Assembly: GCA_038496445.1 (NCBI GenBank) | Contig: JALMLS010000194.1 | Span: 149,813 to 213,812 of the forward strand | From: Trichosphaerium sp. ATCC 40318 | Lineage: Eukaryota; Protista; Tubulinea | DNA: 64,000 nt | Direction of reading: 5' to 3' | Shown here: positions 1 through 64,000 of the stretch, piece by piece | How positions within the stretch are numbered: position 1 is the first letter of the stretch | Layout of the letters: each line of letters starts with the position of its first letter | Notes under the pieces: model-generated | Database searches by the model: none | Told to the model about the DNA's origin: nothing | The model's input: the letters and a program-made list of their open reading frames with translations, nothing else | Translations under genes and position numbers: made by a program

Positions 1-436
1 TTGGTTTTTAACCCCTTCGCTCTAGAACAGTACCAGTTATTCACAAACTACAACAGAGACCACATTAATCGCCAAATGTCCGAGAGGTAAGCAGTGTTTT
101 CCACGTTTTATTTGTTGTTTTCGCTTCTTTTTTTTTTTTCTTTTTCTTTTTTGTGGTTTGAACACTCTTTCTAACATTCTTTTTAGTACCTTCTCGTACA
201 TGAGCTAGCAACAGCGACTCAAAACCATCATAGAAGAAAAAAAAAAACGAAACAAAAAATCCAATCCTTTTTTTCAGCAACCCCAACTACTACCCTGTAC
301 ATATGTAAAACCTGCGTTTTTAAATGTAAAATTAATCATACTCGAGTAAAGAGATCTATTTACAAGTATTTGGTCGTTTTATCCAACGTCTTTCAGTTGA
401 AAGTTTTTTCCTGATGATCACAAAACTGATCACTTT

Positions 437-1853
437 TCAAAAAAATTTGGAATTTTGTGTCCATTTGTTCTCGAAATCTGCCTTCCACAATCTCACAGCG
501 CCGTCGTCTCCAGCAGAGGCTAATGTAGTGCCAGTGATATTCCACATAACGGTCCTACGTACGCGATTAAGATGAATCGTAGTTGTCACAACGGTTTTTG
601 CGTACCATACTTCGGCATCGTGGTTGAACGTTGCTACTTCTTTGCCTAACAGAAGCCATGTCAGTGATGACTATGGGGTATTGTTGTTTGTTACCTTGTA
701 GCTTTCCGGGTTTATCCTTGTGTGCCCGTATCTCCCAGATTTTTACTTTTTTGTCTTTGGACGCAGTCGCCAGCAGGTGGTACGATCGTCCTAGATCTGG
801 TGCCCAATCAATGTCGTGAATCACGTCTGTGTGGCCATTTAGAGTTTCAACGATGACCCACCTAATGTAGGTCATGAGCAAGTCCAATCTTGTTGAGACG
901 GTTTTTGTTTCTCACTTTTTTTGTGTGCTGTTGTATTCCCAAATCTTGATGATGGTGCCACTGCCTGTTGCAATGATAGGCTTGTCGAATGGCGATTTAT
1001 TCCATGTCAAACATTTTACGCCCTCCTTCTGTCTTTCAAACTCGGCCTGTGCTTCATTCAACAAAAAGAGCGCGTTGCCAAAATATAATCAAAAAGTTGG
1101 TTGACAAATTGAATTAATTTGATGATGTATTTTTGTGTGATGTAAGAAGAGGTTGTGTCATGTGGCGTACTGTCAAAGACCACTGAGATAGCTTCGAAAT
1201 GTTAATTGCTTCGTAGATGCGCACTATATCATCACCAGAACACGACGCCTGAACAAATCGAGTTGGCATGGCGGTTAATAACAAAACGTTTTTTTGAAAA
1301 GCGCGCTACGCAAATCCCATAATTCAAAAACGAATTGGCTGTAAACGTACCAAGCGCAAGCCCAAGTGTCGAGGAGCGAATTTAATGCCGTGAACTGCCT
1401 TTCTACAATCTTGCAAACTAGCCACCTACACTTGCCGTCAAAACTCATCTCCGCGTGGTGTCGTACCTTCTGCCATGTTTTTTTACCATTGGAACCTGCG
1501 TTGGTGTAAGTTAAGCACATTGAGACACGCGAACGATTATTTTGTTTAAAAATGCGTTAATTTCGTTAAACAGCACCTTCTTGTTCTTCCCAGATGTAAA
1601 TATTTTTATCTGACGAACACGACGCTATGAGCTGTCCAAACTCAGGGTGAGCCCAAGTGACCTTCCAAATAGGCCCTGTGTGCGCTTTCCACACTGACGT
1701 GTTTTCCCACGATTCTTCTCCGTTGACAAGCTTTTTGTCCCATATTTTGATGGTTTGGTCCGCTGAGCACGTCGCTATTCTGTTTCCATAAAAATCGTAC
1801 GCAATATCGTAAATAATGTCTTTGTGACCAGTTCCAAACCGCTTGAACAACAT
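437..1853 (-). CDS. SEH1: Nucleoporin SEH1 / Sec13-family WD40 protein (multi-exon)
   Basis: Exons read [67 protein letters not shown] and [20 protein letters not shown], typical SEH1 motifs; GT-AG introns. Confidence 0.92.
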
Positions 1854-3100
1854 GGGTACAACCCAAGTACTAGTATGTATCTGTTGCTTGTTAAATACGT
1901 GAATTGAAGAAAGTGGATGTTTATGCCTTAAACTGTCATTCAATTAAGCTGTTAATTAAAAATAGCCATTGGATACTTTCACAATTAAAAGTTATATGTT
2001 TTCAATAGTTAAACAAAGCTGAAACTGGAGTTGGCATTATTTATCAAATATTGCATTTGGTTAAAATCAAGCATAATAAAGCATACAGTAGGCATTTCAT
2101 GAAACACAAGCAGCAACTGCTTATGCAATGCCAGCATTAATCAAGCATTTCAAGACATGTCTTTGGCATTAACCATATGTAGGCAATGCCAAAACCTTTT
2201 TCATTCAATGAAGACATTTAATTGTTCATGTTTGTATACTTTTAAGGGTATTGAATGAAAATGGTGGTCCACTATTAAATGGCATGTAGTGCTCTTAGTA
2301 TTTTATCAATTCTAATGAAACCAGCTCATTTGAAGTGCAGCACCCAAATACACCTGAAAACATGGCAAAAGTAAATCACATATACTACACAGGTGATAGA
2401 AATTGTTATAACAATACTGTAGAACTTTTTTTGTAATTGTATACATGTTGTAATGCAAATAAACACAAGTTTGATGTCTGATAAATGCTTGCATTATACC
2501 TGAATAATGATTGCTTTATGCACAGAATTTGAAGGGTTAAATGCCTTGTTTATGCTTGGAATCGTTGTGTACTGGATTCAGGCACCTAGCAGGCATTTGA
2601 TTAAAAAATGCCTGTTAAAAAAAAAAAAAAAAAAAAAAAAATGCCTGTTTTTGGCCAAATGCCTGGTTTATGCCAGTTTTTTTTTTGGCATCTATCTACC
2701 AGGTATTTGGCCTTAAAAACAGGCTTTTAAACAACATTTAGTAGCATTGCTTCCTTTTGTACCTTGTGGAGTCACTCCAAGATGATTTTGATGTGGTAGA
2801 CCACTCTCCACTAAGAAGATGTGCCAAGCACTCATGTGATGACTGCATCATCAATAGCATGTAGTTGCTTCTAGCTTCAATATTGTAATTGGGATTTAAC
2901 ACATACAAAACACATATGTGCCACATACTTTACACATGTACAATACACATACATGGCACATATTGTTGAAATGTACAATACCTGTACATGTCATGTACTT
3001 TTCACACATACAATACATGTATGTTAAATTAAATAAGTAAATTTTTTTTTAAAAAATTGTATCAACAGTTTCACTGTGCACATCATAATAAACCATACTA

Positions 3101-3610
3101 TTTTCTATTGTTTTTGCCTGAAAAAGGGCCCCAAACCCCAAACTGCCACAAAACCATGCATCATACCTAATAGTGGGCCATACTTCATTTTTTAAAGGAT
3201 TCGTACTAGTAGACCTGAGTTATTCACGAAAAATAGGAAAATCAAGAAATTGATATTGGTTTTTGGGTATTTTTAGATTTTTCCACCTACTTTTAAAGCC
3301 ATGCCAATACAAACCTAATTACTGTTTGCTTGGGTGAAAATACATGTTTTATAGTTAACAATCAGATGATCAGCTTTGGGTTGAGTTTTGAGTTTGCAAT
3401 TTTTTTATTTTTGAATTTTTGGCCAAATTTCTATTAAGGACAAGTCATGGTTAAAACACACAAATGACATGTTTTGGGCATGTTTATTGCAAATATACAA
3501 CATGCAAATGGCATGTTTTGGACACATTTATTGCAAATATACAACATGCATATGGCATGTTTTGTGGTGGCTTGGGGTATGGCCCCTTTTTAGGTGAAAA
3601 CAATGGTAAA
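3101..3610. repeat. Degenerate non-autonomous element with ~60-bp terminal inverted repeats
   Basis: 3101-3161 (tttctattgtttttgcctgaaaaagggccccaaacccc...acaaaaccatgc) is the imperfect reverse complement of about 3550-3610; the internal segment 3171-3211 recurs inverted at about 5737-5777. Confidence 0.65.
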
Positions 3611-4725
3611 CGTCTGTGCCAAGGCTTCTGTAACCAAGCAAGGTGTGCAAAACTCCTAAAGGATTATACATTTAGTCATCTTCACCTTACTCTTATTGGC
3701 AGCTAGCCAGTGTTTGGTGGGTGTGTGGTGGACAACTTTCCTTTTTTCTTGTATACCATGCCAAAACCCAGTGAGCTGGGCAGTTGGTTGTCACACAATT
3801 ACTATATTTTTAATTTCCACTTTTCACTAAGTACCCTTTTTCTTGTGCTACTGATATGCTTCCTCAAACACTATTCTCACAGGTGCTATTTGGTGCTTTC
3901 TCTCCTTGCTAGGTTTTCAACTACTTTCATGTGTATTTTGCTGTGATTACAACTCCAACACAGTCTCACAGCCATGTAATTCAATATTTGGCCCAATCTC
4001 AATGCCACATCACTAATTCAGTAAGTCAGTAATTATCATCACTTGCAATATGTCAAAGCATGGTGCACCACCTGACAACTCTACAAACAACAGCTACATA
4101 GTTAAGGACCCTTTCAAGAAGCATACCTGTCAGAAACCACCAGGCCAATCAAGTAATGGTACAATATTTATCGGCTTTAGTGTAGAGCTTATTGATGCTT
4201 TCAATGGTCGTTTTCTTAAGGTTTGCTCTTGTTTAGGCAACTAACCTGCTGTCATTTCTTCAGTCTATGTCAGCTTTGTTGAAATTGTGTTGTCCATGCT
4301 GGGAAGTTCTGGACAGGTACACATCTGGTTCAAATGTTGAGTTGGGTGATTTTAGCATGCATGACAATCAGTTTTCATCTGAATCACATGTCCATGTGCA
4401 ATTATCTTCTATTATGCACAAACACGGTTTGGTAGATGTTGCTTTTTGGTACAGTTCATTCTGTCACACAGTTTCACTTCTACATCAGGTACTCTTAGCT
4501 GCATTGACTATGTATTTGTCTGCCATGAGTGTCCAAAGTGACAAGTGAGGAGACACCTTCACCTCACCAAAAGTCTTAAAAACAAGCAAGCATCTCAGCA
4601 TATTAAGGAGTTTTGTTGTTCTGCAATCATTCAGTGATTCTTGACTTCCAGGTTGCTTAGTACAGGTCTGTTTTATTATAAGTAAAATCTTTATGCCAAT
4701 TGATTGATGAATCAGGTATGGACAC

Positions 4726-4864
4726 CAGTACTGGAATCGGGATTTTGACCAGTACTAAACCCATACAAAACCCATACTTTTTACCCATACTTAACCTGTA
4801 CGGGTTCTGTATTGTTGATCCATACTCTGCCTGTACATTATCCATACTCCTGATTTTACTACTG
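4726..4864 (+). mobile_element. CAGTA-ended MITE, copy 1 (TSD AC)
   Basis: Starts CAGTACTGGAATCGGGA and ends TCCTGATTTTACTACTG (imperfect TIR); internal AACCCRTAC-like tandem units; flanked by AC/AC. Confidence 0.85.
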
Positions 4865-4899
4865 ACATTTCTATCCTATTGGACTGTGTTATGCAAAGA

Positions 4900-5160
4900 T
4901 TGTATCTCAGTAAGAATGTCAAAACCCATCACCCTTAAAGAAATCTTGGAAACCATCAAGTCTATGTCTTCAAACAAAACTTCAGGCCCTGATGAAGTAT
5001 CTATGTGTTTGAACAAAGATTTGGGCTCTTTTATTGCTAGGCATCTATGTCCCCTGTTCAATGACATCATGCAAGGTTTTGATCATGAATGGTTTGGTAG
5101 AGGTATTATATATCCATTATACAAAATTAACTAATTTCCTTCTATCCTTCTCTTGCTTAA
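4900..5160 (+). pseudogene. Non-LTR retrotransposon (LINE) reverse-transcriptase fragment
   Basis: PITLKEILETIKSMSSNKTSGPDEV...LCPLFNDIM...W...IIYPLYK matches the conserved pre-RT region of LINE ORF2 (K.pGpD, lfN, W, ipK); broken by a stop and by MITE copy 2. Confidence 0.8.
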
Positions 5161-5437
5161 CAGTACTGGAATCAGGATTTTGACCCATACTAAACCCGTA
5201 TGGAACCCGTACTTTTGACCTGTACTTAACCTGTATGGGTTCTGTACTTTTGACCCATACAAAACCTGTACAGAACCCATACTTTGACCCGTACTCAACC
5301 CGTACGGGTTCCGTAATTTTGACCTGGATTAAACCCATACGTAATCCATACTTTCGACCTGTACAAAACCCATATGGAATCTGTACTTTTTGACCTGTAC
5401 TCTACGTACATTATCCGTACTCCCGATTTTACTACTG
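5161..5437 (+). mobile_element. CAGTA-ended MITE, copy 2, longer internal array (TSD AA)
   Basis: Same ends as copy 1, more internal ACCCGTAC-like units; flanked by AA/AA. Confidence 0.87.
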
Positions 5438-6089
5438 AAGCACTCTTGCTTCATTTCTTGGTTCTCCACCACCAACCAATCAAGCACACCCTGCTGTCCA
5501 AATACCTTCTGTCTGTCAACAAATAAGTGCTCAAACCTTGGTGTCCTCTCAACTTCAGATGAAACCCTCAAAGATCATGACTTCAAGTAAAAAAATGGTC
5601 AAGTGAATGGTTTACAAAGGTGAATAGTGGTAATTTAACAAAGTATCAAAAAAAGCAATTAAATATCAAAAAATCAATCCATTCACTGATAAAATTACAT
5701 AAAGATCTCAAACAATGAATTTTCACTCAAATAAGCAGTAGTACAGATTCTTTAAAAAACAAAGTATGGCCCACTATTGGTACAATGTCCAGTGACCCTT
5801 TTTAAGGCAAAAATGATAGAAAATAGATATTTAGGATAGTTTAAGGATATTATGGCTCAATAACTCCATTAAACCTCTTTTTAAAGACAATTATTGGATT
5901 TGAGATTTTTTGCCTAATTAAGTAAGTTCTTGCTTAAGTATTTATGATAAGGCAGGATTGGCGAAAAAAGCAGGTAAAATGGCAAAAACATGAAGTTGGT
6001 TGATATAAACTGGGTACGATTGTTTATGTGGGGATAGTTTTATGTAAAGTTTGTAATAATTGTACCAAACCTCTTTGTAATTGTTATGT

Positions 6090-6193
6090 CAGTAGTAAAA
6101 TCGGGAGTACGGGGCATGTACGGGTTTAATCCGTGTCAAAAGTACAGGTCATGTATGGGTTTAGTACAGGTCAAAATTCTAATTCCAGTACTG
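6090..6193 (-). mobile_element. CAGTA-ended MITE, copy 3, short and inverted (TSD GT)
   Basis: CAGTAGTAAAATCGGGA ... TTCCAGTACTG is the reverse complement of copies 1 and 2; flanked by GT/GT. Confidence 0.85.
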
Positions 6194-6244
6194 GTGCTTG
6201 TATCATAATAAATCATCATTTTCTTTTCCTCTATAAAGTGGTGT

Positions 6245-7540
6245 TTTATGTGTGCCCAAAACGTGTGATATGTGTGGCAAATATGTGTGCCCAAAACATG
6301 TCCAAAATGTGGAAAATAAATGTGCCTAAAATGTGCCCAAAACGTGCCCATAACGTGCCCAAAACGTGCAATTCACGTGTTGTCTTATTCCAAGAAACAT
6401 CTGTTGGAAAATAAATTGATTTGCTGTTGTTAAATTTTACCAAGAATCTTTTTGCTGGTCCGCTGTTTCTGTATTTTGTTACAAAATTACGTAACAAACC
6501 AAGCCATGAACCAATAGATGCCAAAACATGCTTCAACACAAGCTCAAGAGTATGACAATGACATTTGATTGTGACAGCTGTCATGTCTCTTGAGATTGGT
6601 AATAAATATTCTTCTTTATCAAGGTCTTCATTATTACTCCATTCAACAAGAAGTTTGTCTGATATGTAACTACTAGGCACAATGGCATACTCATTCAATA
6701 CTTTCACAATAGAGTCCTACAAATTAAAATTATTTTTGGATTTTTTTTTAACTACAGCATTTTTTGAAAAAACAAAAACAATGTACTCTCAAATTAACTG
6801 CTGCTGTTCATGACAATAGTTGCATTCATATCCTTCATCTGATAGCACTGTAATGTGTCCATACACAAATACATCAGCACAGTGATGGCGTCTATGGATA
6901 GGTTTGCAAGAGGGGGTAACAGAGTGCATTTTTAACTATTAAGTTACTGATAATTTGCCATCTCTATTTAGGGTAGATTAAGGATATTAACTAAAAAAGC
7001 AATAAAAGCTGAAAAAGATATAATAAAGGCTGCAAATGGCCTTGTCAATGAACAAAACAAACAGCATGTTGGAAAAGAACCTTGTGGAGCATGGATGTCA
7101 CAGGATTGGACTTTTTTTAAACATGTTATGCTGACATTACAAAGATGAATATTCATCAAAAAGCATGGAAAGAAGCTGCTGAAATTGACATTAAACATAT
7201 TAAAAGATATATTGGCTCATACTACATGGTTCATAACAGATGGAGACTCTTCATGTTTTAGGTGTGCATAAAATATAGGGAATTTTCAGGATGATAATAC
7301 AAACCAAATGCTGGCATATTTTTTGTTCAAATAGCCTTGTTCTGTATTTACTGCAACTCAGTAATTAAACACAATATAAACTTGGCTGTATGCTGGAAAA
7401 ATCATCCTTCTGTACTGTGGTGGAAATGTTTTGGGCATGTTTTGGACATGTTTATTTTTCACACAAAAGGCACTTTTCTCTTCCACTTGCTGGCCACACA
7501 AATCACACTTTTTGGACATGTTTTAGGCATGTTTATTTTA
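6245..7540 (-). mobile_element. Decayed DNA transposon with subterminal inverted repeat arrays, hAT-like transposase relic
   Basis: GTGCCCAAAAC arrays at 6250-6370 mirrored by GTTTTGGGCAT arrays at 7425-7540; minus-strand remnant IKCHCHTLELVLKH resembles the hAT CxxH motif; interrupted by stops. Confidence 0.6.
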
Positions 7541-7838
7541 AGCCTTGTTTTATGAGTATATGGTGCCTGGGTTATGTGCAAAATTGAGGAGGACTTTAGT
7601 TTGCCATGCAATACAGGATTTGTGTCAAAGTACATGCCACATACAGGTTTTGTACATGCCAAAACCCCAATTACAGTATTGATGCTGTGCACCAATGAAT
7701 GTGGTCCCACCTGAAATGGTAAAGCTGCCAGTAAACAACAAATACTAGAATTTGCCATCAATTTCCATACATACATTTACTGTTATGTTAACTAGTATTT
7801 ATTTACAAGTCCAATATAGTACAAAACCTAGCTTGATT

Positions 7839-8609
7839 TTACATGGCTGAAGCATAGAAAGAAGCCTCGCGTTTTAAGTGAAAAACAGTGTCATGCAATG
7901 ATGCGACCTCAGCTTCAAGGGTAGCCTGCACAAAGATTAAAAAAATAAACAAGTGTTTTGTACTTACAACTTTGGTTGTTAGTTGATGTATTTGACGATG
8001 ACGTTTAGGATTTGTTTTGAGTTCCCACTCCACATCTGCTGGCAATCCTTTATCAGCAACGTGTGGTATATCACGCTCAGCAAGCTTAGCCATGAGGCCA
8101 GTGATGACATCTTGAAGCGCAGCCTGTGGTGTACAAGTTACAAATTTTTCATTTTTTCTACAGCAACGTACGTTTTCGTCTTTTAGGCTCATAATTTGCC
8201 TTACACGTCTTGCACTTATGCGCATCTCCGCTTCTGCGTTACAACGGTTAAAATAGTCGACGAATTGTCGGTTACGTACTTTTGGTTTCCCCAAGTGCTG
8301 CATTTTGTTCGTCTATGGTGTGTTGTGCGTCTTGTAGGGCTTTTTGCTGTTGGCGAATTATTTTATCCTTCTCTTGCGCTGACTCTTCCAGAGCTCTTTT
8401 CTCGCGCTTGAGCTTCTGGTTTTGAGTTTTTAATACCTTTACCGTTAAATTGGCTTTTTCGCGCCGTGCCCCATTTTGAATCTACAACACCTATTAAACC
8501 TAGCGCCTACGCACAAACTTTGTACCGAGGCATTTTTGACTTTGGCACCTGCACCGCGATTTACGCGCGCATTCATAATGTTCTCTTTGTCTTCGTATAC
8601 GCGTAACAT
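7839..8609 (-). CDS. Uncharacterised coiled-coil protein with N-terminal KEN box (multi-exon)
   Basis: Spliced frame MLRVYEDKENIMNARV...LKTQNQKLKREKRALEESAQEKDKIIRQQQKALQ...EASFYASAM with GT-AG introns. Confidence 0.65.
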
Positions 8610-8720
8610 TCTTGTAGTAATGTTGTTGATTCAATTGGTTGTATTTGTAAAAAAAAATGTAATAATAAGTGTAGTCAAATGGCTAACCGCGCTTAATTCA
8701 AAAAAAATCAGTACGCAACC

Positions 8721-10434
8721 ATGCTACAGCGTATAGCCGGTACTATGTCTGCTCGACATGGCCTTTACGCTATTGGCACGGGAATGTTTATCAGTTTCGT
8801 TGGTCTTACGCGCTACCCGAACAGTGGGTTTTACGACCGTGCGGTAGAAGTGCGTGATGAGTTGTTTTATTAACACGAAAGAAAAAAAAGAGACAAACAC
8901 GCTAAAACGACATACCAGGCGACTGCAATGATGGACTCGGAAACAGCGCATAGATTGAGCGTGTGGTACTTTGGTTCTGTGTTTGCACCAAAAGCAGAAC
9001 GGTACGCCAGCAGGCGCCTTGAAACAGCATTATGGCATCTGAGATTTAAGAATCCAATTGGTCTGTACGTTGCTCAATATTTGACAAGTTTTTGTTGCGC
9101 CCTCCAAGAGACTCAATCTCTTTGTTGAAAAAAAGTGCAGCTGGATATGACAAGCACTGTGAATGTATGCCTGGTATGCTAAACCTTGGATTCGGGTTTG
9201 TGGAGGTTGGATCTATAACACCACAACCACAAGCGGGCAACGAACGCCCTAGGGTTTGGCGGTACGACGCACTCACCTCACTCAATGACTCGGCTCACAG
9301 AACAAAAGGATTGACAACTGCAATGGTGTCATCAATCGCTATGGATTTCCTAGTGATGGTATGAAGGTACAGCTGTCTTGTGCGCCTAAGCAAATGAGTT
9401 GTTGACCTTAGTTTTGTGTGTCAGGTGTGCAAAGAAAGATTGATAAAGTACAACAGAAGAAAACTTAAAAAGGGACTTGTTGGTGCGCACATCAAAAGAA
9501 CAAAGCACACGCAACCCCGCTAACACGAATGGCAAGGCGTCAATCTCGGTAAGAACAAAACAACAGAAGACGCAGCAGGCGACTACACAACACTGATACG
9601 TGAGCTCGGGCCTCACGCAGACTACCTCGTCGTCAACGTCTCATCACCAAACACTCCCAATCTACGCGATCTGCAAAGACGTGAACCGTTGGTACTGTTT
9701 TCTCTCTGGCGTTCACATATCTCTTTTGATTGCCGCCGTGCTTGGATCGTGATGAGTTCTTATGTCTGTAGGTTGACCTCATTTCCAAAGTGAAAAAAGC
9801 TCAGATAATGCTACCTCAACCGGTCCCACCATTGCTTGTTAAGATCGCTCCAGATCTCACATTAGAACAGAAGCAAGATATTGCGCAAGGTGCCTTATAT
9901 AAGCCAGCCATTATGGTTGTGCGTGACTGACATTACTAGTTGCCAAAGAGTTCAAAATCGACGGCTTAATTGTCACCAACACAACCGTAGAACGTCCAGG
10001 TACGCCTTCTTTTGAGCCTTCTCAGCTTAACTTTGCGTTATTCACCAATGTCTATAGATCTAGTATTAGAACATCCAAATGGCGCCGAGCTCGGTGGTCT
10101 ATCAGGTGAACCTCTTAAAGACATGGCGACACAGTGCGTAAAAGACATGTACAAGTTGACAGAAGGGAGAATGCCAATCATAGGTACTACTGCACGCTTT
10201 CCTGAATCCTGCATGTTTGCTGACACGTGATAAACAGGTGTTGGAGGCATAGCCAACGGTGAAGACGCATACGAAAAGATTCGAGCAGGAGCATCGCTGG
10301 TGCAGTTGTACAGCTCGCTCGTCTATACCGGTCCCAAAGCACCACGCAGTATCGCAGTCGAATTAGATGCCTTACTGGCCCGTGACGGATATGCTAACGT
10401 ATCCGAGGCGGTTGGCGCAGATGTCAAGCTGTAA
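8721..10434 (+). CDS. DHODH: Dihydroorotate dehydrogenase (quinone), class 2, mitochondrial
   Basis: [75 protein letters not shown] motifs across exons. Confidence 0.95.
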
Positions 10435-10583
10435 ATAAACAAATTTTTGGTTGACAGGTTTTTTTTTTTTGTGTTAGGCTAAAGTCGGTTTAAAATCCAA
10501 CAAAGTCGTATCGGGTATTATCAATTTCGCCTCAATACTCACGCAACAATGTACTTGGACCAAGTAAATAGTGCGACGCTATA

Positions 10584-13500
10584 ATGACATTTGAATGGCG
10601 TAGTTTGGGAGATGGCCTCACCAATACCGCGAGGGGCTTCACCGGATTGTACGGACACTCAGCGGTTGTACACAAGGGCGTAATTTACATCTTTGGTAAT
10701 TAACGACTCAACAAACCACGTAAAACAACTGACGTGTGTTATATTAGGCGGTTGTAACAATAAGGGCACTTTCTCTAGAAATCTTTACATTTACAATTTG
10801 CGTACGCCATTTTGAACACCACTACAACCTAGATAATCTGTACGTAACGTTGTATTGATAGGTTTGAACAAATGGGATACCAAAGTTACAGACACGGGTA
10901 ATGCTCCCTCTGGGCGCAACTTTCACACTGCTGTAAGCGCATAAACGCCTCGAATTTATGAGGCAATGTACTCCTGTTGCAACTCACGTTTTTTTTCGTT
11001 CAGGTGATGTGCCGAAACGATATGTTCGTCTTTGGAGGCACGCATTATTCAATAATTTTTCGTTTGTCACGTGATGACTTCAAACGCGTTTCTAACAGTC
11101 AGTACAGGGAAGAGCAATGGATACCATTCTGACTTGCATAAATACAACATAGGTAATTTACTTCAAAAGCACAATCCAAAAAAAAAACTGACATACTGAA
11201 AGTGAAGCGAAAATGGTCTCAAGTTCCTTTCTCAGGACGTGGGCCGTTAGCACGTTATGGTCACGTGTCTGTATTATACAAAGGGTCGTTTTACGTGTTT
11301 GGTGGATATGATCAGCACGGTTTCTGCTGTGATGACGTGCACAGGTTTGAAGTGGAGAACGCGACATGGCACAAGTATGCAAAACTTAAAACTTTTGAAT
11401 AGTTTTGTCTGATAGACGCCTATAGAGTGACCGTAGTAAGTGACTTGTCGCTTGAAAGATTTCACCATAGCGCAGTATGCTACAAGAATACAATGTTGTG
11501 TTTCGGTGGCAAGCGGGGTGACCAGCCTTCTGATGAACTCCTTGAATTTAACTTTGAGACGTCCGTGTTCCGCAAAGTACTAACATCAGGCCCTGGTCCT
11601 GGAGCACGTTGGGGGCACGCAATGGCCGTTGTTGGCAACGCATTGTATATTATTGGCGGAAGAGACAAAGTTTGTAATTTTGGTGACACCTGGCGATTGA
11701 CCCTTGACGGCGATGATAAAGACAAACACTGGCTACAAATTAACAACGCCTCCACACACATTGACATGAAGCGCTATTTTCACGTCTTGTTAGACTACAA
11801 AGACAGGTTGGCAGGTACCCTCAACCATAAATAGACTATCTCACTCTCTTATTAGTACAGCATATGGGGAAAGGTGAGCATCCACCGGCTTTGAATCCAC
11901 GCACACAACACGCTTATTTTTTTAAAGTTTTTTACGACTATGCCTAGCGCTCAACTTGTTTCCTCTTTCGTAATCCTGACGCACCCGTAGAACCTATACG
12001 ACTTTTGTTACACCGACATTGTTGCAAACAGTGAGCAGCAGGATAGACGAAATAAGCGGTTGTCTATCGAGACTAGATTTAGTGACGCGACTGTTACCTC
12101 GCTGTCAGCCAGCGCAAGCAGCATTACACATAATGGAGACACAAAAATTAAAATCAAATGCTGTTACCTCAAAGAGATGCGGTTAATAAGGTTCGTGTCT
12201 TTGCTTGGATCCAACGATGGATGAAAATATATTTAATGGTCTAACTCTTTTTTCTTTTGCTAGCATCTCCATTGACATAACGTACAAGCAACTATACAGC
12301 ACCTTATCCAGGCAATACAACCTAAAGTCGTTTACCATTCAGTACAGGGATATTGACAATGACCTGATAACCGTCAGATCTCAGGCTGACCTCAATGAAG
12401 CACTTGCATTCTTTAGAGAGTCCAAGCACCGCGTCAAAGTCTTCTTAAATCCAGTCCCTAAGGTAGCCAAAGAGAAAACAATAATTTGTATAGTACTAAC
12501 GCAAATAAACAGGGAACTAATAGCCGCCCACCAAGCATGCCTTCTGCATCCACACCACAGCAACAAACAATGCATACAAGACCTACAAATGCGGTGGTTG
12601 ATGCAAATGGCCCATTTCGATGGAGTAGAGGTAAGCTGGTTGGCGAAGGAGGCTTTGCAAAGGTCTACATCGCAATGAACATGGACACGGGACAGTACTT
12701 GGCTGTGAAGCAGGTTGAGCTATCACAGGATCAAGTCGAATCCAAACAAGTCACCACACTGCAAAAAGAAATCGATCTATTACAGGTGCGTCACAATCTC
12801 AAGTATTTCGTGAACGTTATCTTAACATTTGATGTCTTGGTTGTAGGGCCTGTCTCATCCCAACATTGTACAATACCTAGGATCTTCACGTGTTGCAAAT
12901 ACGCTTAATATCTTCTTGGAATACGCTCTGGGCTCGATACAATCACTGCTCGGTCAGTTTGGTCCTTTCACGGTTGGCATTGTATGCAAATACGCCCGAC
13001 AGATAGTACAAGGATTAGAGTACCTGCATTCCAAAGACATAGCACACAGAGACATAAAAGGAGCAAAGTAAGTAATCCCACAATTAACGCTACCTCTTAG
13101 AATCTCCAAACTGATGTGTTGTCTTAGCATTCTCATTAACAAGGAAGGTGTGGTAAAGCTAGCAGACTTTGGCGCATCCAAACAACTGCAAAGTACGTTA
13201 CGAAAAAATAAATGAACCAAAAGCACGTGGCTTACACTTTGTTTTAGCTATAGCGTCCAACTTCCACTCTGTAACTGGTACTCCCTATTTCATGGCTCCA
13301 GAAGGTACTCATCCGGCCATATTTTTGTTTCCCGCTAACCACTTGTTTTTGCAGTTATCACTGGCACTGATGGACAGAATCCAGCATATGGCCGGTACGT
13401 TGGTTTTTTGCCTTGTATCTTCACGAAATCTTCTTTTTTCTCACCAAACACGTGTTTAGAAAGGCTGATATTTGGTCGGTTGGCGCTGTTGTCATCGAAA

Positions 13501-13903
13501 TGTACGGTTTCACCTTTCTTTCTTGTGGTTGACTCTCTAAAGGGCAACTGGAAAGCCACCTTGGTCAGATTTACCACCAATCACAGCATTGTTCAAAATC
13601 GGATCATCAATGGCTCTCCCACCATTCCCATCTTCTCTTGGTCACAAGGGGCAAGCATTCGTGCGCCTCTGCTTCCAAAGGGACGTGAACAAGCGCGCAA
13701 CAGCATCTGAGTTGTTAGCGCACTCCTTTGTGGTGAACAACAACGGGCATGAGGACTCTGCAACACCAACGCCAAAGCGATCTAAATCCAGCTCTAAGAC
13801 GAAAAGGAGGAAAGTAAAATCAATAGAAACGTCAAAGGATGACACCATTGATGCCGCCAGAGTACTAGGATTCTTGGAACGCCCTGACAATTCGCACTCG
13901 TAG
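10584..13903 (+). CDS. STE11/MEKK-type MAP3K with N-terminal Kelch repeats and PB1 domain
   Basis: Kelch repeats (YGHSAVV..IFGG, RYGHVSVLYKGSFYVFGG); PB1 (IKIKCCY...IQYRDIDNDLITVRSQADLNEAL); kinase (WSRGKLVGEGGFAKVY, LAVKQV, HRDIKGAN, DFG, GTPYFMAPE, ATGKPPW). Confidence 0.9.
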
Positions 13904-14086
13904 CCAAAATCTGTGCATTGTACAGCACACAGATGTTCAGTTGTGGCATTTTTTTTCCTCAACAACAAAAAGCTTTATTTATTTTAAAAGGGCGCCCAAG
14001 ATACAAGTTGACTTGAACAAAAATTTCCTTGTTAATTATTAATTTGGTTGTATTAATTGCGCTCTTTGTCTGTAAAACGTAACCAT

Positions 14087-16086
14087 ATGGCGCAAAAGAA
14101 AGCCTGCACGCACGACGTCATATTGGGTGGAAGCCTATGTGCTCTGTGTGGCTCTAAAGTTTCTCAAGTTGAAGTGTCGTCAATGGTGAGGGCGAGTAAA
14201 CCCGGTGTATCATTTACAACGCAGGTACGCGTAAAAAACTGTGACATTGCAATGAAAATGCAGCACAACCTACAATTCATAGTGACACAGCGTCTTGAAG
14301 CGTCACAGATTACATTTTTCCTGCTAGAAACGAAAAGTAATCAAATATTCTAGAAAACAAGGCAGCTGTCTGTAGAAAGGCGTCAGAGATTATTAAAAGA
14401 AAACAAGCTGTCATTAATTCTGGACCTGGATTTGACGCTTCTACACGCCACCAATCAGTACCCACGCAATCTGGACCCTCAAAAAGAGGCTAACCTGCAC
14501 ATTTTTAAACTTCCAGACGATCCACTACTGTTCTACGTCAAATTGCGGTAAAAATACAACCAAGGCACCAATAACTTGCTCTAACACGCCTATGCAGGCC
14601 GGGGTTGTTCCATTTTTTCAGCCGTTTATCAAAGTTATATGAATTTCACATTTACACAGCCGGTAACCACGAGTACGGTAGCAAGGTAGCACAAATAATA
14701 GCGGAGGCAGTCGTACGTGTTATTTTATTCCACTCGTAATCAAAAAAACAACAATCCGTGTACCGTGGACACCCCAGTACTGAATCCCTTTTGTATCGTT
14801 TAGCGCATGAAGACAAACAACAATGACAAGCTATTCTGCAGCCTCCTGACACGAGATAATACACAAGGTAAGCACACTGCAACAAACGAAATTCGTTATC
14901 ACGTGCTTTTTTTTTCTCGTGTGACAACAGCCTGTTTGTTCTATGAATCGCCTTTCTCATTTCATTACAGAACAACACACAAAGAGTATATCCAAGGTAT
15001 TCCCACATGATGATACCATGGTGTTGGCGATTGATGATCGTGAGGAAGTGTGGCCGAATTGCGGTAACATTATCCCGATTAAACCATGTACGTCTATTAG
15101 ACACAACTCAATCTTGGTGCCACTTCAAACAGTCATGTATTTACTTCGGTGGTAGATAAATTTTTTGAGGATCAGGGCGTGAATGTATTGTTCAACGATG
15201 ATCATAACCAACAGGCACGCACTTGACAGAAGGACACTTGAACAATAACCCTGTGGTATTAGCTAATGTAGTTTACAGGAATCAGAACCAGTGCCAGAGG
15301 TAGGCGTCAAATTTGCAGATCCAGTAGAGTGCGTACCATTAACCTGTTATTCGGGCATTTCTTTTTTTATGTTGTACATTGAATGGCTTACACTGTGGTA
15401 GCGAAATGCCAGACCCTGCACTCATGGGTATACTTGATATTCTAGAAAAAGCTCATCATCGATTTTATGCGGGTATAACAGCTCAGATTGTACCTGACGT
15501 GAAGGTTCTCTTGAAGAAAATTTTGAGCGAGATTTTGTACAATCACACCATACTTTTTTCACATATATTCCCACGTGATCAGGATATTATCAACAACCCG
15601 CCAGCGCTCATTCGCAAAGCTAGACAATTTGGTGCAACGATTGTTTTTGAATTTTCTCGAAAAGTCACTCATTTGGTGGCATCGCAGGGAGGTACAAAGA
15701 AAGTACAGCAAGCCATGAAAACACCTGGTATTTACATAGTAACACTACCTTGGCTCTGGGAAACATTTCACATGTATAGAAAACAGGATGAACACCATGG
15801 CCTCTTTAGACTTGATAGCATTCCTGCATGTCTTTCACCGCCTACTATTTTAAGCTATGCTGAGAGTATGGCATTAAAGGACAAAAAGCAAGCCGAAAAG
15901 GGCAATGGAAAGAGAAAAAAGAGACAGTGGGAACAACACTTACAAAACAGTACTTCTGGCACAATCAAAAAACCAAGAATAGAAGATGCCAACACACAGG
16001 ATGATATGAATGATGATGATGACGAGGATGATGAAGCTTTGGCAGCTGATTTATCGAAATTTGAAGAGGAGTTCAATTTTTTTTAA
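14087..16086 (+). CDS. FCP1: RNA polymerase II CTD phosphatase FCP1/CTDP1
   Basis: CTH...LCALCG N-terminus, LILDLDLTLLH (DxDxT), VKLRPG, IDDREEVW, BRCT domain (VTHLVA..GGTKKV, PWLW), acidic tail. Confidence 0.92.
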
Positions 16087-16215
16087 AATGTATTTAGTTT
16101 TTTTTGCAAACCAAAAAAAGAGGTTTTATCGCTTTTTATTTCAATTTGTACATTATAAAATGTTATTGAACACAAAGCCGTTATGCAAAAAAATAATTTT
16201 TGTTGGTCAGAAAAG

Positions 16216-18484
16216 TTAGTTAATATTAACCGAGTCAGTGCTGATTAGTTCGACTGCTGGTTCAGCTGAGTTTGAACGTGACATCGGTCTACTGCCGCCA
16301 TCTATAGAATACCTCGATATGAGTTGCCTATGACAGCAGGTTAATCACGCCTCGCAATTAACGGCGCTATTACTACGCCTACTTGAAGAGATGTGGTTTT
16401 TGGCCAGACATTCTGAGATAATCACTCTCGTCTTCAATAGGTTCCTGGATTAGTTCCTCAATCACATCTGTAAAAAAAAAAAGAATTAGTCACCCAAACA
16501 AATAAAAAACAACTGCTGCTGTCCTAGGTACTTGCCTTCCAGTGTGATAATGCCCAAAGGTGTCATACCATCTTTATCATCTAAAATGATGGCCATATGA
16601 CCTAGCAATCGACAGTTAGCAATCACATGGCAAACGGCAGTGTCATTGTAATAAATCAATACGGATAGTCAACGAACGTACTTTTACCGGTTTGGAAAAT
16701 GTTGAGCATGTTGTACAGAGGTAGAGACGCTGCTACTGTTGGCAATCGCCTAATATTAAGTTTTTCGACAGGTGTCTAAACGCTCCAATTAGTCAAAAAA
16801 CAACAGCTACACTATTTTTGTTTTTGGCACTTGATTGAGCTAACCCATCATTCCTATGGCATGCAACGCAAAAATAGAACAAGGAAAAAGAGAAAGAGAG
16901 AACTTGCCTCAGCCTCTGGATTGATGAGGATCAATGTCTTTACAAGTATCATGCCAACAATAAACTCCTTGGTTCCACGGTACACTGGGATACGACTGTG
17001 ACCTACATCGAGAATCTACAAAAGAATTTGAGTTACTTAGTTTGAAAGGCACATTTTTTGTTGTGGAATCCTTTTGCTCATTGGCATGCCACCCCAAACG
17101 TACCTCTTCAAGCTTCTTTTTAGTGATGGTGCCTGTAATATCGAGCATATAGCAGTCATCCAACTTGCAAATACAAGTCTTTACGCTCTTATTCTTCAAG
17201 TCCAAAGCGCCTCTGTAGAAGAAAAAAAATAAGTTTTTCAATCGCACTAGTTACACTGATTTGAGGTGTGACTCTTACCTGATAATGGTCACTTCATCAA
17301 TACTCAGACCGTCTCTGTTGTGGAATTCACCATCTTCTTCTTCTTCAGTCATTTCATCAAGTTGTTGATGCATGGTAATCAACTCTTTCAGTTCTACAAC
17401 AAAACGTAAATTACAAAAAAAAAAAATTAAAGTGGCATCAAACAAAAAGGGTTGTAGTGTGTATATTTTGATGAGAAATACGGAAGGGTTGGCGTACCTG
17501 CGCGTCTGAATTTTGTACCATGATTTTCACCAATGACCCAATCCAAAATCTTACTGATAGGCCAAGACACAGGGAATGAAACGAAAATCAATGCCCAAAC
17601 AATCTACGAAAAAGAAAAAACCGATAAATCAGCTCAAAAGAACAACGAACGCTACCACTAAAATGGAATTAAATACGTACAAAACGTGTGTATGCGCCAA
17701 TAGCCAATCCAAAGCGAGAGCACAATGCCTGAGGAATTACTCTAAACGAAGATAATCAGCACAATTTTTTGTTTTTGTGGCCGAAATGACAAATTTGTTG
17801 ATTATCCGGATGATTGTAGCCCGCTGGGTTCAAAAATAAATTAAAAAGGACGTTGTTACGCACTCTCCAAAGAGCAGGATGAATGTAACTGACAAGAAAA
17901 TGGCGGCCCAAGCTGACATGAGGTGCTCCAAGAAAATTGGCAAAGCTTCCATAGCTACAGCGTTCCAGAGGAGAAGAGTGACGAGAAGTAAATGGTGTCT
18001 TTTAACTAGAGGTAAAATCGCAGCAGCGTATCCTTTTTGTGCTGGAGTACCAGATTTCGACAGAATACGAAGTGTGGTAATGTCAAGTGCCAGTAGGCCC
18101 ATTGTAAGACCCGACATGAATCCTAGAAGTGACGTTGAGCGAAAGGCCAAACCTAAACGACGTACCAGCCATCAGTACGAGGAAAATACAAGCAGAGAGG
18201 TCCACCCAGAACTATTTGGGTTAAAATAACGTTATTCGTTGTTTCGTTCGTACCCTACTACTACCAACAGGGTCTCTCTGTAAATCAGCGCTTTCGTACT
18301 CAACCTCTTCTTTACCCAGCTCGCAGTGCAAAACAGACATATCATCTGATGCGATTACGCACGTAATGTTATCGCCTTTCTTGTGAGTTAATTGCGACTC
18401 CGATTCGAGCCCTTGTTGACAAGCAACTAGACTTGTACTAACTGCAACAAGCAGTAGTAGTACAGCTACACGCGTTGGAAACAT
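16216..18484 (-). CDS. CNNM/DUF21 CBS-domain metal transporter-like protein
   Basis: Signal peptide, GFMSGLTMGLLALD, HHLLLVTLLLWNAVAMEALPIFL, GALDL, GHMAI, GIITLEDVIEELIQEPIEDE. Confidence 0.92.
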
Positions 18485-18723
18485 CGTTAGGTATTTATGG
18501 TATCGCGATCTTTTAAATTCAACGGCCAGTTCCACGTCCGAAAAAAACTTGCGCACTTCGCGCTAAGACGCAAAGAAAAAGATTTTGTTCAAAGAGCGCA
18601 TAGCTGTGCTATAGTACAGCGTAGAAAACGCTGACACAAGAGAGTTTGAGTTCAGTGAAATAAACTTATTCCTTTTACTTTGTACAACTTATCAATTTTA
18701 CCGGAGCTAGAGATTCCATTTTT

Positions 18724-19739
18724 TTATATTTCGCCATTTCTTATCTGTTCAGTCTTTGTCACCTTGAAATCAGCGCCTCGCTCCTCATCTGTCTCAACAC
18801 CCAGGTCCAGTTTTATCTTCTTCCATTGTCTGCCGAGACCTTCTTCAAGGGCGTCACTGATGTCTCTGAACTACAACAGGAATGAATATTGTGACACGCC
18901 AAAACAAAACAAAGAGTTTTACCTTTCGTTTTCTGTTCTTCCAGTAACCACGCATTGTATTGTATGTCTTCTCGACTTTGGCCTTGTTCACTACGACACC
19001 ACCTCTGCTCGACTTTATAGCATCGATATTTGATGACATTGTATCGTTCTAAACGTTGTTAGACCTATACGAAAGCAATTCAATAAACTTATGCAACGCT
19101 ACAGGTAGCGCATAGTTCACGATCAACTACACGTGAAACGTTGTAAATGACGTACCTCTGCGGTGAGTGCTGCAATTTGCTCCTGTAACTCGTCATTGGT
19201 TGGCGCTCGCTCCAAGGCAGTTATTTCTACTTGTGCTTAGAAAACAAATGACATCAAAGATTGATAACATACGTGAGCGTAGCGAGGACGCTTGAGAGCG
19301 CAAATTTTCCTCTTTCTTCTTTGCTTGTTTGATGTCATTATCCAAAGCCTTCAACCCTTCCTGGATGCAGTTTAATTTATAATAATTGCATACCAATCAC
19401 GTACCTTATCTACAGTGGGGAATATGTCTTGTTTTATCCAGTACACTTTTTGTTTTTTATTCAATTTTTCAATAATCTTGCCATCATCGCGTAATGACTC
19501 CAGAGATAATTGTACTTGCTTCTGACCAATTCCAATCTCTTTTCCGTGCATATTTTGGAATAACATCTTGGCGTTATACGGTCTGTTGTTCTACAGTAAC
19601 GTGAGCGTAAATAACGCTAATTGGGGACGTACACGCTTCAAGTAGTCGTAAATGAGGTTGGAGGCTGTATAAAAGTTAGAACAAACAACCAGTACGCCCT
19701 ACCTTGCTCAGGAGATTTCTTCTTAACACGCTTTGCCAT
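18724..19739 (-). CDS. HOP2: Homologous-pairing protein HOP2 (PSMC3IP/TBPIP)
   Basis: IYDYLK..NRPYNA, GKIIEKLNKKQKVYWIKQD winged helix, coiled coil, WKNRKR, LGVETDEE. Confidence 0.88.
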
Positions 19740-19860
19740 CTGTTATTGCCGTTAAAATCAAATAATTGTTTGAAATTGTTTTCCATGAATTTTTGTGGTC
19801 ACCAGCAAAAAAATCAAACAAATTCTCACTAAAATTAAAATTAGCTTCGCTACATTAAAC

Positions 19861-21328
19861 ATGGCAACCAAAACCGAACAACTGACTATACCTGAAGACG
19901 ATAATGGCGTCTTCTGCAAACGTCACGTTAATTACTTTAAAAACCACTTGTATAAACTGCCAAAGTACTTTACAAGCCAGGATTCTAACCGTATGACAAT
20001 TGCGTATTTTGCAATTTCGGGGTTGGACATTCTATCCCGCACTGATATAGTGGAGAAGGAGGAAGCTATCGATTGGGTATACTCGCACCAAGTCCTACCA
20101 AACTCAAATTTAAAAGGTGCGTTACGCCTGCACAATCGCGTAGCATAACACTAGTAGCGCCAACAGCTGTTTTTAACCGTTTATAGGCGATGAAGCTACT
20201 AGAGCTTGTGGGTTCCGCGGTTCAGCGTTCTATGGATGCAAATACAATCCCTCTGGCGTACGTACCAAAAATACCGGCGACCAGCACCTGTTTTGATTGG
20301 TAACATGTTAGGCGAATCAAGAACCGACGTCAAAGTCCACTCAACACGACTACGCTCACGTAGCAATGACATACACTGCTCTATGCGTACTAGCTACCTT
20401 GGGAGACGATTTTAGCAGAGTGTCAAAGGCGGGTATCACAGGCGGGCTAAAGGCCATACAAAGGAAGGACGGCAGGTGCGTTGGTAACGTTATTTAGTAT
20501 TTTTAAAAAAATGGCGTGTCCTTTGCTCACTAGTGGTGTAGTTTTTGTCCTACAATTGGTGGAGGTGAAACAGACATGAGATTTGTTTACTGCGCCTGTG
20601 CTTCCTCCTTTATGATTGATGACTGGTCTGGTATTGATATTGATCTCACTGTCAATTATATTTTAAAGAGTATTACATACGAAGGAGGTGTTGGTCAAGG
20701 TCCTGGACAAGAGGCGCATGGTAATCACATCAAATTACAAATTTTTTGTATTTCTGTTTGTTGGCTTATTCTAATCACGCTGTGTTCTCTAGGTGGTTCT
20801 ACTTTCTGTGCTATCTCTTCTCTATGGCTCATGAATAAATTGGATGCATTGTCACCAGAGGTGAAGGAGTCCTTGATTCGGTGGTGTGTGATGAGGCAGC
20901 AAACTGGCTTTAATGGCAGACCTAACAAAGCTGTGGATACCTGCTACAGCTGGTGGATTGGATCTACGCTAAAAATCCTTGGTGCATACCACTTGGTCTT
21001 CCCTAGGACGACACGAAGTTACTCACTATCATGCCAAAAAATGTCAGGTAAGAAAGACAAGAGATATTGAACAAAAATCAGTTTTTAAACACTTTCTCCT
21101 TTACAGTAATGTTTTAGTAATACAAATTTGTTTTTAGGCGGATTTAGTAAGCATACTGATGCTCTCCCTGATATTCTTCATTCGTACTTTGGGTTGGTGG
21201 GACTGAGTTTCTTGGGCACTACAAAATCTTTACAGACCATATTCCCTCCACTTGGTATCAGCATAACGGCTGTTAAAGCGAGTCCTATTCCAAACGCGAG
21301 ATTGGACGCATTTTCAAACGTAGCATAA
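19861..21328 (+). CDS. PGGT1B: Geranylgeranyltransferase type I beta subunit
   Basis: DSNRMTIAYFAISGLDIL, HVAMTYTAL, ETDMRFVYCA, GQGPGQEAHGGSTFCA, GFNGRPNKAVDTCYSWW, PDILHSYFG. Confidence 0.93.
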
Positions 21329-21632
21329 TCCTTCAAAACGGTTTTTTACTTTTTTCGAAAGAAAGAGCCTTCTTGTCTCTAATTAAGCAACCTCAATTCC
21401 TCAACTCGCTTTATATTTGCAACAACTTGCGCTTTTTTGTATTTTACTAATTGTGGTAAACAGGCCATTACGCGTTTGTTCAAAGTAATATCATGTGTAA
21501 GCGTTAATGAGGCAAAAATTGCAGTTATACTAGGTGTATCTCCTGAAAATGTATAGACGACTACTATTCCACTTATAGGCATACACGTGTAATCTTTATT
21601 TACACACCGGAACTCTGATATTATAGCACACC

Positions 21633-23410
21633 ATGTGTGGAAGTTTGCTAAGCATTGACTTATCCGGAGATTCAGTCAGGGACGAGAAATTGTTTTTTCG
21701 AGCATTGCACAACAATTACCCAAACTTCACTGTGCGCGCTATAAAACCATGGACGTTGAGGTTACATGCAAGGTGAAAGAGTTTCTATTCAATAGGCTTC
21801 AGTGGTATAACATTACTCTCAGTTTTGCAGACAAACACACAGTACGCACTGTTTTGGGCCTGACGAACGTTTGTTTTAGTTTATTATTACGACATTATTC
21901 GTTTACAAATAAAATGGCCTATTAACCCTCTACAGCAAGAACCTGCTCTGACAAAGCAAATCGTGCGTTTTGCACCAGAAGTTACGTTTGTAGATGGTCG
22001 CAGACGAGACCCAGCCTCAGTGCTTACTGGAAAGGCTACAAACTCGTACTATCTTAATATTGCAGGGTCTTGCGCATCAACTGGAGAACGTACGTGTTTA
22101 TTCTCTATAACGCGCCAACAAATGAATCATCATTGCTTCCTACGCGTTAGACGCTTACCTTTAAAATGTCAGGCGTTGTAAAATGTGCGAAATGCTGTGT
22201 TCGCGACAAAGAACAGACGACAAAGAAGCGAAAGCGCAACCCGTCAGCTATATGGGCGGACTTGGACACTAAAAACAATGCTAAGCTTATACAAGTTCAA
22301 ACAACTGGAGAAGAGTACGGACAGAAGAAAAAAAAATTGGATCGAATTTGTCATTCAAAAAAAACAGTGCTAGACGTTTTAATTAGGATCATTATCCTCT
22401 TAAACCATTAACCCGACGTTTTTTCGTACAAAAAAGACTCAGGCCGTGATTTACACGCGTTTTAAAAGTGGATTTCTAGCCTTTTTTTTTTTTTGAGATT
22501 TTTTTTTCTAAGTTTTTACTCCTAGTACTATTGATGATAATGGGGAATTAAGTTTTAAGTTACGTGTTGGATGCTGTGTTGGTGTCGCAAAGCAACATCA
22601 CATCAATCAGATCGCAATGCCAGGAGAAGAACCACGTGCAAACAAGCGGTGTCAAGGTCTTATTCTCAAGTTTACAATCTCACGTGGAAGTCACGTGATG
22701 TCTTGTGAGCCTGGTGACATTATTCGTGTTCTCGGAAAGGTGACAACATCTGATCGAAAGAAGTACGCGTTGAGAATGAACCAGCCGTATGTGGACGCAA
22801 AGGGTAGACGTGGTGCACAACCAAAGGAGTGTCAACGCAGTGTCGGTGGTTTTATCTTGGGTACATTTATAAGCCAGTACGAGCAACGTATGGGCGATAC
22901 ACTGCCTGTAGTTGGCAACCCCAAGATGGCCAAACTAGGACCAGACATGATATTCGATGATCCTGCTGTTATCTTTGGACCAGGCTCTTCAGCGCAGCTT
23001 CAGGTACAGTTTTTTGACTATACATTGTCAACTTATTTTCTATGAAGCGTTACGTCCACCTTGCCATTGGTGCGCTTCTATGTACGTGTCACGAAATGGC
23101 GGGGAAGCTTTGGACTTGTGCTGAAACGTTACTAAACGTTCTGCTTGATGAAAAACTAGATGACAACCAGCTTGTATTGGTGATCGACTCTGTAACAAAG
23201 ATGGCCTTGTATCAGCTATATCTTCCTAGATTCAGTAATGTGGCAGATGACACACAAATAGCTTGTGATAAGTACATTGGAAAAGCTAAAGAACTGATGG
23301 ATCGTTTTCCTGAGCAATTAAAGACGTCAAAACAATATCAAATGCTCAAACAGAATTTAACTAAATTTTCCTTATCAGCACAAGGCCATCTACAGGTACC
23401 CAACTTGTAA
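21633..23410 (+). CDS. Uncharacterised protein, possible SPT23/MGA2- or CudA-like DNA-binding domain (ends uncertain)
   Basis: Spliceable exons with CAKCC..KKRKR basic segment, then FKLRVGCC..HH and LILKFTI...IIRVLGKV; C-terminal helical region. Confidence 0.5.
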
Positions 23411-23669
23411 AAAAAAAGAACACAAAAAAAAAAGATTGCCAAAAAAGAACAAAAATTGGGAAACTTAGAGATGTAGAGATAGCGTAAATAAAATGTACAT
23501 AACACAAACTCTCAGTATCTCGGTTTTTTTTGCGTTTGAAACAATTGCTTTTTTTGCGACATTTTTGAAATGAAAAGACTTTTTGGAGTTGCGGACAAAA
23601 TACATTTGTCTAGTTTTCGCTCTATTGCATGGGTTTATCTCCACGGAGGTGATTTACAGCGGTTTAGCC

Positions 23670-25785
23670 ATGGAACCAAAAGAAATAGAGCCTTTGCAGT
23701 CTTCTGACCGGGAAATTGCCCTAGAGGCAAAGGTCACTTCGCTAGAAGCAGAGGTAGCTGCTTTAACGGAAAAGCTGCGAGTTGCGAATAAAAAGCTCGC
23801 AGGTCAGGCTAACGAGCAGTCGGTATCGAATGCCGGCGAAGAGAGGTACTATTGCGCTATACAGCTAATTAACTCACGAGAAACTTAACGTTTTTACAAA
23901 AGTGTACCAACCGTTGCCCTGGAACAGACCAAAGGACCTGGCCCATTGGACACAGCAGCACCGGTGAAAAAAAGGAAATTGAAGCGAAGATCCAGGTAAT
24001 TTAATTTTTCCTGATTGAAAATCCGGTTAATTGCATTCCGTTGTAATTAATTAACTTGCCGGTATAGCAAAAAAAAGAATCGTCGTCTTCTAGCTAGCAC
24101 ACAAAGTGCTGACGAGGGTGTCCAGTATGATCCTGCTCTGACACTTCCCCTTGACTACCCATTCGAGAGTATAGTAAACTGGAGACACATTGGAGGATTT
24201 GTTGTTTCAGGAGGGTACGTCCTTGATTCAACGAACGCTATCGCCGCGTCAACAAAACGTCATACTTTTTTACGTACTACAACAAAGCGTCATAAGGCTA
24301 ATGCTATACGCTATATAGGGACAAGCCAATTTCTGTTCGACAGTGCAAGGTACGATGAGAGCCAACAAACTCGGAGTTTTTCGTGCTTTTTTTTTTGACC
24401 ACGTGATATAGATTTACAGATCTGCTACGCCAGCGACAGGTACAACAGAAGACATTGATTATCTTCTCAAAAAATTACATGTAAATACACTGGTACGTAC
24501 TGCACTATATTGGGAAAAACGAATCATGTTGCTTATTGACAACGTAGTTGGACCTTCGTGCTGACTCTGAGATGATTGAAAACGAAAAGGCATCTGCATT
24601 GAAGCAAAGCGACGAGGCTTGCGCTATGGTACTATCCTTTTTTCGACTTTGTGGTGAGCATTGTAATGACTCGACATGTAGATTGTTCGTCAGCCTATCT
24701 ATGGAAAACAGTTTATGATAAAGGGTGTACGTTGGATTTAATTGTTAATTAAATTGATTGCACATATAGGTATTGGGTGGTGCATCATTAGGTGCAAAAA
24801 TGTGAGTGAATAACTTGCAACAGGCCTGTCTTTGTTTCGAATTTTAAAAGCTGACACCAACCGTCTTTTCAGGTCTGCACTTGGATCGTTCCTTGCAGGT
24901 AACTACAGTGGCGCAAAACGTGCTATTGTATCACACATGAACGAGGATGGTTTAGCTGGATTGTATGTGCTATTCTTGGAGCACTGCAAATTACAACTGT
25001 TCAAGGCACGTGCTTAAATTGAAAAATTTAAAACTCTAAAAATAGTCTTTGTTACCTTTAAAATGTCGTTTTTGCTGACGGTTTCTCAGGCTCTCACTGT
25101 ATTTTTGGATCCAGCAGCGTACCCTATACATCTCTTTTGCAATGCGGGAAAAGACAGAACTGGACTTGTTGTTGCGCTAGTGCTTGTATCCATTGGCGTT
25201 GAGCAGAAAGACATTTGTCGCGATTACGCCCGTACTCAACAAGCCGACTTTTCAAAACACAAGGCATTTGAGAGGTACTTAGAAACACCGTCATCTACAC
25301 CTAATAACAATCATTCTAGCACCTTACAAAAGAATGGGTTAAAAGAGGAATTCATGGACGCTCCTTATGATGTACGCATCGGATTGGCGTTCTAGCTTTA
25401 ATGAGTGAGTGTGTAGGTTATGGAACGTACATTTCAATACTTGGACACAACGTATGGATCTCCTTTGATGTACTTGGATCGTATAGGATTCACTAGCGAT
25501 ATGAGGAATAGACTGTGCGATATTCTATTGGATGGTGTACCTAAGTATGAGCATGTCGAACCATTAGACACTAAAGATGCCTTACAAACAACGCCCGTAA
25601 ATCACGTCGTAAATTCAGGTTCGTCAATATAGACAATGTCATTATTTTGTGTTTGTGCTAAGACCCTTTGTTTAGTTGACCTGGATGACACTGAGAAACC
25701 TGCACTGAACAAAACCAAATCAGCTGTGTTACCTAACAAAAAAATCGATGCTAGTAGTAACAGCGAAAGTCTTGGTAAAGAGTGA
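23670..25785 (+). CDS. Tyrosine/lipid phosphatase (Y_phosphatase3 / IphP-like) with N-terminal coiled coil
   Basis: NWRHIGG, IYRSA, VDLR, P-loop FCNAGKDRTG, DY, YLDTTYGSPLMYLDRIGF. Confidence 0.85.
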
Positions 25786-25966
25786 GAAAAACAATTGTAC
25801 TGTATTATTATTCATTCATTTATTCTCATGCATCAAGAAAATAGAGGAAATTATTTCCAACAAAATAAAAAAATAAAAACCTCAATGCACGTGTCGTGTT
25901 GTTTTTTTTTAAATTACTTTATTGCATACAAAACAGTACAATAATGGATGGGGAGTTTTCTACGCA

Positions 25967-28612
25967 CTACCAGTACGTTGTGTATGGATAACAGTTTGAA
26001 AAAAGTAGTGTGAGTATAACGCCGCTAATTAAAACAAGAATAGACTGAAACGAAAACATGAATTGAGGTAATGCATTGTAAGTCATTGGCGTCAAGATTG
26101 TTGATCCAGGATCCTAAAAAAAGCCCAAAAATAAGAAAAAAAAAGATGTTTCGAACTAAGAAAAAAACACGTGCCTTTGACCACCCCAAAGTACGTTTTT
26201 GTGCATCCAACCAGTTAGCATGCTCCCGTGAGCGTTGTTCTTTTGACATTTTAGGGTTAAACCGCTTACTAGTACCAGCAGAAGCATGTGCCTCTTCAAC
26301 AGTCCATAACCCCTCTCCAACACCAGCTAGCAATGCTGTACCCACACTTAAACATGCGTCAGGATAAAATACTTAACAAGTATATCTTTACCTTGTCATT
26401 TGATGGTTCTGTGCTCTGAGTACAGGCATACCCGTCAAATCAGCCAGCTTTTGGCATAAAAAATCGTTTTGTGAAGCACCACCATCCACACGCAAGTTTG
26501 ATATAGGTAGGCTTGTGTCGGTTCGTATCACGTTTATAATTTGATTAATACTAGTACCACATTATTAAGTATAAAAATCAATACAAAAATGGTACTTACT
26601 TGTGCGCTACACCTTCTAGAAGAGCTCGGACCATATGCGCTTTAGTGGACGATGCTGTCAATCCTATGAACATACCACGTGCTCGAGGATCGAATAAAGG
26701 TACAGAACAACCAGCGAATGCATTTACAAAGCATACACCGTTAGAAGAGTCCACAGAATTCGCAAGGGCTGAAGTCTTTCATGAAAAAAAAATCAAGTTA
26801 GCTAACTCAAATGACCATGTTGATGGTTTGTTGTTTCTTTTACCTGTGCGATATCTTTTATCCCCAGTAGGTCTACTAACCATTGTATACATTCTCCAGC
26901 TGAGTTTGTGTTTCCTTCTAGAGTGAAAGTGTTCTTGCCATTAAGATGCCATGCAACGAGAGGATAAAGACTAAAAAATGGCAATGTTAGCGTAATTTTG
27001 TTCAAGCAAGAAAACTCATGACTCAAAGACCTGTGACATTGCTACATACCCATATTTAGAAGCCAAGCAACTATTACCTGTACATAAACTTACAAAAGCA
27101 CCAGTACCGATAGTACACTAGGCAAAAAGTCAGTAAGGAAGCTTAGAAAGCTTGTGAGAATTGTTTTAAATGGAATACCTTTAATGAGCCTTTATAATGA
27201 CACCCTTGACCGAACAACGATGCTTGTTGATCTGCTGCAACCGCTTATTTGATATAAGTACATAAAAGTGATATTAAGGTGTAACGTACCACGTATGGGA
27301 ATATTAGCGCCAAAAAATTCCTCGTGACATATTCCTTAAAAAAATTAGTGAATAAAACAAGGTCTGTACAACGTGTCAAGGTCACATACCATAGTCACCT
27401 GCAGATGGCTGTACTTTTGGATATATACTTAAAGGAGGTAATGGACATAACATACGGACAATACCACTCCATTCCATCTAAACACAGGTCAGGGAGATTA
27501 GCACAATTAATTAGCATATTGATTACAACAATTTTTTTCAAATCAAAAATATCTCATACCAAAAACGTGTCCCACATGCCTGTAGCTGAGACACAAGAAT
27601 AATCTGTAGCAAAAATTTTCCCTGGTTACGAAAAAAGAATCAGTAAGGTAAAGAGAGAGGTTCTTTCAATGAAAACTTAAAGAGGTTTGAGTGAGACGCA
27701 CGTTTTGTAAAATTCCACACTAGCCAAGTGTCCAAGGTCCCATATTTTAATGTACCCCTAGAAGCACAAGCACGCACTTTCTCATTTTTTCTACAAGAGG
27801 TAGTTAGCTCTCTACGCTGCAGACAATCAAAAATATTCAAAAAAAAAACGTTAACGGGAACTAAAAATACCTCCAAATAGCGCTCATCTTTACGCTCACG
27901 TGATGCGTTGTAGGCTCAAATTTAGACGCCAAGAGCATGCGCTGGCCCCCGAAGATGTTATAAATGAAGCCACTACCTGCTCTTATACCTTTTAGAAGCC
28001 AAGACGCATTAACTTCTTCGAGAGCTTCAGTGAAGCCTGAGTCTTGCCATGAAATCAAGTTTGTTAAAGGAGACCCTGTTTCGCTATCCCAAAACAAAAA
28101 ATTGTTTCTTTGCACTATAGACAAGGTGTTGGTTCAAAAAGTCGAATACTCGAGTTGTTTTTTGTGTACTGGCGTGTTTTAAAAAAATGCATTTGTTTTA
28201 CGTACCAGCGATACCCATTGCGTTAATTTCTTTACCACCAAGCCCAGCAGCAGCCAGTGTACGTTTTACAACCGAAATGACGGCATTTAGTACCTGCATG
28301 TCAGTGTTAGGGTAATTTCGCAATTTTTGGGAATGGCTCTTTTATTTCAGTACCTCTAATGGGTCTTGCTCTATATGACCACTTTCAGTGCTGTATTTAG
28401 GAATAGCTTCGCTGTTAGTTTGTAACAGACCTAGTTGTCCCTTTTTTTCCCAAATATGGGCCTTTTATTGGTGTCAGCGCGTGTATAAGGTAGCACAAGA
28501 GGTTATTGTTCTCTTCACACAAAAAAAAACGTGAAGTGAGAACGTAAAGCAGGCCAACTTGGCTCACCTTTACATTGGATGTACCACAATCAATAACCAA
28601 CACGCGTGGCAT
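25967..28612 (-). CDS. GK5: FGGY carbohydrate kinase, glycerol kinase 5-like
   Basis: IDCGTSNVK, ISWQD, GTLDTWLVW, TDYSCVSATG, DQQAS, GTGAF, LEGVA, VDGGAS; the WLLKGIRAGSGF insertion is GK5-like. Confidence 0.85.
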
Positions 28613-28763
28613 CTTCTACACAAGTGCGCTCCAAAAAATTGTTTGTAACGTTGTTATTCTGACCTTGTTAACCCACCAATCGCTTATTGCATGCAGCGTT
28701 GCTACAGTCCTAAATCCTCCGGCTCAGACTAAGTGGCTTAAGAAAACACACTTTTGTAGAAAA

Positions 28764-29717
28764 ATGCGAGCTTTGTACGTTAAACATCTTGATTACCACA
28801 AGGCGTATAGTACTATTCAGACACTACAACAAAAAAGGCACCGTGGTGAGGTACGTGCGTTCACTTTTGGTGTCACGACAAAACAATTACTCCATTCACG
28901 CTAAAAGATACCCAAAGGTAGGTAACTACCTAATATTGGGCGAACACACACCTGTCTACACGACTGGGCAAAGGCGTAGTACAAAGCACGTGAAAATCGA
29001 CGCAGAGTCGTTTGAAGCAAAGGTTGGCGCTCCTTTAGTGTTCACAGACAGAGGTTTGCGGACATCTTGCACAGAAAGCGAAAATAGCTCAAATCGAAAT
29101 TAGGTGGTGATGTGACATACCACGGACCAGGTATATTGATGGCATATCCAATAGTAGACCTACGAAGCATCAAAGCTAAAGTGCGCACATTCGTTGACAA
29201 GTTAGAGGATATAATGATAGACGCTGCCAAGAGCAAAGGAGTAGACGCCATTGGAAGGTAAATGAGCAGTCACACGTATGACATCCAAGGCTAAACAATC
29301 TGCAGGCAATGTGGCATGCGTGGGATCTGGGCAGGAGACAAAAAACTAGGCGCTGTAGGTATCAGCGTAAAACATGGGGTGCGTAGATTATACCGACTAC
29401 GTGCTCACCTTTACTCGTGAGGTAGTAGGACATGGTTTCGCACTAAATTGTTGTCCTGACCTGCAAGCGTTCGAGCATATCGTGGCTTGTGGATTGATAG
29501 GCAAAGTATGCGTCTAGTTGTCAAAACAACCAAAAAAATTAACAGATTTCAGGAAGTAACATCACTAGAAAAAGAATCTGGTGCGCCAGTAGGCGTATAT
29601 GACATGGCGTGCTATGTACGTCGTAGATTTGAAGCAGAATTTGGCGTTCCAGTTGAGGATGCGGAAATTAGCGATGAGAACCTGAAAACGCTCGGAGACG
29701 TTCAAAACTTGGCGTAA
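28764..29717 (+). CDS. LIPT2: Octanoyltransferase LipB / LIPT2
   Basis: [48 protein letters not shown]. Confidence 0.93.
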
Positions 29718-29792
29718 CGTACAAGTTGAAGTGAACTTAGGTATGAATGGGTTTTTTTTTTTGCTACAGCGGCTTGTATGTACATAATTGTA

Positions 29793-30029
29793 TTAATTGT
29801 ATGTGTGCGGATACATTGCTCGGTCCCTCTTAACCAGATTCCTTTGTACAATCTTTTTACGCGATATTTTCTCTTCCCTGAAGTATACGTGCTGACGAAT
29901 GACTGGGTCGTATTTGCGAAGTTCGAGCTTGTTTTGAGTCTTTTTTGGGTTCTTCTCTGTACGGTAAAAGTAGCCAGTGCCTGCAGTGCTCACCAGCTTT
30001 ATCAAAATACGTCTGGTGCGGCCTGCCAT
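29793..30029 (-). CDS. MRPL33: Mitochondrial ribosomal protein bL33 (intronless)
   Basis: [18 protein letters not shown]...[21 protein letters not shown]. Confidence 0.93.
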
Positions 30030-30076
30030 TTGAAGTTACAGCCAGTAAATTATAAGCGCTTGACTCAAAAAAGTCC

Positions 30077-31278
30077 ATGGCGGTCTCCATAGTTTACACA
30101 ACGCTGAGGTGGCCGTCAATCATGATAATAATTTCTGACCTTCATTTTGGCACGTTTGCAGTTGACGCCCAAGAACAAGTACTTAAGGCCGCTATAAAGG
30201 ATGGTCTGGTTGTCATATCAGGAGACTTGACGTACAGCGTATCTTATTCAAAGCCTCAACCGATTGTAGGTACAAATCAAAAACAAACTCATTTCTGGAA
30301 GCTCAGGCGTTCATTAAAAAGCTCAAAGACAATGGAGTTTGCATTGTACGCAATTTGCCTGAAATACATTTTTCTGTTAACAGAGCATTGTAATTTAGGT
30401 ATTGACAACTGGTAACCACGATTTCGGTGGCTCTGTCGCGGAGGCTGCTTCAAGAGTTGTAGGCTTGCGGTCTATACACACAGGCAAGTGTAAATCGCTT
30501 TACGAGTAATAGTGAAGACTAAAACATACGAAAAGGTTACTCAACCGCACGTGCTAACCTATTACAACTTTTTCAAAACAATATTTTTTGTCAAGAAGAG
30601 GTTTTAGCTTTCAACAAAGAAGAGCTTGATACCATAGTAATCGCTAGATCGTGTGTTTTCGTTGCATTAAGGTAAGTAATTTTGGAGGTGTTTTGAAGTG
30701 TAACAAGGGTGCCTTTGTTCTAGGAGCCAACACCGTAAGATGCCAAGGATAAAATCTAATCAAATTGATTGGGCTGTCAAAGAACTTAACAAGCTGGAAG
30801 ATATTAGCGAGTATACACTTCACTTTGTTACACATCACTCGCTGTGGCAAGATGCTAGTACGCATTAGAAGTATACACAGCGTGCTTACTGATTAACGTT
30901 AAAGGTGATAAACACAAGCCTCTAGGCAATCAAAAGGAGCTCGAAAATAAGTTGTTGGTACCATTTGGTTTTGCAAGCTACATCCACGGTCACAATCACA
31001 GATTCACGCTTCAGGTGCACCCTCCACGCTTGATCACATATACCCTGACTCACTTTTTAACGAAGGATACACATACGCCTAACATGAACACGAGAATCAT
31101 GCGTGTAGGCGTGCCTACAGTTAGTGAAAGAAGCAGAAGTTTCGTTCCAGGATATTTACGGTGGAAAGGCACCAGGCCAAAGTTTGTTGCTATAGAGATA
31201 TCACCAGAATCAGGAGATGAGATGGAGGATGATAAAGCAGTTGATACGGACAAAGAGATTTTAGACGTCAGCAGTTAA
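30077..31278 (+). CDS. Calcineurin-like metallophosphoesterase
   Basis: IISDLHFG, VISGDLT, GNHD, HH, IHGHNH motifs. Confidence 0.85.
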
Positions 31279-31603
31279 AAGAAGGGAATAGATTATCCTT
31301 CTTAGTATGCTCAACCAACACAACAGCAATCTTGAGGTTATCTCAGAAATCTTGTATTGGATAGTTTGTAGGCGTTAAGTGAGTTGCTACATTGCGATAT
31401 TGTGACCAATAATAAAACAAGGCCTAGTTTTGGTAATGGTGATTTAATAAGTCTAACTAAAAAGGCTCCTCACGTGCTTATCAATCAGCTTTTGCATTTA
31501 TTACACGTTATTCATCGTTTCCAACAGTTTGGTACGCTACAATTACAATTGTAGCTGAAGTTGCTTTTTGATTTTTAACGAATGCAAGGACTGGAATTGT
31601 AGA

Positions 31604-34056
31604 ATGATTCTACGCGTTAGCCGTTCATATCGGCGTAGATGCGCATTAGTTAGAAATAAGCGAACGCTTTCAGTTGGAAATGGTAAAAATTCCTCCGCCT
31701 TAATTTACACTCCGTACAACCAACGCAGCTACTCCACTATGATAAAGGCACTTCAAGAAAAGGATTATGTAGACATGCTTAGCGACTACGCGAAAACTTT
31801 AAAGCAGAGTCCTATACGCTCGCTGTTTCCTCTATTAAAGATCCCTGGAATGGTATTACACTTTTTTTAAAACAGAATGTGTTGTCAGGCGCATTTTCTA
31901 TTTTTTTCGCTACAACGCTATTTTACGCTGTTTTATGTATCTAAGACATTCTCGATTACATTCTAACAATCATTTTACAGATTTCTCTTGGCGCCGGTAT
32001 TCCAAGCCCAGAAGCATTCCCTATCGCTGGTATAAGCGTGAAACTTACTGGAGGTATGTCAGCCGTTGTTTCCCCGCATTTTTATTCATAATCGTGTTAG
32101 GCGAGTCAGTTGATGTCCCAGAGGATATATTAAAGTCAGGCATGACTTACACATCATCCGTACGCCTATTCATCAACTTATAGCTGAAAAAAGTAACAAA
32201 GCTTAGAAAGGTCTCCCAAAGCTCGTAGAATGGATTATACAACATCAAATCGACGTACACTACCATAGACCAGCAGAAGATTGGGATGTATGCCTTACAA
32301 ACGGTTTGTTTAGAATCCAGAAAAAAATCCACAAACTAATGCTGTCAACCTACAGGAAGCCAAGATGGTATTTCAAAAATTTTTCAAATGTTATGTAATG
32401 AAGATGATATTGTACTATGCGATAATCCAATCTATGCGTACGTGGATAACGAGAAGCGATTACATTCGCATGATTAAGTTTCCACCTATTTTTTTTATTA
32501 TTATTTTGCGATTAAGGTTTTTTTAACAATCTCTTAGAGGTGCACGTGCAGCTATGGGTATAATCAAGTGCCATGGTGTTGAAACAGATCAACATGGTCT
32601 AGTCCCAGAGGCCCTACAAAAAACACTAGAAGAGTGGCCAGACAAGGCAACCAAACCAAGAGTGCGTTTTCTTTTCTTGCTTCCAACTTTTTTTTTATCT
32701 TTTCTGTTCTCTATCGAACAACGCTTGACTAATCAATCTTATCTTAACGTTAATGGATTCTTTTAGGTTTTGTATACAGTTCCAACCGGTCAGAACCCTT
32801 CAGGAAGCACTTTGAGCCATGATAGGCGTAAACAGATTTTAAAAATTGCCTCAGATCACAACCTTATAATCCTTGAAGATGATCCGTACTGGTACGCAAG
32901 CAGCTTCATTTTCAAAACATAAGAATGAATTTAAAAGATTGTTTTTTTCTTCAAGTGTCACGTGTCATGAGTTATTAATACTTTGTTTGTATAGGTATCT
33001 TTGCCTTGGCGAGAACCCTGAGCCTATTGAGAGTCTAGCTTCAATGGACAAAGAAGGACGTGTATTGCGTTGTGATTCGTTCAGTAAAATTATCTCTCCT
33101 GGTCTTCGTCTCGGTTGGGTAACAGGCCCAAAACCCTTAGTAGCACGTATTCAATTATTGAATCAACGTACTGTTATACATGCATCAGGTAATATATTGC
33201 GATTATTTCAAAGAAAACAACACGTGCTTGCGAACTCAGCAGAGGTCAACAAACTGTTTTTTTTTTTTTGTTTTGCACTTGTTTCCCTTTTTGCTTTGTT
33301 GCTTGTTTGGTTTGTTGATGTTTTTTTTCTTTTGTTAAGGTATTAGCCAAGCTATCGTATTGTCTATATTACAGAGTTGGGGAAAAGAAGGATTTGCAAA
33401 ACACGTGAAAGAGTTACAGGCGTTGTATACAAAAAAACGCGATGCTATACTGTCGTTTTGTACCAAGTATTTGACTGGTCTAGCAACATGGCACACCCCT
33501 AGAGCTGGTATGTTTGTTTGGATTAAACTGACAGGTATCGATGATTCCGAAGATCTAATCCGTAACCACGCAGTTAAGGCTAAGGTACGCACATGACTTG
33601 ATTTTGATTCAAACATTACTTTACCTCACACGTTTTTTTTTTTCAGGTTATATTTTTATGGGGTGCTTCTTGTTCTCCTTCTGGCGAAAAATCGCCATAT
33701 GTTCGTGCAGCGTTTTCCTTGGCATCTATTGAGGTGCGATATTGTCCATTTTCTCATTTTTTTCTCTGATTTCAAAAAAAAAAATTGGAGCGACCGAGCC
33801 TTTTTTTTGTTGTGCTCAGTCGACTGAGCGTTAGCCTTTTAAGTACATGGTTAAGCGTGCAGTCTTTTTCTGTCGCTAATTCGTTATTTTACTCATCGGT
33901 AGAGCTGTTTCCTTGTTTTTCTTGGTCTACAAGAAAATTATCATAAAATTATCACAAAATTTTTTCGAGTTTTTTGGATTAGTATTAATTGTGATTTAAT
34001 AGCAAATGGAAGAAGGTATCAAGAGGCTTGCAAGTGTATTAAAAGATAGAAAGTAG
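31604..34056 (+). CDS. AADAT: Kynurenine/2-aminoadipate aminotransferase (PLP class I)
   Basis: SPIRSL, GSQDG, PTGQNPSG, EDDPY, DSFSKIISPGLRLGW, AGMFVW, YVRAAFS, MEEGIKRLA. Confidence 0.92.
33792..33927 (+). repeat. Intronic structured repeat element, copy A (last AADAT intron)
   Basis: About 95% identical to the reverse complement of 35065-35202; terminal GACCGAG/CTTGGTC inverted repeat; internal palindrome GCTCAGTCGACTGAGC. Confidence 0.9.
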
Positions 34057-34686
34057 ATAATAACAAAATAAATAATTTCATTTGAAAAAAACGTGTTTTT
34101 TTATTTGCATTCAAAAAGTTGAATACTGTTAAACTAAACAAGTCACGCCCCTATTTAAAGGTCACGTAATGTTCAGAATAATCACGGAATAAAGAGTTAT
34201 CTATGTCAGCCTTTGCTACACTTCATTTTCTTCAACTGAGAATCCTTAAAACGTTCGAGTCTTAGAAAAAGTCAGGCTGTGTTTTTCAAGATAGACAATA
34301 ACGCAGGAGTCAAATCCATCGCTAAAACGTCATTGCGGTCTTGATTTAAGGTATTGTAGCACAAACCTCAGAGAATTGGGATGTGATACCAGTTAGGCAT
34401 ACGGGTGGATTCAGTGCAAGACCCACGGGGTCAGCGACTAGAAGAAAAATAAATAAATAAAAAATTAGCACTTAGTTTGCGCTACCGAGTGTTTTTCAAA
34501 GTGATAACTGACTCATCGATAGTCTGTATGTAGCCAACAAGCATATAAATCGCATGTAAATTATCACTAGCTCTACAAGTATAAGGCGTAAGAAGAAAAG
34601 GAGTTAATAAAACATACTTGCTCTATTGATTGCCTTGATTTGTAGTTTTTCTACTATCGGGTTCTTGTGCAATAGGGATGAATACT

Positions 34687-36909
34687 TCATGTCGGTGTAA
34701 GTGTAGTAAACAATTGGTTGAGACATTTATGCAACCACCTTAGAAATAAAGTGAACAACCACCAAACTGTGAATTTTCCTGTTGAAAATTCCTTTCTCTC
34801 TTACCTTTGCAGAGCTCTTTTTTTCTTGTCATTAAAATTTTCCATTCTCCATTCGAAATGCGGATACAGCAGTTCAACGCACTGAGGAAAAGGTACTAGA
34901 GCAACACGTGATGTTGTAGTAAGAGCGCTTCCATTGTTATCAACAATCTGGCTCTCTGCAACACGATACCAGTCTGTAACATGACAGATCTTCAGTTTCT
35001 TTTCTAGTGCTAAGAATGTATTTAGAATTTTTTCCACAAAGTAGGGTTTTTAGCTTTGTTTGGCGACCAAGAAAAAACAAGGAAAAAAGCTCTACCGATG
35101 AGTAAAATAACGAATAAGTGACAGAAAAAGACTGCACGCTTAACCATGTGCTTAAAAGGCTAACGCTCAGTCGACTGAGCGCAACAAAAAAAAGGCTCGG
35201 TCTACGAAAGTTTTTTGAAAATATGAAAGAAAACCCGCTCAATTGGCGTACATTTCAGATATGTCACAATGTTTTTTGGATTATGCCAGTATCGAGTTGG
35301 TGCTGCACTAATAAAAAAGAAGACTTAAGAATAAAAAACCTAAAATGTGTTCATAGAGTCATCTCGTACAGGAACCGCCATTCTTGCCATCTATACTCTG
35401 GGAATATATTCTTTAGCATACGAGTTAAAGATTGGCCAAACCTTTATAACTAGTCAGTACAACTAAAGAACAAGAACAAGATTTCTTGTTTACCTAGCAG
35501 CCAAACCACCACCATGAGCTGTTTGTACATTTGTCACGGTTACTTTATACCAATCGTCCATAACCTTAACTTTAAGCTTGCGTGCAATAGTGTTCATATG
35601 GCTTTGTCGATTATACAATTCACTCCAATGTCCTTTCCGCACGTGGCTGTAGAAATAAGAAAAAGAAAAAAAATCTTCACGTGAAAAAAAAAAAAAGAAA
35701 AAGAAGGCTTACGCAAACTTTGTTACATCCCAATTATGTGATGGGTATAACGCTTGTAAAGTTGTTCCAAGATGACTATTATGTCTAAATATTATATGAA
35801 TAAAAACACATTGTGGTGGATGTCAATGAATCATTTTTTTGCTGCACTTTTTGAAACTTTGAAAAATTGGGCTTACTTTGAGATGACGTGCTTGCTCCCG
35901 TATTTCAGTATATCCTCATTTATACACTTGTACCAATCATCAAGTACTTTAATAACAAGCTTAGCTCCAATATGATCCATAAACGTGCGTTGCATAGGCA
36001 AAGACCAAAAGTGTCTCGGCATTGGTCTAGTAAATGTCAGCTTCATTTTACACTCAAAATGTATAAAAAAAACCAAACAAAACAAATCAATGAAGCGAAC
36101 CTAAAGTCCCATAACAGCCACTCTATTTCTGGATACACGGCGTACAATGCTTTTCTCAAGGAGTACCCATATCTACGAGAAGAGTTAACCGCCCTCAAGC
36201 GAGAAAAGGTAATAACCAATGTCGGCAACAATAAAAATGATGAAACAACTTTAAATCTTACCTGCTGAGCAAACCACTGCCTCCACTTCCAACAACTGAA
36301 ATTGTGGGCGTGTCATACCAATCACTTGTTATATGCACGCGCATACGCGGTGCTAGTACGTCTTTTACCTCCTGTTAGCGTTTGTTTAGGTAAAATGTTG
36401 TTTGTACCGTCAAAAAAGCTGCGTTGGTGTTCCAGGCTATTCCAATAGCCCGATGATGCCTGTCCTGGCTTATATATTGTCCTTACGCCTAATGTATCAT
36501 TTTTTCGATGTCCTTTGGCTACAATATACAGTTTACGTGATCCAACGTGCGTTATCATGTCTAAAAGGTACAAATTGTAGTCAACATTGTTATTTTGTTT
36601 CTAAATAAGAGGTACATACGCACCTGGTACGTGGGAGTAGCCACCTCGTGTCTGATGCGTACGGCAACGTTTAGAGAGTGTGCGACATCTAAATTAAACC
36701 GCCAAAACACCACAACTGTTACAAGTGTTGATTCTTCACCTTAGTAGATATTTGACGATTTTGTTGGCATTTAACGCTTGAATGGATAAAAAGAGACAAA
36801 CGTATCACGCCAACGATAGTTTATATAGCTAGTACGCTACTAGTAGTACTCCCGACACTGATAGGTGAGAATAGAAGCCAAAAAGCGTTTTGGGTTGTTT
36901 ACACAACAT
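34687..36909 (-). CDS. Uncharacterised helical-repeat protein (yW..l..qR.f.d...kl.....DDWY repeats); start uncertain
   Basis: Repeats GYWNSLEHQRSFFD, HFWSLPMQRTFMDHIGAKLVIKVLDDWY, GHWSELYNRQSHMNTIARKLKVKVMDDWY, LEKKLKICHVTDWY. Confidence 0.7.
35065..35202 (-). repeat. Intronic structured repeat element, copy B (intron of helical-repeat gene)
   Basis: Inverted near-identical copy of 33792-33927. Confidence 0.9.
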
Positions 36910-36952
36910 TTACAGAACAGTACAAATAATTTCGTTTCAAATTATAACGCAA

Positions 36953-37026
36953 GCTTCCGTAGCTCAGTTGGTTAGAGCGCACGACTGTTAATCGTGAGGT
37001 CGTAGGTTCGACCCCTACCGGGAGCG
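36953..37026 (+). tRNA. tRNA-Asn (GTT)
   Basis: Acceptor GCTTCCG/CGGGAGC, D-arm TAGCTCAGTTGGTTAGAGC, anticodon arm CACGA-CTGTTAA-TCGTG, T-loop GGTTCGACCC, downstream T-run. Confidence 0.97.
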
Positions 37027-37324
37027 TTGATTCTTTTTTACTTTAGTATTTCTGCAGGTCTTGTACTTGTTTGAACGCGCAAACCAGTTTGCCATCTTCT
37101 AATTCCATGTTTTTACAATGAAAACTCACAATTTTCGTTTTACAATCCAGCACTTTGCACTTGTGTAAACGGTTTTTCCTCTCCACAACAATAAAGGAAA
37201 CTACGTATTTGAGATGCTTAAGATTGGACCAACGGGTTATCTTTCAATTTGTCCGAGCGACTTTGTGTAATTGTCCGAGTACATCCGTGAACCATTTCAC
37301 TTTTTAACTGGAATATCATATAAC

Positions 37325-39774
37325 ATGACAACAACTCAACAAGAAGCACTTACAGGTAACTTTGCGCCTGTCTCTGCGGAGACAACGGCCAATAACCTAA
37401 GTGTCATTGAAGGTAATCAAAACCGTGCGATATACGCCCTAACATACCCATAGGCTCTATACCGAAAGATTTAGACGGTTTATTCGTCAGTACGTTAACT
37501 ATTCAGCAATTCTAGCCCACGCTCAATTTCTGCTTAGGAAATGGACCTAATCCGCAGTATCCTCCTGTCAAGTACGTTTTTATGGTTTTAATAGCTTCTA
37601 TGCATCATAACACTCATTGTAGGGGTTATCACTGGTTTATGGGTGCGTTGGCGTATGATTGACGCCTTTTATAACTTTTTTAGGTGATGGCATGCTTCAT
37701 GCTGTCCGTTTTTCCGCTAGTCAAGCATCGTTCATCAACAGGCAAGTTTTTTGGGTGTTATTAGTGCCATTGTTTGTTTTTAATGTTGCTTGCAGGTTTG
37801 TCCAGACTGAAGCGTATCTGTACGAAAAGAAGCTTGGTAGAGCTTACTTTTATTCCATCTTTACGGATATGATCGGTATTCCGTACGTAAAAAGATACTT
37901 GGCCTCAAAAGAATCACGTGTTGTTAACCGGTTTTTTTCATCCGAATATTTTGGTTATTTTCTTGCTTTTGTTCGCATCTCCAGTCTTTCGAATAAAACA
38001 CTTATTTCATGGAGGTTTTGTGCTTACTGAGGTTGTTTAGGAGTGTAATTAGCATGATGTATCATAGTGCAAGAACATCATACCTTGGTGGAGCACCAAA
38101 TCCTTGGAAGAGTACGAATACTTTGTTCTTCACTCTACTACCTCACCGCTCCTGTTTTCCTTCTCACAATCGTTACAAATAGAGAGAACAGCAAATACAG
38201 CTCTAGTCTATCACGACAAGTGAGTAACCGTTTATTATCGCAAGTGCTCTTTCTTGACAGTTTTTCTCTAGGCGACTTATGGCACTTGTTGAAGGAGATG
38301 TACCAACATGGGTCATGGCACAGACCCTTGATACTATCGGTCCATATAATTATAACAACAAGCTTACACACGCATTCACTGCTCATCCTAAGGTAATGTT
38401 CTCGCTGTTTAGGCGAGATACTCCTCATCGCGAAGTGACCACTTTCTTTTGTTGTTCATTCTTTTTTTTAGGTTGATCCTGAGACAGGTGAGATGATCTT
38501 CTTCGGTTATGATGCGACAACACCGTACATAAAATACAACACCGTGAGTAAAGAAGGTAAACTATCAGATGATGTGAAGGTTAAGGTTCAAGCACCTATC
38601 ATGGTACGACAACACATTTGTTCCTTCAAACAGCTTTTTTTCTAAAACAATTGTTTTAGATGCACGATTGCGCTATCACGAAGAACCATACAATCTTTTT
38701 GGACTTACCTATGGTTTATGATGGTAAAAAGGCTGCGATGACTGATGGTCTTATTGGCACATTCAGACCTGAGCTACCATCGAGGATAGGTATTGGGGAG
38801 AGACACATGAAGGCAAGTGTTTCAGCCGAACAGTTCTTTTTTTTTTGATAAAAATGTTAACAACAAGTGGTTAGGACGATACAAAAATCAAGTGGTTTGA
38901 GCTCCCTTCTTTTTATATGTATCATACAGCAAATGCTTGGGAAGAAGGATCAAAAGTCCATTTATATGGTAGCAGATATGCTAAACTACCTTTCGACTTG
39001 AGCTTCGTAGGAAGGAAGGACGTAAGTGTTTTATTTTGTATTTTTTTTTTGGGCGAAAACTGACGTAAGTCTTCTTGTAGTTTGGCGTCATGCATCATTG
39101 GTGCTTTGACTTAAAAACAGGAAAAGTAGAAGAAGAACCTATAATGCCAAGTGATTATGATACAGAGTTTCCAGTAATCAATAATGACTACCTTGGAAGG
39201 AAGTGCCAGTAAGTTCAAATAATGAACCTTTTTTCATCTTCATCACGTTTCACTCTCATTATTTGCTAGATTCTCATACTATGCTATACGCACATCTAGT
39301 GCTTTACAGCACTATAATGGAGTTGAAAAAATAGATTTAGAAACTAAAGGTAGGCCACTATCAGCCTGTTGTTAGGAGACTGTACAAAACAAATATTAAC
39401 TTTTTTATTCGTAGAAAAAACACGTTGGCTGCATGGCAGTGATAGGTATGGTGGTGAATTTGTATTTGTTAAAAAAACATCCGGGTGTGACACTGAGGAT
39501 GATGTACGTATAGAAAATTATGTGATTTTTGTTGACAGTTGTATGTTAAGGGTTACTTGGTTGGATATGTTTATGATGAGACAAAGAACAATTCTGAGGT
39601 ACCTTCCTTCTTACTGCGCTTTACTAAAACTCTGTTTTTTTTCTTAAGGTTGTTGTTCTTTCTGCTCTCGATATGTCTCTTGTTTGTCGTGTGGCACTCT
39701 CTCAACGTGTTCCTTACGGTTTTCATGGATTGTGGGTTACTAAGGATCAACTAAATATGCAACGATCAGCATAA
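37325..39774 (+). CDS. Carotenoid oxygenase (CCD/RPE65/lignostilbene dioxygenase family)
   Basis: GNFAPV, RNGPNP, HWFMGDGMLH, FTAHPKVDPETGE, MHDCAIT, YHTANAWEE, EFPVIN, GEFVFV, VPYGFHG (all four Fe-binding His). Confidence 0.93.
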
Positions 39775-40344
39775 CTAACGCCTTGTATACATCATAATAA
39801 ACATAGCACTTATTCTTTGCTCGTTGGGTTAGATGAAACTTTTTCTTCTCTTCAAACAAATGATCCAACTGTTTCCCAAGCGTATACTCGACCTAATTGT
39901 GATAACGCAATACTCACATAAAAGGTTGTGGCTTGTGTGGTGTTGGCGACGAAACACGTGATGAGAAGTGACCCAATTGTTGTAATTGCTTACTTAACCA
40001 CTATGGGTTTTTGTGGTAGTAACCAACTCGGATTCGCTTTCAAGGTTATCGTATACTTGATAAAACCTTTGCGTTCGTGAAAGATAGTGTTAGTGCGACG
40101 TTTATTTTAAACACTAAAACACCTTTGTAATTAATGCATTGGCGTCAGAGATCACATCATAAATGAAATGTAACAATAGGTCATTTAGATATCATTAGCG
40201 AGACTTTATACACTAACACAATGATATCAACACAAAACCAGAAAACGATTTAGTGTAAATTCCAAACTGGCACAATGCACGTGATTCAGTTTTGAGTATC
40301 AAATATTTAATTTAAAACTCTGGTCTTCTAACTCTACCTCGAAA

Positions 40345-43121
40345 ATGGAACCTAAAGAGTCAGGACAACTATGGATAAATGTCATTGGCGCAAAGGATGT
40401 AATATCGAAACACAAAGGTAAGCGCTTTTTAATAAGACACTGTTTTTGACTGTTGTTTCAACACGTGTAGTGTATTGTAATATTCGTATCGTTGGTACTT
40501 CATCAAAACCCATTAAAGTAAAAACAACAGCAGTGGCTGCATCGTATGGAGAGCCTAAGGTACAGCAGAAATAATTGGTACAAGGGTCACGCAACGTTTC
40601 TTATATGTAGTGGAATAATGAGGTTGTATTGACTGTCAATGATGTAAATAATTCACTATCTGTCCGTGTGTGGGCAAGGAAAGAGCTATCAGACCGATTT
40701 CTTGCCTCAGGAACAATCACGTGCGTTTTTTTAATTAGAATGTCGTAAAAACCAACCTTGGACTATCGCAACATACTCATTTATTTCAACACTTACGTAT
40801 GTGTATCCGCTAGCGCATTGAGAAAGACCGACGCTAGTTTTTTTAATTCTAGATTCAAACTGTCACTAAGCTTCACGTTTTAGCGTAGAGAAGTTGATAG
40901 CATCTAGAGGAGAGATTTGTCTCAAACTCACAGTATGTCTACGCTTATTTAGGACTTTTAGCCGAAAATTAATGTCAAAATAGGATAAAAGTGGAACAAA
41001 AGATGCTGGCGAATTGAAACTTGCTGCTCACTTTACTCCATGTTCAATCCCAAAAAAGTGAGACTTGCTTACCTTCCTAGTTACGATTAATAACGTTGCA
41101 CTAGACCAAAGAACCAGGTCAACTTCCTGTTCCCATCATTCCGTATCGAGTTAAGTAGTAAAGAGTATTGGCCAGGTCAAGTAAGTTTTTTTTCCCTACA
41201 GTTTTGCAGAAAATCTATGTCATCTTCCTTCTTACTGTTGTTTTAGACTATTCGAGGCGCTGTTATATTAAATGTTGGCGAACCCTTTAAGTGCGATAGT
41301 GTTACACGTGCGGTCAATTTAAGTTCTCACTGTTGCTTATAACCTTTGTAAGTGAGTTTCATGGGAGTACAAAACATACAAGCGTCAACCGTGAGTGGTG
41401 GTTCAGCTAGGAACATAGGTTTTTCTAATTCCGTGATAGATGTTCAATGGCGAAGTGGCGATTATTGGATCAAAGCACTGTTTGTTTAACATAGAAGAAA
41501 CTCTTCTTGGCAACAAGGGCGAAGCAGTACATCAATTACATTTCACTTTTTTTGTGCTTTCTGACTCTCGTATTTGAGGTTTTGGTTGAATCTAACAGCT
41601 ACTATTGGCCATTTGAATTCAATCTACCCAATAATCTACCACCCTCTTTTACAAAAAAAAATGCTCGCATAGAATACACATGTGTTGCTTCTGTGGGCAA
41701 ACCGATCAACAAAGAAATACGTCATGTACGGAATAGAAACAATCAAACTTGATTTTAACTGATTTTCCTCAGGAACTTAGTATTAAAACAGACAACACTA
41801 GTATAGGTCGCGCTTCACTACCTGAGGTTGAAGATCATCGTTATGGTAAGTAGAACCATAGACAATATAAGTTTCCACTAAAACAATATAGAGAAAGGTG
41901 ATGCATTTGTCTCTGTGTCAGCGACATCAAAAGATGTGAACTACATTGGTGAAAATCTTGAAATAGATATAGTAAGTCAAAAAGAGAAAATCAATTGTTT
42001 ATAGTTGCACGTGATAGCTTAAAATGAATATAGGTAATAAATAATCAAACAAAGTCAAAGACGATTACTAAAATCTATGTGCTTCTTACACCTTCGTATA
42101 AAGGGCTTGCTACTCACTTGTACGTTTCTTTTCGCATTTCATCCATACTATAAAATTGCATTATTACTTCTGACATTATGCCAAGTGGCAGACAAACTCG
42201 TTCTGGCGATTTCATCGCTGATATGGAATTTGAAACTGAAAAGCCCATAACACGAGAGTCTTCAGAATGTCTTAAAGCCTGTGTGACCGTTAAAGATCCT
42301 CCCACATTCCCTGTTCTACCAGGTACTAGTGGGGATTTTTTTAAGTATCCATTGATACAACCTGACAATAACATATTAGGAGAGAACAAAACTCTTACTC
42401 TGTCAATGCCATTACCTAGTGACATTGACCCATCATTTCCTGAATGTATTTCTCCACTTATCCACTACAACTGGTTTTTAGTAGTTGGCGCTGGCTTTAA
42501 AGGTAGAACGAGAGATCCTTTGTCAGTGCTCACAACCTTACATTTGTAGGGATGCCGACTGTTGTAGCACCTTCCAAAGTAACCCCAAAAACGAAGCGAG
42601 GGGTAGCATTGATAGGTACATGGTTGTAGGATTACAATGACTTTTGTTAATTATTTCGTAATAAGTATCAAGTTGCACTGTTCGTACGAAAGTACCAATA
42701 TTGATTGTTCACCGAATGCCTGAATCGATAAAACAGTCATTGGTTCAAAATTCACACGTGAGTGCCACGTTTTTTTGGCTCTCACTAGCAATCGTTTTTA
42801 ACCATGTTTAGACATGTAACAATGCTGCAACAATTCATTTGCTACAAAAAGGTGAGAAAATTAGATCAACAATGTCACGTTCTTGTTTTTTTTGAACATA
42901 CCTTTTGCTTCCCTTTTTTTTATTACTATCACTAAGTTATGTATAAGATGATTGTAAACGAAATCACCATGTTATAGAGCATAGCCAACTCAAACAAATA
43001 TCAAATGGTATTGTTCTCTGTAACAGCACGGGTGAAATCAGCAAGGTACATGCAACATAATAATCAACAGTTTAATAGTACCTAGGATCTACAAGACAGG
43101 TGTAAAGAACATCAAGAATAG
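40345..43121 (+). CDS. Arrestin-domain protein with N-terminal C2 domain
   Basis: C2-like exons (LWINVIGAK, PKWNNEV, DRFL), then YWPGQTIRGAVILN and WPFEFNLPNNLPPSF...IEY arrestin-N signature; many short exons. Confidence 0.8.
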
Positions 43122-43732
43122 ACGTCTGAAAAATATTAAATTAGCATACTAGTAAATCATACTGAGTAACCTTCAAGGCAAACTTTTTTTATTAATGAAA
43201 TTGCAGCTTTTTTCGTTCACGTGGCAAAACTTTCCGTAACAACAATTTATTTTTTACAGTTTGTTATCATACCAGAGCTTGCATTCTCCCTCTTGTTGTG
43301 AACCATTGATATATCTATACTGGCTCCAATTGGCCACTCTTAAACGATGTCTTGGACTCCTTCTTGTATGGCTACACAATTGCGGCTGAAAAGCCAATTT
43401 TGTGTGCACGTGTGATTGATACCTTACGTTACTTTCGCTTTAACTCACCCGAATGGTGTTACGCTAATATTCATACAATTAGATAAATAGTTATCGTGAT
43501 GTTTTAATTGTTCATCAAACTTGAACGAAAAACTCTGCTGTACTTGCTAAATACGCGCAACAACCCCAAAATAGTAAAGATATACTGTGGAACACAGTTT
43601 TTTTCTTCAATTCGTTTAACGTCAAGGGAAACAATAACTGCTCAACATTTTCTGGTTAGCTTCAGTGAAATAAACAGTCCGTCTTAAACTTGTTAAACAG
43701 ACTTAAAAAATCAATCAAAACCCACCCTTAAC

Positions 43733-44648
43733 ATGACATCTCATCAACAATCCACCGAAATTTGGCTCATTAGACACGGATGTACAGACTACAATCTGGA
43801 AGGACGAGTTCAAGGTATCTTATTAATCACTTGCGAAAAATAGTATCCAAGTCTCTGACATCTTCTTCAAAAAGGTCATATTGACACTCACTTGAACGAA
43901 GCTGGTAGAGAACAAGCCAATAAACTTACACAGTATCTTAAAACACTAGACAAGCCTTTCCACGCAATATATTCATCAGACTTGAGTAGAACTGTACAGT
44001 TTTTCTTTACAACTTAGAGATACTGAGTCTTCAACTCACTTTGTTTTTTCGATAGAGAGAAACAGCTGAGCCACTCCAACAAGCTTTCAAACTTGACGTG
44101 AGATGTGACAGGCGACTACGTCTTATAAATAAAGGTACATGGCAAGGCATACCTCGTAGTCAAGTCCATCTTCGTGATGACTACAAGAGCTTTCAGGCAA
44201 CAGATGCCATACCAGGAGGTGAATCAAGAGCACGTGCGTTGTAAAAAAAAGAACCCAACCATGCATGTTTTAATCTAATTGCTCCTTTAGAGCTGAAAGA
44301 ACGTGCAACAGAGATATACAAAGAGATTGTAACTAAACACAAAGGACAACGTGTTTTGATTGTAAGTTGTCACTAGTTTTTTTCTTTGTGATCTTCACTA
44401 GATCATCACTTCTGGGAGTTTGTTTATTGTCTACATACTAAGGGTATACTTAGATATCTCATGGAGGCACCATTAAAGCTATAATTACACACGTGTTGAG
44501 GGCACCGATTCATTCTTATTTTCCTTTGAATATCACAAACACAAGCATTACAAAGATTCTACCTGAAGAAGAACATACTTTTGCTCGTGATGTTAAAGGA
44601 AAGATTATAGCTATAGGTGCTATACCTCATCTCGAACAAAAACTGTAG
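43733..44648 (+). CDS. Histidine phosphatase (phosphoglycerate mutase-like)
   Basis: LIRHGCTDYNLEGRVQGHID..LNEAGREQA, SSDLSR, PGGES, ISHGGTIK. Confidence 0.92.
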
Positions 44649-44843
44649 GCTTGTACAATAGATAAACTCATTTAGAAAGCAACAATGTTGTTGCTGTGTT
44701 TCGATTAACATCGTAGCTACAAAGGTAATCAGTAATTTAAAACATGTTTTGTATTCCCACCACCATTGTATTTGGGTGGATTGTATTGTTTACATGAGTA
44801 CCAATTGTTACATAACAGTGTAACTAACATACGCCAAAAAAGG

Positions 44844-44862
44844 ACGACTGTTAATCGTGAGG
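44844..44862 (+). repeat. 19-bp exact copy of the tRNA-Asn anticodon arm
   Basis: ACGACTGTTAATCGTGAGG is identical to 36981-36999. Confidence 0.75.
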
Positions 44863-45182
44863 ATATAAAAGTTAAACTAGCATACATTTGAACTTCAAAG
44901 GATCGGCTCAGCCCTTTTTCTTGATGTACTCAGTCTACTGGATCGTAATCCCGCTAAGTACACAAGGTGGCAAATAAATAAGCCGACGGACCAAATACAT
45001 ACCACGTGAACGAACTCAAAAAAAAAACTTGAATCAATAAATACAGAGCAAGAAAGCAAGAAGAAAAAAAAACAACATACAAACAGAGTTGAAAAAAAAA
45101 GAAGAAAGGATTCTATTGGTAGTACTTGGCAATACAGCAGTTTGGTTATTAACAAAATTGATTTTATTTCTTGGAAACAAAT

Positions 45183-46377
45183 TTACAAGAGAGCAGCAAT
45201 GGCAGCCAATACAACGAAGATTGAAGCAATCATGGAGAAAGCTGTGCTTGGTGCGTCAGTAGTAACTGGTGCGAGTGTTGCGACTGGTGCGACTGGTTCA
45301 GCAACTGGTGCGACTGGTTCAGCGGCTTTGAGGTAAGCAGTAACAGTGAAAAGAGGAATTTGTGAGACATCAGCTTTCAATTGTTGTGGGTTTCCTGTAC
45401 CGGTCATGGTACCGTTAATATCAGCGTAAAGAGGCTTCAAGAAGAAAGGAGCGGCAGGGTTGAGATCTGGTTTTGGTTCTACTGAGATGATAACTCTGTA
45501 GTCTGTGCACAAACTAGGAGAAAAGAAGATAAGTAAACATTCGTCTTTGTGCATCAAAAAAAAAAAAATGATGACGTACTCGATAGCTAAAGCTGGGTTG
45601 ATAAAGTCGGAACCTGGATATGGTGGGATACCAGTAGTAACATTACCGGCAGTTGGACCAGCACCATCAGAATCAGCTGTGTTTGGATCGTCAAAGGTAC
45701 CGAAAGATGTTGGGACAGCATTTGTGTCAGCAGTGTTTAAAACCCATCCTTCGTATGTGAAACCGGCAGGAGCAACAGGCAAGTTGATTCCCTTTGGATC
45801 AGCAGCAGCAGGGTCGAACATCCAGATACCCATACAGTCATCTGTAGTATCAGCTGAAGAAGGTGTAGCCAAGATGAAAGGTCCACCGAGGTTAGAAGCG
45901 AAATCAGCACCCCACATGGCGTCAGTGTTTACAGTAACAGATGTTCCAGCGGCGTTGAAGGTACCGGATACAAATTTGTGTACAGAAGGAGCAGGATCAT
46001 CGTTTTCTTTTGGTTCGATTGTGAGGCTGAATAGAATTATCAGAAGATGTTATCGAAACGGAGAAAATATTCTCAAAAAATCACCAAAAATCTTTTTTAG
46101 ACTTTCTCGAAAAAACAAAAAACTACTCGACGTACACGAATTGGTTTGTTTCGTTAATTTCAGCAGCAAGGACTACAGTCATATTGACGACAGTTCCTTG
46201 TGCTTTTCCTGGGAATCTACCGGTAGATACTGGACCTGTTGAGGTAATAACCCAACCTTCGTATTCTTCATTGTCAGCGAGAGCTCCCAACTCGTTTGTG
46301 AATGTAAACTGTAAGTCATACATCTTTGCGGCGCTTACGACAGCCAATGTGATTAAAAAGAGGGCAAACACTTTCAT
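45183..46377 (-). CDS. Secreted, probably GPI-anchored protein with two RskA-C-like (bacterial anti-sigma-factor-annotated) domains
   Basis: Signal peptide MKVFALFLITLAVVSA; duplicated YEGWV..PVSTGRF / YEGWV..PTSFGTF and TIEP / SVEP; PPYPGSDF, PFFLKPL; Pro/Ala stalk and hydrophobic C-terminus; 2 introns. Confidence 0.8.
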
Positions 46378-47446
46378 TTTTTTATATGTTTGTTCGAGAG
46401 AAGAGGTGTTGTTGTTACTACTCCGAGATGATAAGAATATGATAGTAAGTAAGAACCTTAAGGCAGGATTTGCCTAAAAAAGGAAATTGGGAGGTTTTTG
46501 GTGTTTTTTTTCGCTTGAGCACGAATAAATTTCGTCATCATGCATAACATGTTTTCTTCCAGTATTGTGTTAGTACTACGTAGTGATTCGGAAAGGGAAG
46601 ACTTTGGTTTCGCGTCATTTTTCCTCAAATGACGTTTTCTCCCTCAAATCTCCCTACGAATACGACTAACGCAATTATCGATAAGAAAATGGCGTAATCG
46701 CTCCGCGATCCGAAACTAAACTAACTTTTGTACAACTCCTTTACGCGTACAGTTTTAAGAAGTTACAAGCCTCTAGTGGTATTCCAGATACCCCATTGAG
46801 TATTCTCAAAAAAAAAAGCACAAAAAATGCTCTATAGGACTAAACGTCCGAGATCGATCTACTAGCTCCTAGTTAGAGCGTCTCTGCAACCATTATCGAT
46901 CCTAATTTTGTTTTACAAACAAATTTATTCAAGTGCTGTGAATGCGTCCCTGTACCAAACTCCAATCAACAACAGACCTGCTAAAGTAAATTGCGACGTT
47001 TTTCTAAAATAGGTAAAACACGCGTACGTGCTCAATTGACTACTTCTCAAAATTAGTTCCGAAGGCTTGTTATTAAACAGAAGAAACAGCGTAATCACCA
47101 GGTTCTGTCTTTTTTTTTTTTGCTGTTTGTTAGCATCACTTGTATTTCAACTTTTTTTGAAGCGTCTTAGTGACTGTAAATGGCCAAAAAATGCGATTTC
47201 AGGGGTTGTATACAGAACATTTTATTTAAGTTTTATTTTCTTCTCCTTGAATATACATGTAAGACGCACTATATAGGGTAGGTCTTTCAAAAGAGAACAC
47301 CAAAAGAGTGACCAGTAAATGATAAAATTCGACCCAAGTTTTTTTTTTTTAATCTTTGGCTTAGGAAAGTTGTTTTTGGCGTGAATACAGCACCTAGTAC
47401 TACCCCCCCTTGTCCCGTCGAATAAAATCTGTCCATTCTTGAAACA

Positions 47447-51631
<4,185 letters not shown>

Positions 51632-52007
51632 ATTAGATAATTTAGTCCCTTTAGAGTGGTTGAATTGCCTTGTTAGCTACTTTATCTGTTTTCTGTACTT
51701 TTATGACAGACAAGAAATCTCATGAACTTACGTTCACCGATCCATCTCTTGTGTGGATGTCACGAACCATATATGGCTCTTGAGCTATGCCGCACCATGT
51801 TGCATGCCATGGGTATTGGTTGTGGAAGCATTTTTTACACTGAACACGTGCAACTACTCGAAGATGCATGTACTTGCCACTTGCATATAGAAATCATAGT
51901 GGGTATTATACAAAGGTAGGCGTTTTTTAAATTGGTGCTTCAGTTAAGCGTACCAAGCACACTTAGTTTTTCAGCTGAAAAGGTATTACACAATCTGCTT
52001 ACTGCCA

Positions 52008-53107
52008 ATGAAGCTCCTACTAGTGTGTCTACTATTATGCCTGGTCCCAACAATCTTTGCTAAAAAGTACGCAAACTTGGGGCGTAAACGCTTCAAACCT
52101 GTTAATTTGGGCGCGTTGGGTAAACCAGGGCAGCAACAGGCAGATGCGAAGAAACAAGACAAAGAAGAGGTTATAATCGTTTATAAAGGTACTCCTAAGC
52201 CATAAGAAGCACTAATAACTCTAAAACAAGGGTACAGCTCAAAAGATTGCAAGGGCAAACCGCTACAAGATCATACTCTTGAGGATAATCAGTGTTACGC
52301 CATAGGCGACCAAGCACAAAACGTAAGATGCAGTGAAGACAAGAAAGAGGTACCGCGTAAAGAAGTTTCTTATTCTGGCATGTCGACACGTCACTACTAC
52401 TTTTCTCGCCATTAATGGTATCTCCAATACTAGATGCACGCACTAATGTCAAAATAACGTTTTTATTATTTTAATTGCAGTTCATTTTACGCGTCGCTAA
52501 ACTCAAGCTCTAGATCGTTTTAACGACCTACGATTACAAAGATAAGGATGTAAAGGATCCTTGTAGCACTCCAGCAGTAAATAGCGTTACTTTAAAAAGT
52601 GGTGCTTGTGTAAGCATACAAGGACAAACATCCCACATCTGGGTATGTGGTAAGCGTCCTACAAGGAAAAACTTGCAATTATCAGAGGAAGCGACAGCTG
52701 CAGCAAAAGCAAGAATTGAAGCAAAAAAGGCTAAAGCAGCGGAAGCAGCTAGAGCTGCTGATGCTAAGGCCAAAGCAGCAGAGAAAGCTTCAGAAGATGC
52801 TGAGACAGTAAACGTCGCTACTAAAGAATCTGGCGATGCCAAGGCTCAGAGCGGCAAGCCTACCAAGAAGTTTAGGTCTATTAACAAGAAAGTGTCTCTT
52901 GAAGATCTTAAAAAGAAGGAAGAGGAAGAAAAGCATAATGAAGAGGAGAAACTAAAGCATCCTGGCGTAGACCAGGTGTTTAAGAAGAAAGTAAAAACTC
53001 ACGTATTCCATGCGCCTGTACCAAAGAAACCTGTTGTAGTTGATGAAGAAGACCTAGAGGAAGGTGACGTGGCTGAGCTTCCTGATGAAGACAACGACGA
53101 GCTTTGA
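52008..53107 (+). CDS. Secretory-pathway protein with small Cys-rich domain, charged tail and C-terminal NDEL
   Basis: Signal peptide MKLLLVCLLLCLVPTIFA; YSSKDCKGKP..QCY..C; PCSTP..ACV..VCG; Ala/Lys/Glu coil; ends NDEL. Confidence 0.75.
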
Positions 53108-53433
53108 AAAAAAAGAAAATAAGAGAAGCTCTTAAAAATACTCACAGCGCGTTGCTTCGCCATGTGAGCTTGTGTTGAGACAGTTTTTATTGTTCAACGA
53201 TTCTACAAAAAAATAAAAGAAAAAATCGAATACAAACTTTGTCATTTACCACTACGTACAATCGTTTAGAGCTTTTCGAATGAACGCGTAGTCATGACAT
53301 CATCGGTGCAGGTCATTTTACCAAAAAGAGCGACTTAAGGGATGCCCCTTAAGACAAAAAAAAAAAAAAAAGTAGGTAGAACTTCAATATTGTTGAGCGT
53401 ACAAGTTAATGTTGTAATATTTTATTTTCAAAA

Positions 53434-55409
53434 ATGGAACATGAAGCTATTATATCTTTTAAAGACAGATTATCGGCAGGATTCTTACATTCAATGGTAA
53501 TTGATGATGCCGGTGTTATATACACTTGGGGCGGTAATGCATACGGCCAGTTAGGGAATACACGTGAAAAGAAAACCTCAATAGCGCGTCCGATCTTATC
53601 TCTTCCAAAAGTAATTATGGTAGCAGCTGGGTATTATCATAGCATGTGTCTATGCGAAAACGGTCATATTTATTTATGGGGACGTAATAAAGACGCTTCA
53701 TTGGGACTTGGTCATAACCGTTTCGAAGTATATTCGCCGGAGATGTTACCTACGCTTGATGACGTTGACGTAGCTTCTATTGCTGCTGGTCGTCTTTGTA
53801 GTTTTGCTATTTCTCATTCAGGTCACGTTTACTCTTGGGGAGACAATACATTCAAGGTATTAGGTCATTCTTTTGGAAACTACGGCGTAGAGACTACGCC
53901 TAAGCGTGTTGTTTCTCTACCACCTATTTCTAAGATTCAAAGCCAACACGGGCAGACTGTAGCCTTATCAAAGAGCCGTCACGTGTTTACATGGGGAAGC
54001 GCTATAGAAGGAACAGAGGATGGAATTATTGCTGTTTCGATAGAAAATGTTATCGATATTGCTCTTGGAAGCGTTTGTATCTCTTCTCCTCATATTCTAT
54101 GCGTTTTAGAAAACGGAAAGGTTGTAGCTTGGGGAAGTAATGACTTTGGTCAACTAGGTATTGGTCATTGTGATCAAACAAAGGGAGTATTTGTCGTATC
54201 GGGATTAAAGAATATAAAATCCGTTTCTGCTGGATTAAATATGTCTTTTGCAGTCGACAATGAAGGTCAGTTGTATAGATGGGGTCATTTCTCAGAGTCT
54301 CTTAATACAAGCAAGGAAAAGAGACCTTCTCCTTCTATTGTCGTTGGCGTCAACTGTCATCACCATTGTATTCGTTACTTACATTCAGTGGCTGTACTCT
54401 TTGATGGTACTCTGAGAACATGGGGATGGAACGAACACGATCAATCGTCACCTCAAAAGCTTAGATTCAATTTACGCGAAAGTCAAAGTATCTCTAAAGT
54501 ACGTTTTGGTTTGAACGCAGAAACATTAGAAGATGCGACTTTGGAGGAGGAAGACGAGGAAGACGAAGAAGAATCTACTTTCGGAGAGGAGCCCACAAAG
54601 AGTATCGAAACTCCGAAGTGGTTAGGGCCTACTTTAGATTATAGTCAGTTTTATGGCGGCCACGGTAACAGTATAGACGACAGTGATGTCGATGATGCTA
54701 TAGGCAGTATTGAGGAATTTGTTGGTGAAGAAGACTCTGATTTTATTGAATTGAGCACGCAGGTAATAAACTAAAGTCTATTTTTCGAATTTACAAGAAA
54801 ATTACTTACATGTTCTTCATAGGATCCCCAAGAGGTCTCAGAGGCTCATGTTCCAAGTGAGAATACCCGTGATCATGAGGAAGGAGATGGAAATGAAAAT
54901 GGAGAACTTAGAGTTCCGGTTGTGGCGAAAGGATCAGGATCATTGGATAGTGTTGTCATAGCTTCACTTGAGTTGGATGCATTTTTTCACAAAAATCCGT
55001 CTCTTATTAAGCCGTCCGAAGGTGTTTCTACGGTACGCATAGTAAATTTACACAAAAAAAATAATCACGTGATCGCATTTTCTCGTTTTGGAAATCACGT
55101 GATTATGACGTTCGGTAAAAAAAAAGTTTTTGATTTTTTTGACCTTTTGTGTTGTAGACGCGAGAAACAAAAGCTGGTAGTTTTGCTTTGTTTCCTAGTA
55201 CCCAACAAGAAAATATTAATATGTCATGGGCTGCTATGTTGATTGAGCAAGGGATTGCGCCAAAAAGAGCTCACGAGCTTGGATCGCTGATGGATGAAGC
55301 TGGTGTAACTATTCAAGATATTGATGCGGAATTAATGGTTGAGCTCGGTCTTACTGGGACTGAACGCCTAAAAGTAGTAAAAGCTAGGCGAAAGTATGCT
55401 AAAGATTAA
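53434..55409 (+). CDS. RCC1-repeat protein with acidic linker and C-terminal SAM-like domain (paralog 1)
   Basis: Exon 1 of about 1.33 kb has RCC1 repeats (YTWGGNAYGQLG, AAGYYHS); two introns join it in frame to WAAMLIEQGI...IQDIDAELMVELGLTGTERLKV. Confidence 0.85.
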
Positions 55410-55536
55410 ACGAAATAGAAGAAAAAATTAGTTACTTGATGATTAGCTTGTATGAGAAATAAAACTTCAAAAAAAAAAGATTTGTTACCAGGAGCAATAT
55501 GGACAATGTATGATAAGTAGAAGCAATGATTAGTAG

Positions 55537-55643
55537 GATTGTTTTCTATGCATAGGAAGAGTCAACAAAGTTGATAGTGACAGGTAAAGTTCTCTATCTG
55601 GTTCTCAAGTTTTTAGATTCTTTCCTATGCATTGAAAACAATC
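55537..55643. repeat. 23-bp inverted repeat pair (small MITE-like element)
   Basis: GATTGTTTTCTATGCATAGGAA ... TTCCTATGCATTGAAAACAATC. Confidence 0.7.
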
Positions 55644-55908
55644 ATGGTACTTACAGCTCCCTATTGAACTACTTAGTCTACCCTGATTATAGATTACTAC
55701 TCGGAAAAGTCTCAATTCCCTTAGGAAAAAAGTCACGTGTCAGTTAGGTAGTATTACGAAAGTCGATTAAAAAAACGTGATTGAACCGCGATATGTGCTT
55801 TGGTATAAATATCAGAGCGTTGTATACATCAACACGCGCGCTCGGCAAAGAACAATCAAGACTGCCGTATTTCTTGCAAAATGCCATACTGTTAAATAAC
55901 TAACATCA

Positions 55909-57375
55909 ATGGCAACAAAACACAAGGTACACTTGCGCTAGAAATCAATATCAAACGCAATTCTTTGACTAACTTCTTACTGATAGATAACGACATCCAA
56001 AGTAAATATTGGTCATCTTTTTGACCTTCCAGTGGAGCTACATCTCGATATTATCGATCTAGATGTAATATTATTTTATAAATGGCCGCTATTATCGAAA
56101 CACACAGCAATGACCACAAGGTTTGATTGCGACTTGAACAAACACGGCAAATGGAAAAAATGGTATGATAATGGCAACCTAAGAACGCAAGAAGCTTATA
56201 TGCATGGTAAACGGGACGGAGAGTATAAGGTGTGGTACCAAAATGGCACAAAGTACAAGCAGTACAATAGTATTGATGATAAAATATCAGGAGAATACAA
56301 GGAATGGCGACGCAATGGTATTTTGAAGAAACAATATCACTATGTCAATGGTAAGCTTGACGGAGAATACAAGGAATGGCATAGAAACGGTTGCTTGAAG
56401 AAACAGTGTAACTATGTCAATGATAAGCTTGACGGAGAATACAAGAGATGGCATAGAAACGGTTTCTTGAAGACACAATGTTATTATGTAAATGGTAAGC
56501 GTGAAGGAGTATACAAGGAATGGAGCCACGACCGTAAACTGGTTGAGGAGTCTACATACGTTAAAGGTTTACTGGAGGGAGAGTACAAAGAGTGGCATTA
56601 CAATGGAATACTGTTCAAGAAATGTAAGTATGTTAATGGTAAAATATCAGGAGAATACAAAGCATGGCATTTCAATAGCCGGATGCAAAAACATTGTCAC
56701 TATATTAATGGTAAGCTTGATGGAGAATACACAAAATGGTTTCGCAACGGTTTTGTGGAGATTCACTGTAAATATGTAAATGGTACGATTGAAGGACAAT
56801 ACATAGAACGGCGAGGTGATGGGGTCTTGTTTAAACAATATCACTATGTCAATGGTAAGCTTGAAGGAGAATACAAGGAATGGCGTAGTAACGGGTTCTT
56901 GAAGACACAATGTTATTATGTTAACGGCAAGCATGAAGGGGTGTACAAAGAATGGAGCCCGGAACGTGAACTGATTGAGGAGTCTACATACGTTAAAGGT
57001 TTGCTGGAGGGAGAGTACAAAGAGTGGCATTACAATGGAATAATGTCTAAGAAATGTAATTATGTAAACGATGAATTGTCAGGAGAATATACAGCATGGC
57101 ATATCAATGGCAAGATGCAAAAACATTGTTACTACATTAATGGTAAAGAAGAAGGCGAATTTAAGGAATGGTATCGGTCAGGAGACTTAAAGAGTCAATG
57201 CACTTATGTAAATGGTGGGTTACATGGAGTATACCTGAATTGGTATGACAACGGACAAGTTAAGGATCAGATGTACTTTGAAAATGGAAAAGCTGAGGGA
57301 GAATATCGCCATTGTAATGAAGAAGGACAAGTGTGTTGTCTGTACTTTTTTGTCAATGGCAAACGTGTACGGTGA
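55909..57375 (+). CDS. F-box-like plus MORN-variant (YwqK-like) repeat protein
   Basis: Short first exon MATKHK, intron 55927-55986, LFDLPVELHLDII F-box-like motif, then about 17 24-aa repeats GEYKEW..NG.L...Y.NGK. Confidence 0.85.
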
Positions 57376-58314
57376 GATTTATTTTTTGTCCATTAACACA
57401 AGTACAAATGTTGGAACAATTTTCCATCCAAAATGCCATTAAAATCACGAATTTTACAGTCAGACTTACTTGGACTCTTTTGCCCTAAAGCTAGTACTCG
57501 GAATCACTTTATACGCACTTGTAAACGCTAGTACAAGTGGTTTCAGCCTTCATAAAAGGCACAAAATCTTCCACCTCTTTACTTGCCTTGGGTTTTTTTC
57601 TGCAAATACTTGATATTATACATTTCGTGTTCCTTTCCATCCATCTTGTCCAGCGTGGCGAAAAATTTTACACACTAACCTCGTTCAAAACAACCTTAAA
57701 CCGATGAATGGGATGCCAAACGTACAGAGAGCATAACATAACGGACTCTTAATATGCAAACTCGAGGAACGAAAATTAGAATAAAAACGGAATTCTGATT
57801 AAACCTTTGAGATACTCTAAGGGAGAGCTTGAAGAACGTAAGGACTAAGTAGTGCACGTGCACTTGGGGAGATTTTTTGAAGCATTAAAATGGGAGGATT
57901 CATGGACCGTAAAAGAACAACTTGTAACAGTGTTTTGAATAGTATGAAGTTCACTTTTAGCTATTCGGTGACCACTATACTTTGAACAATTACTTACCCT
58001 ACATTTACTCACAGTCGCTTTTTAGGGCTTTGACCTTGAACGCTCCAACTAAAGCTGTACATGAAAAGTGGTTGGGATCCTAATAGTTTTATCTTCATGT
58101 AGGTGTTGATGTATTGACATGTGGCTTAAAGGGTTCCTTAACAGGGATAATAAAAGGTCCGTTTGCTTATTTTCACAACTTGAATGAAACAAACAATACT
58201 GAGGTATGCGCACGTGTTTTGAATATTGAAAAAACTGAAATAACTTGGTTAGTTGGAGCAAAGTCGTTATAGTTATAAAACAAATATAAGATCAACAGCC
58301 GATATACGTAATTT

Positions 58315-60182
58315 ATGGCAGAACCACAAACATTGTCGGTTAATTTACAATATGTTAACCGTTTGGCCACTGGTGACCAACATTCAATGGTAATCGCAGA
58401 CGATGGCTTTGTTTACACGTGGGGACAAAACGATGACCGCCAATTGGGCAATACAGACGAAAGACAGAGTTCTATCGCAAGACCAATAAAATCAGTCATA
58501 AATATCGTCTGTATTGCTGCTGGATACAATCATAGCCTTGCAGTTGATTCAAACGGTATTGTGTATGCATGGGGCTGTAATAACAACGGAAAATTGGGTT
58601 TGGGTCACTTTGCGTCACCTGTTTCGTCACCAACACGTGTTCCAAATCTCAACAATATCACGACAGTCTCTGCCTTTTGGGTGAGTATGGCGTTATCACA
58701 TTCAGGCCATATCTACTCTTGGGGAGACAACGACTATCATGGATTAGGTCATTCCTTCGACAAGGAGAAAGTTTCATCACCAGTGGTTATTCCAAATCTT
58801 GAAAATGTTCAAAAAATTCAAACTAATTTGTGTATAAGTGGAGCAATGACATCAACAGGTCATGTCTTTCTTTGGGGAACAACAAAAGATGAAGCAAATG
58901 ATAAAGCGTTATTCTTGAATCCAAAGATAATTTCACGTGTTCCAAACATTGAAGATGCCACTGATATTGCCATTGGTGATAATCATGTGCTTGTTCTCCT
59001 CAAGTCAGGACAAGTATTTTCTTTTGGATACGACTTGTATGGGTGTCTTGGGTTGGGTATTTATTACAAGTATGGCCAAGGTATCATCAAAGGACTGAAT
59101 AACATCGTATCTGTCCATGCTGGTCGTTCGTCATTTGCGATTGATGATGAAGGTTGTTTGTTTGGATGGGGTGATGGGAAATGGATTCATTCGTTCTCAT
59201 CAAACAAACCATTAAAATTACCTGGAAAATATCTTGAGTTTGCCAATAAACATTATCATTACTTGGCAATATCTCATGATTTCAGATTGGTTACAGGTGG
59301 TGATAATGATTACGGAGAATCTTCACCACAAAAATTGACATTCAAAAACCACAAAAAGGTACTCAATCATTTATTGTCAATGTGATATGCAAACTGCTTG
59401 TTTTTAGGTAATCAAAACTCAAATGAACACTTTAGAAGAGATACGCAAAGAGTTGAAACAAGATCCAAAACACAAATACTCGTCAATTGATGGTAACGGA
59501 CAGATTAGAAAAGGATACACCAAGTTTGGAGACGTTCCAGAGCATATTGATATGATTAAAGATGCTCTTGAAGCCTTTGAAATACAACAGAACCAGGAAA
59601 ACATATTAAATAATGTACTACATTTTTTGTAAAATAATATCTCATCTAACAATGATTCATAGGCTAATCAAGATGACATGAATGAAAACTCATTGAATGA
59701 TATGGACCCAATATTACCTAGAAAGTCATGGATCAACAAACCAGATGTATCTTTCATTGACAACAAGGTACTGATGGTGAGATCTTCAGTACTAGTTTTT
59801 TATTTACAATTGTACTTTTAAGGATGCACCAATTGAATATGATTTATCGAGTACTGAATCGTCTCTACAACAACATTTACCTAATGTGAATGTATTGAAA
59901 ACGGTATGAATTATGTATTGCATTTGTTTGACTAACACTTCATTTATCTAGAATCCGATGCCAAGAACACCCGAAAGAAAAGAAAAATCGAGTACTCAAA
60001 TTGAGTGGGTGAGTGTTTTGATATTAGCGGGGTTTGACAAGTCAAGAGCACAACAGTTTGGATTAAAAATGAATCGTGCGTGCTTTGAATTGAATGATGT
60101 CACAGGTGAGGTTATGAAAAGACTTGGATTCACTGTACTTGAGCGTCTTGACTTTATTGAGTACCAAGACAAAGACCTGTAA
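58315..60182 (+). CDS. RCC1-repeat protein with C-terminal SAM-like domain (paralog 2)
   Basis: Exon 1 of about 1.04 kb has RCC1 repeats collinear with paralog 1 (HSMVI.DD, SIARPI, SHSGH.YSWGDN, SSPQKL.F); four introns lead to WVSVLILAGF...LNDVTGEVMKRLGFTVLERL. Confidence 0.85.
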
Positions 60183-61500
60183 TGGTGCACATGTTAGTAT
60201 AATAAATATAGTCTTAGTTAGTATATGCCAGTCCTGTTAAAGCGAAAGCAGCAGTCTGATTGTCTTATCTTGTATCATATGGTATTATTTGATACATTGA
60301 CACTACCTTTATGGCGTAAACACGTGATCCATACAGGTAGGTTTTCAACTCACTGACAATAGTATCATGTGATTGGTATTCAATTGTTAGTGCAAAGAAA
60401 GTGTAAATTAATAACATCAGATACAACGATGGAGGCAGAGAAACATTGAACCCGTTAACTGAAAAAACTGTCACTTTTATGAATATTGTCTGTGTCATTC
60501 AAGCTTTGAGACAGACTTTTAGCAAAAAAAAACAAGTTTCAGCTGATCAGCCAGATCTTACGGATTTGACACTTCTGATAGATCTTGCAAATGTCATTTT
60601 TTAAATACGATCTACACGCCTGTTGAATCCAACAGTTTCAAACCCACGTGATTTTCCAAACCACATCAATTTTTTTATTATTTACGTATTTGACAGCTGG
60701 CGGCGTTTAAAAAGCCTACAGCAAACGCTGGTGGTGTTTTTGGGACGTTTTAATGTTATTACACCTTCCTTGCTGTTTGGATGGTGCCACAGCACTTTCG
60801 TTAGCGTGGGGTAGGCGCTAACATAGCGCTAGTAAGTTATACACGTGCGTTGATTTTGAAGCAAAACATAAAGTAAACAGTGTTTGAGGCATTCATACCA
60901 TGCTTGGCGGTAATGCGATAGCTTTGTAGGACATCATACTTGTTTAATTCGCTTTTAGTCATTGGCACTTCTGTGGTTTGATCGTACAGTGTACAGTTTG
61001 TGTAGGTAAAATACTGCGATCATCTTCCACAGGCTATGAAACTCACTTTCTACAAAATATTTAATTTGTTTTTTCCATATTTTTAACACGGAGTACCTGA
61101 ATGTGCTTTCCACGTGCTTGGATAACGCAACCAAGCGTTAGCTGCTTACTTTAGATTTACAATTCCAATACCGCATATTTCAGAGCTATAAATGGTATAA
61201 CCGTTTCTTTACACGTGATAAAGTATGACGAGAGTATTTTTGGCCGTTAGAAAAAATGCCTTACACATTTTCGAAATTTGTCCACAACATCTAATTTGGT
61301 AAAGTTAAGTCTAAATAAGTTTAGACATTCGGGACATTGAAATCCAAAGAGTATCCATTTATTAATACCTGCAATTGTTTCCTCATTGTACTTTGGTATG
61401 AACACGAAAACCAACTTCACCTCAAATTTTGTATTTAACAGTTCTGTTCAGGTTCTAGACAAACGAAGCGCCTAAATCTACCAAAAAACAGGTGTAAATT

Positions 61501-62600
61501 ATGTCCTTTCTATTGTGGTCTCTTGTTCTTCTCTTTATGTACACGGAGTGTGCTGTAGGTCAATCGTTCGAGATAGCGCAAAATCTAATTAACGCAAGTA
61601 ATACATGCTCGCAGAGGCACGTGATTTTGATTTCTGACCCTTAATATATCCTTAAACAGTATCTTAGGGGCCAAATGCTTCCAGAAATACGTACCGAAAA
61701 CGATTTCGCTAAGTTTCTGTCAATGACGAGTGCGAACGTTACCATATGGCTTAATGCGAGTCGTAACACTTCCACAAATTACCCAGTAAATACTTGCGAT
61801 CCTTGTAGACTTATGCGGATTGACTGTGAACGTTGTCGGGAGGCTCTATCTTCAATCAAATGGCTCAGCGATCAAAAGTCTATTTTAGATACCGACTTGT
61901 TTCTTAAAGGTGCTGGTGGGGATGTACCTATGTTTCTTAACAAGTATTTTAAAAATGAACCCTCATTTGAGACATTAAACACCGCACAAGAGAGATGCCT
62001 ACAGATTCGTTCTAGTGGTTTGTTTGTCTTTTTTTTAACCGTTGCTATGATGTTGATTTTATGCTTAGGTTTAAATGATGTAAGGTGTAAAGGCGGTGCG
62101 TTTATTGGGATTGTTTGCACAAACTTTAGTACAGTGACAATTGATGGCGTTTTTTCAGTTTCAGGAGCAATTAATGTAACTTCTGGTACTTCAAACCGTT
62201 TCATTCACGTGACCCTCCTTATCAATTGTTTAGGTGATGTTGTGTTTACAGAAAACGCGGTGGTTGTAGTTGATTCAAATTCCATGTTGTCAATAGGAGG
62301 ATGTCCTACGTTTGAGAACAATGTGATTATTGATACAACAGCTGTACAAGTATGAATATTCATTTTTGTGTTTCGACTGATTCTGACTGATATGCCAAGC
62401 AACGAGAATCATTGACCTTGATTAATTTCAGTAACAATTGTGAGATTGATCTTAAGAATGTGTCACTCTCAGATCCAGCAAACACGTGCTTTCAAAGTAT
62501 GAAATACAACAATTTTTCATCTTTGTTGAAAACCCCATTTACATCTGTTTTCATGCTTAGTTTTCTTTAGATACACGTGGTAAGTTGCTCATTTTATTTT
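61501..62600 (+). CDS. Uncharacterised secreted/surface Cys-containing protein (3' end uncertain)
   Basis: Signal peptide MSFLLWSLVLLFMYTECAVG, GC-AG intron at 61617, open exons with N-glycosylation sequons and a beta-rich segment. Confidence 0.6.
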
Positions 62601-63351
62601 CTTTGTGTTCTTCGAGCCTGAGTCATTTTCCTACACTACCTGTATACATTGTAATTGCATTGTTGTTTTTCTTGTACAACTGATTGCTTCTGGTTAATAG
62701 CTCCCTGAAAACAATAAACAAAAAGATGTACAACTCTAAAAAATACCTAGTATGTTGAAAAACCTGAGCAATACACCTTAAACTCATCTGCTAAACCACC
62801 AGTTATTGTATGTTTCCATTCTCGCACAGCTATTTAAGATGCAATCACTATTGCGTACTAGTTTAGCAAAAGGTAATTGACCCAAATACCACTACCTCTC
62901 ATGGCTTTAAACGGCCACTCCTGATTAGTATGCATGTGACTTTATTGTCTTAATATCATGTAAAGTAATCCTTTTGTACAAATTGATAGCTTACAGTTGT
63001 GACGTGTACTAACAAAAACTACTAAACTGCTTGACATCCATCTTTGCAACAATGATTTCTTTGTGTTTTGGAGAATACACACTCTTAAAATCGCCATAAT
63101 GATACCTAAATTAAAACAATATCAGCACAGTAACATACAGAATGTAAAACAAAAAAAAAAGTGCTCGAAGGTACCAATAAAAGTTTGCGTTCATGAAAAA
63201 CCCAGGTGCCCACATTTTAAAGTCAGTAACCCATGTCTTCTCTGTATTCTTGGTATCTAAAATCCATCTTGAAATGAAAGAATCAAGCCTTGAGAAGCTA
63301 TTTAAACAAATAAAAGTCAGAATACACAAATTTGTTTGGTTTCACTAATTC

Positions 63352-63960
63352 TTACTCTGGCACGTGATTTCCGTCATTCTTGTTATCGTTGCCCATATTT
63401 GTACCTAATGCTTTACCACTGTACAAATGGATTTCATTGTAAAGTACAAAAGGTTTGAATTCGCCTTTGATATTCGGAGATATACCCATCAACTTGTCTC
63501 TATCATCCAGCTCCCCTACACAAAACATTATTATAAAGTCGTCATTATTATCCTCATACACGGTGCAGTTTCATCGGTTTTCATAGTTATCTCTCCTCTA
63601 GGAAATACAACTTCTGGATAAAGTTTACTTGTTTCTCCTTGCAAGAAAGCATGACAGAATACTGATAGTTTAACAGGAATGGATCCTGATTTGAGAGAAC
63701 ATGAGAAACAATAAAGTATATTGGAATGATTGTGTTAAGTATGTCGTACCTACAGATAGACTTCCTATTTGTACAATATCATCAAGTCCAATCAGGAGGT
63801 TTTTTTCGTTCAAAATAGATAAAACCAAAGCTATGCACATACAAAGTCAAAGAGTAAAGAGCTAAAAAAGGGAAAAAACTTGTTGATACCTACCCAAGTC
63901 GTGTACTTTGTCATTAACAACTCTTTTAGGAACCTTGCTCAAACATCAGTACGTTTTCAG
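63352..63960 (-). pseudogene. Degraded or frameshifted coding remnant in CpG-poor DNA
   Basis: Frames GSIPVKLSVFCHAFLQGETSKLYPEVV and YEDNNDDFIIMFCVGEL adjoin out of phase; no recognisable family. Confidence 0.3.
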
Positions 63961-64000
63961 TGGGCTTAATTGTAGATAATGATGATACTCACATCAATAA

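Follow-up and report, generated by a model that had tools for sequence, protein, structure and literature searches.

An inverted pair of ~137-bp intronic units in two convergent genes of Trichosphaerium sp.

Two core copies in introns of convergent genes

In the window (the whole 64-kb stretch of DNA that was analysed), the last intron of AADAT on the plus strand and an intron of a convergent repeat-domain gene on the minus strand, here called intron B, each hold one copy of the same sequence, which we call the core. The features of the locus are as follows.

33734 to 34002, plus strand: last AADAT intron, GT..AG, 269 nt, phase 0
33792 to 33927, plus strand: core copy A, 136 nt, sense to AADAT
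33814 to 33829, no strand assigned: perfect 16-nt palindrome GCTCAGTCGACTGAGC in copy A, found by pattern search
34003 to 34056, plus strand: last AADAT exon, 17 codons and TAG, encoding the ancestral C-terminus
34805 to 35053, minus strand: exon following intron B, a complete repeat unit with an in-frame TAA near its start (35050 to 35052)
35054 to 35369, minus strand: intron B of the repeat-domain gene, GT..AG, 316 nt, phase 2
35065 to 35202, minus strand: core copy B, 138 nt, sense to the repeat-domain gene
35165 to 35180, no strand assigned: second occurrence of palindrome GCTCAGTCGACTGAGC, in copy B, found by pattern search
35370 to 35441, minus strand: exon preceding intron B, the second half of a repeat unit, ending in W-R-F

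In pairwise alignment, we found that copies A and B are 95–96% identical, and they are the sole pair of at least 50 nt at 90% identity within the window. They are inverted with respect to each other with 1137 nt between them, in agreement with the original prediction of inverted twins about 1.14 kb apart, each sense to the pre-mRNA of its own host gene. Identity falls from 95% to background precisely at the GACCGAG/CTTGGTC termini, and the inverted ends of the core (7 nt, 6/7 complementary) lie at these exact limits. Among random 137-nt segments of the window, only 0.23% have 7-mer ends that form an inverted repeat with no more than one mismatch; thus, the inverted ends are a real feature. The terminal stem, the palindrome and the lack of a TSD were each seen at both copies as predicted, with no direct repeat around copy A or copy B, and the window contains one other perfect 16-nt palindrome, at 38643. 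A predicted TAAGCG...CGCTAA stem is present but imperfect, with one mismatch per copy at differing positions. We rejected the idea that the core termini are palindrome half-sites, as GACCGAGC and GACTGAGC match at 7/8 positions, which is not significant (chance approximately 0.09).

Copy A begins 58 nt past the donor of the AADAT intron and stops 75 nt short of its acceptor. This intron is confirmed as the last of AADAT and in phase 0, while intron B, predicted to be in phase 1, is in phase 2. The U-rich 3' tract of copy B stops 11 nt before the AG of intron B. Intron B lies after a W-x-F motif, the same position as a 74-nt intron in the preceding repeat unit (36027–36100), and compared to this homologous intron one repeat unit upstream, both host introns (269 and 316 nt) are enlarged. 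The exon after intron B opens with C and TAA, so the assembled reading frame terminates directly past the intron. Searches were run with the exons individually. Identity to the best protein relatives does not exceed 58%, and the C-termini of homologues P0004, P0008, P0012 and P0017 match the translation of the last AADAT exon.

The core is 42% GC and 15% A, as compared to 23–34% GC and 31–35% A in the remainder of both introns (for copy A, 42% GC against 23% in the rest of the AADAT intron). Because its composition differs from that of both introns, the core is an insert and not a duplicated stretch of ordinary intron. When we tabulated the core across the 70-Mb genome by BLAST, as had been proposed, we found two copies, both intronic and without a TSD; searches with the palindrome pattern and with a covariance model (E ≤ 10) likewise gave these two only. 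Two genomic copies make the core neither a family of MITEs nor a family of RNAs. The terminal 17-mer of the core, allowing up to two mismatches, is no commoner in the genome than a control pattern, and its recurrent near-matches sit within unrelated duplicated segments. There was no exact 23-mer match in metagenome, viral and prokaryote contigs, and no relative of the AADAT exon in the metagenome contigs. As a passenger insertion, the core pair would be a rare TSD-less two-copy unit of a kind that standard repeat annotation would overlook.

Repair-associated template switching, which requires no discrete element, could have copied an arbitrary stretch of one intron into the other. Such an inverted templated insertion would account for a copy that is unique, nearby, inverted and without a TSD. 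However, the core composition is unlike that of both introns, the boundaries fall at a 7-nt inverted repeat of a kind that few random segments carry, and the junctions show no microhomology in the sense configuration (0 anchored matches on each side). We therefore consider template switching unlikely.

Flanks of the copies and the proposed inversion of the intervening segment

On the plus strand, the flanks of copies A and B share GC (2 nt) to the left of the core and TAC (3 nt) to its right. The similarity of outer flanks described in the original prediction is thus present at GC and TAC but does not extend beyond these 5 nt. Anchored identity that large has a chance of approximately 0.005, uncorrected for the several comparisons that were tried. 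When 12-nt flanks were aligned locally, their score against random site pairs gave p = 0.04–0.06, and the sense-strand configuration of the flanks scores nearly as high (p = 0.08–0.11).

The flanks had been read as swapped by an inversion. This reading fails because the segment between the copies holds the exon that encodes the ancestral C-terminus of AADAT, already in working orientation. It follows that today's order is the original and that the flanks date from insertion. Undoing an inversion would restore 2-bp TSDs (GC/GC and TA/TA), an arithmetic that holds because GC and TA are self-complementary; we rejected these TSDs since they would need the ancestral AADAT exon to have been inverted. 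A 1.4-kb transposon with 137-bp TIRs (33792–35202) was also rejected, since its interior is the ancestral last AADAT exon and there is no outer TSD.

As a functional recombination switch, the pair would invert positions 33928–35064, swap the terminal exons between the two genes and so switch off AADAT. Inverted repeats do flank the would-be invertible segment, and arms of 137 bp at 95% identity have sufficient length for homologous recombination, so this part of the predicted recombination substrate stands even though the swapped-flank argument for it does not. That inverted repeats can mediate inversions is well established for other genomes (PMC3961182). Against a switch, the assembly shows one orientation only, the ancestral functional one, and contains no second haplotype of the locus; the flank match is short; and, from the intron frames, the inverted state would yield only out-of-frame tails. 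We regard such a switch as extremely improbable, and give as little credence to the idea that the arms recombine in living cells and flip the 1.14-kb segment as a reversible, DNA-level off switch for AADAT. We found no sign that the core pair works in this way. Were the segment to flip, it would represent a novel type of gene switch in eukaryotes, for which we found no support here.

The inverted pair could also act at the RNA level, where convergent read-through would produce a 137-bp hairpin RNA that leads to RNA interference or modulates 3' ends. Geometry alone suggests this, as the inverted arms stand 1137 nt apart around both 3' ends. However, both terminal exons are downstream of the introns that hold the arms, which leaves a normal pre-mRNA of either gene with one arm only, and we think a hairpin role very unlikely.

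The core copies as candidate RNA genes

The copies may instead be two paralogous genes for a lineage-specific, intron-encoded structured small RNA. Each RNA would be freed from its host intron and would adopt a mature fold made up of the 7-bp terminal stem and three to four hairpins; the role would be something other than guiding rRNA modification. Both copies are intronic and sense, and the predicted fold consists of a terminal stem and hairpins. Compared to shuffled sequences, the folding z-scores are modest, at –1.8 and –2.9 on the sense strand and –1.6 and –2.0 on the antisense strand. A consensus structure has no broken pairs and two one-sided wobble changes: the two substitutions that fall in predicted helices retain pairing on the sense strand (U-G/C-G and U-G/U-A), and the remaining differences between A and B sit in loops and in the 3' U tract. 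RNA genes in AT-rich genomes are typically GC-richer than their surroundings, and the core is a GC-richer island inside AT-rich introns.

Several results count against an RNA gene. In the minimum-energy fold of copy A, a C-G pair is broken by the G84A change of copy B, so the support from the substitutions depends on the structure chosen. The proposed covariation analysis found no compensatory pair between the two copies. In the proposed Rfam search, the best scores were 6–19 bits against thresholds of 34–95 bits (E = 0.4–7), and no family was assigned at E ≤ 10. We inspected both strands for a C box (RUGAUGA) and a D box (CUGA) by the terminal stem and found no sense C box; all that the antisense strand offers is a CCGAUGA-like word that no stem flanks. 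For a C/D guide of at least 10 nt, the longest Watson-Crick runs to rRNA (SSU, 5.8S and LSU) are 10–12 nt, equal to those of shuffled controls. There is no ANANNA hinge of the H/ACA type, ACA lies outside both cores at differing offsets, and the core fold is closed by its terminal stem, unlike the hairpin-hinge-hairpin-tail of H/ACA RNAs. Finally, there is no known protection of a box-less intron fragment against exonucleases. The predicted intronic ncRNA family thus loses its family and its points of contact with known RNAs, and what is left of it, a lineage-specific RNA with two genes, is possible but doubtful. We hold it equally doubtful that the cores are genes for a box-less class of structured, intron-encoded RNA with no known representative outside this amoeba. 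If a stable RNA is made, it would be a new RNA class from a poorly studied amoeba lineage.

Other identities were rejected. The core has a tRNA D-arm-like word, but a tRNA-derived SINE does not fit, as ARAGORN found no tRNA in the cores and Pol III would terminate at the T8 runs of the sense strand. An antisense Pol III gene fits no better: the two upstream flanks have nothing in common, and no convincing A or B box was seen; the antisense strand of the cores has no T run of at least 4, and T runs come 7–9 nt downstream. Some antisense words, which we took to be hammerhead-like or U12-like, misfit the core positions, and Rfam gives nothing for them. The sense frame is open across both cores; a cassette exon was rejected given three non-synonymous against one synonymous A/B change and no splice sites at the ends.

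A possible locally copied insert and its relation to known systems

Taken together, these data lead us to prefer, tentatively, a discrete DNA unit that is foreign in composition, was copied once locally and is tolerated in introns. The core would be a non-coding unit of 136–138 bp with 7-bp imperfect inverted ends, not native intron sequence, that was probably copied a single time, over approximately 1.1 kb, into the opposite orientation. This one inverted local copying would explain why the core is now in introns of two convergent genes. We infer the direction and the enzymology of the copying, as well as the lack of function. The copy could have arisen when a non-autonomous element, its partner enzyme either lost or unrecognisable, hopped locally, or an excised or reverse-transcribed copy could have been captured at a nearby break. 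Both copies would be passengers that persist because they are intronic, because their U-rich strand is the one transcribed, as in the host introns, and because base pairing between their ends can loop out the insert. The U-rich tail of copy B lies at the place in intron B expected for the polypyrimidine tract of the 3' splice site.

The core has no mark of a known RNA, in line with a passenger. Against a passenger, the MITE definition fails (no TSD, a 7-bp TIR, two copies and no longer related element); both copies are sense, which has a chance of 0.5 under neutrality yet is required of an intron-processed RNA; both helix substitutions keep pairing on the sense strand; and RNA genes in AT-rich genomes typically show raised GC as well. 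Of the predicted TSD-less mobile element, the discrete unit foreign to both introns stands, while its GC^TAC target, drawn from two copies and 5 nt, does not. If the core is a passenger, its interest is local: it would show that the inserts tolerated by short-intron genomes are ones whose sense strand is U-rich and whose ends self-pair, and would be an example of an insert taken over as a polypyrimidine tract.

The copies resemble intron-encoded snoRNAs in being sense within enlarged introns, near H/ACA size, closed by a terminal stem and present in different introns. In contrast to C/D and H/ACA snoRNAs, they lack boxes in the proper places, have a closed multi-hairpin fold and have no rRNA target above chance. 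Inversions mediated by inverted repeats, as described for human polymorphic inversions (PMC3961182), F8 intron 22 (PMC9126152) and the Drosophila MITE BuT5 (PMC3698922), likewise involve inverted repeats, one or more of which lie in introns, with the potential to recombine and flip the intervening DNA; unlike in those systems, the core arms are only 137 bp, there is no known inverted allele and the present order is ancestral. Inverted intronic Alu pairs loop out exons at the RNA level (PMC13019027) and are similar in being inverted repeats in introns flanking exons. The Alu pairs, however, share one transcript and pair mutually, whereas the core arms are in separate convergent transcripts, the same strand in each. 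Like a MITE, the core is small, non-coding and intronic, with discrete ends that carry terminal inverted repeats; unlike a MITE, it has two copies, an imperfect 7-bp TIR (short for a MITE) and no TSD, is not a foldback overall, and has no related autonomous element that we could find. Introner elements are mobile elements that create introns and have hundreds of copies. The core differs from them in its two copies, in its position internal to introns of 269 and 316 nt and in having no splice sites at its ends; it resembles them in its U-rich 3' part at the polypyrimidine place of intron B and in its sense orientation in both hosts.

Twin intronic copies in two convergent genes

The original prediction placed two near-identical, inverted elements in introns of the convergent AADAT and repeat-domain genes, and we found both by reading 33600-35400 directly, with a repeat finder and by alignment. 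The copies of the core and their host introns are:

33792-33927, + strand: copy A
35065-35202, - strand: copy B
33734-34002, + strand: last AADAT intron, GT-AG, 269 nt, phase 0
35369-35054, - strand: intron B, the repeat-domain gene intron containing copy B, GT-AG, 316 nt, phase 2

The copies lie 1137 nt apart and are 95-96% identical when aligned in the same sense, with 4 substitutions in the first 113 columns and a few more, plus a length difference of 2 nt, in the U-rich 3' tract. Identity stops sharply on each side, precisely at GACCGAG and CTTGGTC, which are mutual inverted complements save one G-T position; of random 137-nt segments drawn from the window, 0.23% have an inverted terminal 7-mer with at most one mismatch. 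As predicted, a perfect 16-nt palindrome is present in both copies, and the 64 kb hold only one more, at 38643. In the sense direction each core is preceded, at a distance of 7-9 nt, by a run of A (A11 and A6, at 33774-33784 and 35211-35216); these runs could pair with the U8 tract within the core and resemble Pol III terminators on the antisense strand, and their placement is probably a coincidence of low-complexity sequence. With the copies inverted, a hairpin RNA produced by read-through can be considered, and we judge it very improbable.

Copy A starts 58 nt past the donor of the AADAT intron, whose predicted phase 0 holds, and stops 75 nt short of the acceptor. The final exon that follows has 17 codons and is the ancestral end of the AADAT protein, since its peptide matches the C-termini of full-length homologues retrieved with the preceding exon. 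Each exon was searched singly by reference, not as a spliced, joined model; the best AADAT relatives are at most 58% identical, and none was found in metagenome contigs.

The minus-strand gene consists of repeats of one domain, roughly 70-90 residues each, for which there is no Pfam model and which matches this genome at least 149 times; paralogues of the gene have several units within one exon. In the repeat region (34805-36230, -; stretches L012-L023) the domain motif reads DWYRVS...GG.G...YP..W..F, and a feature-based comparison likens it to hypothetical proteins from Discosea and Tubulinea. The stretch after the repeat domain in L023 (..LALEYQG.. ..GEQHY..) may resemble a PD-(D/E)XK nuclease motif. 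Intron B, predicted in phase 1, is in phase 2. Its donor lies 2 bases past the W-x-F motif, the place equivalent to the donor of the preceding unit's intron (36100-36027, 74 nt), and is therefore a genuine intron position. Copy B stops 11 nt short of the acceptor AG, which puts its U-rich tail at the place expected for the polypyrimidine tract of this 3' splice site. The next exon reads Leu-TAA, and the protein as assembled stops at this in-frame TAA (35050-35052, -), one codon past the acceptor; downstream, a repeat unit follows that is complete and well conserved, as does another GT donor at 34804. The TAA reflects either a recent loss of the gene's 3' part or a sequence error.

Copy number and the RNA reading

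We searched the 70-Mb assembly (642 contigs) by BLAST with the whole unit, with the 2.4-kb locus and with the central 99 nt at E<=10, with the palindrome (1 mismatch) and the terminal 17-mer (2 mismatches), and with a covariance model built from copies A and B (E<=10). Every search recovered copies A and B, none returned a third or related copy, and the 17-mer near-matches that recur lie within unrelated duplicated segments. An exact 23-mer of the core has no match in metagenome, viral and prokaryote collections. With two copies only and nothing related, the proposed family of structured RNAs falls away; by the same searches the locus has neither an allele nor a paralogue in the assembly usable as an empty site. 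Contigs C251, C415 and C503 (stretches L037, L038 and L039) are near-identical over at least 1 kb, which makes them either haplotigs left uncollapsed or segmental duplicates of recent origin; the studied locus is without a second copy of this sort.

The main rival is an RNA specific to this lineage, box-less and encoded in introns by two genes; it is possible and on the unlikely side. Rfam, one of the checks proposed for an RNA, gave no near-threshold match even when searched with just the two cores at E<=10. ARAGORN found no tRNA in the cores; its sole prediction is an unrelated tRNA-Asn (GTT) at 36953-37026 (+), on the opposite strand and either within the repeat-domain gene or a short way upstream of it. 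By inspection, the cores lack a C box and an H box, and ACA does not recur at a constant distance from the core end. When both strands of both copies were compared with the genome's own rRNA operon, no complementarity exceeded that of shuffles (longest Watson-Crick 10-12 nt, G-U-tolerant 18 nt). The SSU rRNA gene (L006, G000:C481:320-2972) is strongly expanded, at ~2.65 kb against a 1831-position model, and the rDNA has at least 10 copies, each on separate contigs. Fold z-scores against dinucleotide shuffles show only a modest advantage (sense -1.8 and -2.9; antisense -1.6 and -2.0). The consensus structure of 33 pairs has 0 double changes, 2 one-sided wobble changes and 0 broken pairs, from two sequences, too few for testing a structure; when copy A is folded to minimum energy, however, one of these changes breaks a C-G pair.

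Flanks and the proposed inversion switch

The prediction of similar outer flanks stands in part: on the + strand GC precedes and TAC follows both copies, but beyond these 2+3 nt is low-complexity A/T, and sense-strand pairing scores close to the + strand configuration. The anchored 2+3-nt identity has a chance of ~0.005, uncorrected for several acceptable configurations, and local alignment of the 12-nt flanks gives p = 0.04-0.06. Undoing an inversion would yield 2-bp direct repeats, because GC and TA are self-complementary. We rejected this history because, had the segment flipped an odd number of times after the insertions, the AADAT exon would now be inverted, and the ancestral exon is in working orientation; this also rules out the 1.4-kb span as a single long-TIR transposon.

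Thus the swapped-flank argument for a switch exchanging 3' exons fails, while its recombination part survives: inverted repeats recombine in other genomes (PMC3961182), and arms A and B could do so. The inverted state would give both genes nothing but out-of-frame tails, and no observation here indicates that it occurs. A functional inversion switch is the least credible reading.

A possible discrete insert

The core has 42% GC and 15% A, and the remainder of both introns 23-34% GC and 31-35% A; this foreign composition argues for an insert at both sites over the copying of some ordinary intron sequence. An arbitrary templated insertion is improbable. The most economical reading, put tentatively, is that one discrete DNA unit was copied a single time across a short distance; it would persist because introns tolerate it when the U-rich strand is the transcribed strand and the ends can pair. 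Elsewhere in the window, direct and inverted repeats that have diverged cluster at 4723-6196 (71-123 nt, 71-82% identity).

The core is not classed as a MITE, because neither copy has a target-site duplication, as predicted, there are two copies only and no longer element related to it turned up; with MITEs it shares sharp ends and short inverted termini, and it behaves as a small non-autonomous insert.
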